Shown here: positions 1-64,000 of the stretch, one piece after another
Position numbering within the stretch: position 1 is the first letter of the stretch
Layout of the letters: each line of letters starts with the position of its first letter
NCBI GenBank assembly: GCA_049322915.1
Contig: JBMOPW010000036.1
Coordinates: 96,001-160,000 of the forward strand
DNA length: 64,000 bases
DNA from: Candidatus Zhuqueibacterota bacterium
Lineage (GTDB): Bacteria; Zhuqueibacterota; Zhuqueibacteria; Thermofontimicrobiales; Thermofontimicrobiaceae
Direction: 5' to 3'
Program-made: the position numbers and the translations under genes
Notes under the pieces: model-generated
Databases searched by the model: none
The model's input: the letters and a program-made list of their open reading frames with translations, nothing else
Told to the model about the DNA's origin: nothing

Positions 1-249
1 GGTGTCATTCTTTTTAAACAAAACGAAGAAGATGCATTTTTAAAATTTATTTGCGATACTTTGCCTAAAATCAATCTCCTTACCCTTCCAAAAGATAAAT
101 ACGATAAATTAATTGACATAAAGATAAGATGCGGCCTGGACTTTGATGACTCTTACCAGTATTATATCTGCAAGCATTATGATTTGAAACTAATTACAAT
201 GGATCAGGATTTCAGGCATATAAACGACATAGAAATTGAATTTTTATAG
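1..249 (+). CDS. PIN-domain (VapC-like) ribonuclease, 3' part; gene starts before the window
   Basis: Frame is open from base 1; the C-terminus LDFDDSYQY...LKLITMDQDF matches the PIN acidic motifs (D..D and T.D.DF). Confidence 0.75.
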   Translation, partial: GVILFKQNEEDAFLKFICDTLPKINLLTLPKDKYDKLIDIKIRCGLDFDDSYQYYICKHYDLKLITMDQDFRHINDIEIEFL

Positions 250-408
250 TTAAGCGGAATATTCAAGTATTTGTATAAGATATCTTTATGTAACCATACA
301 TTGAACTGACCGAACCACTGCGGTTTTCTCATATTTTGCCTGGAAATTTCAAAGAATTTGGTTTCTTAATTTTAAATTATTCGGTTCGGCAGTTCATGCT
401 GTCGTTCG

Positions 409-636
409 GTGATCGCTTCTTTCTTAGTGCTCACCGCCATTCCCGGCATCATTGGCGGCATTGGATTGCTGAAGCGAAAGAGCTGGGCGCGCATTCTCAT
501 CCTCATCGTTGCAGCGATCGATTTATTGGATTTTCCCCTGGGGACAGCGCTGAGCGTGTATTCATTCTGGGTGTTGTTGCAGGATGAATCGGCAAAAATA
601 TTTTCAGCCGAAAATCAAAAAACAGTGATTGTGTAG
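409..636 (+). CDS. Small membrane protein, possibly a 5'-truncated remnant
   Basis: Hydrophobic segments IPGIIGGIGLLKRKSWARILILIV...FPLGTALSVYSFWVLL; GTG start without a clear RBS. Confidence 0.55.
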   Translation: MIASFLVLTAIPGIIGGIGLLKRKSWARILILIVAAIDLLDFPLGTALSVYSFWVLLQDESAKIFSAENQKTVIV

Positions 637-666
637 CAGACTCATTTTAACACGTCGAGGTAGGTT

Positions 667-1566
667 TTGGAATCATTAAAAATTCTTGTGATTGATGACG
701 AACCGGGCCTGCGCGAAGGCTGCCGGCGCATCTGCGAAGCAGAGGGATTTCAGGTCATGGTTGCGCAAAATGGTCGCGCCGGTTTGGATATTGCAGAGAC
801 GAATAAAATCGATTGTGCGCTGATCGACCTGAAATTGCCGGACATGGATGGCCTGGACGTGCTGCGCACCATTCGGAGCGTTCATCCCGAAATACTCGCC
901 ATTATTATCACCGGCCACGGCTCCATCGAAATCGCCGTGGAGGCCATCAAATTGGGCGCATACGATTTTCTGTCCAAGCCATTCACGCCGGATCAACTGA
1001 TGAAAATTGTCAACAAAGGCCTGAGCGAAAAAAAGGAGCGTCAGGAAGGGCTGGCATTGAAACAGGACCGTCGCGAACGCGCCGTGGACGATTTGAACAG
1101 CATGACCCTTGTCGATGAAATTATGGCGCGTTACAACTACCGCAATTCCGCGCTCATTGCCATGCTTCAGGATATTCAGAAACAGTTCAATTACCTGCCC
1201 CAAAACTTGCTTCGATATGTTGCGCTGAGGTTAAATGTCCCACTGCCTCGCGTTTACAGTATTTCCACGTTTTACAAAGCGTTCAGTCTCAAGCCCCGGG
1301 GACGCCATCTCATCGACGTCTGTCTGGGAACAGCGTGCCACGTGCGCGGCGGCATGAATATCATGGAACGATTGGAGCGGGAACTGGGCATTAAAAATGG
1401 CGAGACCACCTACGATGAAAAATTCTCGGTGAAATCGGTGCGCTGCGTGGGCTGCTGCGGACTGGCCCCGGTCATTGTCATTGACGAAGAATTTCATGGC
1501 AAACTGAACCAGGAGCAGATTCCCAAGATACTTGCCAGGTATCAGACGGATTCCTCCACCCCATAA
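667..1566 (+). CDS. Response-regulator receiver domain fused to a NuoE/HydC-like [2Fe-2S] subunit
   Basis: N-terminus ILVIDDE...DLKLP...ITG...KPF (receiver); C-terminus TFY...VCLGTACHVRG...CVGCCGLAPV (NuoE thioredoxin-like 2Fe-2S). Confidence 0.9.
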   Translation: MESLKILVIDDEPGLREGCRRICEAEGFQVMVAQNGRAGLDIAETNKIDCALIDLKLPDMDGLDVLRTIRSVHPEILAIIITGHGSIEIAVEAIKLGAYDFLSKPFTPDQLMKIVNKGLSEKKERQEGLALKQDRRERAVDDLNSMTLVDEIMARYNYRNSALIAMLQDIQKQFNYLPQNLLRYVALRLNVPLPRVYSISTFYKAFSLKPRGRHLIDVCLGTACHVRGGMNIMERLERELGIKNGETTYDEKFSVKSVRCVGCCGLAPVIVIDEEFHGKLNQEQIPKILARYQTDSSTP

Positions 1567-1854
1567 TCTGTGGATTTCCATGGCCTTGTTCACTTCGACA
1601 GGATGTTTCGAATGGACCAGGACAGTCCGTGAGACGGCGCGTCACCACTGGAATCCACCTGAGGCGCTTTTTCCGAGAATTCATTTTTATATCTTATCCC
1701 GAAAACAGGCGTATCGCCCGAGTCTGAACAGGTGGGCCAGGATTCAAGGCCGATAGTGGGGCGAATTCTCCGGTGGCGAATTCATAACGAAGCATAAATG
1801 ACGTTGTCAATTTAGAATACAGGTGTTACAACAGAATAAAGAAGGGATGTCACC

Positions 1855-3663
1855 TTGAAGCAATACAGAACTCATTGCCTGGTCTGCGCAGGTACCGGGT
1901 GCGTATCGAATCACGCCTTTGATATCAAAGAAGCCCTGGAAAAGGAATTGGTTCGTCAGGGATTGGAGAATGAAGTTGCTGTAATAACCACCGGCTGCAA
2001 TGGATTCTGCGAGCGGGGTCCGGTGATGGTGGTTCAGCCTGACAATATTTTTTATCAGGAATTGAAAGTAAAAGATATTCCTTTCCTTGTGGAAGAGCAT
2101 TTTGTGAAAGGTCGGCCGGTGCAGAAATTGATGTACACCCCGCCGGCTGAGAAGACGCCCATTCCCATCATGAGCGATATCGATTTTTTCAAGCACCAGT
2201 TGCTTGTGGTGCTCCGCAATCGCGGCCGAATCGACCCGGAAGTTATTGAAGAATACATTGCCTACGACGGCTATCAGGCATTAGCCAAAGCGCTCACCGA
2301 AATGACGCCCCAGCAGATCATCGATGACGTCAAATTATCCGGACTGCGCGGTCGCGGCGGCGCCGGTTTTCCCACCGGCGTGAAATGGGAATTCTGCAAG
2401 AAAGCGCAGGGCGAGCCCAAGTACATCATCTGCAACGCCGACGAAGGCGATCCCGGCGCGTTCATGGATCGCAGCGTGCTCGAGGCGGATCCCCATGCCG
2501 TGCTGGAAGGAATGGTGATCGGCGCCAGGGCCATCGGCGCGTCCGAAGGATTCATTTATGTGCGCGACGAATATCCACTGGCGCTGCGCCGAATTCATAT
2601 TGCCATTGAAAAGGCCACGGAGATGGGGCTTTTGGGCGATGATATTCTGGGAAGCGGATTCAATTTTAAGTTGAACGTGGTGCGCGGCGGCGGCGCGTTC
2701 GTCTGTGGCGAGGAGACCGCGCTCATCGCGTCCATCGAAGGCGATGTGGGACGTCCCCGGCCGAGGCCGCCGTACCCGGCAGAGAAAGGCCTCTGGGGCA
2801 AACCCACCAACAACAATAACGTTGAAACCTGGGCCAATGTGCCGCAAATTATACTTCGTGGCGGACAGTGGTTCGCCAGCATGGGCACCGAAAAGAGCAA
2901 GGGCACCAAAGTGTTCTCATTGGTGGGGAAGGTCAACAACACCGGCCTGGTCGAAGTGCCCATGGGCACCTCGCTCAAGACGATTGTTTTTGATATTGGC
3001 GGCGGTATTCCCAAAGGAAAGAAATTCAAAGCCGTTCAAAGCGGCGGTCCGTCCGGGGGATGCGTGCCGGAATCGCTCATCAATCTGCCCGTGGATTATG
3101 AAAAACTCACCGAAGCCGGCGCTATCATGGGTTCCGGCGGATTGATTGTGATGGACGAGGATACGTGCATGGTGGACGTGGCCAAATATTTTGTGGAGTT
3201 TCTGGAAGAGGAATCGTGCGGAAAATGCACGCCGTGCCGCGAGGGACTGAAGCGGTTGAAAGAGGTGTTATTGGCAATTACGCAAGGCAAGGGCGAGCCG
3301 TATCACCTGGACATTCTGGAAGACCTGGCCAATACGATGAAGGAGACTTCGCTGTGCCAGTTAGGCGCTACAGCGCCGAACCCGGTATTGACGACGCTCA
3401 GGTATTTTCGCGAAGAATACGAGGAGCATATTTACAAGAAAAAATGCCGCGCGCGGGTGTGTAAAGACCTGATCATTTACCGCATCGTTGCGGAGAAATG
3501 CACCGGTTGCCAGCGTTGCGTCAAAGCCTGTCCGACCGGGGCGATCTCCGGGCCGCGCGCTCAGCCGCACAATTTGAATGTGGAGAAATGCATCAAATGC
3601 GGCGCCTGTTACGAAGTGTGTAAATTCGACGCCATCGCCGGCGACGCCATTTATATTGAATAA
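1855..3663 (+). CDS. nuoF: NuoF/HydB-like NAD(H)-binding FMN subunit with N-terminal 2Fe-2S and C-terminal 2x[4Fe-4S]
   Basis: GLRGRGGAGFPTG, CNADEGDPGAFMDR, GAFVCGEETAL, ESCGKCTPCREG and two CxxCxxCxxxC ferredoxin motifs. Confidence 0.95.
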   Translation: MKQYRTHCLVCAGTGCVSNHAFDIKEALEKELVRQGLENEVAVITTGCNGFCERGPVMVVQPDNIFYQELKVKDIPFLVEEHFVKGRPVQKLMYTPPAEKTPIPIMSDIDFFKHQLLVVLRNRGRIDPEVIEEYIAYDGYQALAKALTEMTPQQIIDDVKLSGLRGRGGAGFPTGVKWEFCKKAQGEPKYIICNADEGDPGAFMDRSVLEADPHAVLEGMVIGARAIGASEGFIYVRDEYPLALRRIHIAIEKATEMGLLGDDILGSGFNFKLNVVRGGGAFVCGEETALIASIEGDVGRPRPRPPYPAEKGLWGKPTNNNNVETWANVPQIILRGGQWFASMGTEKSKGTKVFSLVGKVNNTGLVEVPMGTSLKTIVFDIGGGIPKGKKFKAVQSGGPSGGCVPESLINLPVDYEKLTEAGAIMGSGGLIVMDEDTCMVDVAKYFVEFLEEESCGKCTPCREGLKRLKEVLLAITQGKGEPYHLDILEDLANTMKETSLCQLGATAPNPVLTTLRYFREEYEEHIYKKKCRARVCKDLIIYRIVAEKCTGCQRCVKACPTGAISGPRAQPHNLNVEKCIKCGACYEVCKFDAIAGDAIYIE

Positions 3664-3667
3664 AGGA

Positions 3668-4306
3668 ATGACCATGATTTCGATCATCATAAACGACCAG
3701 AAATTCGAAGTGCCGGAGAATCTCACGGTGTTGGAAGCAGCGCGCGAACATAACATTCATGTGCCCACCCTGTGTTACCACGAAGCGATTCTGCCGGTGG
3801 GGGCGTGCCGATTGTGCATTGTTGAAGTCGAGCAAAATGGCCGAACGCGTACCGCAGCCTCATGCGTGACGCCGGTGGCGGACAATATGATTGTGCGAAC
3901 CAATACGGAAAAAATTATCCGCATGCGCCGCGTGCTGGTGGAACTGCTGCTGGCGCGATGCCCGAACCTGCCGGTGCTGCAGAATCTGGCCAAGGAAGTG
4001 GGGCTGAAAACGGTGCGCTTCAAAAAGGAAGCCGAAGACTGTTTTCTGTGCGGCCTCTGCGTGCGGGCGTGCAGCGAAATTGTCGGAGTCAATGCCATTG
4101 GTTTCGGCGATCGCGGCGTGAACAACAAGATCGAGCCGCCGTTTTTGAAAGCATCCAGCGCCTGCATCAGTTGCGGAACCTGCACCACCATCTGTCCGGC
4201 CGGCACGTTCCATCTGGAGCGCGTGGATCGGCTGACCAGCCTGCACCACTTCGCCGAAGACTATCGCGCCGAGAAGTGCCGCATCTGCGGAGAACATTTC
4301 ATGTAA
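3668..4306 (+). CDS. NuoG/HydA N-terminal-like Fe-S subunit lacking a catalytic domain
   Basis: PTLCYH...GACRLCIVE...ASC (2Fe-2S), CFLCGLCVRAC and CISCGTCTTICP; ATG at 3668 follows AAAGGA directly after the nuoF stop, so the ORF-track start at 3578 is too early. Confidence 0.88.
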   Translation: MTMISIIINDQKFEVPENLTVLEAAREHNIHVPTLCYHEAILPVGACRLCIVEVEQNGRTRTAASCVTPVADNMIVRTNTEKIIRMRRVLVELLLARCPNLPVLQNLAKEVGLKTVRFKKEAEDCFLCGLCVRACSEIVGVNAIGFGDRGVNNKIEPPFLKASSACISCGTCTTICPAGTFHLERVDRLTSLHHFAEDYRAEKCRICGEHFM

Positions 4307-4480
4307 GAGATTTGGGCTCATGGAGTACGAGGAAGGGCACGAAAAAAAATGGGTAGGATTCTAAGGCAATTTGTAAAGCGCGATCCGTGTCATCCGCGTT
4401 CTCTGACACTTTTGAATCATTGATCATAATAATCTTTATCCCGCATATTCCGCGGGCCAAATAATATAAGGAGAATCTCA

Positions 4481-6136
4481 GTGCAAGGCGACAATCGAAT
4501 CGGAATATTTTTGTGCCAATGTGGTGGACTCGTAGCCGATGTTCTTTCACTGCCCCGAATTGAAAAAGCGGTGAAAAAACTGCCCGGAGTGTCGCACACA
4601 GCGATTCACAATTATCCCTGCTCCAAAACCGGATTGAGCGCCATTCGCTCGGAAATTCAGACGAGAAACCTGAACCGCGTCGTCATTGCCGGCTGCTCGC
4701 CGCGAATGATGGCATCGTTTTTTGAGAATGCCCTTTCTGAGGTCGGGATAAATTCCCAGTTGATTGACATTGTCAATATTCGCGATTTCAGCGCTGCGGT
4801 GCACCGGAAAGAGAAAAGCCTGGCAACGACGAAGGCCATTGGAATGGTCCGGGCGGCAGCAGCCAGACTCGCGGTGAAGCAGCCATTGCCCCGGCTGTCC
4901 CAGAAAGTGAATCCTGTCGTGGCCGTGATTGGCGGCGGAATTGCTGGCATCAGCGCAGCGCTGAGCCTGGCCCATCAGGGCGTCACGGTGAAACTGCTGG
5001 AAAAATCCGACGCGCTGGGTGGGTTTCTCAATTACATCAATATCCTTTACCCGCGTGAAATTCTGGCCCGGGAATTTTTGCAAGAGAAATTGGAGCAGAT
5101 AAAACAGAACCCGAATATCGAAGTGATCACTGGCGCGGAGATTCAGGAGGTCGCCGGTTCGGTGGGTAACTATCGTATCGGAGTGTCGAAGCAGGGCGAG
5201 CGGACTGCCATCGACGCCGGGGCGATTGTCCTCGCTACAGGATCGCACTATTTTTATCCCAACGGACTTTATGAATATGGGGCTGACGAGCGCGTCATCA
5301 CGCAGTTGGAATTTGAACAGCAGATGAGCCGGGACGCCGTGACTGCCAGGGACCTGGTGTTCATCCAATGCGTGGGTTCCCGCAATGAGCAGCGGCCGTA
5401 TTGCTCCCGATTTTGCTGCCCGGAGACTTTCAAGAATGTGTTGCATTTGAAGCGAAAAACTCCGGGACTCAACGTGACGGTGATTTTCCGCGGTCTCACC
5501 GAATATATTCGGGAATACGACGAGGCAGTGGAGCGCGGTGTGCAATTCATTCGCTACGCTCCGGCCAATCCGCCTCAGGTGCGAAATGGCCACGTGACTG
5601 TGAAAGACGAGAAGACCGAACGTGAGTTCGAAGTCCCATTTGATTTGCTGATTCTGGCCACGCCGCAAATTCCGCACGAGAATGCAACATCATGGGCGAA
5701 GAAATTCCACCTGCCGGTGGACGCGTACGGCTTTATCGTGGAGCCGCACACGAAATTGCGTCCGCGGAAATTCGCTCCGGAAGGCGTGTTCGTTGCCGGT
5801 AACGTGCACTGGCCGGGCATGGTCGGCGATGCTATTGCCCAGGGCTACAGCGCCGCGGCGCGCGCATTCACGCTTGTCCGGCAGCAGGTTGTGGAACGCG
5901 AGCCGGTGATCGCCCGCATCGATGAAAAGACCTGCCGTGGTTGCGAGCGCTGCGTTCAGGAGTGCCCGTTTCAGGCCATCACCCTGGTGAGCGACGGGGA
6001 CGGCTTCCAGCACGCTGTGATCGATGAATTCATCTGTAAAGGCTGCGGCATGTGCGCCGTGGTCTGCATCTGCGGCGCCGCCACGGTGCTGCATCTTTCG
6101 GATGCGCAGTTGCAGGGAGCGGCGGTGTTGGGATGA
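4481..6136 (+). CDS. hdrA: Heterodisulfide reductase subunit A-like flavoprotein (HdrA)
   Basis: [24 protein letters not shown] (FAD), FIQCVGSR...YCSRFCC, C-terminal ferredoxin motifs. Confidence 0.92.
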   Translation: MQGDNRIGIFLCQCGGLVADVLSLPRIEKAVKKLPGVSHTAIHNYPCSKTGLSAIRSEIQTRNLNRVVIAGCSPRMMASFFENALSEVGINSQLIDIVNIRDFSAAVHRKEKSLATTKAIGMVRAAAARLAVKQPLPRLSQKVNPVVAVIGGGIAGISAALSLAHQGVTVKLLEKSDALGGFLNYINILYPREILAREFLQEKLEQIKQNPNIEVITGAEIQEVAGSVGNYRIGVSKQGERTAIDAGAIVLATGSHYFYPNGLYEYGADERVITQLEFEQQMSRDAVTARDLVFIQCVGSRNEQRPYCSRFCCPETFKNVLHLKRKTPGLNVTVIFRGLTEYIREYDEAVERGVQFIRYAPANPPQVRNGHVTVKDEKTEREFEVPFDLLILATPQIPHENATSWAKKFHLPVDAYGFIVEPHTKLRPRKFAPEGVFVAGNVHWPGMVGDAIAQGYSAAARAFTLVRQQVVEREPVIARIDEKTCRGCERCVQECPFQAITLVSDGDGFQHAVIDEFICKGCGMCAVVCICGAATVLHLSDAQLQGAAVLG

Positions 6137-6140
6137 GGGT

Positions 6141-6210
6141 AATTCTCAATTGACAATTCACCGTTACCAATTGTCAATTGTGAACGATGAATTGTGAATG
6201 GTGAATTGCA
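6141..6210. repeat. Ten degenerate 7-bp tandem units (consensus AATTGTN) with an internal inverted repeat
   Basis: aattctc aattgac aattcac cgttacc aattgtc aattgtg aacgatg aattgtg aatggtg aattgca; caattgacaatt pairs with aattgtcaattg. Confidence 0.75.
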
Positions 6211-6291
6211 TGGGATTTGCGTTTGTAGCAATGACAAAATAAACGTATCGATGAATAGAAAATAGGAAGTCGCCAATCACGGAACCCTATC

Positions 6292-6441
6292 ATGCCACAA
6301 TTGAAACCGAATATTATTTTCTGGTGTCGCGATTGGAATTTTTCCATCAGGGCGGAATATTTTGGGTTACATGGCCTCCTGTCCATCGTTGACTTAAAGG
6401 GGATACACTTCATCTCATCAACTCCTATTGAAGGAAGCTGA
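6292..6441 (+). pseudogene. Degenerate duplicate of the 5' end of mvhD
   Basis: MPQLKPNIIFWCRDWNFSIRAE versus MPQFKPTIIFYCCEWNPYIGAD at 6795; upstream ggaacc(c/a)atcatgccacaa context is shared. Confidence 0.75.
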
Positions 6442-6443
6442 GT

Positions 6444-6725
6444 ATGAACCGGGAGAAACTTTTACTTATAATTTCGATTTGTCTTTGTCTGATCGTGATG
6501 CTGTTTACATTTCTCGACTTTCTCTGTTTGCATGATATCTACAAAGATTACGTGAGTAAATTTGTGATCAAAGATGTAAAAGCCGACTTGCTCAATGAAT
6601 TACCTGCCTGGACGAACACAGCCGGAGAATGGATGCTGGTAAAAATGAGTTATCTGATTCGCGTCATTTTCCTTGTTTTCAATATTGTTACGTTGTCATA
6701 CTGCATTCGATTAATAAAAAAATAG
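6444..6725 (+). CDS. Small two-TM hypothetical membrane protein (AT-rich insert)
   Basis: 93-aa ORF with N- and C-terminal hydrophobic helices; GGAAG upstream. Confidence 0.7.
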   Translation: MNREKLLLIISICLCLIVMLFTFLDFLCLHDIYKDYVSKFVIKDVKADLLNELPAWTNTAGEWMLVKMSYLIRVIFLVFNIVTLSYCIRLIKK

Positions 6726-6794
6726 TCTGTTCATGAGACTGAAATTGGCTGCATGAATTGAACAAAAAGTCATTATTTATTATGGAACCCAATC

Positions 6795-7211
6795 ATGCCA
6801 CAATTTAAACCCACAATTATTTTCTACTGTTGCGAATGGAATCCCTACATTGGCGCGGACAATGCCGGTGCCCAGGGTATTCAGTACCCGGCCACTATCC
6901 GCATCATCCCGGTGAACTGCACCGGCCGCATTACGCCGAAATTGATTTTGAACGCATTCGAGCGAGGCGCAGATGGCGTGCTCATCGGCGCGTGCGGCAA
7001 GGGCGAATGCCATTACATTTCCGGCAATGAAACCTGTCTGGCCGTGGTGAAGGAGACAGCGGAACTGCTCATGCTTTCCGGCATCGATTCCCGCCGGCTG
7101 GAAATGGAACTGTTCACCAATCTCAGCGGCGAATACTTCGTCTCGGTCGTCACCGGGTTCTCGGACAGGATCGCCCGGCTTGGACCTCTGGCAGAAAAGG
7201 AGGCCGCATGA
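6795..7211 (+). CDS. mvhD: MvhD/FlxD-like [2Fe-2S] subunit
   Basis: FYCCEWN..GAD.AG...YP, NCTGR, GADGVLIGAC...ECHY. Confidence 0.9.
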   Translation: MPQFKPTIIFYCCEWNPYIGADNAGAQGIQYPATIRIIPVNCTGRITPKLILNAFERGADGVLIGACGKGECHYISGNETCLAVVKETAELLMLSGIDSRRLEMELFTNLSGEYFVSVVTGFSDRIARLGPLAEKEAA

Positions 7212-8341
7212 AATTAGACGCGATCATCCAGGAGACCAATGCCCATTTCTGTCTCGAGTGCGGGATTTGTACCGGCAGTTGCCCTGTTTCGCGGATCAAT
7301 CCCGGCTACTCGCCGCGGCTGTTCGTGGAGAAATCTCTGCTCATTTCCGAGGATGAGTTAATTGAGGACAGCGATTTGTGGACCTGCCTCACCTGCGGCG
7401 CGTGCAGCGCGCGGTGCCCCTCGCGAGTCGATTACAACGAGTTCATGCGGCGCACCCGAAGTCTGGCCATCGACGTCGACAATCGCGGAATTTGCACCCA
7501 CGCCGGCACGATTCAGGCCATCGCATCGCTGCAGAAACAGGATTTCGTGACAAAGGATCTGAGTTGGATTCCTTCTGAAATGAAAACTCAAGAGAGCGGC
7601 GAAACGCTGCTTTTTGTCGGATGCACGCCTTACTACGAGGTGATTTTCAGGGATATAAATGCCGGCAGCCTGACGCCGGTCGTCTCGGCCATTAAAATTC
7701 TGAACGCGGTGGGCGTCGCGCCGGTCATCCGCTCCGACGAGCGCTGTTGCGGCCATGACGCCTACTGGACCGGAGAAATTGAAAAATTCAAAATCCTGGC
7801 GCAGAAGAACATCGACATGGTTAAAAAGGCCGGGGCGAAACGGGTTATTTTCACGTGCGCTGAAGGTTTCAGCACGTTCAAAACCCTCTATCCCAGATTT
7901 TTCAGCGAACTGAATTTCGAGGTGCTCCATATCTCGCAGTTCATCGCCGAGAAAATCGCCTCCGGCGAATTGAAACTCAGGGAGAATGGCCACAAGGTCA
8001 CCTATCACGACCCTTGCCGGCTGGGTCGATTCGAAAGCGAATTCGACGCGCCGAGAAACGCGCTGCTGGCCATCCCCAAATTGGAATTGGTGGAGATGTC
8101 GAGAAACCGTGAAAATGCCCTGTGCTGCGGTTCCAGCACGTGGATCAACTGCACCCGGATTAATAAAAGAATACAGGTGGAAAAATTGAAAGAGGCGCAG
8201 GCCACCGGTGCGACAACCCTGGTCACGGCCTGCCCCAAATGCAAAATTCATTTGAGCTGCACGAAACATGATAATGGATTTGATGTCAATATAGAAATCA
8301 AGGACCTGGCTACGCTGGTGGCTGAAAATTTACAGGCCTAA
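7208..8341 (+). CDS. HdrD-like Fe-S oxidoreductase (2x[4Fe-4S] plus two CCG domains)
   Basis: CLECGICTGSCP, CLTCGACSARCP, ERCCG, TYHDPCRLGR, LCCGS, TACPKC; overlaps the mvhD stop (ATGA). Confidence 0.9.
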   Translation: MKLDAIIQETNAHFCLECGICTGSCPVSRINPGYSPRLFVEKSLLISEDELIEDSDLWTCLTCGACSARCPSRVDYNEFMRRTRSLAIDVDNRGICTHAGTIQAIASLQKQDFVTKDLSWIPSEMKTQESGETLLFVGCTPYYEVIFRDINAGSLTPVVSAIKILNAVGVAPVIRSDERCCGHDAYWTGEIEKFKILAQKNIDMVKKAGAKRVIFTCAEGFSTFKTLYPRFFSELNFEVLHISQFIAEKIASGELKLRENGHKVTYHDPCRLGRFESEFDAPRNALLAIPKLELVEMSRNRENALCCGSSTWINCTRINKRIQVEKLKEAQATGATTLVTACPKCKIHLSCTKHDNGFDVNIEIKDLATLVAENLQA

Positions 8342-8400
8342 GTACAGCGTTTCACAAATCGATGTAGGGTTTCAATGATGAAAATGAGTTTTCATTGATC

Positions 8401-8471
8401 GTCATTCCCGCATTTTTTTTGGCGGGAATCCAGTGGATGCCCGATATCCTCCAAATGCTGGACGGGCATGA
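8401..8471. repeat. REP-like double-hairpin palindromic element
   Basis: gtcattcccgc...gcgggaatccag followed by atgcccg...cgggcatga. Confidence 0.55.
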
Positions 8472-8553
8472 TGGATGAACCCACCAAAAATTTATGAAAT
8501 GGTATACTAAGTGGACTATTTTACTCGATAGTATATAATTTTGAATATGGAAA

Positions 8554-10527
8554 ATGTCCATGGGGATCGCCTCTGACATCGTCATCATTGTTGTTGCTGC
8601 ATTGATTGGTGGATTAGTTGCTAGATTATTTAAGCAACCTCTGATCTTAGGCTATATCCTTGCTGGAATTTTAATTGGTCCCAATACAGGTGGCGTAACA
8701 GTTTCTAATATTCATGAGATTGAGACATTAGCGGAGATCGGTGTCGCACTTCTTCTCTTTGCAATTGGTCTTGAATTCTCGTTTAATGAACTGAAGCCTG
8801 TTCGTAAAATCGCCTTGATTGGCACACCAATTCAAATAATATTAACAATCGTCTATGGTTATGCCATCGGTCATTTTTGGGGCTGGAGTTGGAACCAATC
8901 GCTTTGGCTTGGGGCAATGATCTCGATATCCAGCACAATGGTTACACTTAAAACCTTAATGAGTCAGGGCTGGATGGGGACTCTTTCCAGTCGAGTAATG
9001 ATTGGCATGTTAATTATTCAGGATTTAGCGATTGTGCCAATGATAATTATCTTGCCCCAGTTGAATAATCCTACGGTTGGTTTGCCATTATTAGGAATAG
9101 CAGTAATCAAGGCTATCATTTTTCTATTAGTGATGATTTTGCTTGGTACAAAATTAATTCCTTATTTATTAAAAAAGATTGCCAGTTGGAATTCCCGTGA
9201 ATTTTTTTTACTCTCAATCGTAACAATGGGATTAGGAATTGGTTATGGCACATATCTTTTTGGTCTTTCATTCGCATTCGGCGCGTTTATTGCTGGGATG
9301 GTTATCAGTGAGTCAGATTATGGCTATCAGGCTTTAAGCGATATTATCCCGCTTCGCGATATTTTCAGTCTGCTTTTTTTTGCATCCGTTGGGATGTTAT
9401 TAGAGCCTGGTTTTATGCTCTTCCATTGGAAAATGATTTTAATTTTAGTTCTGCTCGTGTTGCTCGGAAAAGGTATTATATTTGGTGGGTTAAGCAGATT
9501 TTTTGGTTATCGAAATGTAATACCACTTGCAGTGGGTTTGGGATTATTCCAGATTGGCGAGTTTTCTTTTGTGCTGGCACGATTGGGATTAAATACAAAT
9601 TCCATCGACGCTGAACTTTATTCTTTGCTTCTGTCGACAACAATTGTCACTATGCTAATAACGCCATTTATGTCAAGCTTAACTACACCGCTGTATTCAA
9701 TATATAAAAAGAAATTCAATCATGAGCCTTACCAGATGACAAATCTGCCAAAATCCGGACTGAAGGATCATATTATCATTGCAGGTGGTGGTCGTATCGG
9801 CTGCAATATCGCCAAGGTTTTACATCAACTGAAATTATCATTTATTATTATTGAATTGGACTCGAGAAATTTTGAACAATTGAAAAACATTGGTTTTTCA
9901 GTAGTTTATGGTGATGCGAGTCGTGATGAAGTGCTTGAAGCTGCAAAGGTCAAGCATGCAAAATTACTTCTTATTACGATACCATCGATTATCATTTCAA
10001 GAGTGATCACCGAAAATATCCATAAAATCAATCCATCATTAAGAATTGTTGCCAGAGCTATAAATATAGAGCACATTAAAGATTTGTATGAGCGTGACGT
10101 CTATGAAGTTGTTCAACCGGAATTTGAAGCAAGTCTCGAATTTACTCGTCAGGCATTGCTTCACTTTGATGTTTCAAATAATGATATATTTAAATTTACA
10201 GATTCAATCCGTCGGGAAATGTATACTCCACTTTATGAAGATGAAATACCAGATCGTCCACTTGCCAAACTTAAAAGTGCATCCCATTTATTAGATTTAA
10301 ACTGGATGAATATCATAAAAAATAGTCCTTTAGTTGGGCGATCAATAAAAGAATTACAAATCAGAAGCCAGACAGGCGTTTCTATTGTAGCAGTATTGCG
10401 TGATGATACGCTATATCCGAATCCTGCACCTGATTTTCAATTTTCAGAGAAAGATTTAATCGGTGTTCTTTGTGAACCCAAACAGTTGAATAAATTTCTC
10501 GAATTTGCAAAGTTGCAGTTATTTTAA
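8554..10527 (+). CDS. CPA2-family cation:proton antiporter (Kef/YbaL-like) with TrkA-N and TrkA-C domains
   Basis: [55 protein letters not shown]-terminal RCK-C; visibly AT-rich compared with flanking genes. Confidence 0.92.
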
Positions 10528-10729
10528 TTGGAGATAAATTAAAAGTAGAATTGAAAATTGAAAATTGCAAACTAACCTCTGGATCAACTTGAGCTGAAGG
10601 GCGTTGTTTGAAATCGAATTTTAAGAACATCGCATTACTTATTTAAAAACTGAACGTTCTGTGTAACCTTCGGCAAGTTAGCCAGGCAATAACCGTTGTT
10701 ACGCTTGGGAAATTATTAGGAGAAAAAAT

Positions 10730-12034
10730 TTGAAAGACGTTCTGGTCATTGGCGGCGGCATCGCCGGCATTCAGGCTGCCCTGGATTTGGGAGACATGGG
10801 CATCAAAGTCCATTTGGTGGAAAAGAAACCGAGCATTGGCGGCATCATGGCGCAGCTCGATAAGACATTTCCCACAAACGACTGTTCTATATGAATTCTG
10901 GCGCCGAAAATGCTGGATGTCGGTCGGCATCCAAATGTGAACATCCTGGCCTACAGCGAAGTGCTGGACATTCAGGGTACCATCGGAAATTTCGATGTCA
11001 CAGTGAAGAAAAAAGCGCGCTACGTTAAAGAAGATATCTGCAATGCATGCGGGGATTGCGTGGCCAAGTGTCCGACGCGAAAGATCCCCGATGCGTTCGA
11101 TATGGGATTGCGCATGCGCCGGGCGGTCTATCTTTATTTTTCCCAGGGTATACCGGCGGTAATGACCATCGACGCGGAGCATTGTCTCTATCTCCAAAAA
11201 GGCAAGTGCGGCGTCTGCCAGAAGGCCTGCGTCAAGGGCGCTATCGATTACGAGCAGAAAGATCAGTTGCTGAATCTGGACGTGGGAGCGATTGTCATGG
11301 CCACAGGCCTGGATGTATTCGATCCGACGCATTTGACCCACTACGGCTATCGCCGGTTGAAAAATGTCATCACCGGCCTGGAATACGAACGGCTCATCAA
11401 TGCCACCGGCCCCACCGGCGGCCATTTGAACCGGCCGTCGGATGGCCAGTTGGCGCACAAGGTCGCCTATGTTCAGTGCGTGGGTTCGCGGGATTTCAAC
11501 AATTGCAATTATTGCTCGAGCGTCTGCTGCATGTACGCCATTAAAGATGCCATGCTGGGTCGCGAGCATGACCCGGATTCGGATTCCTATATTTTCCACA
11601 CGGACTTCCGAAATGTTGGGAAATGGTTTCAGAAGTACGAAATCCGCGGGAAAGAGGAATATGGGATCAACTACATTCGCGGGCGAGTGGCAGAAATTAC
11701 CGTCGGCGAGAATGACAATCCGATTCTGTGGTACGAAGACACGGAAACACGCGAGGTGAATCAGCTACAAGTGGACATGGTGGTGCTGTCCACTGCGGCC
11801 AAGCCGGCTGTTGGCTCGGATATTCTGGCCGCAAAAATGGGCGTGAAATTGAACGAGCACGGATTTGTGGATACGCATCTGCCATTTCCCAACGACACCA
11901 ATGTGCCCGGCATTTTCGGCTGCGGATTTTGCCTGGGCCCGGCTGATATTCCTGAATCGGTGGCCCAGGCCAGCGCAGCCGCCAATCGCGCTGCGGAGGT
12001 GGTGTTTCTGGAACAGGCCAGGTCCCAGGCATGA
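10730..12034 (+). CDS. hdrA: HdrA-like flavoprotein, probable selenoprotein (in-frame TGA at 10892-10894)
   Basis: TTG start after [25 protein letters not shown]...[29 protein letters not shown] is in frame with the 10910 ORF; the TGA occupies the second Cys position of the DCxxC motif. Confidence 0.9.
10914..10933 (+). promoter_or_regulatory. Candidate bacterial SECIS hairpin
   Basis: tggatgtc-ggtc-ggcatcca stem-loop with a G-initiated loop about 20 nt downstream of the TGA. Confidence 0.7.
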
Positions 12035-12223
12035 TTGAACAGACGCGATTCCGTAGCGCAGCGGCTTACCATAAAAAAGTGCGTTCCGAAAAATATTAAA
12101 GGGCGTGAACAGGGTGGAAGGCATTCACGTGCTCAGCTTGAATGGCGGAGTTCGTCGCTAATTTTATGATTAGAGATTCTCAATAAGACAAATCCCAAAG
12201 GGTGATAATTTGAGGGAGTCCTC

Positions 12224-13897
12224 ATGCAAGAAATTCGTATCGGAGTTTTCGTTTGTAACTGCGGCAGTAACATCGCTGGCTTCTTGAACTGTACAGACAT
12301 CGCGGAGTATTCGAAATCGCTGCCTCACGTGGTTTTCACCCGTGAAAATCTGTTCTCCTGTTCCGAAGCCGGCGTGAGCGACATCAAGAAAGCGATCATC
12401 GAAAACAAGCTGAACCGCGTGGTAGTGGCAGCCTGCACACCGCGGACGCACGAGCCCACATTCCGCGCTGCGTGCCAGGAGGCCGGGATGAATCCGTTCC
12501 AGTTCGAGTTTGTCAACATTCGCGAGCACTGTTCCTGGGCGCACAAGAACGAGCGGGACCTGGCAACGACCAAAGCCAAAGATCTGATTCGCATGGGCGT
12601 GGCGCGCGCTGCGCTGCTTGAACCCCAGGTGAGTATTGTCGCCAATGTGGAGCCATCGGCTCTGGTCATCGGCGGAGGCATCGCCGGAATGACCGCGGCG
12701 AAATCATTGGCGGACCGCGGCTTTCACGTGACGTTGGTGGAACGCGCGCCGGAATTGGGCGGAATGATCAGACGGCTCAATAAAATCCTCCCGGGCGAAA
12801 TCGACGCGGAGACAATGATTCAGGAAAAAATGAACGCTGTTCGCGGCAATAAAAACATCTCGGTACTCACCCGCCACACGGTCTCTGATATTGCCGGCTA
12901 CGTTGGAAATTACATGGCGACCATTCGCGATTCCGGCGGTGGTGAACAGAAGAAAAAAGTTGGCATCATCATTCTGGCGACCGGGGCTCAGGTGCTCACG
13001 CCGGATGGATTGTACAATTACAACGGCAGCACAATCATCAGCCAGTTGGAACTGGAGTCGAAGCTGAAATCCGGGAAAATCAAGGCCGACACCGTGGTGA
13101 TGATTCAGTGCGTCGGGTCGCGGAACCGCGATCGGGTGTACTGCTCCAGAATTTGCTGCATGACCTCGATTAAGAATGCCATTCTGCTGAAACAGCAGAG
13201 GCCGTCGCGTCGCGTGTTCATCCTGTATCGGGATCTCATGTGTTACGGCGTCGAGAATGAGGATCTGCTTCGCCGGGCAAAGGCGCTGGGCGTGCGATTC
13301 ATTAAATTTTCCGAGCATCAGCCGCCGAAAATCGACGGACTGACCGTGACGGTATTCAATGATGTGCTGGGCCGCGAAATGGAAGTGCCAGCGGATTTGA
13401 TCGCGCTGGCAACGCCGTTCATCCCCAGCGATGGGGTAGAGGATATTTCCAAAATGCTCAAGGTGCCGTTGGATGAATATAAATTTTTCCTCGAGGCCCA
13501 TATCAAATTGAGGCCGCTGGATTTTGCCACGGACGGCATTTACGTCTGCGGAACCGCCCATTGGCCGGCGTCGACGGCGGAGTCAATTTTTCAGGCGCTG
13601 GGCGCTGCGGCGCGCGCGTCCATCCATTTGACGCGGAGAGAGGTGGAGGTGGAGCCCATTGTGTCCATGCTGGTGGATGAGGATATTTGCCGCGGCTGCG
13701 GACTCTGCGCCTCAGTCTGTCCCTACGGCGCCATCGAGATGATACAGACAGCCAAAGGCATAAAAGCTAATATCGTGGCTGTCGCCTGTAAAGGCTGCGG
13801 CACCTGCGGGGCAACGTGTTACACCCACGCCATCCGCATGAACCATTTCACGGACGAACAATTATTGGCGCAGATCGAGACTGCGTTTCGAGAGTAG
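12224..13897 (+). CDS. hdrA: HdrA-like flavoprotein
   Basis: [44 protein letters not shown]...CSRICC, C-terminal 2x[4Fe-4S]. Confidence 0.93.
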   Translation: MQEIRIGVFVCNCGSNIAGFLNCTDIAEYSKSLPHVVFTRENLFSCSEAGVSDIKKAIIENKLNRVVVAACTPRTHEPTFRAACQEAGMNPFQFEFVNIREHCSWAHKNERDLATTKAKDLIRMGVARAALLEPQVSIVANVEPSALVIGGGIAGMTAAKSLADRGFHVTLVERAPELGGMIRRLNKILPGEIDAETMIQEKMNAVRGNKNISVLTRHTVSDIAGYVGNYMATIRDSGGGEQKKKVGIIILATGAQVLTPDGLYNYNGSTIISQLELESKLKSGKIKADTVVMIQCVGSRNRDRVYCSRICCMTSIKNAILLKQQRPSRRVFILYRDLMCYGVENEDLLRRAKALGVRFIKFSEHQPPKIDGLTVTVFNDVLGREMEVPADLIALATPFIPSDGVEDISKMLKVPLDEYKFFLEAHIKLRPLDFATDGIYVCGTAHWPASTAESIFQALGAAARASIHLTRREVEVEPIVSMLVDEDICRGCGLCASVCPYGAIEMIQTAKGIKANIVAVACKGCGTCGATCYTHAIRMNHFTDEQLLAQIETAFRE

Positions 13898-14050
13898 GTT
13901 AAAAAATGAATCGCGCAGAGACGCTAAGAAAAAAGTAAATGGTTTTTGTGATCTCTTCGGCTTCGCGTTAAATAAAATTAGAAAAGATAAATACCCGCAT
14001 CCGCGGAATAGACAGGTCTCATCAATTAATCAACTTAAGAAGGAACAAAA

Positions 14051-14821
14051 ATGTCGGAAAATTTCCATCCCAATATCCTCGCATTTTGCTGCAACTGGTG
14101 AGCGTACGGCGCAGCAGACCTCGCCGGGGTTGCGAGGCTTCAGTATAGTCCTGACATTCGAATCATCCGCGTGATGTGCTCCGGGCGAGTCGACCCGGTC
14201 CTGATCATCGAGGGCTTTATCAGCGGCGCGGACGGTGTGTTTGTCGGGGCGTGTCTCCCCGGGGAATGTCATTATTCCTCAGGGAATTTCCATGCCAAAA
14301 GTAAAATTCTGATGACGCAGAAAATTTTGCACCACGCCGGCATTCATCCGGAGCGTCTTTCTTTCAAAATGATGTCCAGCGCCGAAGGCGGCAAGTTTGT
14401 CTCGTTCGTCACCGAGTTCCAGAACCAGATTCGTGCGCTCGGTCCCATGGGTTCCAGTGAGAACATGTCCCGCGATGAAATGAACATCAAATTCTCAGCG
14501 GCCCGACAAGCGGTGGAGGGCAAAAAACTTCGCTGGGTGGTCGGCAAGCGACAGGAATTTCTCGAAAAGGGAAATCTCTACGGCGAAAAATTTACCGAAC
14601 ACGAGATTCATCGCCTGTTTGAAGAGGTGGTCATGGACGAATTGGCGATTCAGGAGATACTCATTCGGGCCAAAGACAAACCGCTCAGCGCGCGGAATCT
14701 GGCGGAGCAATTGCGCCTGCCGCCAAAACGGGTATTGCGCCAATTGGTGGATATGCGCCGGATGGGCATTATCAAAATTGTCGCTGTGGAGGAGAAATCG
14801 CCGCTGTGGCTGGCCTGTTGA
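14051..14821 (+). CDS. mvhD: MvhD-like subunit, probable selenoprotein (TGA at 14099-14101), with a C-terminal extension ending in a winged-helix-like segment
   Basis: ATG after AAGGA; MSENFHPNILAFCCNW-TGA-AYGAADLAG...IRVMCSGRVDP...GACLPGECHY is in frame with the 14171 ORF; tail LSARNLAEQLRLPPKRVLRQLVDMRRMGII. Confidence 0.9.
14119..14137 (+). promoter_or_regulatory. Candidate bacterial SECIS hairpin
   Basis: cctcgc-cggggtt-gcgagg stem-loop 17 nt downstream of the TGA. Confidence 0.65.
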
Positions 14822-15036
14822 TTCCGCCTGTTCAGAATGGCGACTGCTTCCGCTTCGATAGAATTCGTCGTTGGGGCAGGAGTCTGCTTTTGAATCACAG
14901 GTGTGGCGCGACGCAATCGGTCTTGTCCCAACGTCAGCCTGGCCGTTCTGTTGATAGAAATGAAAAGTGAAGCATTTTTACAAATGGAGGGGAGGTAGCT
15001 CCCTTGAGGTTGTCATCTTTTGAGGAGGAAGGTACC

Positions 15037-16113
15037 ATGCACAAAACAATAATTCGCATTCTCATCTGGGGAATTCTTATGCTGATCACAGCCGGGCATC
15101 CGGCGAACGCTCAAATCACCGTCACTGCCAGCGATGCACCGAGCTCCCCGGATATTTATTTTGAAATGAAGTATGCAAAGGATGTCGCGGTAAGTCCCGG
15201 CCTGGCCGGTGCAAATCAATACTGGGACTTCAGCAATCTGAATGTCTCGGGCATAACGATGTGGCGGCCGGTCCCTCCGGAAACCACGCCGTTCATCCAT
15301 CGGTTTCCCTCGTCAAATCTCGTCTACAAAGTGACGGAAACCGGCAACGACACGATCACCTATAATTATGCCCAGAAGACGGAGACCGCGCTGACCGAAC
15401 TGGGGCAGGGTAAAAAAGTGGGCGACGAGACGACCCTGCTTTTGGTCGCCAAACGCGCGACTCCGAAGCTCAACCTGCCGGCGACCTACGGCGATATGCA
15501 GTGGGCGTCGGTGCTGGAAGTGGATTCATCGCTGGGCGTGTTGGATGTGACCATCATCGATTCCAGCTACAACACGATTGACGCCTGGGGGACAATTAAA
15601 ACAGCGTTCGGCGAATTCTCCTGTCTGCGAATCCGGCAGGATCATAGCCAGATCGCCTATACCATGCTGGGCGCTATTCCCATTGAAGTGAATATCAATT
15701 ATTTCTGGGTGACCAATGAAAAAGGGATTTTGATGACGATGACGGGCAAGCACAATGAATTGAATCCCAATTATTCCGTGGCAAAAAGTGTGAACATCAT
15801 GTCGACTTACCTGACCGCCGTCGATGAGCAACCGCAGCCGACCCTCCCTGCGGAGTTTTCGCTGCTGCAGAATTATCCCAATCCATTCAATCCGAGCACG
15901 ACCATCCGCTATCGGCTGGATCAACCGGCAGATGTCAGATTGAAAATATTCAATATTGCCGGCCAGGAAGTTGGTTTGCTGGTGCAGGAGCAACAGGTGC
16001 CGGGCGACTATTCGCTGGAATGGAATGCAGCGCACTTGCCCTCCGGCGTGTATTACTATCACATTCAGGCCGGGGATAAAAACCTGTCCCGGGCATGCGT
16101 CTTGTTGAAATAG
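15037..16113 (+). CDS. Secreted protein with a C-terminal T9SS-type/FlgD-Ig sorting domain
   Basis: Signal peptide (..HPANA|QITV); C-terminus LLQNYPNPFNPSTTIRY...GVYYY; ATG after GAGGAGG. Confidence 0.85.
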   Translation: MHKTIIRILIWGILMLITAGHPANAQITVTASDAPSSPDIYFEMKYAKDVAVSPGLAGANQYWDFSNLNVSGITMWRPVPPETTPFIHRFPSSNLVYKVTETGNDTITYNYAQKTETALTELGQGKKVGDETTLLLVAKRATPKLNLPATYGDMQWASVLEVDSSLGVLDVTIIDSSYNTIDAWGTIKTAFGEFSCLRIRQDHSQIAYTMLGAIPIEVNINYFWVTNEKGILMTMTGKHNELNPNYSVAKSVNIMSTYLTAVDEQPQPTLPAEFSLLQNYPNPFNPSTTIRYRLDQPADVRLKIFNIAGQEVGLLVQEQQVPGDYSLEWNAAHLPSGVYYYHIQAGDKNLSRACVLLK

Positions 16114-16220
16114 CATTAGCACCAGTTTTGCCCCGAAATCATTCGAAGTGCAGGAATGAATTCAGCCATTAAATAATCGACCCCGAATTCAACTGTAAAA
16201 AAGGGAAATCAGGAATTTCT

Positions 16221-17933
16221 ATGGGTGAAGATAACACGAAACGAACGGGCACTGTTTTGGTCTGTGGCGCAGGCGTCACTGGCATGCAAACCGCACTGGA
16301 ACTGGCTAATTCCGGCGCTAAAGTCTATCTGCTGGAAACGCGGCCCACTATTGGCGGGGCCATGTCGCAACTGGACCGCACCTATGAAAACGGCATCCCG
16401 GCCATTTGTCAGATGGCGCCCGGCTTTGACGCGATTGAACAGCATCCCAATATTGAGGTGATCACGCATGCTGATTTGTTGAAAGTGACCAAGCGCGACG
16501 GGTCATTCGAAGTGAGTTTTCGGAAAAATCCCACCCGCGTGGATGAGCGCTGCATCGATTGCGGCGCGTGCGTGCAGGTGTGTCCGATTAAACCGCTCAA
16601 CGCGTTCGAAGAGGGATTGTCCCTGCGAACCGCAATCGACATTAACAGCAAAAGTTTTAATTCTTTCATCTATAATATTGAAAAGGAAACGCCCATCTGC
16701 CAGGAAACCTGTCCTGTGCATATCGATATTCGAAAATATATTGGTCTGATTGCCGATGGCCGTTACCTGGACGCGCTGGCCGTGATACGCGAGAAGAATC
16801 CCTTGCCGGCAATCTGTGGCCGTGTCTGCAACCATCCCTGCGAAGGCGCGTGCAATCGCGGTCGCCAGGATGAGCCGGTGGCCATTGATGCGCTGAAACG
16901 TTTCGTCTCTGATTATGAATTGCAGCTCCGAAAGCAGGGCAAACTTCCCAAACCGTCGACGCCGGCCATCAACAAAAAGCTGGGCAAGGTGGCTGTCGTG
17001 GGTTCAGGGCCGGCTGGATTGACTGTGGCCCACGATCTGGCGCTGCAGGGAATCGCTTCGACTATTTTCGAAGAAGCGCCGGTGCCGGGCGGCATGTTGT
17101 GGCTGGCAATTCCGGAGTATCGTCTGCCGCGGGACATCATTCAAACAGAGGTCGATTATATCTGCGATATGGGCGTTGAACTGAAATTGAACACGCCCAT
17201 CAATAAAGAATACACCGTTGACCACCTGCTCAAAGAGGGCTACAAAGCCGTGTTCATGGGAATTGGCGCTCATCAGGGATTGAAGCTGGGCGTTCCGGGA
17301 GAAGATGATTTCCAAGGTTTTCTCGACTGCATCGTCTTCCTGCGGCGCGTGAATCTGGGCGACACAACCAAGCCTGGCCGAAAAGTGGTGGTGATCGGCG
17401 GAGGCAATTCCGCCATCGACGCAGCCCGGACTGCCCTGCGATTGGGCTCGGAAGAGGTGCACATTGTGTACCGGCGCACCATCGCCGAAATGCCGGCCAA
17501 TCCCTGGGAAATTGAGGAAGCTCAAAAAGAGGGCGTGAAGATCTCATTGCTCGCTGCCCCGGTGGAAATTATCGGCGAAAATGGCAAAGTCGTGGCCATG
17601 AAGTGCATCCGCATGACGTTGGGCAAGCTGGACGCCAGCGGGCGCCGGCGGCCCGTCCCGCTGGAAGGCTCGGAGTTCACTATTGAAACAGATATCATTG
17701 TGCCGTCCATCAGTCAGCAACCCAACCTGGATTTCCTGCACGAAGGGCATGGATTGTCCATCAATAAATGGAACTCGTTCGACATTAACTCGCGAACCAT
17801 GCAGACCAATCGTCCGGAAATATTCGCCGGCGGCGATTCCGTCACGGGGCCGGCGACAGTCATTCAGGCCATTGCAGCCGGCCATCAGGCGGCTGCCTCC
17901 ATGGCCAGGTTTGTCAGGGGTGAAAAAATTTGA
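16221..17933 (+). CDS. HdrA N-terminal part fused to a GltD/NfnB-like pyridine nucleotide-disulfide oxidoreductase (HdrL-like, part 1)
   Basis: LVCGAGVTG...HPNIE (HdrA), CQETCP...ICGRVCNHPCE, VVGSGPAG, VIGGGNSAIDAAR, FAGGD. Confidence 0.88.
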   Translation: MGEDNTKRTGTVLVCGAGVTGMQTALELANSGAKVYLLETRPTIGGAMSQLDRTYENGIPAICQMAPGFDAIEQHPNIEVITHADLLKVTKRDGSFEVSFRKNPTRVDERCIDCGACVQVCPIKPLNAFEEGLSLRTAIDINSKSFNSFIYNIEKETPICQETCPVHIDIRKYIGLIADGRYLDALAVIREKNPLPAICGRVCNHPCEGACNRGRQDEPVAIDALKRFVSDYELQLRKQGKLPKPSTPAINKKLGKVAVVGSGPAGLTVAHDLALQGIASTIFEEAPVPGGMLWLAIPEYRLPRDIIQTEVDYICDMGVELKLNTPINKEYTVDHLLKEGYKAVFMGIGAHQGLKLGVPGEDDFQGFLDCIVFLRRVNLGDTTKPGRKVVVIGGGNSAIDAARTALRLGSEEVHIVYRRTIAEMPANPWEIEEAQKEGVKISLLAAPVEIIGENGKVVAMKCIRMTLGKLDASGRRRPVPLEGSEFTIETDIIVPSISQQPNLDFLHEGHGLSINKWNSFDINSRTMQTNRPEIFAGGDSVTGPATVIQAIAAGHQAAASMARFVRGEKI

Positions 17934-17966
17934 AGCTAAATCAGGATCATAAAACCGGGATCGTCC

Positions 17967-20390
17967 ATGAAAAAAGATAAATTCATTACCGATTTTCAAG
18001 ACATACCAACTCCTCGTCAGAAAATGCCGCATCTGTCACTGGAAGACAGGAAACTCAATTTCAAAGAAGTGGAACTGGGATTCCCCGAAGAGATTGCATT
18101 GAAGGAAACGAGCCGCTGTTTGAGCTGCCGGCGTTGCATTGGTTGCGGGTTATGCCTGGCCGAATGCGACCAGCAGGCGATTGTCTACGACCAGAAATCA
18201 GAGTCGCGCACTCTGGAGGTCGATTCGATAGTGGTTGCCACCGGCGCTGAAAATTTCGATGCGCGACGCAAGCCGGAGTTCGGCTATTCGTATTTCCCGA
18301 ACGTCATCACCAGCGTGGAAATGGAGCGAATCCTCAGCGCCAATGGACCTTACGGTGGAATCGTCATGCGCCCATCCGACGGGGACATTCCGCAGCGAAT
18401 CGCCTTCATCCAATGCGTCGGATCCCGGGACGAAAATTTGGGACAAAATTATTGCTCCAATATCTGCTGCGTCACCGCGCTGAAACAGTCCATGGCAGTG
18501 GTCGACCGGATTGAAGGAGCCGAAGTCACCATTTTTTATAGCGACTTCCGGCCATTTGCCAACGACGGTGAACATTATTTTCTCAAAGCCAAGCAGGAAA
18601 AAGCCATCGCATTTGTGCAGGCGGCTGTGGCGCAGGTGGAGCAGACATCCGAAGGGAATAATCTCGTCATTAAATCCATGCGGAACGGCGCCGAAGAATT
18701 GTCGCAATTCGATCTGGTTGTCCTGTCCACCGGATTGAAGGCGTCGACAGGTATTCAGCGAATGAGTCGGCAATTTGGCATTAAGCTCAATAAATACGGA
18801 TTTTTCCCGGGGGATGAAACATCACCAGCAGCCACCTCCGGGGACGGTATCTGGTTCGCCGGCACGCTGACATCTCCAAGCGATATTCAAACAAGTTTGA
18901 ATCAGGCCAGCGCCGTGGCGACCCGGGTGCTGTTGTCATTGAAACAGCGGGATAAACTGTTGCAGCCAGCGCAAACGGACGGCGATGTTTTTGCAGAGAA
19001 AGAGAACGGCAATTCCGTGGGGATTTTCCTCTGTCGTTATGGGTTGACCACGCAATTCAACCTGGACGTGGATGATATCATTCGGTCCCTTAAAAATAAT
19101 CCCGCCGGATTTTATGTGACGGATCTGGAGTACTGCTGTAATTCCACCGGCAAAAAGATGATCCGCGAGACGATCGGGCGAGAAAAACTGGGACGCGCTG
19201 TCATCGCGCCCTGCTTTGATGAAACGCACCGGCCATTTTTCGAAAAAGTAGCGATGTCTGCCGGCATGTCCGGCGCCCACGTATCCATTTACGGGAATGC
19301 TGCAGGAGAACGCCAGCCCGATGCTGAGGAAGTAAAGCAAGCCATTCTCGATGTGGCGTCCGCGCCGATGGAACAACCGATTCGCGCTGCATCGCTGAAG
19401 CCATCGGTCAAAGAAGCGTGCGTCATTGGCGGCTCAGTCGAGGCGGTGCAGGCCGCACTTGACATTGCGGAACTGGGTTATCCGGTGCATCTTGTCTATC
19501 CGGATGACAATGTCCTTCCGGACGACTCGGCCGCGTTCTGGCATGTGGGTGAATTGGACAAACTTGGGGAACGGTTGCGGGAGCGACTGGCCGCGCAGAC
19601 TCGCATCGGAAAATATGGGCGGAGCTCAGTGCGGGCGTGCGCCGGGGAGCCTGGAAATTATGTCATTACCATCGGGCAGGATGGGGAAGAAAAAACGATA
19701 AAAGCCGGCGTCGTGGTTCTCGCGCCCGGGGCAAAGCCGGCAGAACCTTTGGAGCATTTCACTCAGGGCAGAGGCAATGTGTTCACGCAACGGCAACTCA
19801 GCCGGATGTTGTCTGAAAACACCCTGTCGGCGAAAAATATTGTGATGATTCAATGCGTGGGCAGTCGCGACGAGAAGCGAAGCTACTGCAGCCAGGTGTG
19901 CTGCGAGCAGGCGATTTTGAATGCATTGAAAATTCGAGAAAAACATGCCGACGCCCGCGTGACGATTCTGCACCGGGATATTCGCCTTCACGATTTCGCC
20001 GAGGATAAATACGCGGAAGCGCTGGAAAATGGCGTTGCATTCATTCGAATGGACGCGTACCCTGAAATTGCATCCACCGGCGAAAATCATTACATTCGGG
20101 TTCTCGACAGGAAGTCCGGCAAGCCAGTCGAGCTTGCGGCCGATGCGTTGGTGTTGAGCGTCGGTATGGAGCCGAGACCGGACGTTGTCCAGCTTGCTTC
20201 GATATTCAACCAGCCATTGAATCCGGATGGGCTGCTCCTGAATTCGACTCCGCTATCGATGCTGTCCCAATGGAATCAACCAGCGATCTTTAAAATTGGT
20301 CAGGCGGTATATCCGGCGCGTCTCCGGGATGTATTGGCGGAAGCAGCGGCAGTCGCCGGAAAAATAGGCCAATTGTTCGGCGTCGAATAA
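17967..20390 (+). CDS. HdrA-like multidomain protein (HdrL-like, part 2)
   Basis: Starts with RQKMP...FKEVELG...RCLSC (tail typical of the GltD insert); then NVITSVEMERIL, IQCVGSR..YCSNICC and a second, degenerate HdrA module. Confidence 0.85.
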   Translation: MKKDKFITDFQDIPTPRQKMPHLSLEDRKLNFKEVELGFPEEIALKETSRCLSCRRCIGCGLCLAECDQQAIVYDQKSESRTLEVDSIVVATGAENFDARRKPEFGYSYFPNVITSVEMERILSANGPYGGIVMRPSDGDIPQRIAFIQCVGSRDENLGQNYCSNICCVTALKQSMAVVDRIEGAEVTIFYSDFRPFANDGEHYFLKAKQEKAIAFVQAAVAQVEQTSEGNNLVIKSMRNGAEELSQFDLVVLSTGLKASTGIQRMSRQFGIKLNKYGFFPGDETSPAATSGDGIWFAGTLTSPSDIQTSLNQASAVATRVLLSLKQRDKLLQPAQTDGDVFAEKENGNSVGIFLCRYGLTTQFNLDVDDIIRSLKNNPAGFYVTDLEYCCNSTGKKMIRETIGREKLGRAVIAPCFDETHRPFFEKVAMSAGMSGAHVSIYGNAAGERQPDAEEVKQAILDVASAPMEQPIRAASLKPSVKEACVIGGSVEAVQAALDIAELGYPVHLVYPDDNVLPDDSAAFWHVGELDKLGERLRERLAAQTRIGKYGRSSVRACAGEPGNYVITIGQDGEEKTIKAGVVVLAPGAKPAEPLEHFTQGRGNVFTQRQLSRMLSENTLSAKNIVMIQCVGSRDEKRSYCSQVCCEQAILNALKIREKHADARVTILHRDIRLHDFAEDKYAEALENGVAFIRMDAYPEIASTGENHYIRVLDRKSGKPVELAADALVLSVGMEPRPDVVQLASIFNQPLNPDGLLLNSTPLSMLSQWNQPAIFKIGQAVYPARLRDVLAEAAAVAGKIGQLFGVE

Positions 20391-20712
20391 GTTAACCGCG
20401 CCGGATTGAGCCAATTTTAATAGTGTACTCATCAGATTGGAGAAACGCCGCACTATTCACGCGGACAGAAGCGAATTACAGAGGCTATTTCTAATGACCA
20501 ACCGCGAGTGAATCCGGGTAACTGACCGGTCTCGCGGTTTCCATGGCGCGATTACGATATTCAACCAGACACGTCATAGTATTCCATTCAGCCATTTTCT
20601 GTATCTATCTTCACATCCCCGAATTTTAAGTGCATCCTTTTCACCACTCACCGATCTAATATTCAAAATTGCAATAGGTTGAAAAATATGAATGGCATTC
20701 AGAATTTTTAGC

Positions 20713-20741
20713 TTGACAATGTACAAAAATATTATTAAATT
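20713..20741 (+). promoter_or_regulatory. Sigma70-type promoter of the yceD-rpmF-fab operon
   Basis: TTGACA-N17-TAAATT. Confidence 0.65.
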
Positions 20742-20775
20742 CGAGCCATTTTAAACTTAAGGCTGTTCCGGTTCA

Positions 20776-21243
20776 ATGAAAATAAAACTGACAAATTTAC
20801 ACGAAGGGCTCAACAGCCTCGATTTTGTGGCAGATGCAGCGGCATTAGGTTTTGATGAGGAAGAAGAAAAGCAACACATGTTCCCAGAGAAGATCGATGT
20901 TCATGTTGAAGTCCATGTGTTAAGTGATAAATTTTTTATTAAGGCCGAATCGACCACCCTGGCACACTACGAATGCGATCGATGTCTGGCTGATTTTCAA
21001 CGAAAATTGAATAGCGAGTTTCAGTTAGTCTATTCCAGGGAGACGCGAAATAAATTCGAGGATGATGTCTATCGGTTTCTTGAAGAGAATGCTCATGAAA
21101 TCGATATATCGCAGGATGTTCGGGATAGTATGCTTCTGGCGCTGCCCATGAAACATGTGTGTTCTGAAACCTGCAAAGGTCTGTGTCCGACGTGTGGCGT
21201 CAATTTGAACCAGGAACAGTGCAATTGCGCCACTGAAAAATAA
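20776..21243 (+). CDS. yceD: DUF177/YceD family protein; the conserved DPRW tail lies beyond an in-frame TAA (to 21279)
   Basis: ECDRCL, LALPMKHVCSETCKGLCPTCGVNLN; directly upstream of rpmF. Confidence 0.9.
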   Translation: MKIKLTNLHEGLNSLDFVADAAALGFDEEEEKQHMFPEKIDVHVEVHVLSDKFFIKAESTTLAHYECDRCLADFQRKLNSEFQLVYSRETRNKFEDDVYRFLEENAHEIDISQDVRDSMLLALPMKHVCSETCKGLCPTCGVNLNQEQCNCATEK

Positions 21244-21419
21244 GACCCCCGTTGGGAAAAGCTGAAGAATCTGAAGTAAAAAAATTAAGTACAATAGACT
21301 ATCCGCTCATATCGGGTTGCGATGTGTATATTCTGGATTTCTCCGATATGAGCGAATTTGGTTTTTAGAAATAGAACACGATGGATTTGGACAAACCAAG
21401 CACAGAATGAGAGGAAATT

Positions 21420-21602
21420 ATGGCACTGCCAAAACGTAGACATTCGAAGACACGACGCGACAAGAGAAGAACTCATTGGAAACTATCCGCTCCGACCGTA
21501 GTTGCATGTTCGAATTGTAATCAACCAAAACTACCGCACCGCGCTTGCCCGAATTGTGGCTTCTATAATGGGAGAATGATTTTTACGCCTCGGGAACACT
21601 AA
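21420..21602 (+). CDS. rpmF: 50S ribosomal protein L32
   Basis: MALPKRRHSKTRRDKRR...CSNC...PHRACPNCGFY. Confidence 0.97.
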   Translation: MALPKRRHSKTRRDKRRTHWKLSAPTVVACSNCNQPKLPHRACPNCGFYNGRMIFTPREH

Positions 21603-21637
21603 TTGTCAAGTAATAGCTCCATAAGCCGGAAGTCAGA

Positions 21638-22651
21638 ATGAAAATTGCAGTTGATGCAATGGGAGGTGATTTCGCCCCCAAAGCAATTGTGTCCGGAGCA
21701 ATCGGCGCTGCCCGTTTAGCAAAAGACCGTTTTGAAATAGTCCTTGTTGGTGATGCTGAAAAAATTCAGCAGGAACTGGAGAAGCATTTTCGAACCAATG
21801 AATTACCTATTTCCATTGTCCATGCGTCGCAGCAGGTGGAAATGGAGGATATTCCAGCCATTGCCCTGAAACGGAAGAAAGATTCTTCCATCGCTGTCGC
21901 CATGCAATTGCACAAAGAGGGCGTTGTTGATGCAGTGGTGAGCGCTGGAAATACCGGCGCTGTGTTGGCTTCGGCGCTCATTAAATTGGGAAAAATACAG
22001 AGTGTGCTGCGGCCTGCGATCGGTTCCATCCTTCCCAATGGTCGTGGCGCGACGTTTTTGATTGACGCCGGAACCAATGTGGATTGCAAGCCAAGGCAGC
22101 TCTATCAATTTGGTGTCATGGGCAGCATTTTCATGAACCGGATGTTCAGCATCGAAAATCCCCGCGTCGCGTTATTGAATATCGGCACAGAAACGAGCAA
22201 GGGGAATGAACAGGTCCAGGCGACGTATGAGTTATTCCAGAAGAGCGATTTGAATTTTGTTGGCAATATTGAGGGCGGCTCGATTTTGCAGGATATAAGC
22301 GATGTGGTTGTGTGCGATGGATTTGTTGGGAATATTATTCTTAAATTTGCAGAGTCTTTCAATTCTGTCTATTCAACGAACCTGAGAAAACGTATCGGCA
22401 AGAGGTTACAATATCTTGTTGGGGCATATCTCCTGAAACCTGCATTTCGACGACTGAAAAAGACATTCGATTATGCAGAATACGGCGGCGTTCCCTTACT
22501 CGGCGTCAAAGGCGTGGTCATCATTGGACACGGCAGCTCGTCTCCAAAAGCGATTCTCAATGCGATTCTGGAGGCCGAGAAGATTATCAAAGAAAAGGTG
22601 AACGATAAGATCGAGGATGAATTGAATATTAAATCGGCTGCGATTTTATAA
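21638..22651 (+). CDS. plsX: Phosphate acyltransferase PlsX
   Basis: MKIAVDAMGGDFAP, SAGNTGA, VVCDGFVGN, GGVPLLG, IGHGSS. Confidence 0.96.
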   Translation: MKIAVDAMGGDFAPKAIVSGAIGAARLAKDRFEIVLVGDAEKIQQELEKHFRTNELPISIVHASQQVEMEDIPAIALKRKKDSSIAVAMQLHKEGVVDAVVSAGNTGAVLASALIKLGKIQSVLRPAIGSILPNGRGATFLIDAGTNVDCKPRQLYQFGVMGSIFMNRMFSIENPRVALLNIGTETSKGNEQVQATYELFQKSDLNFVGNIEGGSILQDISDVVVCDGFVGNIILKFAESFNSVYSTNLRKRIGKRLQYLVGAYLLKPAFRRLKKTFDYAEYGGVPLLGVKGVVIIGHGSSSPKAILNAILEAEKIIKEKVNDKIEDELNIKSAAIL

Positions 22652-22718
22652 CTGCGTTGGAACATCGAGTGATATTTCAGCTTGAATTGAGAAATAGAAA
22701 CAGGAGAAACAGAAAACA

Positions 22719-23708
22719 TTGGAACATAATTATAAGGCGATGATTTCGGGATTGGGATATTCAGTCCCGGAACGGATCCTGACAAATGCGGATCTGGAAA
22801 AAATAGTCGATACAACGGAAGAATGGATCCGAACCCGTACTGGAATGGAAGAGCGACATATTGGCGATGCATCGATGGCGACGTCGGAGTTGTGCACCGA
22901 AGCAGCAAAAAAGGCGATGGCACAGGCCGGTGTGGACGCCAAAGATATTGATATTATCATTGTTGCGACAGTGACCGGTGATACGCCATTCCCATCCACT
23001 GCTTGTTACGTTCAGAAAAATTTGGGCGCTGTAAATGCGGCTGCCTTTGATATTAGCGCGGCCTGCTCGGGATTTTTGTACGGGCTCACCATGGCCAATA
23101 ATCTCATCACGAATCAGACCTATAAAAATATCCTTGTCGTTGGCGGCGAAATGCTGAGCAAGATTACCGATTGGACAGATCGCGCCACATGCGTTCTGTT
23201 CGGCGATGGAGCTGGCGCCGCTGTTGTGCAGCCTTCCGATGGCACACGGGGCATTTTCAATACATACATATCGAGCGATGGTCGATTGACGGATTTGCTT
23301 TACATGCCCGGCGGCGGCAGCCGAAATCCGGCGACCCACGAGAGCGTCGATCAGAAACTTCATTTCATTAAAATGCAGGGCCAGGAAGTTTTTAAAGCTG
23401 CCGTGAAAGCGATGGGCGATGCCGCTGTGAAATTATTGGAAGATTCAAACGTCACGTCGGATCAGATCGGATTGCTCATTCCGCATCAGGCCAATAACCG
23501 AATTATCGAAGCGACAGCCAGACGCATCAAATTGCCCATGGAAAAAGTATTTGTCAATGTGCATAAATATGGAAATACTTCCGCTGCGTCAATTCCTATC
23601 GCGTTGACCGAGGCTGTGGAACAGGGCAAGCTCAAACCGGGCGACTATTGCATGCTGGTCAGTTTTGGCGGTGGATTCACCACGGGCGGCGTTTTATTCA
23701 AGTATTAA
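22719..23708 (+). CDS. fabH: 3-oxoacyl-ACP synthase III
   Basis: DISAACSGF, VLFGDGAGA, PHQAN, YGNTSAAS. Confidence 0.96.
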   Translation: MEHNYKAMISGLGYSVPERILTNADLEKIVDTTEEWIRTRTGMEERHIGDASMATSELCTEAAKKAMAQAGVDAKDIDIIIVATVTGDTPFPSTACYVQKNLGAVNAAAFDISAACSGFLYGLTMANNLITNQTYKNILVVGGEMLSKITDWTDRATCVLFGDGAGAAVVQPSDGTRGIFNTYISSDGRLTDLLYMPGGGSRNPATHESVDQKLHFIKMQGQEVFKAAVKAMGDAAVKLLEDSNVTSDQIGLLIPHQANNRIIEATARRIKLPMEKVFVNVHKYGNTSAASIPIALTEAVEQGKLKPGDYCMLVSFGGGFTTGGVLFKY

Positions 23709-23830
23709 TGTCAGGGCTTTTCGCGCCATTCGTTTCGAAGGGTTTCATTGGGGGGAAAAAACATGCGGTATACGCTGTTGGGAGGCACTTCAAGCTGACA
23801 GACAATATCAACGATGAAGGGTGGTCTCGT

Positions 23831-24850
23831 ATGCAGAAAAGATATCGTTCAGTGGCGTTCATTATTTTAATGGCCACGTATTTTTTCGCATGTTCATCCG
23901 GATATAACTTGAAATTTTATCAGCCAGTAAAGCCGAATATGCTGGGCATCCGAAAAATGGTGGTGGCGCCGTGTCAGTCGGGTGAAGATGCAGCGTTGAT
24001 GTGCAGCGACCTTGAACTGGCGCTCAAAAACACGCATTATTTTCTGGTGTTTGATCAGACTAAATTTAGCTCGGTTTTATCGCAGTACAAACAGACATTT
24101 GAAACGCTTTCTCAGGCGGATTCGTCTTCAAAAATTGGAAAAGTGTTGAACGTCGATGGGTTGGTTTTTGCCAATTTGAAATCACTGGAACTCTTTCCCG
24201 TGGAAAAAGGAGCAGACCGCATCGAAAAAATGGTCTGGACCGGGGAATATGAGCGGGATGCAAACGGCGAGATCGTAGAAGAAGTCTCAGCCGACGGGAA
24301 AACAGTAAAAAAGAAAAAGTTCAAACTTCAGCCGGTCGACCAGGAATATCAGATTCGAAATGCAAAAGTCAGCGCGGATTTCCGGTTGATCGACCTGAAA
24401 CAGGGGGCGGTGATTTACTCTCAGGAATTGGCTGAAAATTACACCAGTGGCAAAATGGTTCGGGAGGAAGGGCAGACATTGCCCACTGACGAGGCTGTGA
24501 GGCGGCAAATTCTGATGCAAATTAACCGCCATTTCATCCGTGAAATTTCGCCGAGATCCGTTGATGTGAAGCGGGTTGTGGAAAGCGGTCCGACGTTGAT
24601 TGATAGCGGCGCAGTGTTCGCCAGAAAGGGTGATTGGGGCAAGGCCACGGAAATCTGGGACCAGGCAAAAACAATGTACCCGGCTAATTCCCGCGTGTAT
24701 TATAATCTCGGTCTGGCCAGTGAGGCTCAGGGCGATTACGAATCCGCAGAGATATACTATCGAAAAGCTGCCCTGCTGAACGCCAAGAGCAAACTTTACC
24801 AGAAGGCGATTGAACAGATTCGGGCCAGATGGATGGACCAGAAAAAATAA
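23831..24850 (+). CDS. Lipoprotein with a C-terminal TPR
   Basis: Lipobox-like YFFA|CSSG after ATG 23831; TPR-like YYNLGLASEAQGDYESAEIYYRKA. Confidence 0.75.
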   Translation: MQKRYRSVAFIILMATYFFACSSGYNLKFYQPVKPNMLGIRKMVVAPCQSGEDAALMCSDLELALKNTHYFLVFDQTKFSSVLSQYKQTFETLSQADSSSKIGKVLNVDGLVFANLKSLELFPVEKGADRIEKMVWTGEYERDANGEIVEEVSADGKTVKKKKFKLQPVDQEYQIRNAKVSADFRLIDLKQGAVIYSQELAENYTSGKMVREEGQTLPTDEAVRRQILMQINRHFIREISPRSVDVKRVVESGPTLIDSGAVFARKGDWGKATEIWDQAKTMYPANSRVYYNLGLASEAQGDYESAEIYYRKAALLNAKSKLYQKAIEQIRARWMDQKK

Positions 24851-24877
24851 TAGTACTCCGAGAGGGAAGGAAAAAAT

Positions 24878-25792
24878 ATGTCCAAGCATGCGTTTTTATT
24901 TCCTGGACAGGCTTCGCAATATGTAGGAATGGGCAAGGATTTATACGATCAGTTTCCGGTAGCGCGAGAGATTTTTGAGCAGGCAAATGACTTATTAGGA
25001 TTTGACATAACGACCATTTGTTTCGAAGGTCCTGAAGATAAATTAAAACAGACTGATATTACGCAGCCAGCTATTTTCACTCACAGCGTCATTGTTGCCA
25101 CGTTATTAGCCGACAAAAACATACAGCCGGACATGGCCGCCGGTCACAGTTTGGGTGAATATTCGGCGTTGGTGGTTGCCGGCGCCATGACGTTTCAGGA
25201 TGCCCTGATGGTAGTAAAAAAGCGGGGCGAGCTGATGCAGCACGCCGGAGAAAAACAACCGGGGACCATGGCCGCCATCATTGGACTGGATCGTGAGGTT
25301 GTGGAAGACATTTGTACGATTGCGGCATCCGCCGGCATTGTTCAACCTGCAAACTTTAACTCCCCTCAACAAATCGCTATTTCCGGTTCCCTGGAAGGTA
25401 TTGAAAAAGCGTCGCAATTGGCCCGGGAGAGAGGCGCGGCAAAGGTTGTTTCGCTTGTCGTCGGTGGGGCGTTTCATTCGCCACTGATGAGCAGCGTTCA
25501 GGAACAATTACAATTGGCTCTGGATCAGGTTCAAATAAATCGTGCAAAGATTCCGGTATATGCCAATGTCACCGCTAAACCGACGCTGGAGGCTGCGGAC
25601 ATTCGGGAGCTTCTTTATAAACAATTGACATACCCTGTTCGCTGGGTCGAAACCATCCAGAACATGATTGCCGATGGCGCCACAGACTTTTACGAGGTCG
25701 GGCCGGGCAATGTATTATCCGGCTTGCTCAAACGCATCGACAGAAATTATCGTTCCAAAACATTTGGCAAAGTCGAAGAGATAATGTTTTGA
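24878..25792 (+). CDS. fabD: Malonyl-CoA:ACP transacylase
   Basis: FLFPGQASQ, AGHSLGEY, GAFHS. Confidence 0.97.
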   Translation: MSKHAFLFPGQASQYVGMGKDLYDQFPVAREIFEQANDLLGFDITTICFEGPEDKLKQTDITQPAIFTHSVIVATLLADKNIQPDMAAGHSLGEYSALVVAGAMTFQDALMVVKKRGELMQHAGEKQPGTMAAIIGLDREVVEDICTIAASAGIVQPANFNSPQQIAISGSLEGIEKASQLARERGAAKVVSLVVGGAFHSPLMSSVQEQLQLALDQVQINRAKIPVYANVTAKPTLEAADIRELLYKQLTYPVRWVETIQNMIADGATDFYEVGPGNVLSGLLKRIDRNYRSKTFGKVEEIMF

Positions 25793-25811
25793 AACTAACA
25801 ATGAGGGATGA

Positions 25812-26546
25812 ATGGAAAGAAAAGTTGCAGTTGTTACAGGTTCTGCCAGAGGCATTGGAAAGGCGATCGCACAAAAATTAGCGCAGCTGAATTTTGATAT
25901 CGTGATTTGTGATGTGGATGAAAATGCAATCAGTGCAACAACGTCGGAAATTGAAGGCCTCGGTGTAAAAGCCATCGGACGGAGAGTGAATGTCACCAAT
26001 ACAGAGGAGGTCGAGCAGCTATTCGAAGAAGCGAAGACCGTCTTCGGCCATATTGATGTGCTGGTGAACAATGCCGGCATCACCCGGGATAACCTGCTCG
26101 TTCGCATGAAAGATGACGAGTGGGATTCTGTCATCTCCGTGAATTTGAAGGGCAGCTTCAACTGCCTCAGAGCGGCGGCAAAAATAATGATGCGGCAGCG
26201 CAGCGGTAAAATTGTCAATATCGCCTCAGTGGTCGGCGTGATGGGCAATGCCAGTCAGGCGAATTATTCGGCTTCGAAGGGCGGACTCATCAGCCTCACC
26301 AAAAGCGCAGCCAAAGAATTGGCGACTCGCGGCATTACCGTCAATGCTGTGGCTCCGGGCTACATTGAAACCGAAATGACAAAGAATTTACCCGACGCTG
26401 TGAAAGAGGCATTTATGAATGTAATCCCTCTGAAGCGGCCGGGTCAGGCAGAGGATGTGGCCAATGTTGTCGGATTTCTGGTTTCCCCGGATGCGGATTA
26501 CGTCACCGGCCAGGTGCTTCATGTCGACGGCGGCATGGTCATGTAG
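25812..26546 (+). CDS. fabG: 3-oxoacyl-ACP reductase
   Basis: TGSARGIG, NNAGITRD, NYSASK, VDGGM. Confidence 0.97.
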   Translation: MERKVAVVTGSARGIGKAIAQKLAQLNFDIVICDVDENAISATTSEIEGLGVKAIGRRVNVTNTEEVEQLFEEAKTVFGHIDVLVNNAGITRDNLLVRMKDDEWDSVISVNLKGSFNCLRAAAKIMMRQRSGKIVNIASVVGVMGNASQANYSASKGGLISLTKSAAKELATRGITVNAVAPGYIETEMTKNLPDAVKEAFMNVIPLKRPGQAEDVANVVGFLVSPDADYVTGQVLHVDGGMVM

Positions 26547-26630
26547 TTGTTCTAATTAGAATTCAAGGCGTGGTTTTTTTTATATATTAAAAAAATTCCA
26601 ACAGAAAAATTGTAAGGAGGTGAAAAGTTA

Positions 26631-26870
26631 ATGTCCATTGAACAAAAAGTAAAAGATATTATCGTCGATCAATTAGGTGTTGATCCAAGTGAGGTCACTG
26701 AACAGGCTCATTTCATCGAAGATTTAGGCGCTGATTCGCTGGACACCGTCGAATTGGTCATGGCGTTTGAGGATGAATTCAAAGTTGAAATTCCTGATGA
26801 AGACGCTGAAAAGATTACCACAGTTGGTTCGGCAATTGAATACTTGAAAACGAAAGCAAGTGATAAATAA
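26631..26870 (+). CDS. acpP: Acyl carrier protein
   Basis: [14 protein letters not shown]. Confidence 0.98.
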
Positions 26871-26878
26871 ACAAAAAA

Positions 26879-26916
26879 GTTAAGTCCTGTCAATCGGCAG
26901 GACTTAACCTGTTTTT
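26879..26916 (+). terminator. Rho-independent terminator after acpP
   Basis: gttaagtcctg..caggacttaac stem followed by a T run. Confidence 0.75.
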
Positions 26917-27106
26917 GACAGAGGTATTCAGGGAATCGACAAGCATCCGTTCCGCTCGAAGAACGAATACTTCCCGGAAATTCTTAGCGGATGCTACGCA
27001 CGAGGCAGCCAGCATTTAGAATCTCGACCGATTCCGCCGAAGGAAACGAGGAGTTATCTGATTTAAATCTATCGTTACACTGGTCAAATTTCGAGGAAAC
27101 GTTTGT

Positions 27107-28348
27107 ATGAAAAAAAGAGTTCTGGTAACTGGAATGGGAATCATGAGTCCAGTGGGGCATACAATTGATGAATATTGGAATGCTCTCATCAGTGGGAAGA
27201 GCGGTGTGGATTATATTAAAAGCTTTGATGCCAGCAATTTCGACACGACATTTGCTGCAGAAATTAAAAATTTCGACGTTTCGATGTATCTCGATAAAAA
27301 AGAGGCGCGTCGAATGGATACCTTCACCCAATATGCAGTCGTCGCAGCTCAATTGGCCGTACAGAATACCGGACTCAATTTAGAAAAAGAAAATCTTGAG
27401 CGCATTGGTGTCATCCTGGGCTCGGGAATTGGGGGAATGGATACCTTTGAACGGGAATATGCCAATTATTTTGAACGCGGTCCCAGAAAAATCAGCCCGT
27501 TCTTCATTCCAATGATGATTCCGGATATCGCTCCCGGTTACATCAGCATTCGATATGGTTTCAAAGGACCAAATTATTCCACCATCTCTGCCTGCGCTTC
27601 CAGCTCGCACGCCATTGGAAGTGCGTTCCGCACCATTCAGTACGGGGAGGCGGATGTCATGGTGACCGGCGGTTCTGAAGCCACAGTGACGCCCATGGGC
27701 GTTGGCGGTTTCAATGCATTGAAAGCCCTGTCCACACGAAATGACAATCCGCAGAAAGCCAGTCGTCCTTTTGACGCCGAGCGGGATGGATTTGTCATCG
27801 GCGAAGGGGCTGGCATTTTAATCCTGGAGTCGGAAGAACATGCCCTCAACCGGGGAGCAACCATCTATGGAGAGATCATTGGCGTTGCATACACAGGAGA
27901 TGCTTATCACATCACAGCGCCACCGCCGGATGCAAACGGCGCTGAGCGCGTCATGCGAAATGCGCTGATAGATGCCGGCATCACCATCAACGACGTTGAT
28001 TATATCAATGCCCATGGCACATCGACGCTGCCCAATGATAAAATCGAAACGCTCGCGATCAAAAAAGTGTTTGGAGAACGCGCAAGAAAAATCCCCATCA
28101 GTTCCACCAAATCCATGATCGGTCATTTGCTGGGAGCATCGGGGAGCCTGGAACTCATTGCATCGATCCTGACAACGAAGTTTGATAAAATTCACCCGAC
28201 GATGAATTACGAAAACCCGGATCCAGAGTGCGACCTGGATTATACGCCGAATAAAGCGATCGATCGGACAGTACACATCGCAATATCCAATTCGTTTGGG
28301 TTTGGCGGGCACAATGTCTGTCTCGTCGTAAAAAAATACACATCCTAA
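27107..28348 (+). CDS. fabF: 3-oxoacyl-ACP synthase II
   Basis: SACASS, NAHGTST, GHLLGA, NSFGFGGHN. Confidence 0.97.
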   Translation: MKKRVLVTGMGIMSPVGHTIDEYWNALISGKSGVDYIKSFDASNFDTTFAAEIKNFDVSMYLDKKEARRMDTFTQYAVVAAQLAVQNTGLNLEKENLERIGVILGSGIGGMDTFEREYANYFERGPRKISPFFIPMMIPDIAPGYISIRYGFKGPNYSTISACASSSHAIGSAFRTIQYGEADVMVTGGSEATVTPMGVGGFNALKALSTRNDNPQKASRPFDAERDGFVIGEGAGILILESEEHALNRGATIYGEIIGVAYTGDAYHITAPPPDANGAERVMRNALIDAGITINDVDYINAHGTSTLPNDKIETLAIKKVFGERARKIPISSTKSMIGHLLGASGSLELIASILTTKFDKIHPTMNYENPDPECDLDYTPNKAIDRTVHIAISNSFGFGGHNVCLVVKKYTS

Positions 28349-28371
28349 AAGAACTTCAACATTGACCTGTT

Positions 28372-29133
28372 ATGTTAGAAAAAATTTCCACCCTTTTTTC
28401 ACGAATAATTCGGCGACACTCTAAAAACGGTTATTTATCTGAAAATGATATTTTGCAGATCGAGGCACGGCTCAATTACCAGTTCAAAAATAAGAGCTTA
28501 ATCATTCAGGCCTTGAAACATCGCTCATTTCTATCCGTTTCGAACGAATCCAGGCTATTGTCGAATGAACGGTTGGAGTTGTTGGGCGATTCTGTGATAG
28601 GCATGGTGGTCACCGAGTTCCTCTATAAAAAGTATCCCATCAAAGAAGAGGGGGAGCTAACTTCAATCAAATCCTTGTTGGTCAGCCGAAAGATTCTGGC
28701 CAGGATCGCCAAGAATATCGGTGTCGGCGATGCCATGTTGCTCAATGAGGCGGAAGAACGGGCCGGGGGACGAAATCGGGCTTCAATATTGGCCGATGCC
28801 ATCGAGGCGGTCATTGGCGCCATTTACCTGGATGGTGGACTGGATACGGTTGTTGCTTTCATAAATGATAAATTGTTGGTTCAATGCGATGAAATTATAA
28901 CTGCTGATCATAATAAAAATTTCAAGAGCATGTTGTTGGAATATTCACAGAGTAAAAATATGGGCCTCCCGCAGTACATTGTCAAAAACGAAGAAGGTCC
29001 GGATCACGATAAAGTATTCACCATCGAGGTGTTGATCAATAATCAGGTTTTAGGTTTAGGAAAAGGGAATAGCAAGAAGCGAGCAGAGCAAATGTCTGCC
29101 AAAAACGCGCTTAAAAAATTGAATCTAATTTGA
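28372..29133 (+). CDS. rnc: Ribonuclease III
   Basis: NERLELLGDSV, DAIEAVIGAIYLD, dsRBD GKGNSKKRAEQ. Confidence 0.96.
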   Translation: MLEKISTLFSRIIRRHSKNGYLSENDILQIEARLNYQFKNKSLIIQALKHRSFLSVSNESRLLSNERLELLGDSVIGMVVTEFLYKKYPIKEEGELTSIKSLLVSRKILARIAKNIGVGDAMLLNEAEERAGGRNRASILADAIEAVIGAIYLDGGLDTVVAFINDKLLVQCDEIITADHNKNFKSMLLEYSQSKNMGLPQYIVKNEEGPDHDKVFTIEVLINNQVLGLGKGNSKKRAEQMSAKNALKKLNLI

Positions 29134-29150
29134 CCGCTTGGAGGAAAAAT

Positions 29151-30314
29151 ATGAACTATTTTTTCACTGAAGAACAGAGAGAGTTGCAGAAGTTAGCTCG
29201 GAAAGTAGCTGAAGAAAAAGTAAAACCGGTGGCAGCTTATTATGATCAGCACGAAGAATTCCCGTGGGAGTTAGTCAAATTGTTCGCTGAGTTGGACTTT
29301 TTCAGACTCTGCATTGAAGAAGAGTACGGCGGTATGGGAGGCGGCGTTACAGAATTGGCAATTATCACAGAGGAACTGTCTCGCGCATGCGGAGGAATTT
29401 CACTGTCCGTCGCTGCATCAGCACTGGGGATGTTCCCGATCATCATTAGCGGCACCCCGGAGCAGAAACAAAAATATCTCCCGGATCTGGCGGATGGCAA
29501 GCATTTAGCCGGATTTTGTCTCACAGAACCGGAAGCTGGCTCGGATGCCGGCGCGATTAAGACTCGTGCCGTGCTCGATGGTGACCATTATATATTAAAT
29601 GGGAAAAAACATTTCATCACCAATGGCAGCGTGGCCAAGGTGTATACCGTAATCGCTTCAACCGATCCCTCCAAGGGAAGTCGCGGAGCAACGGCCTTTA
29701 TCGTAGAAGAAGGATTCCAGGGCCTGTCCTATGGTAAAAAAGAGGACAAAATGGGAATCCGCGCGTCGGCGACCAGCGAAGTAATTTTTGAAGATTGTCG
29801 CGTGCCGGTTGCCAATAGAATTGGCGCAGAAGGTCAGGGTTTCATCGTCGCCATGAAAACTCTGGATAAATCAAGACCTGGCGTTGCAGCCCAGGCTCTG
29901 GGTATCGCTCAGGGCGCCTATGATCTGGCTGTAGAATACTCCCGACAGCGCGAGCAGTTTGGTCAGTCCATTGTTTCATTCCAGGCGATTCAATTCATGC
30001 TCGCCGATATGGCAATCCAAATCGAAGCGGCACGTTCGCTCATCTATGCCACAGCGAGAATGATTGACTCGGGTGAAAAAAATATCGCCAAAGAATCCGC
30101 GATGTGCAAAGTCATGGCATCCGATGTTGCTATGAAGGTAGCCACCGATGCAGTGCAGATTTTCGGTGGTTATGGTTACATGAAAGATTATCCCATCGAG
30201 AAGTTCATGCGCGATGCGAAAATTACCCAGATTTATGAAGGAACAAACCAGATTCAGCGCCTGGTGATCGCACGCAATATCATCAGAGAAGGAGCCAGTG
30301 TCGCGAAGAAGTAG
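29151..30314 (+). CDS. Acyl-CoA dehydrogenase (butyryl-CoA dehydrogenase-like)
   Basis: FCLTEPEAGSD, LNGKKHFITNG, QIFGGYGY, IYEGTNQIQR; ATG 29151 after GAGG. Confidence 0.93.
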   Translation: MNYFFTEEQRELQKLARKVAEEKVKPVAAYYDQHEEFPWELVKLFAELDFFRLCIEEEYGGMGGGVTELAIITEELSRACGGISLSVAASALGMFPIIISGTPEQKQKYLPDLADGKHLAGFCLTEPEAGSDAGAIKTRAVLDGDHYILNGKKHFITNGSVAKVYTVIASTDPSKGSRGATAFIVEEGFQGLSYGKKEDKMGIRASATSEVIFEDCRVPVANRIGAEGQGFIVAMKTLDKSRPGVAAQALGIAQGAYDLAVEYSRQREQFGQSIVSFQAIQFMLADMAIQIEAARSLIYATARMIDSGEKNIAKESAMCKVMASDVAMKVATDAVQIFGGYGYMKDYPIEKFMRDAKITQIYEGTNQIQRLVIARNIIREGASVAKK

Positions 30315-30340
30315 GTAGCATCATCCCGAGAATTGCCAAC

Positions 30341-30378
30341 AAGCCCTGGAATAATTGTTCGATTATCCAGGGCTTTTT
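30341..30378 (+). terminator. Rho-independent terminator
   Basis: aagccctgga...tccagggctt plus T run. Confidence 0.8.
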
Positions 30379-30581
30379 ATGCGGGATAGACGAACGCCGG
30401 TGCACCGTTGAGAGCGTTGAAAGAATCTTGAACTCACCTCTGTGATATAATATTCTTATCAAATATGTAATTTTTTGCTTGATTTAATGAAATAAATTTA
30501 TTAGTTTTATTCTGTCACCTGAGCACCGATTTGGACTAATGACGGCGCTCAGTTTGACAGGGATTTTTAAACAAATTTTGC

Positions 30582-30610
30582 TTGCATATCTCGAATCAAA
30601 TTCTTATATT
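30582..30610 (+). promoter_or_regulatory. Sigma70-type promoter of ffh
   Basis: TTGCAT-N17-TATATT. Confidence 0.55.
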
Positions 30611-30681
30611 TATCGATTTATTTTCCGAACGTTTTCGACTGATTGTCCTGAATACAGAACAACGGAAGTGGACAAAGTGCG

Positions 30682-31998
30682 ATGTTCCAAGATTTGACTG
30701 ATAAGTTGGAAGTTGTTTTAAAGAAGCTGAAGGGGCACGGAAAGCTCACTGAAAAAAATATCGCGGAATCATTGAAAGAAGTGAGACGCGTTCTTTTGGA
30801 AGCTGACGTGAATTTTAAAGTCGCCAAGTCGTTCATTTCAGCGGTTCAGGAAAAAGCGTTAGGTCAAGCGGTTTTAAAAAGTATTACCCCGGGGCAGCAG
30901 ATTGTGAAGATCATTCATGATGAATTGACTCACATCATGGGAGAGTCTGAAGCTGCGGTAAATTTATCCGGCGCATTTCCTGCTGTGATCATGTTGTGCG
31001 GATTGCAGGGGTCTGGCAAAACAACCCTAGCAGGAAAATTAGCAAGACATTTCTCGAACCAGGGAAAAAAACCGGTATTAGCAGCGGCTGATATTTACAG
31101 GCCGGCTGCCCAGAAACAGTTGGAAATTGTAGCGGAACAAATCGGAACGCCTGTCATTTCCGAGGCATCCAATTCTGCAGTGAACATCTGTAAAAGCGCG
31201 GTTGATTATGCCCGTTCGAATGGCTACGATCTGGTGATACTGGATACAGCAGGTCGCTTGCATATTGATCAGCAGATGATGCAGGAGTTGCTGGATATAA
31301 AACAGCAGACAAAGCCGCAGGAAATTCTGTTCGTGGCAGATGGCATGACAGGCCAGGATGCCGTGAATACTGCCAAGGAGTTTCTGAACTGGCTGGAGTT
31401 CGATGGAGTGGTGCTCACCAAAATGGATGGGGATGCGCGCGGCGGTGCTGCCTTGTCCATTCGAACGGTGACGCAGAAGCCAATCAAGTTTATCAGTATT
31501 GGTGAAAAGCTGGATGCACTGGAGTCGTTTCACCCTGAACGGATGGCATCCCGAATTTTAGGGATGGGCGATATTGTAACCCTGGTGGAAAAAGCCCAGC
31601 AAACGGTCGACCGTGAACAGGCTGAAAAATTAGAACGTAAGCTGCGACGACAGGAATTCACGTTGCAGGATTTTTACGACCAGTTGCAACAAATAAAAAA
31701 AATGGGACCGCTGGATCAGCTTATAGGAATGCTCCCGGGTGCAAGAAGCTCCATGCTCAAAGGCTTGAAAGTGGATGATCATTCGTTCGTTAAAATTGAA
31801 GCGATGATCAATTCCATGACGCCGGAAGAACGTCAGCGCCCTCAAATCATTAATGGGAGTCGCAGGAAAAGAATCTCCATGGGTAGTGGCACGCAAGTGC
31901 AGGATGTCAATCAGCTTCTGAAGCAATTTCAGATGATGCAAAAGATGATGAAGAATATTAACAAAGTTGGATTTAAAGGTCTTCCGTTTCGGTTCTAA
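30682..31998 (+). CDS. ffh: Signal recognition particle protein
   Basis: GLQGSGKTT, DTAGR, TKMDGDARGG, M domain. Confidence 0.98.
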   Translation: MFQDLTDKLEVVLKKLKGHGKLTEKNIAESLKEVRRVLLEADVNFKVAKSFISAVQEKALGQAVLKSITPGQQIVKIIHDELTHIMGESEAAVNLSGAFPAVIMLCGLQGSGKTTLAGKLARHFSNQGKKPVLAAADIYRPAAQKQLEIVAEQIGTPVISEASNSAVNICKSAVDYARSNGYDLVILDTAGRLHIDQQMMQELLDIKQQTKPQEILFVADGMTGQDAVNTAKEFLNWLEFDGVVLTKMDGDARGGAALSIRTVTQKPIKFISIGEKLDALESFHPERMASRILGMGDIVTLVEKAQQTVDREQAEKLERKLRRQEFTLQDFYDQLQQIKKMGPLDQLIGMLPGARSSMLKGLKVDDHSFVKIEAMINSMTPEERQRPQIINGSRRKRISMGSGTQVQDVNQLLKQFQMMQKMMKNINKVGFKGLPFRF

Positions 31999-32036
31999 AG
32001 AAACGGAAAATAATTTTGAATTAGGAGGTATGTGAA

Positions 32037-32504
32037 TTGTCAGTAAAATTACGTCTAACTCGCGCCGGAAAAAAGAAACAACCGTTTTATAGAATAGTAG
32101 CCATTGACTCTCGGAATAGACGGGATGGAAAATGTATTGAAAAGATTGGGCACTATAATCCATTACCAGATCCGGTAGAACTGCTTATTAATGAAGAAAA
32201 GGCATTGCAATGGCTGAATCGCGGTGCCATCCCTTCGGACACTGTCCGAAATTTACTGAGCAAGCAGGGTATCATGCTCAAATGGGATTTAATGAAGAGA
32301 GGCTATGATGAAGCACGTATCAATGAAGAATTCAAGAAGTGGGAAGTGCTTCAGCTAGAGCAGAAGAAAAAGGCAGAAGCTCTGGCCGCTCAATCAAAAC
32401 GCGAAACGGATGATAAGAAAACAGAAGTGAAAAAAGAAGCAGAAGCTGAACCTGCCCCTGTGGCCGAACCTGAAGTCCCAGTCGAAGGTAATGCAACTGT
32501 TTAA
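32037..32504 (+). CDS. rpsP: 30S ribosomal protein S16 (C-terminally extended)
   Basis: [25 protein letters not shown]...IGHYNP. Confidence 0.96.
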
Positions 32505-32755
32505 GAATCTCCAACAGTTGCGACGAATGAAGCCATCGAAAATCGAATGAGTTGATGCTCCAGTATTTTAGAATTCGTTTGAGTTGGAATGTCCTGGGGG
32601 TTACTTTAAATGCGACAGAATTCGTAGAATTCAATGCTGTGTTGTACATATAAATAAATAGCACCTGATCGTGGCCGGTTTCACATCTCGCACCTATAAT
32701 CAGGAGGGGTATTGTGTACGGACGCTGTTGAGCACATGGTATAGGAGGTTCAGAA

Positions 32756-32986
32756 ATGAAAGAATTCATCGAGTACATCGCAAAGCATTTAGTCGACAAA
32801 CCGGACGAAGTCATCGTTAACGAAATTGATGGCGAACGAACTGTAGTCTACGAATTACGAGTCGGCTTTGGTGACCTGGGAAAAGTAATTGGAAAAAGGG
32901 GACAGACAGCGAAATCCATTCGAATTCTGTTGGCTGCGGCTTCAGCAAAAAGAGGAAAGCGAGCAGTTCTGGAGATCCTTGAATAA
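32756..32986 (+). CDS. khpA: KH-domain RNA-binding protein (KhpA/YlqC)
   Basis: [17 protein letters not shown]; conserved position between rpsP and rimM. Confidence 0.92.
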
Positions 32987-33055
32987 CTCTTCGACAAGGT
33001 TTCGCTTTGTTGAAGAAAATAGCGTAACAAGGGAGCTGTTGTTATACAGAGTTTC

Positions 33056-33571
33056 ATGAAAAAACGTCCTGATTTTATTTCCATTGGTGTCATCTCGAAC
33101 GCGCATGGTATCAAAGGCGAGATGGTTGTAAAACCATTCACAGATGAGTTGCAGCAATTTGAGAAACGACATGAAGTATTTGTGACACGTCCCGGTGGGC
33201 AACGCGAAACCATGACCAGCGAGACAGGCAAAGTTCTCAAAGATAAGGTCATTGTCAGATTCGCTGGAATAACAACCCGGGACGAGGCCTTGGCTCTCAA
33301 AGGCGCTTTCATTGAAAAGCGAATTCAGGACTGTGAATCTCTACCATCTGATGAATTCTATATCTTTGATCTTATCGGTTTGGAAGTATACACCACTCAA
33401 GACAAATATCTGGGTGAACTCGCTGATGTTTTAACTTTGACTGCCAATGATGTTTACGTGGTTCATAACGGCGAAAACGAGTTGTTAATACCGGCAATCA
33501 AAGATGTAGTAAAAAGCATCGACCTGAGACGAGGAGTTGTCATCATCGAACCGATTGATGGATTGCTATAA
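33056..33571 (+). CDS. rimM: Ribosome maturation factor RimM
   Basis: AHGIKGE, EFYIFDLIGLEV, ANDV, LIPA. Confidence 0.94.
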   Translation: MKKRPDFISIGVISNAHGIKGEMVVKPFTDELQQFEKRHEVFVTRPGGQRETMTSETGKVLKDKVIVRFAGITTRDEALALKGAFIEKRIQDCESLPSDEFYIFDLIGLEVYTTQDKYLGELADVLTLTANDVYVVHNGENELLIPAIKDVVKSIDLRRGVVIIEPIDGLL

Positions 33572-33651
33572 CCGTTATGGCTCGCTGTGAAGATGTTTTT
33601 TATTGAACGAGTATGATTTCGAAATAAAGTGAAAGACTTTTTCGTCTGTAA

Positions 33652-34377
33652 ATGAAAATTCATATTATTACAGCCTTTCCCAACTTGCTCAATGGACCGT
33701 TGGACGAGAGCATTATCAAGCGAGGGCGGGAAAAAAAGTTCATTGAAATTTTTATACATGATTTAAGACTCTATAGTTCGGATAAACACCACAGGGTCGA
33801 TGATTATCCCTATGGTGGTGGTCCCGGAATGATTTTAAAGCCGGAACCTATTTTTGCCTGTCTTGAATCGTTATTAGAGATATATAAAATTGAGGATCCC
33901 CATTTAATTTTCCTCACACCTCAGGGCAAAACATTTCATCAGACCAAAGCAATTGAGTTGTCTCAGAAGAATGAATTGATTTTTCTCTGCGGTCACTATA
34001 AAGGTGTGGATGAACGGGTACGGGAATATTGGAAATTTGATGAAATCTCGATAGGGGATTATGTTCTAACCGGCGGAGAACTGCCGGCACTGGTCGTCAT
34101 TGATGCGGTGATCCGTCTGATTCCGGGCGTGATAAGTGATATCAATTCTGCAAAGACCGATTCGTTCTATCAGAATCGGCTGGATTGTCCTTATTACACC
34201 CGCCCTGAAGAGTTCAGGGGAATGCGCGTTCCTGACGTCCTTTTGTCAGGGCATCATGCTCAGATAAATGAATGGCGAGAGCAGGAATCTCTCAAGAGAA
34301 CTCAATTGGTCCGAAATGACCTTTTGGAAAACACGATAGAAACTAAAGATGGTAGTTTTGGAGATAAAAAAGAATAA
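33652..34377 (+). CDS. trmD: tRNA (guanine37-N1)-methyltransferase
   Basis: VDDYPYGGGPGM, CGHYKGVDER, SIGDYVLTGGE. Confidence 0.97.
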   Translation: MKIHIITAFPNLLNGPLDESIIKRGREKKFIEIFIHDLRLYSSDKHHRVDDYPYGGGPGMILKPEPIFACLESLLEIYKIEDPHLIFLTPQGKTFHQTKAIELSQKNELIFLCGHYKGVDERVREYWKFDEISIGDYVLTGGELPALVVIDAVIRLIPGVISDINSAKTDSFYQNRLDCPYYTRPEEFRGMRVPDVLLSGHHAQINEWREQESLKRTQLVRNDLLENTIETKDGSFGDKKE

Positions 34378-34392
34378 TGAGGAGGTTGTTTA

Positions 34393-34734
34393 ATGAATAA
34401 GGTGGATATGGCTGTTGCGAACCAGGTGCGTACGGATTTACCTGACTTCAGGCCTGGTGATACGGTGCAAGTTCATGTGAAAGTGATTGAAGGGGATAAG
34501 GAACGTATTCAGGTTTTCGAAGGAATTGTGATCAAACGAAAAGGGAAAGGCATGAATGCCACATTTACCGTCCGAAAAATTTCTGAGGGTATTGGCGTCG
34601 AGCGTATTTTCCCATTACATTCGCCCAGAATTTCTGAGATTAAGCGTCTTAAAGCGGGTCGTGTGAGACGAGCGAAATTGTACTACCTCCGCGGCTTGCG
34701 AGGGAAAGCAGCGCGCATCGATGAAAAACGCTAA
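34393..34734 (+). CDS. rplS: 50S ribosomal protein L19
   Basis: [32 protein letters not shown]. Confidence 0.98.
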
Positions 34735-34769
34735 TTGCGTCTCTGTGAATTTAGAGCATTCAAATTATG

Positions 34770-34802
34770 AAACCGTTGTCGAGTACTCGATCGCGGTTTT
34801 TT
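34770..34802 (+). terminator. Terminator after rplS
   Basis: aaaccg..tcgag-ctcga..cggttt plus T run. Confidence 0.6.
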
Positions 34803-34912
34803 AATTGAAATTCATTTGAGTTTTCATGATGCAAATCCGGATACATGAAGCCATGACACAACTGGATCCGATGAATACACAATGATGGGTTAAATCCCTG
34901 CCAAATAAACTG

Positions 34913-34941
34913 TTGACTTTTGATATAAGATTTCTTATATT
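34913..34941 (+). promoter_or_regulatory. Sigma70-type promoter of the tRNA
   Basis: TTGACT-N17-TATATT. Confidence 0.65.
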
Positions 34942-34974
34942 TTGGGCCGTTAAAATCAACAGCCCATTCACTTT

Positions 34975-35047
34975 GGACCCATAGCTCAGTTGGTAGAGCA
35001 GCGGACTCATAATCCGTTAGTCGTAGGTTCGAGTCCTACTGGGTCCA
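34975..35047 (+). tRNA. tRNA with CAT anticodon, most likely tRNA-Ile2 (lysidine-modified); CCA not encoded
   Basis: GGACCCA acceptor stem pairs with TGGGTCC; D arm TAGCTCAGTTGGTAGAGC; anticodon arm GCGGA-CTCATAA-TCCGT; T arm GGTTCGAGTCC. Confidence 0.93.
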
Positions 35048-35055
35048 CAAAATTT

Positions 35056-35091
35056 GGCCTTTAAGAATTAATATCATAGAGGCCTTTTTTT
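35056..35091 (+). terminator. Terminator after the tRNA
   Basis: ggcctt...gaggcc followed by T7. Confidence 0.55.
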
Positions 35092-35460
35092 ATTTATTCA
35101 ATATGCTTCCGCACTCTATATTCCTTTTCCATTTTTCACCATCGTAACTCCAGTTCTTCCCTTTTTTAAACGTTAGTCATGTATTTGGCGCGCGTGCCGG
35201 GTTCTTTCCAACGATTTCCAGTCTGAGTTCGATTATTTATTTTTGTAGTCATTCCACCAGTTTCTGAATTCGCCGGCAGACTGGCGACGGCTGGCGGTCC
35301 GATTTTCAAAAGTTGACTCTTCTCACTCCATTGGATTGATTTACCTGCCTATATTTTGGGGAGCACTATTCACTCTAAAAAGTCCTCATTTAAATATGTT
35401 ATTCTTCCGATAACTTCATTAACAATGCATGCTGAACAAACATGTCCAGAAAAATTGCCC

Positions 35461-37116
35461 ATGAACAAATGGATCATCGCGGTGCTCGTGCTGGTTTCCG
35501 GGTTTCAAGCGAACGACCGCAACTCGTCAGATATTTTTATTCGCGTGAATCAGGCCGGGTATTTGCCCAATGATATCAAAATAGCGGTGCTATTCACGAA
35601 CGCTGAATTGAGCGGCGCTGAATTCAACCTGGTGAACAGCGTAAATAATACAATCGTGCTGGCCGGACCATTGCAGGGAAAATCACCCGGCTGTGAAAAT
35701 TTCTCATTTTGTTATGAAATTGATTTTACTGATTTTCATCAGTCAGGGGGCTATTATTTGCAGGTTCGCGGCAGACGCTCACCGGAATTCCGCATTCACG
35801 AATCCACCTACGACGGTATGGTGGATTCACTGCTGCTGTTTTTCAAGGTACAGCGCTGTGGATTCACCGAGCCTCTTCTGCACAAGCCGTGCCACTATTT
35901 CGACGCGACATCTGTCATTCTGGACCGCGCGAAATTGGACGAACAGGTAGATGTCACCGGCGGTTGGCATGACGCCGGTGACTATACCAAATTTCTGAAC
36001 ACCACTGCCTACGCCACATATACGCTGCTGCTTGCCTATCAACTCAATCCGATAAAATTCACCACAGACGCGGATCAAAATGAAATCCCTGATATTCTGG
36101 ATGAGGCCAAAATTGGTCTGGACTGGCTTTTGAAACTGATTTACAAAAACGATCGATTCATCGTTCAAATCCAGGACTTGCGGGATCACGCCCAGGGTTG
36201 GCGGCTGCCGGAAAATGACAAGCTGCTGACCGACCGGCCGGCGTTTGTAGGGATCGGCAAAAACCTGATCGGTATTTATTCAGCTACTATGGCGCTGGCG
36301 TATCGCATCTGGAGCAATATTCCCGGGGGATACGCCTTTGCTGATAACTGCCTCACATCGGCGGAAAATATGTACTCCATTCATAATGATGTGCCGGATG
36401 TCGATAAAAGCGGGAGCGGCGGCGTTTATCAGGATTCTAAATTTCAGGGTAAATTGGCGCTGGCCGCGATTGAATTGTATTTAGCGACAGGGCGGCAAGA
36501 TTATCTGAAGGATGCCAAAAGATTGGCCGATGCGGCTGGTTCGGATTATTGGTGGAGCTGGGGCGATATCAACGCGTACGCGCACTACCGCATCGCTAAA
36601 ATTGACACCAGTTTTCGAAAATACCTTCGCGACAATCTGATATTTTTTCAAAAGCAGATGAACCAGCACACGTTCGGCGAAGCAACGCGCGACACGTGGG
36701 GCTCGAACAGCACCATCCTCGGTGTTGCGTTGCAAGCGATCTTGTGGAAAGACCTCACCGGCGAAGCGACATTTGACACGCTGGCTGTGATTCAGCGGGA
36801 TTACATTCTCGGGAGGAATCAATGGGGGGTTAGTTTTATTTACAACATCGGCACGACGTTTTCGAAAAATTTCCATTCCCAGGTTGCCTGGTTCAATGGC
36901 AATCGGTTGCCGGGAGCTGTCGCTGCCGGTTCAATCAGTCGCGCCCGTTTGGCCGGATACAACATCCCCTACCAATCGCCGGACATCTTCGAAAAGTTCC
37001 AGACCGACGGGGCTGTGTACCGCGATGACCGCATGGATTATGTCACCAACGAACCCACCATAACGGCCAATGCCACGGCTGTGTTTGTGATGTCCTATTT
37101 TTCCCCGCCGTATTGA
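35461..37116 (+). CDS. Secreted glycoside hydrolase family 9 with an N-terminal Ig-like domain
   Basis: IRVNQAGY, DVTGGWHDAGDYTKF, DYILGRN, YRDDRMDYVTNEPTITANA; signal peptide from ATG 35461. Confidence 0.92.
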   Translation: MNKWIIAVLVLVSGFQANDRNSSDIFIRVNQAGYLPNDIKIAVLFTNAELSGAEFNLVNSVNNTIVLAGPLQGKSPGCENFSFCYEIDFTDFHQSGGYYLQVRGRRSPEFRIHESTYDGMVDSLLLFFKVQRCGFTEPLLHKPCHYFDATSVILDRAKLDEQVDVTGGWHDAGDYTKFLNTTAYATYTLLLAYQLNPIKFTTDADQNEIPDILDEAKIGLDWLLKLIYKNDRFIVQIQDLRDHAQGWRLPENDKLLTDRPAFVGIGKNLIGIYSATMALAYRIWSNIPGGYAFADNCLTSAENMYSIHNDVPDVDKSGSGGVYQDSKFQGKLALAAIELYLATGRQDYLKDAKRLADAAGSDYWWSWGDINAYAHYRIAKIDTSFRKYLRDNLIFFQKQMNQHTFGEATRDTWGSNSTILGVALQAILWKDLTGEATFDTLAVIQRDYILGRNQWGVSFIYNIGTTFSKNFHSQVAWFNGNRLPGAVAAGSISRARLAGYNIPYQSPDIFEKFQTDGAVYRDDRMDYVTNEPTITANATAVFVMSYFSPPY

Positions 37117-37393
37117 CAGAGAGTTTGCTGAGAAATCCACCAGGCCTCGTCTCCGAGTCAGGAAGATTAAGATTAGCGTTAGAATTTTTCAATTCAATAA
37201 TAATACTTCAGCATCATGCGCTTCGAATGTGGATATTGGCTTTTAGATTCCTACCGCCAAAAAAATGTAAGCAGGGAATTCTTTTCATTATGATAATTGA
37301 GTCAAGTCACCCATCTTTTGTATTATAAAGAAAGATAAATCCGTGCTAAACAGTGTCATCCGCGCTCAATGCTTTGTTTTCAAGGTTACTTAA

Positions 37394-38638
37394 CTACGGA
37401 GTAATCTCCACCGAAGCTTCATTGGAGTAATCCGAGAACAATCCTTCCTGAATATAAGCGCGCACGCGATAGTGGTAGGTGAAATTCCGCTGGACTGTGG
37501 AGTCGGAGTAGGCGGTTACGCTCATGCCCACTTTTCCGATTTCCGAGAAGACTCCAGCGGCGCCTATCTTTCGCTCGATTCGAGTTTCCACTTCGAAAAT
37601 GCTGTTATCGTTCCAGGTCAGATTGACGCGGTTATTCGTCGAGTCATAGCTTGCAACCAAATTGGACGGCGGGACGAGATCGATAGCAAGCGTGGTCACT
37701 GTCACCTCATTGGACCAGTCGGACTGACCGGTCTGACTGAGTGCGGCGATGCGGTAGGTGAATGCTGTGCTGGCATATAGATTTTCGTGGTCGTCGAATT
37801 GAATAGTGTTTGGCGACAACGTGGCAATCTGTGAAAATACCGAGCCGCTGGCAATTTTTCGTTCGATGATGAACGCCAGCTCATTGTCGGAATTGTCCTG
37901 CCAGAGCAACCGAATCCAGTTCGTACCAAACGATTTCGCCTGCACATTGGACGGCGCTTCGACCCGTGTAATCATGCCTTCTGTGTTCGCTTCTTCCGAT
38001 TCCGAATAACTGTATTTATTGAATGCCCTGATTTTGTAATAATAAACAATGTCAGACACCATGCCGGTATCGTTGGCGCTGATGCTGTTCGCCGGCAGCG
38101 TCTGCATGCTCGCGTAACTGTTGCTGTTATTTTTGCGCCAGACCTGAAATCCCAATTCATTATCGGAATTGTCCTGCCACTGCAAATTGATGATGGTCTC
38201 CGAAAGCTTGGTCAGTTCCAGGTTTGAAGGCGCATCGGGCGGCGTCATGTTCGGCTTCACAAAAATGCTGGTCATTGTCTCGCTGGTCGCTGAGTTCTCG
38301 CTTAAATCGTACGCAATCAAGTAATATGAAATGCGCGTATTGATGAAGCTGGTATCGACGTTTAAAAAGACAGCGGGCTTGGCTTCGTTCTCCTGTGGGT
38401 AATTTCGCGAAACAAACGTCTCATTCATGTATAATTCAACGGACTCGATTCCCCGGTCGTCTTCGGCTTTGAAACTTACTTCGGTTAAACCCGAAGAAAT
38501 CGTATCATTTAATGCCGGCCAGTAAACAGTGATCGTAGGCGCAGATTTATCCGGCGGCGGGCTGTCCGTTGGACTGACGCAGAAAAGAAAAAAAATCATG
38601 AACCAACCCATTGCACGAATCAGAAGATACCCGGCCAT
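37394..38638 (-). CDS. Secreted/lipoprotein with an Ig-like domain and three fibronectin type III repeats
   Basis: Repeated PSNL...W.DNS..E....IERK...Y.YRI.A motifs; hydrophobic N-terminus with Cys. Confidence 0.85.
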   Translation of the reverse strand: MAGYLLIRAMGWFMIFFLFCVSPTDSPPPDKSAPTITVYWPALNDTISSGLTEVSFKAEDDRGIESVELYMNETFVSRNYPQENEAKPAVFLNVDTSFINTRISYYLIAYDLSENSATSETMTSIFVKPNMTPPDAPSNLELTKLSETIINLQWQDNSDNELGFQVWRKNNSNSYASMQTLPANSISANDTGMVSDIVYYYKIRAFNKYSYSESEEANTEGMITRVEAPSNVQAKSFGTNWIRLLWQDNSDNELAFIIERKIASGSVFSQIATLSPNTIQFDDHENLYASTAFTYRIAALSQTGQSDWSNEVTVTTLAIDLVPPSNLVASYDSTNNRVNLTWNDNSIFEVETRIERKIGAAGVFSEIGKVGMSVTAYSDSTVQRNFTYHYRVRAYIQEGLFSDYSNEASVEITP

Positions 38639-38653
38639 CGTATTTTTCCTGAT

Positions 38654-40552
38654 TTAATTGATGACATTATCAAAATCGATAAACAGCGACAGACTTTCGC
38701 TGGCCTTTAGTTTTGGCAAATTGATAGTGAGCTTTTCCTGCGCCGTGTCGAAAATATGGTTGGGAATGACGGTTCCAATGATATCGGACGAAACAACTAC
38801 CCGCTCAACCATTTTATTGAATTCGACCTGAATGCTGCAATCGCGAATATCCGCCCGCCCGGCATTGGAAATTTCAAGTACAATCCGCCGGTTGCTCCTG
38901 ATTTCCTGGTGCACCTCCAGCGCGTTTTTTGAAACCCACCAATCACGCACCGCTTCCGGGGTGGTCAGCCAGATATTTTTCGAGCGGATATATTTTACTA
39001 GCTCGCGAACAACCGAAATGTATTCCGGCCGGCACTGATACTCCGGGTGAATCCGCAACATATACAGACCGCCCAAAAAATCAGTCGTGTTAACATCATC
39101 GATGTACGTTGCCAGTTGAAACGTCGAATCGGTTAAGCCATATTGTTGAATGATTTCGTAGTCATCGCGGGCGGTGCGATGAAACGAGACCACCGGCGCT
39201 TTTCCTTTTATGTGAACCTGGGGGATCGTCCGGTTGGCCGATGAATCAGCAACGACATATTCGTACCCGATGGAAATGAGCGCATGAATGCTGTTCTCGT
39301 CGAAGCCGCCGTAAAAGGGCATGGCGCCGCGGATATTCATGCCGGTGAAACCTTCAATCACTTCTTTTGCCCTGTTCAAATTCACGACCTGACTTTCGTA
39401 ATCATAGATTAAAATCGGCTGGGAAGGTTCGGACGTGAGAGAGCCAAAATCTGTAATCGTTCCCACATCTCCGTATTGCGGTAGTCTCCGTGTCTCAGCT
39501 TCGTATTTGCTGGCGGTGATGGGATCGATGAAAAATGTGATGGGAATGGAGTCCGACCGAACGATGTTCAACAGATTGGGGAGATTGGAAATGTCCCCGG
39601 TTAAAAATGGCGTTAAAATCGCCGCTGACGAATACAACGCCGGCCAGTCTTTGACAAGCACGGTCGGAACATGATTCAGCCAGCCCATTAAATTATCGAA
39701 CAGCCGCGCGAAATGGATGTGGTCGGATTGATCGCCTTTCACCGCGTCCATATCAAATCCCATCCAGACAAACTTGCCCTTGCCGTAACTTCCGAACACG
39801 ATCGCCGCAGCTTCGTCCATTGCAAAGCCGGATGTCTCCGAGTTGCGGGCAGGGCGGGTCCAATAGCTCACCTGCTCAGTGCGCGATTCCACCACTTTGC
39901 AGGCAATGGGTTGGTCCCAGGTGGCAATTTGCAGCGCATAGCCGGAAGGAATGCCGGTCGTCACAGGCAAACCGCCCTTGATTTTCAGTTTTCGAACCAC
40001 GTCTGATGCCGGAATTTCCGAAGTAAATTGCAGACCGAACACTTCAATAAAAAATTTCCAGCCGCGCCATTCTCCTTTTTCGTCGAACGATCCGGTGCTG
40101 GACGTCGCGATAATGCTCCCGCCGTTTTCAACAAAGCGCTTCAATTGAATGATTTCAATCGTGCTCATCGCCCTGGCTGCGGGTAGCACAATTGTCTTGA
40201 ATTTATAATGGTTGCCCTTTTCAATATCATGATCATCGATGACCGTACACTTCGAACCGCTGTTATGGATGAACCGTTTCCAGGTCGCCACGTTATCGGC
40301 AATCCATGAACTGCTATCCGGCAGCATTCGCTCGCTATAGCCGGAATGCAACGTTGCGATATTCTGACTTTGGGACTGAATGGCTTTTTTCAGATTTTGC
40401 TTTGTCGGAAGTATTTCGTCAATGGAATAGCGGCCATAGACGTGTTTGATAATGAACAAGTACGTCACAAGCGATAGGCTCAAAATCACCAATCCCGAAA
40501 GAGTGGTTGTCCAAAAGCCGATCGTCTTTGTTTTTTGCTGGATTTGTTTCAT
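38654..40552 (-). CDS. Membrane-anchored protein with a GATase-like (beta-galactosidase trimerisation-type) domain and a polysaccharide deacetylase-like domain
   Basis: N-terminal TM; IVLP...LKRFVENGG.IIAT; YGKGKFVW.GF; WP...ITFF...GGLY.L.IHP...IWLTTP..V.DWW. Confidence 0.65.
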   Translation of the reverse strand: MKQIQQKTKTIGFWTTTLSGLVILSLSLVTYLFIIKHVYGRYSIDEILPTKQNLKKAIQSQSQNIATLHSGYSERMLPDSSSWIADNVATWKRFIHNSGSKCTVIDDHDIEKGNHYKFKTIVLPAARAMSTIEIIQLKRFVENGGSIIATSSTGSFDEKGEWRGWKFFIEVFGLQFTSEIPASDVVRKLKIKGGLPVTTGIPSGYALQIATWDQPIACKVVESRTEQVSYWTRPARNSETSGFAMDEAAAIVFGSYGKGKFVWMGFDMDAVKGDQSDHIHFARLFDNLMGWLNHVPTVLVKDWPALYSSAAILTPFLTGDISNLPNLLNIVRSDSIPITFFIDPITASKYEAETRRLPQYGDVGTITDFGSLTSEPSQPILIYDYESQVVNLNRAKEVIEGFTGMNIRGAMPFYGGFDENSIHALISIGYEYVVADSSANRTIPQVHIKGKAPVVSFHRTARDDYEIIQQYGLTDSTFQLATYIDDVNTTDFLGGLYMLRIHPEYQCRPEYISVVRELVKYIRSKNIWLTTPEAVRDWWVSKNALEVHQEIRSNRRIVLEISNAGRADIRDCSIQVEFNKMVERVVVSSDIIGTVIPNHIFDTAQEKLTINLPKLKASESLSLFIDFDNVIN

Positions 40553-40581
40553 TGGGGATTAGAAATTCGTTCTTCGATCAT

Positions 40582-40926
40582 TTAATTTTTTCTATTCTGA
40601 TTTGGGCCTTTGACAGGCAAGTAGCCTTTTGATGTGTAACGCAAATACCGCGTTTCCGTCTCCGGCACTTTCTCCTCAGCGCCTTCGGAATGTTCTTTCT
40701 CCCCTTCCACCGACTTTTCATTTTTCTTGTCTATGGATGCTGCCGGTTTCAATGCCTCCGGGGTGACATATTCCGCCTGAAAAGCCTGCTTCGTATGGGC
40801 AGCCGCTCCCTTGCCCCGGCTCTCGCGAATTTTGAACATGACGTAGGCGCCGAATGCAAATACGAATGTCGATACTGTTGCCACGAGCACAATGAACGCT
40901 AAAATAGGAATTATTTCCATCTTCAT
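40582..40926 (-). CDS. Small single-TM membrane protein
   Basis: One long hydrophobic helix and a charged tail, directly after the GT2 gene. Confidence 0.7.
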   Translation of the reverse strand: MKMEIIPILAFIVLVATVSTFVFAFGAYVMFKIRESRGKGAAAHTKQAFQAEYVTPEALKPAASIDKKNEKSVEGEKEHSEGAEEKVPETETRYLRYTSKGYLPVKGPNQNRKN

Positions 40927-40935
40927 TCTCCAGAA

Positions 40936-42339
40936 TTATTTTGCTGATAAACCGATTCTTTCCAACTTGCCCCAGGTCATGTCGAATCCCAAAAATTCTT
41001 CGATGGTTGCCGCGACTTTTGTGATATCAATGGTCAGCACAAAAAAGAGCCGATAGAAAATCGCGTATGGAATGAGCTTCAGATCTTCCTTGTCGGCCGC
41101 CACGCAGTAAATCGCCGCCATGATGTCCAGCAACGCAATGCTCAGCCACCAGAGTGGAATCAGTGTCGTCATGCCGTAAAATATAGCCACAAAAATAAAA
41201 AACAGGTTGGCGAAAATATTCATCGCCGGCCAGATAATGGCGTCGTAAAACATGTTCCACAATACCAGACTGTTCAGCAGATGCTTCCTCGGGTGAAACA
41301 AACGCTGACGGTGCTTGGTCAACGATTGTAACAATCCGCGCGTCCATCGGTAGCGTTGCTTGAGCAATTGATAAATGGATTCCGGCGCTTCGGTATAGGC
41401 CACGGCTTTGGGTTCGTACACAATGTGCCAGCCAGCCTGCCGAATTTTGAGGGTCAAATCGGCGTCCTCTGCGTATGTATCGCTGGAATACCAGCCGGCA
41501 TCGATAATTGCCTGCTTACGGAAAATGCCTATAGGCCCGGGGATGATATTCACCATTCTCAGATAGCTCTGCGACGAACGAACCATATTCAAACCTTCAA
41601 CATATTCCAAAGACTGAAGATTGGTCAGTAATTTATAATCGTTCAATACCTTTACCTTGCCGGCGACAGCGCCGACAGTGGGATCGGCGAAATATTTCGC
41701 CCCGATCCTCAGCGTCGTCGGCGACAGCGTGGAATCGCCGTCCATGCACAGGACGAAATCCGCACTGGAAAAATGAATGCCGGCATTGAGCGCGCTGGAT
41801 TTCCCGCCGTTCTCTTTGTTGATGAGCGAAACGCGGACCGTGGCATGTTTGCCCGGGTGCAGACCGACTAATTTTTCCGCCACTTCGTGAGTTTTGTCCG
41901 TTGACCCATCGTTCACAATAATGATTTCATAATTGGGGTAATCCTGGGTCAGCAACGATTTCACCGAATCCTCAATGACCTTTTCTTCATTGTAAGCCGG
42001 AACGATTATGGAAATGAACGGGAAAAAATCGCTTTTATCCCGGGCTGAATATTTCGCGAAGAATAAAAAGCTGGCCACCAGCGTTACAAAATAGCGTATC
42101 AGCAACAGTGCAAGGAAAAACAGGAGAGCGAAAATCGAAGCGTTGACGATGAGGCCGCTCATGGACAGGCGCGTGAGTGGCATTGTGAAATAGATGGCGG
42201 CAATTAAAAACATGGAGGCAATGGCGGATGAGGCGATGACACCTAACAACGTGGCCTCGCGGTCTTTGGGAATTGCCCGCTGTTCCATATTGGGAATGAC
42301 AGCCTGTTTTCTGAACAGGTTTGGTTCTTTCTCCATCAT
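40936..42339 (-). CDS. Processive GT2 glycosyltransferase (PgaC/IcaA-like polysaccharide synthase)
   Basis: VPAYNE, NDGSTD, GGKSSALN, MDGD, AED, QRYRW; N- and C-terminal TMs. Confidence 0.92.
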   Translation of the reverse strand: MMEKEPNLFRKQAVIPNMEQRAIPKDREATLLGVIASSAIASMFLIAAIYFTMPLTRLSMSGLIVNASIFALLFFLALLLIRYFVTLVASFLFFAKYSARDKSDFFPFISIIVPAYNEEKVIEDSVKSLLTQDYPNYEIIIVNDGSTDKTHEVAEKLVGLHPGKHATVRVSLINKENGGKSSALNAGIHFSSADFVLCMDGDSTLSPTTLRIGAKYFADPTVGAVAGKVKVLNDYKLLTNLQSLEYVEGLNMVRSSQSYLRMVNIIPGPIGIFRKQAIIDAGWYSSDTYAEDADLTLKIRQAGWHIVYEPKAVAYTEAPESIYQLLKQRYRWTRGLLQSLTKHRQRLFHPRKHLLNSLVLWNMFYDAIIWPAMNIFANLFFIFVAIFYGMTTLIPLWWLSIALLDIMAAIYCVAADKEDLKLIPYAIFYRLFFVLTIDITKVAATIEEFLGFDMTWGKLERIGLSAK

Positions 42340-42388
42340 GACTTTTTCAATCCCAGGATAATATTGACTGCAGATCCTTCAACTCCAA

Positions 42389-45277
42389 TTAAAAAAGACT
42401 CCAGTAGGCCGAGAATGAACCGGAAAAATAATTATAACTGGAATCAAAACGAAACGAGCTGCCTGCGCTCAACTGCGCGTTTATCACCAGCCGTTTTGCC
42501 GGCTGATATTTGACTGCGACATCGAATTGCCGGAGAATGATATCCAGCGCCGGCAAATACCCGACTTTCCCACTGAAGCGAATGTCCATTTTTTCGGTAA
42601 GCGTCGGCTGCCAATCCGTCCACAGAGAATGGGAATCGAGATTTTGAGGCGAATAATACAATCCCTGGGAACCGCCGCTGTTCGGCAAAGGCGGCGCAAG
42701 GTATTTGTAATTCAGGTATTGCGTCTCGTAACCGAAGGTCAGCGTTTTGAACATTCCTTTGCCAATTCGTGCCAGCACATCATTGCCTTTGTTGCCGTCG
42801 GAAATGGACAAATAGCTGAAATGCCCGGCTAAAATAATCTTTGAATCACTTTGATATTTGCCAGTGAATTTATAGAAATCAACATCGAAGCGCCGATCCA
42901 TCAAAAACGGTGAATACAAAATGAGCGCACCGTCGGTGTTTTCATAATACAAAGAGGCTGTCAGAGATTCATCCATTTTTATATTGAGCGAAGCGTCATA
43001 TACCGAACGGCCGGTTTCATTGGCAGTATTGAGAACGCCGTAACCGCTGTTCAGCGACAGTTGCTCCGAAAACTTCAGAATCAGCCTGCCTTTCAAGGTG
43101 TTGAATTTTCGGTTTTGATCTTCAGAATTGACCGTCGCCTGAATCAACGATACTGCCGTCGTTAAAAACGGGAATAATCCGACATGAAAACTGCCGCCCA
43201 CGTGCTGAATTTGAAAATGCTGATTATCCGAATAATAGCTCGCTATCGGATTCAAGCCAAGATGGTTGGGTATTTGAGAGAGCAGTTTCGCGGCGCCCGA
43301 TTTTGGCAAATAGCTGAAACGCGTTTTCACCATCGCCTTCTGTTCTGAATTCAAATCCTGCGCTGACAAGTCCTTATATATTTCGCGAGCCCGGTCGTAT
43401 TCTTTCAGGCGCAATAAGGTATCGCCATAGAATAATCGGCACTCAAAATGATCCGGCTTCTGCTGGCAGAGCTGCTCGAATTCGAATCTGGCGCGATCCA
43501 GTTCCTCGTTCCAGAGCAAGGCTTTCGCACGGCGCACGGCGATGTTGAAATCAAACTCTTCATTGAGCAGCGCATCATAAATGCTGATCGCCTTTCCCAA
43601 ATTCTTCATGCTGATATTCAATTCAGCATATTCCACCTGGACCGAACGTGGGGGATGGATCACCCGGTCAAAATAGGAATCGAATTTTTCCAGCGCCTCG
43701 TCATATTTTTGTTGCGCGATGAGTTCCCGTCCCTGCTGCAAGATGGTGAAAACCTTTCGCTGCGAAGCTGCCTGCACTTCGGTTTGATAATATTTTTCAA
43801 CCGGCGCTATCTCCCTGTTTTCCGGATCGACGGCTTTGGCCAAGAGCAAATATTCATTGGCCCGATCGAGTTCCTGCCTGGCAATGTGCAACGAACTGAG
43901 CGTGAGTATGGCGATTACATTCCGCGGTTGATGATTATGGACGTTTTCCAAATACTTCTGCGCTGCGGTCAGGTCTTTATTCGACCACACCAGTGTCTGT
44001 CCCAGGAGCAGTTGATAATCAAGATTATCCGGATCGCTGACAATCAATTCGTGCAACACCCTTTGCGCGGTTTCCAGTTGGCCGTACCAGGCGCAGTGCT
44101 GGGCATAACGAAAAGCCATGTTCGGATCGGATTCCATTGATACGGTGTTAAAATAGGTCGCCATAATTTTGATGGCATTTTCGTGAGCGCCCACATTGTT
44201 ATAAAATGTGCTCAACTTCATCACCACGTTTGCATTGGATGGATCTGCCTCAAATTTCCCGTAATAGTCAGTGATGAGGATTTGATACACACTGTCTTTC
44301 AGCGATTTGACTAGTGGCAATCCGGCGGAACCGCTGTGTTTTTCGTAAAGTTCAATGTGACCAGCCGCTTGTTCAAACTGCCGCTGATTCATCAATTCGC
44401 GAATGAGCTTCCATCTGACCTTATTGTTTTCAGGATTCGTTCTCAACTCCTCTAAGTACCGCTCTGTTTCAGACTTATTCGGGACTGAAGCCGGCTGTCC
44501 ATCACATTGATAATTTGAAGCGGCAGCATTTGCCTTTCGAGGTCCTCCTTTTGCCAGTTCCAATCCATCCTGGGCTTCTTTATAAAATGGTTTCAGTTCC
44601 AGCGCCCGTTCGAATGTTTGAATGGCCTGTGAATATTTCCCCAGCCACATTAAAAAATAGCCGTAGCGACTGATCAGCGTGTAATCGTTGGGGAATCGGT
44701 TCACAAATTTTAGCAGGATTTCTTCGCCTTTTTTTAGTTGATTATTATTCGCCAGAATTTCGGCGTAGCGAATCACTTTTTCTGAACTGACATCCGTCAT
44801 TTCAAAGTATTTGCCATACCAGTTTTCTGCTTCGTCCCACTGATCCAGTTCTTCATAGCATTGACCAATCGCGTAATAATTCTGAGACAGCTTCGGATTG
44901 ATCATCAATTCGCGCTTATAATTTTCAATTTTTTTCAGGATGATCTGCTCATGCTGAGACTGCGTGCGGATTAAATTCTGTTTATAACTTTCATTGGGCG
45001 GGTCAAGTTTTACAGCCTGTCGAAAATCAATCACTGCATAACGATATTGCGAGCGTTTTTCATAACAGAGCCCCCGCAGATTGAAGGCGTCCGCCATTTC
45101 CGGGTATTGGGAGATCAATTCGCTCAGAATAGAAATCGCTTCGCCAAATCGCCCTGCTGAAATATGTTTGGATGCTTCGTGCTTCAATGAATTCGGACTC
45201 GTCTGCGCATAAATCCCATTGATCAGCCCGCACATGCATAAAAAAACGATGGCATATTTTATTTTCATTGTTCTCAT
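42389..45277 (-). CDS. TPR-repeat protein with a C-terminal outer-membrane beta-barrel (PgaA/BcsC-like exporter)
   Basis: Signal peptide, many TPR-like repeats, amphipathic beta-strand-rich C-terminus ending ...SFSAYWSLF. Confidence 0.75.
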   Translation of the reverse strand: MRTMKIKYAIVFLCMCGLINGIYAQTSPNSLKHEASKHISAGRFGEAISILSELISQYPEMADAFNLRGLCYEKRSQYRYAVIDFRQAVKLDPPNESYKQNLIRTQSQHEQIILKKIENYKRELMINPKLSQNYYAIGQCYEELDQWDEAENWYGKYFEMTDVSSEKVIRYAEILANNNQLKKGEEILLKFVNRFPNDYTLISRYGYFLMWLGKYSQAIQTFERALELKPFYKEAQDGLELAKGGPRKANAAASNYQCDGQPASVPNKSETERYLEELRTNPENNKVRWKLIRELMNQRQFEQAAGHIELYEKHSGSAGLPLVKSLKDSVYQILITDYYGKFEADPSNANVVMKLSTFYNNVGAHENAIKIMATYFNTVSMESDPNMAFRYAQHCAWYGQLETAQRVLHELIVSDPDNLDYQLLLGQTLVWSNKDLTAAQKYLENVHNHQPRNVIAILTLSSLHIARQELDRANEYLLLAKAVDPENREIAPVEKYYQTEVQAASQRKVFTILQQGRELIAQQKYDEALEKFDSYFDRVIHPPRSVQVEYAELNISMKNLGKAISIYDALLNEEFDFNIAVRRAKALLWNEELDRARFEFEQLCQQKPDHFECRLFYGDTLLRLKEYDRAREIYKDLSAQDLNSEQKAMVKTRFSYLPKSGAAKLLSQIPNHLGLNPIASYYSDNQHFQIQHVGGSFHVGLFPFLTTAVSLIQATVNSEDQNRKFNTLKGRLILKFSEQLSLNSGYGVLNTANETGRSVYDASLNIKMDESLTASLYYENTDGALILYSPFLMDRRFDVDFYKFTGKYQSDSKIILAGHFSYLSISDGNKGNDVLARIGKGMFKTLTFGYETQYLNYKYLAPPLPNSGGSQGLYYSPQNLDSHSLWTDWQPTLTEKMDIRFSGKVGYLPALDIILRQFDVAVKYQPAKRLVINAQLSAGSSFRFDSSYNYFSGSFSAYWSLF

Positions 45278-45581
45278 ATCGTTAATAAAGAATGGAGTGT
45301 GTGAATATAGTATTGATTCGGCATAATAAGTAAAATCATTAGCTTGTCGGTTTCATTTCAGCCGAAAAACGAAAGGAGGAGGAAATCTTCAGATTGAAAA
45401 AATGCAGGGACAAGGGAGTTAAGCCTGATGATGGATTTACCGCTAATATAACAGCTTAAAAGTCTTGGGTACCGAGGAGCAGGGTGATTCAAAAATATTA
45501 AATTCGCAGAATTTTAAAAAGAGACATGTATTGAACGAGGGCAGAGAAGGAAAGCCAGCAATGGCATAACTGAATGAATCA

Positions 45582-46325
45582 TTATGCCACTGATGCGATT
45601 TTGATTTCCTGGTTGATTGAAGTCGAAGCCGTTTCATCATAGTTATTTGGGAAATAGGTGGCTTGATCACAACGATCGAAATCGGATACAACTCTCATTC
45701 GGTTGTTCGGTTTAGTAACGTTGGAATTGGATATCCTTTTGTCAAGTTGAATATTCCCAGTTGCAATGTTTTGCAATTGTTTTTGGAGACTGGCATTGTC
45801 GGAATCAGACTGGTCCTGAATAATAAATATGCTGGTGATGAGCATGTCTTCCAGACTTTCAATAATTTCAGTGAAAACGTCTACGAACAGATCTTTATCA
45901 TTGAAATCCATGTACGGGGTCAGTTCATCAAAAATGATATTGGAAGGATTGAATTCATTCACAGCGTTCAAAAGATCATAAAGGAACTCTGACAAGAGCG
46001 AATCGCGATCCTGGCCATTTTCTTCCATCCGCAACGGGGCTGTGCGCAGGATGATCAATTTATTTTCATCGATCAACGGTTGAATTTCCATTCCTTGCGC
46101 ATGCGCTGCCACAATAAGTTTTCTCGGGCGTATTTCCGTAAAATACAAAGTTACCTCACCTTGCAAGGCAGCGTTGTAGGCATATTGTAATGCCAAAGTC
46201 GTTCTACCTGATTTTGAAGGACCGTTTACGATATAGGTGCTACCATTATAAAAACCACCCCATTTGTTATCGATCAAGTCAATCCCTGTTGTCTTCAATG
46301 TCACTGTCTTGTTCATCATATTCAC
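45582..46325 (-). CDS. KaiC/RAD55-family single-domain ATPase
   Basis: TGIDLID..WGG, variant Walker A GPSKSGRT, Walker B IIFDEL. Confidence 0.8.
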   Translation of the reverse strand: MNMMNKTVTLKTTGIDLIDNKWGGFYNGSTYIVNGPSKSGRTTLALQYAYNAALQGEVTLYFTEIRPRKLIVAAHAQGMEIQPLIDENKLIILRTAPLRMEENGQDRDSLLSEFLYDLLNAVNEFNPSNIIFDELTPYMDFNDKDLFVDVFTEIIESLEDMLITSIFIIQDQSDSDNASLQKQLQNIATGNIQLDKRISNSNVTKPNNRMRVVSDFDRCDQATYFPNNYDETASTSINQEIKIASVA

Positions 46326-46784
46326 TCTGCCCTTTATGTAAGATTTATTATTATTGTTTTGCTACTTCAAAGACATAAATCATGCCAAATTTTATTTCCA
46401 TCATTATCCACTTGGAATATTATGATTTACAAGCTCGACTGAATAATTGCTATACCAAGAATTTCCATTTCTAAATTTCTATTTGAGAAAAATTTCTCAT
46501 TTTGAGAATGGACACGGATTTTTGGTAAGAACTCATTTCCGATTCAGTCAAGATATTTTTCTGCAGCATTGATTTGTCAAGGATCGGTTGAACAATGATA
46601 CCAGAATAGACCTTAACCACATTGACTGGAAACAACTCAATATCGGTTTTCCAGAAAGCTACATAACGCTGAAAGTTCTTCATGCTCAGGGAGCACGTGC
46701 AGAGAAAATATCGCTGCCGAATCAATAAAATTGACATCCCCAAGCTTTTTCTCCACAAATGCCTCCCACGTTGCGATGGGAGAA

Positions 46785-48260
46785 TCAGTCAACCCGTGAA
46801 ATTAGTTTTACATTTTTTAGATTTGCTCCGATCAGGTATTTCATGTTGTAGAACTTACCCCACGGTATTTCGTGTCTCGGTGACATCTGGTCAGCTACTA
46901 CAATGACTTCTCGCCCTGCCTCTTTCTTGTATTCGCGGAAGATGCAAGAGTGTCCAGTTACCGGCGGTAATTTTTCCTTTGTGTCCCCGTCTCTCACAAC
47001 CTTATACGCCCTCTTGTCGACCCACAATTGCAGAAAAGCACCAGCCTTTAGGCCGGCAGGCCAAGCCTGCTCGTCTTCTTGTGAAATTATAAATTCATCT
47101 TCGTGTACAAGTCGGGCATAGCGAAGTGCGCCTGCTGCTCCGGCTCCTCTGCAAACCCCACCGAGGATGTTTTTATAGCCTTTCCAGGAGGGTGAATTAT
47201 ATCGGCTTACCCAAAAGTGTATGAAGGGCCATCTATGTACAACAACGTAGTGGCCATCACTTCCTTCCCAGGCCATACGAGGTATCTCGTACCGAATTGA
47301 TTTTTTTTCTTTACCTAACATTAAATTCGTAGTGAGAGCCGATGCCCCGAGTATTCGTGTGCAGACTTTGGAGAAAATGTAAAGGCTAGTTCCGACACAT
47401 CGAAGAGGTGCAAAAAGAGCATGGTAGGCGCTCTTCCCTTCTTTCATGTAATATTGCTTTTCTAATACATTTGTCAGATATGATTCAACGCGGTTTTGCA
47501 GAAGAATTTCTTCACCGGCTGCTAAGTAGCGGACTCTTTGGATGAGTTCCTCCAATGTGCCCGGGTTTGTTCCATACTCATACAGGAACTCTAAAACCGA
47601 AGCATCATCCACAGTTGCGGATTCAGCAGGGTGAAAAAATGCTTGCTGCTCTTCACTGGAGAGAAAAGAGGAATCCGGCTCTTCACTCGTAATTTGAGGA
47701 TCGTCCTCTTGCAAGGCAGATGGCGCCTCCGACTCGGTCTGACCGACGCGATATCGCCCTGGCCTGTTCTCGATGTTTTGCGACATTTCCTTGCCAGCGA
47801 CCAATCCGTACTGATTAGCTTTTTCTATTTCATCAAAGTCAATCAGCGGCGCTTCCGCAGCCTCATTTGTTTCCAGTTCAAACTCGATCAGGTTCTCTTC
47901 TTTCCCTTGGTTTATCAGCGCGTGCTGTGCACCTTGAGATGGCTCTTCTCGCTCGCCAACTCCGACTTGAGAGGGTTCAGCAGTGCTATCCGGGTCGTAA
48001 ATAGGATTTGCCTCACGAAGCGAACCAGGCTGTACTCCGTCTCTCAGACCATCAGATTCAATCGATTGTGTCTCTGCAGCACGCCATAGACGATCTTCAA
48101 ACCCATGGAGAAATGGATGATCGGCAATCAGATTCGCCAAACGCCCTTCCCACTCGGCCTCAGCCTCCTTGTTGAACAATTCTTCATCAAGGAAAGGAGA
48201 TTCTAGGTCTCCCATCATATAGGCACGCAGTGTTTTATCTTTCTCATCTTGCATGTTCAT
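46785..48260 (-). CDS. Protein with a long acidic SPFL-motif leader and a putative papain-fold Cys-His-Asp hydrolase domain
   Basis: DLESPFLDEELF..EAEWE..HPFL leader; C-terminal RCVGT...GHSCIF...VADQ; RBS AAAGGA precedes the ATG at 48260. Confidence 0.7.
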   Translation of the reverse strand: MNMQDEKDKTLRAYMMGDLESPFLDEELFNKEAEAEWEGRLANLIADHPFLHGFEDRLWRAAETQSIESDGLRDGVQPGSLREANPIYDPDSTAEPSQVGVGEREEPSQGAQHALINQGKEENLIEFELETNEAAEAPLIDFDEIEKANQYGLVAGKEMSQNIENRPGRYRVGQTESEAPSALQEDDPQITSEEPDSSFLSSEEQQAFFHPAESATVDDASVLEFLYEYGTNPGTLEELIQRVRYLAAGEEILLQNRVESYLTNVLEKQYYMKEGKSAYHALFAPLRCVGTSLYIFSKVCTRILGASALTTNLMLGKEKKSIRYEIPRMAWEGSDGHYVVVHRWPFIHFWVSRYNSPSWKGYKNILGGVCRGAGAAGALRYARLVHEDEFIISQEDEQAWPAGLKAGAFLQLWVDKRAYKVVRDGDTKEKLPPVTGHSCIFREYKKEAGREVIVVADQMSPRHEIPWGKFYNMKYLIGANLKNVKLISRVD

Positions 48261-48279
48261 CACCGATCCTTTCATTCAG

Positions 48280-49383
48280 TTATCTCACTGCTACTTTACC
48301 TGCTTTAACGTCATGGCCGGTAATAATGGACCAGTGGGTTATGATCATCCGCAGGTCAGCTTCAGGACCTGGACCCGAAAAGCTAGCCGGGTACGCTGTA
48401 CCTTTCGTATAGAGTTCAATAACCTTTGCTGAATTATTATACGTTTTCATTTCAATTTGTATTAGAATTCTGGAGATAGGATCCGCGATATCAAAAAGAC
48501 TACTGGAGAGACCGTGTGCGGGGAGTCCGACGCGTTGAGCTATTTTATAAAGACGCTGTTCTGCACCAGTCGCTTGGGCCCTGAGGTCTTCAATGATTGA
48601 TGGTTCAGGATCGGTTTCGATAGTCAGATGGAACCACGACATCATTGAGACGAGTGCAAATTCTTCGCGAGAGAGACTACCATCCTTCCTTCGCGACAAT
48701 AGCATGTCAGACAGCCTATTAAGCAAAGTAATAATTTTTGCATCATCGATTGGCTTGGGTGCAGCACTGGCGGAAATATGTGTCATGCCGATCCATACTT
48801 CACGTAGCAATTCCTCAAACGTTATCACGAACTCGTTGTTTGCAGCATCAGCTCTGATGTACGGATAAGGCTGACCGTCGTCTTTACCATGGTTCAGATC
48901 CATGCCGAACATTCGCTGGTAAGCATTCCTCCGAGTCGCTCTCATATCTGGGCGTATATGGCTAACAATGGATGTAATAGTTAATGGGAGAGGATCCTTG
49001 TAAAAGAGTTCCTCGGTGTTATGCATCCATTGTTGGCTTTCCGGGCTAAGGGTTCCGAGTTTCTCTCCGTGTAAGAATTCAATAAGAACGCGATTAAAGA
49101 TTTCATATATCCTTGTATTCTCGATCATGTAAGCGTAAATCAGGTGATCCCACATAGCTGGAACTGTCAATCCTCTGCCAAAGGCATTCAAATTCCTATT
49201 GAGCATTGATGAAGAAGCAATTTTACTTCTATTAACTGGGGTACCAATTATCGTTCCCGTAACAGTTTTGTTGCGCCAGGTTAATTCTAGCAGTTTGAGT
49301 AGTTCAAAAGGGTGTGCCTGGAAAAGAGTTCTAGCTCCATTTGGTAAGCTTGCTCCATTTTGTTTGACAAATTCTCTAAACAT
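48280..49383 (-). CDS. Hypothetical, probably helical, cytoplasmic protein
   Basis: 367-aa ORF, strong RBS AAGGAGG, WDHLIYAYMIENTRI...RRNAYQRMFG; no recognisable family. Confidence 0.85.
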   Translation of the reverse strand: MFREFVKQNGASLPNGARTLFQAHPFELLKLLELTWRNKTVTGTIIGTPVNRSKIASSSMLNRNLNAFGRGLTVPAMWDHLIYAYMIENTRIYEIFNRVLIEFLHGEKLGTLSPESQQWMHNTEELFYKDPLPLTITSIVSHIRPDMRATRRNAYQRMFGMDLNHGKDDGQPYPYIRADAANNEFVITFEELLREVWIGMTHISASAAPKPIDDAKIITLLNRLSDMLLSRRKDGSLSREEFALVSMMSWFHLTIETDPEPSIIEDLRAQATGAEQRLYKIAQRVGLPAHGLSSSLFDIADPISRILIQIEMKTYNNSAKVIELYTKGTAYPASFSGPGPEADLRMIITHWSIITGHDVKAGKVAVR

Positions 49384-49755
49384 AGTTGTTCCTCCTTACA
49401 AAATCTTTGTTCCTAAGTAAAGGCAATTAATCAGATAATTAGCTTGTCTCTAGTTTATCGCTGAAGTCTTTACGCTCATTAATGGCATTCTTTACGTCAT
49501 TTTTAAGCCGGGGAATTGCTGCTTTGGCTCTATTATGAAACGATTTGAATAACGTTATCACTTCATTGTCCTGCTCACAGGTGAAGAAATGATTGCATTA
49601 ATTTATATGGAAATTGACTTGAACATTTTTTCAATCTCATCGATCTGTTGCTTTAAGCCCTTTCTGTACTGCAGTTGTTCATAAGTATACATCTCTTTCT
49701 TTGGCTTTGAATTATTCTCATAGGGGTTATAGCGTTTTTAATATTCCTTGGCTGC

Positions 49756-51033
49756 TTAAGCAACCTGCAAAGCGCCGCCAAGTTTTAACATCCATTCTTC
49801 TGGTTGCCCCAATGTGCCTGTCTTTCTTTCTGGCTTTGTCGCCATGTGAAGACCGGTGAGCGCCAGCAACCGTATCGCCTCAGTCCAAATCCAATGCATT
49901 GAGGTGTACAGCGCCACCCCGAGTTGCTGTTCGAGTGCCAGCAAGACATCGGGTTTGACGCGCCCGGGATTAATGAGGGTTGCCAGCGAACGCCCGCCGA
50001 AAGCCCGCATGGGTTCAATCAACGTTATCTCTACAATACGTGGGAGCAAGGGCAGGGAAGCGCGGACAAGTGTTTTGGTTGCGCTTAGCGCCTTTTCGAG
50101 TGAATACACATCCGCCCAGGCCCGGGCTAAATTATCCCAGGGACCTGCTTCATAAAACTGCCGGCACATCTCTACCCCAAGCAACAACCTTAAAAATCCA
50201 ATAGGATGGGGATCGCCTGGTATATTCCGAAAGACCAGCGCTTCTTCACCCGCCAGAACGTCGTGCAATGCTGCGATACTGGCGTAGCCTGTATGTACAA
50301 AGGCGAAAGCGTCGGCGGCGATTTCAGAGGCCCAGCTTGACCACGCCTCAACTATTTCACTCGGCAGATCAGGCAGGTTCGCTATCAGTTTAGCGGCAAG
50401 TTCTTCGTTCCAGCTTAAAATGTGGGCAATCTGATGGCCGGCTTCATGAATCAATGCAGTAGGGCGCAGCAGGTTATGCCGTGTAATTTTGACAACCGCA
50501 ACAGGATTCACGCTGGTACCGTCCCAAAGCCGCAAGCCAGCTTTGAGAATAGAAGCACCCAATCCCTTATCGATATATGTCAATACGACCGGCGTTGGTT
50601 TGCCAAGCAAATCAAGAAGTTGAGTCATACTTCGATGTGCCAGGGTATCACAAGCTCTTAAATAACCTGCAATCTTGTGGTTAGTCCGTGTGTTGATCGC
50701 GTCAGCGTAAAAGTCCAGCGTGGTCTCGACGCGCATATAGCGAGTACGGAAGGCGATCAACTGCCGTCGCACGGCTGATAGTTGGGTGGCGGTGAAAGCT
50801 GCGGCGAGCGCGGCTTGTAATAATGTAGCCTCACGGTCTAACTGAACGATCACTGCCGAAAGGTGCTGCCGGATGGACAATCCAAGGTAGCGCTCGATGC
50901 CGTTCCACGCAGCAGACGAGGCCAGGTCATCCATGTTCTGAAGCCGCGCGACAGCATCGACCCAATGGGCGACCTGGCAGGCGAGTTGCATTTTCATTTC
51001 AAGGTACAAGTCATTCATGGATATATCCCGCAT
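49756..51033 (-). CDS. Zincin-like metallopeptidase (HEXXH) with an N-terminal helical region
   Basis: LIHEAGHQ, downstream SEIAAD (candidate third Zn ligand) and DPHP; overlaps the upstream gene. Confidence 0.8.
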   Translation of the reverse strand: MRDISMNDLYLEMKMQLACQVAHWVDAVARLQNMDDLASSAAWNGIERYLGLSIRQHLSAVIVQLDREATLLQAALAAAFTATQLSAVRRQLIAFRTRYMRVETTLDFYADAINTRTNHKIAGYLRACDTLAHRSMTQLLDLLGKPTPVVLTYIDKGLGASILKAGLRLWDGTSVNPVAVVKITRHNLLRPTALIHEAGHQIAHILSWNEELAAKLIANLPDLPSEIVEAWSSWASEIAADAFAFVHTGYASIAALHDVLAGEEALVFRNIPGDPHPIGFLRLLLGVEMCRQFYEAGPWDNLARAWADVYSLEKALSATKTLVRASLPLLPRIVEITLIEPMRAFGGRSLATLINPGRVKPDVLLALEQQLGVALYTSMHWIWTEAIRLLALTGLHMATKPERKTGTLGQPEEWMLKLGGALQVA

Positions 51034-53386
51034 TGATTTTTATTTTTATCGTGGGTACGCCATCCGACACCTTCAGACTTGGAAGGGAAAGTCCCTTTCC
51101 TTTTAGCGCCTGGCGCAGTTGAGCGAACCCCGGGATATTGCCAAGGGTGATCACAACCGTTACCCCGTCAGCAGTATCCTCGGTTGCCTTGATAAACTCC
51201 TCAGCGCCTCGCTTCAGATGGTCGGCAAGTCCTTTAACAACCCATTCCTGTAGCCGGCTAAGGAGAACTTGTGGTACAAGAGATGGTAATCGTTGAAGCG
51301 CACCTGACCGCTGGTCTGGCGTCACGGACTCATGAATGACTTTTAAACGTCCATAGGAGCCTTTAATAGCTTTATGCAGTCCCCGCTCGATATATCTTCG
51401 TAAGCGCGCTGTGACTGTGCCGATGTGGGCATGCTGACGAAGTTTAACTGCGACCTCTTGAGAACGAATTTCACTGAGAAACAAGTAAACTCTGACTTCG
51501 TTCTTAGGGAAGTCAAGGATCAGCCTCACCTTTGTAGCTCGCCTCATATTGACTCGACCGGCTGGCCCTGGAATTGTGAGGGGACGCTTTCCCGGAATCT
51601 CCAGATAGTAAAAGCGCTGCCCTTCTGCTATGACATTTCGGTCGCTTTCAAGGTGTGGATCGATTTCGCGACCCAGGTCTGGTTCTCCCAATAACAGCGT
51701 GGCAGCTTGGCGGGTCAGGGGATGGAGTTGGTCGCGCCCATTCGCTGAGCCAAACCCCGGAGTATTTTCCTCTTGTTGAGCGATGTCCGATAGCCGTGTC
51801 CCGGAGATCGCCTCGTAAAGATGGACGATGGCTTTGACCTCCTCGCCTGGAGTTATTCCAAGTTGCTCCTCTAATAGCTCATCAAGAGTAACGCCTTCAA
51901 AGGTTTCGAGGTCTGCCACTTTGTACGGAGTGAGTTGAGTGGGAATTTTTCGACTATATTTCTTGTACCGCTTTCGACGGTTGCGTGGCATCATGACCCA
52001 AACGCCCTGGAGCTTTTTAGTCTCTCTGAGTTCAGGACGCTTTCGATAGGTATCTTCCGGAAGAACGGGCGGAAGATTAGCAGAAGCAGCCTGTTCAAAT
52101 GTTTCAAGCGCAGTGCCCTCGAGAAATTCCTGGTTATCAAGGATATAATTCGGAGCGGCGGCTACACCTCGCACAGTTTCCTCGATGGTGGCGGCAATTG
52201 CCTCAGCGGCTGCTCGGGAATTATCTACGGGCGTCGCTTCCAACTGGATGAGTCGCAAGCCAGCATCTACAATTGCTTGAGAGAGAGCAGGCGCATACTT
52301 TGGGCCAACGAACTTCTGAATCAGCCTGCCCATGAGCTTTGCCAGGAAACCTACAACTTTTTTCCGACCCATGAGTCTTATCCCCATTTGCAAGGCAGGA
52401 AGAACGGCCGGCAAAAAATTTTCAACGTAGGGAGTCGGGTCTTCCCCCTCCTTCAGACCTCTCAGGTTCTCTATAAACAGGTCTCTAGCACGGTCCAACT
52501 CGGCTAAAGGATAAGTATCAGAAGTCTCTTGATCAGTGAGTGCTTTAGCGACTTCCAAATCCTGCTCCACCTCGGTGTGGGAGAACAGGATGTTTGCGAC
52601 CTGTTGATCAAACTCCTGTTGAATCTCAGCCACCTCGTAGGTCGGAATAGCCCCTGATACGGATTCATAGATATCCTCAACTTCTTTCAATAAAGGAAGG
52701 CGTTCTGCCAGCTTTTTTGCGATGGGCTGAACTGAAGCCGGTAGCTTGCGAATGGCGAACCTGATGACGCGCATGAGCAGTGGTTTGATTAGCTGCTTGA
52801 GCTTAGGAAGAATGAGCGAAATGCCTCCCGTAGCCATAGCTGTTATGCCCTTTTTTGCAAGCGAAACGGCTTTCTTTGCCACCTTCTTGATGCCTTTTTT
52901 GAGATTCCCTAAAAATTCCTCGAAGCTGGGTGACAGTTCAACTGAAGGTCGATACCGGTCAACAATGGTATCGATTTCGTCTTCGGTGAGGGTACTTGGA
53001 TCATGCTGACGAAACTCCCTGGCGAAAGCCTCAAACATGGCCTCGGCCTCGGCAACGAGAGGGGCGAAATGTTGATCGAGGAGTCGTTCAGTATAACCGA
53101 TCATCTGGATATTTTCTTGCTCGTGCATGAAGTATGTCTCGTAGATGGCCGCGGCTTCATTCACCAGGCCGGACAGAGCCTCATCGAATTCTTCATCATA
53201 AAGCTCATTCAAAAATACGACGTACTCTTCAGCCACAGGATCGACCAAGCCACCGCCTTCTTCCGACTCATAGAGCGACAAGAAGGGGCTATTCGGGGGA
53301 ACAAAAAGCTCTCGTTCACCAATCTTTCCATTTCCTTCCTCCATTGTAAAACTGCTAATATCCAAAAAAGGTGCTTGATTCTTCAT
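51011..53386 (-). CDS. Large hypothetical protein with acidic SPFL leader and cationic amphipathic segments
   Basis: 791-aa ORF, RBS AAGGAG; NSPFLSLYESEE, EEFLGNLKKGIKKVAKK, ENFLPAVLPAL. Confidence 0.85.
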   Translation of the reverse strand: MKNQAPFLDISSFTMEEGNGKIGERELFVPPNSPFLSLYESEEGGGLVDPVAEEYVVFLNELYDEEFDEALSGLVNEAAAIYETYFMHEQENIQMIGYTERLLDQHFAPLVAEAEAMFEAFAREFRQHDPSTLTEDEIDTIVDRYRPSVELSPSFEEFLGNLKKGIKKVAKKAVSLAKKGITAMATGGISLILPKLKQLIKPLLMRVIRFAIRKLPASVQPIAKKLAERLPLLKEVEDIYESVSGAIPTYEVAEIQQEFDQQVANILFSHTEVEQDLEVAKALTDQETSDTYPLAELDRARDLFIENLRGLKEGEDPTPYVENFLPAVLPALQMGIRLMGRKKVVGFLAKLMGRLIQKFVGPKYAPALSQAIVDAGLRLIQLEATPVDNSRAAAEAIAATIEETVRGVAAAPNYILDNQEFLEGTALETFEQAASANLPPVLPEDTYRKRPELRETKKLQGVWVMMPRNRRKRYKKYSRKIPTQLTPYKVADLETFEGVTLDELLEEQLGITPGEEVKAIVHLYEAISGTRLSDIAQQEENTPGFGSANGRDQLHPLTRQAATLLLGEPDLGREIDPHLESDRNVIAEGQRFYYLEIPGKRPLTIPGPAGRVNMRRATKVRLILDFPKNEVRVYLFLSEIRSQEVAVKLRQHAHIGTVTARLRRYIERGLHKAIKGSYGRLKVIHESVTPDQRSGALQRLPSLVPQVLLSRLQEWVVKGLADHLKRGAEEFIKATEDTADGVTVVITLGNIPGFAQLRQALKGKGLSLPSLKVSDGVPTIKIKINAGYIHE

Positions 53387-53482
53387 GTAATTGTCTCCTT
53401 ATTTTCCCATGATATAACATTGAGTCATGGAGCTTGCATATTTATTAGGTTAATGTTTATTCCCTTGATTGTTCCCTCTTTT

Positions 53483-53812
53483 TTATTTTATCCCCGATGA
53501 AGGACTATCTGTATTGGATTGAAGTTGACTTATTCCTTTTAATGAAAATTTAACCTTTAATGGCCATCGCACATATTCACTGGAATTTGGCATATCGATT
53601 ATTCCATTGTGATTTTTATCCAGACCATATCCATCATCGAGGGTGAATTCTAACTGGGGGTTTGATGGAGCAGGAATAGGAATTGGAATCAGTCGTTCAT
53701 TAACCCGTTGTGGTTGTGCCTGAGTTGGAACTGCAAATAATAAAAACGAAAGGAGTAAACATAATATTACATTCTTATTAAAAGAAAATAACTGAGAAAT
53801 TAGCATATTCAT
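53483..53812 (-). CDS. Short secreted protein, possibly 3'-truncated
   Basis: Signal peptide (..PTQA|Q), DKNHNGIID Ca-loop-like motif, ends after 109 aa. Confidence 0.55.
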   Translation of the reverse strand: MNMLISQLFSFNKNVILCLLLSFLLFAVPTQAQPQRVNERLIPIPIPAPSNPQLEFTLDDGYGLDKNHNGIIDMPNSSEYVRWPLKVKFSLKGISQLQSNTDSPSSGIK

Positions 53813-54003
53813 TTTCCTCTCTGTGAGTTGTTAAAATGATACTATTTGATTATCAAAGTTATAAACGAAAATTTATTGCAATAAAAAGACTTTACGACCT
53901 TCTACTGATGAATGATAAATAAACAAAATCGACAAAACAAGCAGTTTAAATTAAAATCTTACCTGAAATCAGAAATCGTAACATTAATTCTTTAGTATAT
54001 TAT

Positions 54004-55431
54004 TTACTTAACACGCATAAGAAGCATTCGGAAAGGTTTATTTTGATATACTTCTCCATTCTCATACCAAATACTAATTCCTAAATTAGTCAGAGAATAG
54101 GATATTGATTCATCGTCAAAAGCATCTTCAAAACTTCCCTGCCCTTTCCAATGCGAGTCCCACTTTTTAATTTCAAGACAAATGACGCGCGTGTTGTTCA
54201 TATCAAATCCAGATGGATAACTTATAAATGTCGGAGGGCTTGAAGTCGCTGTCCGTCCGGTTATTTGCATAATCTGCAAGATAGAAACACCAGACGCACC
54301 CAATTTTAGCCCATCATCTCCTACGACCAGGACTTGACCTGAAAGATACACATCTCCGCTTATATTGACATTGGGTGGTTCATTTTCACCGCCGGGGGAA
54401 TCGATAAAATAAAATGTATTGTTATGATAATCTATAAAATCAGCCGAAACGCCAGCATGGCCGAATGAAAGGTAATTTTCTCCCTGCAGACCGACGCTAT
54501 TCGGTTCAACACTATTTGGAAATCTCAGCCCCCGAAAATAACCAATACCATTTACGGCCAGTTTGTATTGTGGATCGCCGAAACCAATACCGACATTGCC
54601 GTTGCTTTTTATCGTAAAGGCATCAATAAGTCGATTTTGAGTTCCATCACGAAAAAATCGAATTGTTTCTTTACCAGATGGACCAGCATTATCAATCTCC
54701 CATGCTCCCTGATTATCCCCATCAACCAGCGTTATTTGGCCACCTTCCTCACCTTCACCGGTGATCACAACAGATCCTTCGACTTCCAGTCCGTTACCAT
54801 CAATCTGAACCGGGCCGGCATCTGCCACAATTTTACGTCCGGCACCGGGACCACCGAAATCATAGGCCTGATCCAGCGTGCCACCACCAGTTCCACCCCC
54901 TTTTGCTGCCGTTGTTTGGGTGCTGCCATCCGGAAATTTAAAGCCGCCTTCAGTAGAATGGATGGGACCTTTCACCTGCAGCTTAGCCGTGGGATTGTCC
55001 AGGCCAATCCCCACATTTCCCTGAGTCGGAAAAACATTTGTACTGCCCTGAACAGAACCTGCCGTGTAAGCATACGGCACACTGGCAATTTGCTGCCTCG
55101 GACTCAAGGTCTCATTTCCGATGACGATTTCTAGAAATCTCGTTTTATCAGAAAAAATATCCATTGGAATCGGATTCTGACTCCCTAATAAGATACTGAA
55201 TACTCCCTGGTTGATAGGTACGCTGGAATTAACTTCTTCCCAGCGTTTTTCACCGCCGGTCAATGCCGTATAAATTCGAAACGTCATACTTTGGTTTTGG
55301 TTAATTGGATCACCGTTATTATCCGTTAAATAGCCCTGATAAAAAATCACTTGCGGAATTTTCTGGGCATTCAGACTGCTGGCCAGAATTGCCAGAATCA
55401 TCATCATCATAAAATAAATTTTGAATTTCAT
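54004..55431 (-). CDS. Secreted fibre/adhesin-like protein with GNVGIG repeats
   Basis: Signal peptide; YQGYLTD..G...F.IY...W.E...G.FS..LG...LSPRQ.I.SVPYA head; two GNVGIG motifs. Confidence 0.75.
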   Translation of the reverse strand: MKFKIYFMMMMILAILASSLNAQKIPQVIFYQGYLTDNNGDPINQNQSMTFRIYTALTGGEKRWEEVNSSVPINQGVFSILLGSQNPIPMDIFSDKTRFLEIVIGNETLSPRQQIASVPYAYTAGSVQGSTNVFPTQGNVGIGLDNPTAKLQVKGPIHSTEGGFKFPDGSTQTTAAKGGGTGGGTLDQAYDFGGPGAGRKIVADAGPVQIDGNGLEVEGSVVITGEGEEGGQITLVDGDNQGAWEIDNAGPSGKETIRFFRDGTQNRLIDAFTIKSNGNVGIGFGDPQYKLAVNGIGYFRGLRFPNSVEPNSVGLQGENYLSFGHAGVSADFIDYHNNTFYFIDSPGGENEPPNVNISGDVYLSGQVLVVGDDGLKLGASGVSILQIMQITGRTATSSPPTFISYPSGFDMNNTRVICLEIKKWDSHWKGQGSFEDAFDDESISYSLTNLGISIWYENGEVYQNKPFRMLLMRVK

Positions 55432-55514
55432 AGTTTTACCTTTATGTTTTGAGATTTTTGAAATCCACCATAAATTTGTTAAACGTGTTAAAGGTTTGTT
55501 TTTTTAATTCAGTC

Positions 55515-56066
55515 TCATTTCACCAACAACATTCGCTTCACCGCTGAAAAATCTTCTGTAGAAATCTGGTAGAGATAAACGCCGCTTGGAACCGGCAAAC
55601 CTTGCTGGTCTCGTCCGTTCCAGATTAACTGATAATTACCAGGCGATTTCAATGGCTCATTTAATTCCCAAATGAGTTGTCCGATGGTATTATAAATTCT
55701 AATGGTCAGGGGTGAAGCTTTCAGTAGACTGTACCGGATTGTTGTTGTTGGATTAAATGGATTCGGATAATTTTGCTGAAGCTGATACTCCTGCGGGAGC
55801 AGATCGAAAAAGGATGATGAATCCACCATCGTACTTCCTGCAAAACCACCGTTCAATTTAAAGTGTTGACTTCTGGCCTCGCCGGGACAGAATGCACCGA
55901 GATTGGATCCCAATAATTTGAAACTCGCTGAATTAGAATGAGCAGTGCTGCTTAACATTTGTCCTTTTGAAAGTCGAAAACTCCGGCTTTGTTGACCGGC
56001 AAGCTCAACAACACCAGTCAGAAAAATGAATAACAGAAATAGGATACGTAGCTTGTTCTGTTGCAT
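55515..56066 (-). CDS. Small secreted protein with a FlgD-Ig/T9SS-type C-terminal domain
   Basis: Signal peptide; LQQNYPNPFNPTT...WNGRD..G..VPSGVY. Confidence 0.8.
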   Translation of the reverse strand: MQQNKLRILFLLFIFLTGVVELAGQQSRSFRLSKGQMLSSTAHSNSASFKLLGSNLGAFCPGEARSQHFKLNGGFAGSTMVDSSSFFDLLPQEYQLQQNYPNPFNPTTTIRYSLLKASPLTIRIYNTIGQLIWELNEPLKSPGNYQLIWNGRDQQGLPVPSGVYLYQISTEDFSAVKRMLLVK

Positions 56067-56114
56067 AGGTATCTCCTGTTTGATTATTAGTAGTATGAAT
56101 TTTTAAATAAGGTT

Positions 56115-57152
56115 CTACCACGCATATGCCTCCGGCGCCTCTACTCTCGGTCCTGGCCAAATCTCATCCAGTTTTTTCTTGGTTGATACACTCAACTCAA
56201 TTTCCAGCGACCGCAAACTTTCGATCAACGGGTCGACGGTACGCGGCTCCATAATCGGCGCCGTGACCACTGGATTTTTAAACAGCCAGGCCAATGCCAC
56301 ATCCGCCGGCTTTTCACCCAGGGCTTTACAAAGGAGTTCGTAGGCTTCAATTTTGTCTTTCATCTTTTCAATCTTGTCACCCAGCATGGACCGCCGTCCC
56401 TCTTTTGCTTTTATCAATCCGCCAGCCAGTGAGCCTTCACTCAAAGGGCTATAAGGAATCAGTCCCACGCCATATTCACGACAGGCAGGAATCACTTCCA
56501 GTTCTGGAATCCGGGAGTAACGTTTGTATTGCGTCTGTTCCGCTGCCAGTCCTAAAAAGTGTCGGGCATTGGCGGTTTCACAGGCCAGAGCGATATTCCA
56601 ACCGGCAAAATTGCTGCTATCGGTATAAATGACTTTGTCCTGTTGCATCATAACTTCCATAGCCTGCCAGGTCTCTTCCCATTGTGTCGCTTTTTTCATA
56701 TGCAGCGGACAATACAACTTCATTCACGGCAGACTAAACCACGCAATCATACTGGGCAGTATTTCCCCCCGGTCGATGTGATTCATATTGAAGCACATCG
56801 ATAAGATCCGGTTTCAATCGCCGACGACTGTTCTCGACCGATTGCCTGATATGAAATGCCGAAAGTCCGAAATCATTGGGTCCCGTGCCCATGGGGATAT
56901 AAACTTTGGTAGCCAGCACTATTTTTCCCGGAGCGAGCCATTTACCAATAATCTGTTCGGTAATTCCCTCTCCCAATTTTTCGGAAAAACCGTACACATT
57001 CGCCATATCAAAAAAATTGATGCCTGCCTCCACTGCTGCATCTATAATCTGAAAATTATCGGCTTCATTGGACTCCAGCCAAAATTTATAGTACCCAGAC
57101 AAAGCCGGCTGACGATGACCCCTGCGCGTCCTAAAGAGGTGTATTGCATCAT
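56115..57152 (-). pseudogene. Frameshifted aldo/keto reductase
   Basis: MMQYTSLGRAGVIVSRLCLGT.NFG, then GINFFDMANVYG...ATKV, then SSNFAGW...PYSPL..G...APEAYAW lie in different frames. Confidence 0.85.
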
Positions 57153-57174
57153 GATTTCCTTTCGGGGCCGCAGA

Positions 57175-57600
57175 TTATTTTATTTTTATATAATCTCCCT
57201 GCCATTTGAAGGTAATGTATGGCTCAACTTTTAGCCATTTTTCATTAACTTCTGGCCTGTTCCAAATTGTGGCAAAAGCCTCTCCCATTTTGCCTTCCTG
57301 GGGAAAATAATAATTCCTTCGCGCCTCGGTATCAATAGTCGTCACTTCAATATATTTCCCTTTATAATGACCACGATCAGCTTTATAAACCTCCCACCGG
57401 ATACCCGGAAAATTGACATTAAATATTTTGAGAAATTCGTGCATTGATTTTTCAAATGCTTCAGTCTGGGTGCTGTCTTTTAAAGTATACTCGGAAATGG
57501 CTACAACCTCAGGGGAAACCGTTTTCTTTTCCTGGGCAATCAGAGAAGTACTGCCAAATAAAAGATAAGCAATAATGATAAATAAATAAGGTTTATACAT
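57175..57600 (-). CDS. Secreted hypothetical protein
   Basis: Signal peptide (..SLIA|Q); YKADRG..KGKY...R..YFP motif. Confidence 0.7.
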   Translation of the reverse strand: MYKPYLFIIIAYLLFGSTSLIAQEKKTVSPEVVAISEYTLKDSTQTEAFEKSMHEFLKIFNVNFPGIRWEVYKADRGHYKGKYIEVTTIDTEARRNYYFPQEGKMGEAFATIWNRPEVNEKWLKVEPYITFKWQGDYIKIK

Positions 57601-57693
57601 AAAGCCTCAGATTGAATTAATTTAAATAGTGAATGATCAAAAATGGAATTTTAAAACTGCTGATACAACATACTCATTTTCGCAGATAATGTC

Positions 57694-57731
57694 TAACATG
57701 TATGTTGCAATATTTAACAGATATGTTGCAA
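57694..57731. promoter_or_regulatory. Tandem direct repeat with 21-bp period, likely operator of the adjacent hybrid two-component system
   Basis: taacatgtatgttgcaa at 57694 and taacagatatgttgcaa at 57715. Confidence 0.65.
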
Positions 57732-57878
57732 TTGAGAAGAAAATTGGAGTGAATCGTCTCTGTCGCTGTCGCAGACGGAGTCGATGAGTAACAAATTTGA
57801 CAGATTAATTGTGTAGATAGTAATGGGATTGATGGGTTGCAGGTACTTTTTTGAATGTTGACTGTGCCTGGAAGGCGC

Positions 57879-60800
57879 TTAAATATACTCCGATGGATTC
57901 ACCCCGAACTCTTTCCGAAAGCACTGGGAAAAATAGGACAAATGATTGAATCCCACCTCAAACGCAATCTCCGAAATATTGCCATAGCCCTGCTTAAGCA
58001 GACTAGCGGCGCGTCTCAGGCGGATGGAGCGGATAAATTCAGTGGTCGATTGACCGGTCAGGGCATGCAGCTTTCGGTGCAGTTGGGAACGGCTCAAACC
58101 GATTCGGCGGCTGAATTCCTCCGCGCCAAATTCCGGATCGGCTATGTTTTCTTCAATCAGATTAAGTGCGCGTTGCATAAAACGCTCATCGGCCGAAGTG
58201 ACAGCAATTTCATTCCGTTCAACTGATAATTTTTGACTAAACCGCGCCCGTAATTGACGCCGCTGATTGATCAAATTGTTGATGCGCACCTGCAGCTCAT
58301 CCGCATCGAACGGTTTAATGAGGTAATCATCGGCGCCTGTTTCCAGGCCTTCGAGTTTGCTGGCTTTGGTCGCGCGCGCCGTGAGCAGAATGACCGGAAT
58401 GTGACTGGTAATCTCGTCAGTTTTCAGTTTCGCACATAGTTGAAAGCCATCCATTTTGGGCATCATCACGTCACTAATGATGAGGTCTGGGACATGTTTT
58501 TTTGCCTGAACTAATCCTCCTACACCGTCGCCCGCTTCGATGAGTTGATAATGCGGATTCAAAATATCGCCAATATAGGAACGTAAATCGTTGTTATCCT
58601 CCACGATGAGTACAATAGGTTTGTCCTTTACGCGAGACGATTCCGCTGCAGGTGTCGTCGCAGGCGCTCCTTCAGTTGAATCAATAGGAATTTCAGAAAT
58701 AACCGCCGGTACGGTTGCCGTTGCATCAACATTTCCTACTGGCAGCAATACGGTAAAAATACTTCCCACTCCTGGCTCGCTATTCACAAAAATTTCACCG
58801 GAGTGCAATCCTACCAGCTCTTTGGTCAATGCCAGTCCAATCCCACTGCCTTCATGTTCGTGCACGTACGAATCATCTACCTGATAAAACCGGTCAAAAA
58901 TATTGTCCAGGCGATCCGCCGGAATGCCAATCCCTGTGTCACTGACTTTGATTTCAATCCGGGATTCACTGTTCGGCAGAGTATTTGAATTGACACTCAC
59001 CGTGACTTTCCCATCTTTCGGCGTAAACTTCAGCGCATTGGAAATCAGATTGTAAATGATATTCTCCATCTTTTCCCGATCCACCTGCGCCAATAAACAT
59101 GATTCACCGCTTTCGAACAGTAATTGGACTTCTTTCAATTTGGCCTGTGATTCAAAAGACTGGACGTAGTGATTCACCAGCCGCACCAGGTCTTCGGTGG
59201 TGGGATGCAACTCCATTTTGCCTGCCTCGATGCGGGAAAGGTCGAGCAGTTGGTTGATTAATCGATGCAATCGCTGGACATTCCGCCGCATTAGGGAAAA
59301 GTCCCGATGGGCTTCGGTATCGGTAATTTTGGCAATCCACTTTTCCAGCGGCCCTCTAATCAGCGTGATCGGCGTGCGGAATTCGTGGGAAATGTTGGCG
59401 AAGAAACGGGATTTTAACCGATCCATTTCTTTGAGCTGTTCCGCTTCAAATTGCTTCATCTCCAATTGAAAATGCAGCCGGGCGCGGTACTGATTGAACC
59501 TCCACCCGCCATAAATTACTAGGCTAATCAGAATCGTGTAAATCAAATACGCCCCGGTCGTTCGCCAGTACGGTGGCCTGATTTTCAGGCGGACGGTCGC
59601 ACCGGTTTCATTCCAGCGGCCATCGTTATTCGTACCTTTCACTTTAAATCGGTAATTGCCCGGAGATAGGTTGGTGTAGGTCACGAAACTTCGGTTCCCG
59701 GCCTGAACCCAATCCTGTTCAAATCCTTCCATTTGATATGCGTATTGATTCGCAGTCGGATCCACAAAATCCAGCGCGGCAAATTCGAACGAAATAACTT
59801 TTTCGGAATGGGTCAGGGTGATCTCTTCGGTTTCGGCAATGGATTTTTGCAGAAAAAGTGAGCCAATGTTTACTGATTGGTTAAAAATCTGAAAATCAGT
59901 GAATACGATTGGCGGGATGAATGAATTTATCCGAATCTGTTTCGGAAAAAAAGAGACCATGCCATCGACGCCCCCAAAAAACAGTTCACCGGTGCGCGGG
60001 CTTTTGAAAAAAGCGTTTTGGTGAAATTTGTCGAAGACCAGCCCATTACCGCAATGATATCGTTTTTTGATCATTCCTTGTTCGGGATCAAAATGAATAA
60101 GTCCCTGATTGGTGCTGATCCATAAATTCAATTCATGATCTTCCAGAATGCCATAAATGGCGGCATCGATACCGGTGGGATAAAAGGTCCGGGTGGGTAT
60201 GTCGAGTCGAAATAAGCCTGCCTGGCTGCCAATCCAAAACCGGCCAGCCGCATCTTCATAAGCGGCGAGGATACTGTTTTGCAAAAACGAATAATTCGGT
60301 TGGTTCCGATTCAGAAACTGTTCAAACTGGTTGCGTGCGGCATCGTAGCGGTTAATCCCTCCGTCAGTACCAATCCATAACTCTGCGGGATGTTTTGAAT
60401 AAATAAAATTAATGGTGTGACTGCTGATTTTCGTCGAATCCCCTTCTTGCGGGAAGTGCTGCAGCAAACGATTTGATTGGCGCTTAAATTGATACAGACC
60501 ATCTCCCCCAGTGCCAATCCATAAATCGCCCGACGGTTCTTCGAAAATCGCCGTAATTTTATTCTCTGCCAGTGGCTGAAAGAGCGATGGAATTTTTTTA
60601 TAACCAAGACGATTACGGTCGATTTGATAAAGTCCGTAGCCAGTACCTACCCATAACTGCCCGCTCCGATCTTCATATATCGTAACGATATAATTTGTAT
60701 TTGCGTCGATTTTACCATTCAGGTCGATCTTTAGCTGGTGAAATGTATTCATATCCCGTTGAATCCGCGTCAGTCCGTGGTAAGTACCCACCCATAAATT

Positions 60801-62009
60801 ACGTGCTGTATCCTCATAAATTGCCTGTACAATTTTGTGCCCCAGACCATTTACCGTGTATGGGCGGAAGCGCCAGGTTTGAAATTGAGTATGAAACGGA
60901 TTGATTTTATTTAATCCGCCGCCCCAGGTCCCGACCCAGATGTTGCCGCTGCGGTCTTCATAAATTGCCGTTATTGCATTTTGCGATAACGAGGCGTTTT
61001 TTTCCGGATCATTTTTAAAATGAGCCAAAAAATTTTTTCGATCGCTGGCGAGACACAATCCCTCCCCCCAGGTACCGGCCCACAATCTTCCCGAGCGGTC
61101 GATCAGGATGCGATTGACAAAATTACTGCACAGGGAGTTTGGCTCGGACGGATTATTTTGAAATACGCTGTATTTTTGGGTGTGCTGATCCCAATAATTG
61201 ACGCCCCGGCCGGCTGTGCCGAACCAAAGTAGGCCATCCGGCGCGGCCAAGATTTGCCGCACATCGTAGTGGTTTATGCCGAACGGGTGGTTGCTTTGCG
61301 GTGGATAATTTTGGATCTGAACCGTATCCGGATCAAATGGCTTCAGCCAATTTATTTGATTTAAATCAATTCCCAGCAAACCTGTGTTTTCAGTGGCAAT
61401 CCAAAGTACATTTTCTTGATCGATATGCAGATCCCAGAGATGCTGACTTTCCGGGCCATGACTTCTTTTGAGATTCTCTTTGAAATGTACAAATTTTCCG
61501 CTTTCGGGCCGGAAATAATCAAGGCCGGCGCTGCGGGTGGCAATCCAGAGTCCCCCCTGGGGGTCTTCACATATCGCAGCCAGTTTATTATGAATCAAAC
61601 TATGTTTTTCCCGGGGTTTGTTTTGATATCGGATGAATTTTTCCTGCTCCCGATCGAATCGATTCAATCCACCGGCGTGGGTGCAAATCCACAGCCGCTG
61701 CTGGCTATCTTCGAAAAGACAACGGATGTCGTTATCACTAATCGAAGTCGAATCCTGCGGATCATTTCGGAAAATTTTGAAGTGCTTGCCATCATAGCGG
61801 TTAAGTCCATTTTCAGTGCCAATCCATAAAAAACCCTTCGCGTCTTGAACGATACAAAAGACGGTATTGTTGGATAGACCGTGTTCAGTGGTCAATCTTT
61901 CGAATTGGAATTCGGAAGTTGAGTAGCAGGGACTGATGATGAGCATTACCTGAGAAAGAATGAATAACAAGAGCTTTTTATGTAAGTTTATGATTGGCAA
62001 GCATCCCAT
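57879..62009 (-). CDS. Hybrid two-component system (propeller sensor, Y_Y_Y, His kinase, receiver, AraC HTH)
   Basis: LWIGT repeats, YTNLSPGNY.FKV, FFANISHEFRTP, NLISNALKFT, GSGIGLAL, SDVMMP, VGFNHLSYFSQCFRKEFG. Confidence 0.95.
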   Translation of the reverse strand: MGCLPIINLHKKLLLFILSQVMLIISPCYSTSEFQFERLTTEHGLSNNTVFCIVQDAKGFLWIGTENGLNRYDGKHFKIFRNDPQDSTSISDNDIRCLFEDSQQRLWICTHAGGLNRFDREQEKFIRYQNKPREKHSLIHNKLAAICEDPQGGLWIATRSAGLDYFRPESGKFVHFKENLKRSHGPESQHLWDLHIDQENVLWIATENTGLLGIDLNQINWLKPFDPDTVQIQNYPPQSNHPFGINHYDVRQILAAPDGLLWFGTAGRGVNYWDQHTQKYSVFQNNPSEPNSLCSNFVNRILIDRSGRLWAGTWGEGLCLASDRKNFLAHFKNDPEKNASLSQNAITAIYEDRSGNIWVGTWGGGLNKINPFHTQFQTWRFRPYTVNGLGHKIVQAIYEDTARNLWVGTYHGLTRIQRDMNTFHQLKIDLNGKIDANTNYIVTIYEDRSGQLWVGTGYGLYQIDRNRLGYKKIPSLFQPLAENKITAIFEEPSGDLWIGTGGDGLYQFKRQSNRLLQHFPQEGDSTKISSHTINFIYSKHPAELWIGTDGGINRYDAARNQFEQFLNRNQPNYSFLQNSILAAYEDAAGRFWIGSQAGLFRLDIPTRTFYPTGIDAAIYGILEDHELNLWISTNQGLIHFDPEQGMIKKRYHCGNGLVFDKFHQNAFFKSPRTGELFFGGVDGMVSFFPKQIRINSFIPPIVFTDFQIFNQSVNIGSLFLQKSIAETEEITLTHSEKVISFEFAALDFVDPTANQYAYQMEGFEQDWVQAGNRSFVTYTNLSPGNYRFKVKGTNNDGRWNETGATVRLKIRPPYWRTTGAYLIYTILISLVIYGGWRFNQYRARLHFQLEMKQFEAEQLKEMDRLKSRFFANISHEFRTPITLIRGPLEKWIAKITDTEAHRDFSLMRRNVQRLHRLINQLLDLSRIEAGKMELHPTTEDLVRLVNHYVQSFESQAKLKEVQLLFESGESCLLAQVDREKMENIIYNLISNALKFTPKDGKVTVSVNSNTLPNSESRIEIKVSDTGIGIPADRLDNIFDRFYQVDDSYVHEHEGSGIGLALTKELVGLHSGEIFVNSEPGVGSIFTVLLPVGNVDATATVPAVISEIPIDSTEGAPATTPAAESSRVKDKPIVLIVEDNNDLRSYIGDILNPHYQLIEAGDGVGGLVQAKKHVPDLIISDVMMPKMDGFQLCAKLKTDEITSHIPVILLTARATKASKLEGLETGADDYLIKPFDADELQVRINNLINQRRQLRARFSQKLSVERNEIAVTSADERFMQRALNLIEENIADPEFGAEEFSRRIGLSRSQLHRKLHALTGQSTTEFIRSIRLRRAASLLKQGYGNISEIAFEVGFNHLSYFSQCFRKEFGVNPSEYI

Positions 62010-62884
62010 TCCAGTACCTTTGATAGATAGGAAATTTAGATTTCAGGAATTCCAAACTTGAAGGCGTTCAACATTTGACAATACATTGGCAACATTGTAA
62101 AGGCCATTATTTAGCCCCACCCTGAAAGCTGCATGCTCTCTCGGATGCCAATTTAATTAATCATACACGGAAAAGCAAGCAATTTTACTCAATCGAATTT
62201 GATTCGTAAACGAATATCCCCAAAGTGATCTGCCGGAAGGTAAGAATATCGAGCTTATTGTATTGATGTCATTCGTTATTCATCGATGTTGATTCTATTC
62301 TAGATCGGAGAAGAATTGCAGATTCAGGTCAACACTGTTAAAAAAGATGTTATCCGCATCTTTGAATGGTACAATGCATGGTACTCTTCAGTTCAGCTCA
62401 TCGAGGAAAATTTTCGGAAAGTTAAAAATTTTATTTTTGAAGACTTTGAAAGGCAACTGATTATTGAAAAGCAGTAACTGTTGAATATTATTCCCAAAGT
62501 TAATGGCAACGCCCTACGATTCGATCATTTTGGCGCATTTGAAATAGCAAGGAAAAAGCGATTTATCCGAGTGGCGAACAGAGCTTTGAAAGGAAATACC
62601 TAATCCAGATACTGCGCATAAACCGAAAATTACTGATCATTCACACTGGCAAATGTTTATTCAAACGAAATTTACCTTAGCCAAATTTTTTCTGCAACTA
62701 CAATATATACTTTATTGGCTGGTACGATTGGTGCCAAGCTGGTACTTTTGTTCCAATCTCATTGCAGAAAAGATGGGCCGAAAAGTGCCAATCGCTCCGT
62801 CGACTTGGAGGATTGTCTTTCGACAAAGAAAAAAAAGTGTGGTAACCATCTGATTTTTAATCAAATCGTAAGTTGAATTTTTTA

Positions 62885-62899
62885 TGGCACAGTGCTTGC
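62885..62899 (+). promoter_or_regulatory. Sigma54 (-24/-12) promoter
   Basis: TGGCAC-AGTGC-TTGC matches TGGCAC-N5-TTGC. Confidence 0.65.
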
Positions 62900-63132
62900 C
62901 TAACTTCGAGGTGAAAGCGCATCATAAAAGCAAGCGGGAAATCGAAGTGTGAATGGAGTTGATAAAATGAGAACGATACATGTGGTGATAGAAAGAACGC
63001 TAACTGAGGAATTGATCTTTGACTTATCGATAATTCCATTCCTGCTCCTGACGCTGGTCTTGTAAATTCTCAATAAAAAATATGAAGTATAAATGGATGA
63101 GATTTTAACTTAACGAAAATGGAGGTACTGCG

Positions 63133-63528
63133 ATGAAAACGATGAAGAATCTGGTATTGACCGCTGTGTTGGCCCTTGCCCTTGTGAGTTTTGCGGCGGC
63201 ACAAACACAACCTTTGAACGACAAGGAATATGATCAGTATTTGATTAATTCCCTTCAGGATGAAAATGCCGGGATTCGCACCAGTGCAGCCCAGTTGCTG
63301 GGCGAGCGCAAAGTCGAAAATGCTGTTGACCCATTGATTCAGTTGATGAGGTCGGATAAGTGTCACTCAGTCAGAATAATTGCTGCTCTTGCGCTGTATA
63401 AAATTGGAGATAAAAGAGCATTGCCCGATATCAAAAACCTGGCAAAAACGGATACGTATCGATGTGTGAGAGTCGTGGCAACGGGCATTGTGATGAAAAT
63501 GGAGTCGGTTGAATACGCGCAACGGTAG
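63133..63528 (+). CDS. Secreted HEAT-repeat (PBS-lyase-like) protein
   Basis: Signal peptide; L.D.N..IR..AA..LG, VR..AA.AL..IG repeats; RBS GGAGG. Confidence 0.85.
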   Translation: MKTMKNLVLTAVLALALVSFAAAQTQPLNDKEYDQYLINSLQDENAGIRTSAAQLLGERKVENAVDPLIQLMRSDKCHSVRIIAALALYKIGDKRALPDIKNLAKTDTYRCVRVVATGIVMKMESVEYAQR

Positions 63529-63549
63529 CAAATTTGGTGAAAGGTGTGG

Positions 63550-63588
63550 AAAAAAAGCATCGGGCTCATGGCTCGGTGCTTTTTTTTT
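63550..63588. terminator. Bidirectional rho-independent terminator
   Basis: A run-gcatcgggc..gctcggtgc-T run between convergent genes. Confidence 0.75.
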
Positions 63589-63705
63589 GGCCTGTTTAGC
63601 TTTTTGGGGGGGACAGATTCTTGCAATGGACATGCGCATCCCGAACGATTAAATCTGAGTCCTTCGTCATCGGTTGAGATGTCTGTTTGTTGATAGGCGC
63701 GAGAT

Positions 63706-64000
63706 TCACCGAAGGCTGAACGTCGGATCGAGGGACACGGCATCAGCCAGATCGACGAGTTGCGATGGGCCGGCAATTTTGCCGCGAATAATTTCAAGAT
63801 TCAGATTCAGGCTTTGAATTGCCTCCACGACCTGGTTTTCGTACACTTTATCGGTGAGCAAAACCATTGTTGGCCCTGTGTCCGTTGAAAAATAGACCGG
63901 GATGCCTTTCGAACGCAGGTCATTGCACATTCGGAAAAGAATGATATTCTCCGGCTCCCAGGCAAATATTTTGTTTTCGCGGCTGCCGGACATGGTGATT
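63706..64000 (-). CDS. Diphosphomevalonate decarboxylase-like GHMP protein, 3' part; gene starts beyond the window
   Basis: LRSKGIPVYFSTDTGPT resembles the MVD C-terminal motif (..YFT.DAGPN). Confidence 0.7.
   Translation of the reverse strand, partial: ITMSGSRENKIFAWEPENIILFRMCNDLRSKGIPVYFSTDTGPTMVLLTDKVYENQVVEAIQSLNLNLEIIRGKIAGPSQLVDLADAVSLDPTFSLR

Follow-up and report, generated by a model that had tools for sequence, protein, structure and literature searches.

A conserved gene cassette with a putative zinc metallopeptidase and swappable tagged cargo: a possible lytic-effector module of bacteria and an archaeon

Background

What kind of system is encoded by four co-oriented genes that combine a metallopeptidase-like protein with partners of no named family? 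This question is raised by a locus in the window, by which we mean the whole analysed stretch of 64,000 nucleotides from a Candidatus Zhuqueibacterota bacterium. A first-pass annotation had proposed that the peptidase matures proteins with a common acidic leader, that the 791-aa and 367-aa proteins build a core which is structural or acts on membranes, that the last gene is interchangeable cargo and that the unit serves toxin delivery, export or defence. It had been unable to assign the locus to a named family, and this still holds: the proteins of the first three genes (A, B and C) have no match in Pfam, NCBIfam, PADLOC and PHROG, none in the PDB beyond weak fold matches described below, and none that we found in the literature.

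Results

Translation of the window gives four ORFs, which lie, like all features described below, on the minus strand. Gene A (51011..53386, 791 aa) encodes a core protein in which a tag, an acidic region and a cationic amphipathic segment can be told apart; the large remainder is uncharacterised. It is followed by gene B (49756..51033, 425 aa) for a putative zinc metallopeptidase of the gluzincin type with an N-terminal three-helix bundle. The start of B is more likely at 51018, since the database homologues have 420 aa; the 23-nt overlap of A and B described at first applies to the first ATG of B and shrinks to 8 nt with this start. Gene C (48280..49383, 367 aa) encodes an all-helical conserved core protein and gene D (46785..48275, 496 aa) a variable, tag-bearing cargo protein. 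For D, the start at 48260 (491 aa) is probable, because an identical database protein has 491 aa and the alignment with relatives fits. C then ends about 20 nt before a protein of roughly 490 aa, just as the first-pass annotation had it, and 4 nt before the first ATG of D.

The gap of 372 nt between B and C was absent from that description. In most of the related loci it holds an ORF of 37-195 aa, and these ORFs have a short core in common, E-[F/Y]-x-x-I-[K/R]-x-x-L, with which a 29-aa ORF of the window (49603..49692) aligns by inspection. This ORF may be a small gene s of the cassette, an assignment of low confidence. No signal peptide or transmembrane segment was found in A-D, the best 19-residue Kyte-Doolittle means being 0.98-1.33, compared to 1.65-1.96 in neighbouring proteins of 109 and 475 aa, where the peak stretch is N-terminal. 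ORF calls and hydropathy agree in this respect with the initial description of four co-oriented genes lacking signal peptides.

Translation of B confirmed the HEXXH and EIAAD motifs that had been noted. The zinc-binding and catalytic motif HEAGH (50434..50448) comprises aa 196-200 within helix 192-205 of the AF2 model, and EIAAD (50311..50325), with the putative third zinc ligand Glu plus an Asp, comprises aa 237-241 within helix 235-248. H196, E197, H200, E237 and D241 are invariant in an alignment of 24 sequences, and we take E237 to be the third zinc ligand by analogy to gluzincins. The model (mean pLDDT 90.2) consists of strands, then the HExxH helix, then the ExxxD helix, and in this arrangement resembles gluzincins (M48 BepA 6ait/6sar, M61 7xyo, M3 4ka7), which likewise have a beta-sheet before the active-site helix. 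B differs from them by its additional N-terminal three-helix bundle and by matching no peptidase model (0 families in Pfam at E ≤ 0.01 and in NCBIfam at E ≤ 0.1). Structural matches are weak: M48 BepA (Z 7.0, rmsd 4.4, 158 aligned residues; Z 6.5, rmsd 4.3, 165 aligned residues) and, with Foldseek, a peptidase of family M61 (E 0.29, probability 0.66). They come from a search with the full-length model, in which the N-terminal helix bundle dominated the match lists. Motifs and weak structural matches (Z 7.0) together point to a putative zincin/gluzincin metallopeptidase.

Homologues of B number more than 2230, and identity to the best 120 is 66-76%. In 31 related loci, where B is 40-70% identical, an A homologue lies directly upstream of B in 29 cases (30-67% identity; in the remaining two the contig ends first) and C lies downstream in 28 (33-57% identity). 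The complete order A-B-C on one strand is present in 26 of the 31 loci; four others are cut by contig ends and one is decayed. The hosts comprise monoderms, diderms and an archaeon; with 11 named phylum labels, next to rows without label, they represent at least 11 phyla plus Methanosarcina. Among 60 relatives of the window's organism B occurs in one, and it is absent from a genome of the same genus at 94% completeness. In the tree, the B protein of the window groups with rows from Desulfobacterales, Acidobacteriota, Calditrichota and Methanosarcina (clade support 97/96), whereas the four Bacteroidota rows lie elsewhere, and the GC content of A and B (50-53%) contrasts with that of the flanking genes (41-46%). 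Judged from these sequence comparisons, transfer between phyla is evident.

With A as query, all clusters found in the ESM Atlas consist of hypothetical proteins, and its model of A is poor (pTM 0.42). The highest helical hydrophobic moment of A, 0.67 (protein mean 0.285, sd 0.145), is located at aa 154-181, a region with a net charge of +7/+8 per 18 residues. It begins the Lys-rich cationic amphipathic segment (aa 154-230, 52697..52927), which is preceded by 150 residues with a net charge of -26. The Lys-rich character is kept in the family consensus and in small A-like proteins of the Ensifer locus L032. For C, the AF2 model (pLDDT 83.4, pTM 0.87) gave no Foldseek match at E ≤ 0.001, and VIA-align matched merely a helical hairpin (Z ≤ 7.0). 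In the alignment of C, 27 columns are invariant and many of these hold charged residues; adaptor, inhibitor and enzyme are all possible roles.

The acidic PFL leader ascribed to the first and the last protein proved to be a shared bipartite SPFL...SPF tag. In A it covers aa 1-45 (53252..53386), an acidic stretch in which about 28 residues separate two S/A-P-F motifs, and is conserved across 18 homologues. In D it covers aa 19-63 (48087..48221; ESPFLDEELF ... HPFLHGFE), and the motifs quoted initially, QAPFLD, NSPFLSLYESEE, ESPFLDEELF and DHPFLHGFE, are all present in the translations. Comparison of 18 A N-termini with 20 cargo N-termini by hhalign gave a probability of 94.4% (E 9.3e-8). An HMM of the leader, as proposed in the first-pass annotation, detects D with E 3.7e-21, D itself being a training member, and in a library of size 1.84 billion the tag profile matched 228 protein clusters at E ≤ 1e-3. 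The tag starts within the first 36 residues in 144 of the 150 listed library matches. The assumption of a strictly N-terminal leader did not hold, since the tag is internal in three loci (L007, L010, L003) and C-terminal in another (L008); the surrounding sequence is acidic over a long distance and probably disordered. These positions agree with a docking or cleavage module and not with a simple N-terminal pro-peptide. In the genome of the window, D was the single tag-bearing protein found. Across the loci with DNA beyond C, 23 of 27 have a tag-bearing neighbour, while in four (L006, L019, L021, L023) no tag can be recognised beside the core. A three-gene core conserved across phyla with variable PFL-leader cargo, the pattern named in advance as support for the system, is thus what the loci display.

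The gene following C is indeed interchangeable, as had been suspected: it varies from locus to locus while the tag is kept, only the first ~60 residues of D match downstream genes elsewhere, and close cassettes have swapped their cargo, of which each cassette holds one to three genes. D has a net charge of -37 over its first 250 residues, followed by a basic domain, and contains no Pfam domain. Its C-terminal domain (aa ~215-496, 46785..47633) has look-alikes in NlpC/P60, C39 and papain-like clusters of the ESM Atlas (feature score 0.92-0.94, TM about 0.5), and a Cys as well as the His of GHSCIF are conserved in its three relatives. As a lead, this domain is probably a papain-like (NlpC/P60- or C39-like) hydrolase. 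Pfam domains were present in 40 of 59 tag proteins scanned and absent from the other 19. Of these 40 proteins, 27 are peptidoglycan-lytic or -binding (VanY/M15, DUF2272, SLT, Amidase_2, M23, GH46, Muramidase, lysozyme, PG_binding_1, OmpA), 11 have trypsin-like domains only, one is transglutaminase-like (TGL) and one is an amine oxidase. The cargo at the loci gives the same picture, several lytic domains can occur in one protein, and the Methanosarcina cargo carries DUF2272, SLT and PG_binding_1. Since most of the cargo consists of peptidoglycan hydrolases and of trypsin-like proteases, all lacking signal peptides, cell-wall attack or lysis is favoured over export in general, and the functional proposal of the first-pass annotation is narrowed accordingly.

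Discussion

Our explanation, to which we assign about an even chance, is that the core A-B-(small s)-C and its swappable cargo arm the host with cytoplasmically made cell-wall-lytic enzymes, as a self-contained, horizontally mobile and polymorphic lytic-effector module whose peptidase B processes tagged pro-proteins. The tag would dock A and the cargo onto a receptor encoded in the cassette, most likely the peptidase B, which would remove the acidic pro-regions. Loss of the pro-region would unmask the cationic amphipathic segment of A, leading to a membrane breach, while the freed basic lytic domains would reach peptidoglycan. Release might occur when a subpopulation of producers lyses, or by leakage via A. 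Cleavage by B, membrane activity of A, a membrane-active or structural core of A and C as envisaged in the first-pass annotation, and the release route are all inferred. Methanosarcina lacks peptidoglycan. Since its cargo is nevertheless specific for peptidoglycan, the module is most likely aimed at other cells, in antagonism against bacteria. Several findings weigh against our explanation: the loci have no conserved exit machinery or immunity gene, four of 27 have no recognisable tag beside the core, Pfam domains are absent from 19 of the 59 tag proteins and from D, the zincin fold of B is based on motifs plus weak structural matches, and the tag can be internal or C-terminal. A bolder version of this idea, which we regard as tentative and would not bet on, sees in A-B-s-C an envelope-independent protein weapon of bacteria and archaea, in which a gluzincin licenses a membrane-breaching A and tag-recruited lysins, without a secretion ATPase or a phage-derived apparatus.

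The cassette resembles polymorphic toxin systems in that conserved accessory genes adjoin a cargo gene, otherwise similar loci differ in their cargo and the genes spread horizontally. Such systems, too, combine a conserved trafficking module with interchangeable enzymatic domains (Zhang et al. 2012, PMC3482391). The cassette differs in that the core has no match among known families of secretion or trafficking, that a bipartite linear motif of about 45 residues, which may be internal or C-terminal, takes the place of a folded domain, and that the cargo consists mainly of peptidoglycan hydrolases. No trafficking domain known from Pfam was found in A-D, in the cargo of the loci or in the tag proteins scanned. 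Likewise, no conserved immunity gene is evident, and the genes that follow the cargo share no recurrent family, a comparison that small or fast-evolving immunity genes would escape. A SUKH-1 gene near L008 is the only immunity hint.

T6SS, T7SS and the Xanthomonas-type T4SS deliver peptidoglycan-hydrolase effectors marked by MIX, LXG and XVIPCD tags, so that lytic effectors without Sec signal which are recognised by a common tag have precedents. In contrast to these systems, the cassette is not accompanied by an apparatus: neither an ATPase nor a membrane protein nor any known component of secretion is conserved near the core in the loci, and hydropathy, Pfam and a sheath search revealed no known secretion route (signal peptide, T5/T6/T7, PVC). 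The contractile sheath PF04984 has 0 matches in the genome of the window (96.3% complete); two of five other host genomes have matches, one of them above the cut-off.

In endolysin-holin pairs, cytoplasmic lysins depend on a membrane-breaching partner, and a holin or a protease-activated gasdermin can serve as model for suicide lysis. By this logic, B would cleave A upon a trigger, the cationic segment of A would permeabilise the own membrane and the lysins would destroy the own wall before a phage completes its cycle, which amounts to anti-phage abortive infection. We consider this reading unlikely, although it is the strongest of the rivals. All parts are cytoplasmic without export signal, as for wall hydrolases in holin-endolysin cassettes, the protease adjoins a putative membrane-active pro-protein, and a patchy distribution with horizontal transfer is what defence genes typically show. 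The genes immediately upstream include regulators (sigma-54 activators in five loci; ECF sigma, LuxR, BTAD and AraC types elsewhere), TPR-CHAT proteins occur near three loci, and R-M and pPIWI-nuclease genes beside L002. However, peptidoglycan-specific cargo is kept in Methanosarcina, the flanks are mostly housekeeping genes and not defence islands, and amine-oxidase and trypsin-like cargo as well as several lytic domains per protein rather suggest an arsenal against others. PADLOC 2.0 gave 0 families for A-D at E ≤ 0.1 and, for eight proteins in and around the cassette, solely a weak mad8 match of a KaiC-like neighbour. Unlike a holin, A has no transmembrane segment (maximum in A-D 1.33), 50,697 phage records and the PHROGs gave no match, and the metallopeptidase and the shared tag are additional. 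Protease-activated pro-proteins are known from bacterial gasdermins with a neighbouring protease, the anionic pro-pieces of cationic antimicrobial peptides and the acidic pro-region of prolysostaphin; as in the cassette, the protease gene adjoins a protein with an acidic segment before a cationic membrane-active or lytic part. Here, no gasdermin fold or family was matched, the protease is a putative gluzincin and not caspase-like, and the cleavage is presumed.

A particle or compartment with A and/or C as shell or scaffold, the tag as cargo-loading peptide and B as maturation protease appears improbable to us. The cargo-loading peptides of encapsulins and the targeting sequences of phage proheads, which the prohead protease cleaves, are likewise short tags in disordered linkers which direct diverse enzymes, with a dedicated protease. 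The variable position of our tag in acidic stretches, its presence in the invariant core protein A, which would be scaffold-like, and the very strong core conservation, frequent in structural assemblies, would fit, and sequestration of lysins, proteases and an H2O2-making oxidase would account for the missing immunity genes. On the other hand, neither the fold search with C nor the profile of A against PDB sequences detected an HK97-like or other shell protein, the searches revealed no likeness to a capsid, encapsulin or any phage family, C matches no known fold and the model of A is poor. Least probable is a housekeeping system for cell-wall remodelling or developmental autolysis with a purely regulatory tag. 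In its favour, the cargo is composed of cell-wall enzymes and many hosts are filamentous or aggregate-forming (cyanobacteria, Streptomyces, myxobacteria, Methanosarcina), but B is missing in 59 of 60 relatives, transfer between phyla is evident, an archaeon without peptidoglycan carries the cassette and close cassettes swap their cargo.

Conclusions

The core comprises three protein families with thousands of members, which are still 60-70% identical when an archaeon is compared with distant bacterial phyla, and for which we found no name, domain model, solved relative or paper, and which a tag links to swappable peptidoglycan hydrolases, proteases and an oxidase. With four or five genes it is a compact, testable system, the ~45-residue tag of which could direct foreign cargo, and its cargo is a source of new lytic enzymes. 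Only 32% of the archaeal PGH homologues are reported to have a known signal peptide (PMC12352652), and the cassette could help to account for archaeal peptidoglycan hydrolases without one. If the cassette delivers or unleashes its cargo, this would be a new mechanism of antagonism or programmed lysis, independent of the envelope type. Should the tentative view of an envelope-independent weapon be true, it would add a fourth delivery route for cell-wall hydrolases to secretion systems, phage-tail particles and holin-endolysin lysis, and would be one means by which Methanosarcina attacks bacteria.

Organization of the cassette

The cassette comprises four genes on the minus strand, namely A (53386..51011, an ORF of 791 aa), B (51033..49756, 425 aa from the first ATG), C (49383..48280, 367 aa) and D (48275..46785, 496 aa from the first ATG). 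The first-pass annotation had described four co-oriented genes with a 23-nt overlap between A and B, and both statements hold, the overlap being counted from the first ATG of B. A start of B at 51018 is likelier, because the B homologues have 420 aa, and the start of D was placed at 48260, 19 nt after C, because an identical database copy of D has 491 aa. A gap of 372 nt (49384-49755) separates B and C. Translation verified HEAGH and EIAAD in B and likewise the four PFL motifs that the annotation cites. The reported absence of signal peptides was confirmed as well, since no stretch of A to D is hydrophobic enough for a signal peptide or TM helix. Over 19 residues, hydropathy peaks at 0.98-1.33 in these proteins and at 1.65-1.96 in two neighbours whose most hydrophobic stretch is N-terminal. 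Judged from the sequences, all parts of the cassette appear to be cytoplasmic.

Pfam, NCBIfam, PADLOC and PHROGs returned nothing for any of A to D, and the core proteins A, B and C match no named family. The GC content is 50-53% in A and B and 41-46% in the flanking genes. A scan for sigma-70 promoters and terminators gave no signal higher than in shuffled sequences.

Upstream of A, at a distance of 96 nt, a 109-aa protein is encoded (53483-53812, minus strand) that has a hydrophobic N-terminal stretch and no family match. This putatively secreted protein was considered as a member of the cassette and excluded, because tblastn found no match in any of the 31 homologous loci described below. 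The next protein (54004-55431, minus strand, 475 aa) has a hydrophobic N-terminus and matches, below threshold, the N-domain of Bdellovibrio mosaic adhesive trimer fibre proteins (E = 1.5e-9, 37.9 bits vs a cut-off of 60) and, at E = 1.5e-6, a tail-fibre family of PHROGs; it is not kept beside the cassette elsewhere. An aldo/keto reductase at 56115-57102 (minus strand) is split into two adjacent ORFs of 122 aa (profile positions 13-115) and 202 aa (positions 113-290); the gene has probably been frameshifted or disrupted. Downstream of D, at a distance of about 460 nt, lies the gene of a single-domain KaiC/RecA-like ATPase (45582-46325, minus strand, 247 aa) with a weak match to PADLOC mad8 (E = 1.1e-6) and tblastn matches in 0 of the 31 loci.

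Conservation and distribution of the core

The core, consisting of A, B, a candidate small gene s in the B-C gap, and C, is a fixed and widely transferred cassette. We compared 31 loci from a pattern-based scan with one genome per species, which is a sample and no census; synteny was assessed by tblastn with the proteins of the window, ORFs were called mechanically and taxon labels are those of the submitters. A, B and C occur in this order on a single strand in 26 of the 31 loci, and the remainder consists of four loci truncated by a contig end beside the gene pair present (L011, L016, L022 and L031) and one decayed copy (L030). The conserved three-gene core predicted in the first-pass annotation does therefore exist. 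In the metagenome-assembled loci L029 and L030, A and B are broken across several frames, and L030 has no C downstream; the two have either decayed or been misassembled.

When all ORFs of the loci were clustered all against all, only three other recurring families emerged: trypsin-like cargo (11 loci), sigma-54 activators upstream (5 loci) and TPR-CHAT proteins (3 loci). The remaining flanks are made up of unrelated housekeeping or regulatory genes, and the clustered ORFs around the core include no ATPase, membrane protein or secretion component that is conserved.

More than 2230 B homologues were present among 8000 candidates scored, the best 120 sharing 66-76% identity. Among the organisms named as their sources are Zoogloea, Nitrosomonas, Arthrobacter, KSB1, Verrucomicrobia and Methanosarcina thermophila; the product names, where given, are all "hypothetical protein". 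A maximum-likelihood tree of B places the window in a supported clade (97/96) with rows from Desulfobacterales, Acidobacteriota, Calditrichota and Methanosarcina, and apart from four Bacteroidota rows. Of 60 genomes related to that of the window, only one possesses B, which is absent from a same-genus genome (94% complete) and from 12 genomes of the same family.

The cassette had no match in phage records, and plasmid records yielded only five distant matches, with 24-31% identity, from megaplasmids of rhizobia and Paraburkholderia. An Ensifer adhaerens megaplasmid carries a distant version of the cassette (L032, 8071-15013). This version encodes two small A-like proteins of 225 and 242 aa, which have an acidic SPF-like start, a Lys/Gly-rich segment and a conserved basic C-terminal end, together with a B-like peptidase of 451 aa, a C-like protein of 724 aa, a protein with PG_binding_1 and GIY-YIG domains, and a sigma-54 activator.

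A common tag on A and the cargo proteins

The A homologues start with two S/T-P-F motifs approximately 28 residues apart within an acidic stretch. The genes after C encode proteins starting with L-E-S-P-F-L-x-E-E-L-F ... W ... E-S-P-F-L-x-A-F-E and continuing in an extended acidic stretch. The profiles of A and of these cargo proteins match (hhalign probability 94.4%, E = 9.3e-8), in agreement with the earlier notion that the first and the last protein share N-termini with PFL motifs. DNA beyond C is available in 27 loci, and in 23 of these a gene bearing this tag adjoins the core, as counted by motif inspection and an HMM, 13 of whose matches are its own training rows; by the same means, no tag was seen in L006, L019, L021 and L023. 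L019 nonetheless encodes a protein with M15 and DUF2272 domains at the cargo position. Three tandem tag genes are present in L020, and L008 has one on each side of the core.

The designation of the acidic PFL region as a leader is only partly appropriate: the tag is N-terminal in most loci, but lies inside the protein in L007, L010 and L003 and at the C-terminus in L008, where it sits on an oxidase-DUF2272 protein. Large fusion proteins with a mid or C-terminal tag are encoded in L007 (10769-14173), L008 (10687-14016) and L010 (8389-12334); those of L007 and L008 contain a flavin amine-oxidase domain, to which L008 adds DUF2272.

A tag profile of 47 positions, applied to a library of 1.84 billion cluster representatives, gave 228 matches at E ≤ 1e-3, 58 of these at E ≤ 1e-10, in proteins of 53 to 1563 aa. 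The tag begins within the first 36 residues in 144 of the 150 matches listed. D is the only tag-bearing protein found in the window's genome.

Cargo enzymes

Out of the 150 tag proteins listed, 59 were scanned against Pfam: from the top 84 rows the proteins of 287 aa or more, and in addition P0209 and P0262. Shorter proteins were left out because they are likely fragments, as were P0130, P0146, P0157 and P0182 (same lengths as locus proteins already scanned) and P0199. Matches at E ≤ 1e-4 were found in 40 of the 59 proteins, with no Pfam match for the other 19. Peptidoglycan-lytic or -binding domains account for 27 of the 40 (VanY/M15, DUF2272, SLT, Amidase_2, M23, GH46, Muramidase, phage-tail lysozyme, 3D, Beta-lactamase2, PG_binding_1, OmpA and SH3_3), often two or three in one protein; 11 have trypsin-like domains only, one has a TGL domain and one is an amine oxidase. 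The downstream genes of the loci cover the same domain range, and the Methanosarcina cargo combines DUF2272, PG_binding_1 and SLT. The proteins scanned and the loci therefore bear out the proposal of variable cargo on a shared tag, the cargo being swappable enzymes, mostly peptidoglycan-lytic or -binding or trypsin-like.

D itself has no Pfam domain. In BLASTP against DUF2272-bearing cargo, the tag was the only part of D to align. The C-terminal 280 residues of D have only three relatives, one of them tag-bearing, and all three keep a Cys and the His of the motif GHSCIF. ESM Atlas look-alikes of this part belong to NlpC/P60, C39 and papain-like clusters, a resemblance which we regard as a lead.

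Properties of the core proteins

The AF2 model of B (pLDDT 90.2) consists of an N-terminal three-helix bundle (aa 6-114), strands, an HExxH helix and an ExxxD helix. The metallopeptidase-like character ascribed to B on account of HEXXH and EIAAD is corroborated by the zinc-site residues H196, E197, H200, E237 and D241, which are invariant in 24 B sequences with a mean column identity of 64%. For the ExxxD residues we assume the roles they have in thermolysin- and neprilysin-type enzymes. The catalytic part is matched best by the M48 peptidase BepA, with Z scores of 7.0 and 6.5, and by an M61 peptidase, to which Foldseek assigns a probability of 0.66. Foldseek of B gave no match at E ≤ 0.001, the wide VIA-align search recovered the N-terminal bundle only, and the B profile matched PDB sequences at chance level, the coiled coil of yeast Srn2 over the helix bundle (E = 6.5e-4) being the best match in the searches with A, B and C. 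Two matches to longer or fused B forms were dismissed as probably run-together genes. From the conserved residues and the model, we read B as a probably active gluzincin of no curated family. A complex prediction of B, C and the D tag scored 0.00, which counts neither for nor against an interaction.

The net charge of A is -26 over the first 150 residues and +12 over the next 100. Residues 154-181 have the top helical hydrophobic moment of the protein (0.67 vs a mean of 0.285, sd 0.145) and a net charge of +7/+8, and the Lys-rich segment is kept across the A family. The Atlas model of A is poor, its profile gave chance-level matches only against PDB sequences, and Pfam at E ≤ 5 showed no recurring family in all 23 A homologues. 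C is modelled by AF2 as all-helical (pLDDT 83.4, pTM 0.87) and has 27 invariant columns, many of them charged. Foldseek found no fold match for C at E ≤ 0.001, the wide VIA-align search only a helical hairpin, and the profile search of PDB sequences chance-level matches only.

The B-C gap is kept as a gap in most loci and holds a small fast-evolving ORF of 37-195 aa (about 170 aa in L015-L017) with a shared core E-[F/Y]-x-x-I-[K/R]-x-x-L. In the window, a 29-aa ORF (49603-49692, minus strand) aligns to this core and might be gene s, which is a weak call.

Possible function of the cassette

The core is fixed, A and the swappable cargo have the tag in common, the cargo is aimed at peptidoglycan and the zinc site of B is intact. 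It is conceivable that A and the cargo are recruited through the tag to a partner encoded by the cassette, peptidase B being the simplest candidate. B might then cut off the acidic pro-regions, upon which the cationic amphipathic segment of A would attack a membrane and the lysins would gain access to the wall. The proteins might leave the producer when a subpopulation lyses, or they might leak out through A. Methanosarcina has no peptidoglycan, and the peptidoglycan-specific cargo in this genus therefore argues for a use against bacteria and not for self-lysis. To this general reading we would give an even chance; the specific cleavage step by B is rather doubtful.

Lytic enzymes could also be turned against the producer in a suicide-lysis or defence module. 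Against self-lysis stands the Methanosarcina cargo, and the cassette matches no PADLOC system; we consider this explanation unlikely. Another possibility is a particle that is loaded with cargo and in which B would act as the maturation protease. No relation to phages was found in phage records or PHROGs; such a particle appears quite improbable. That the cassette is a housekeeping autolysin system, for which its wall-directed enzymes would be suited and to which the Methanosarcina cargo is again opposed, we regard as very improbable.

Relation to known systems

In its design, the cassette resembles polymorphic toxin systems and the tag-marked effectors of T6SS, T7SS and T4SS, in which exchangeable enzymatic domains carry a common trafficking module and conserved accessory genes lie alongside. 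Nothing of the apparatus that defines those systems was found: the cassette has no signal peptide, its neighbourhood is without an ATPase or membrane gene, and a sheath search, which detected no sheath family in the window's genome, led us to reject dependence on a contractile system. Full-text searches of the literature found no description of the cassette, and none of the four papers in which DUF2272 occurs deals with such a system. We file the cassette as a kind of polymorphic effector system on an uncharacterised core. Should this core turn out to be a self-sufficient machine for delivery or lysis, it would represent an entirely new category.
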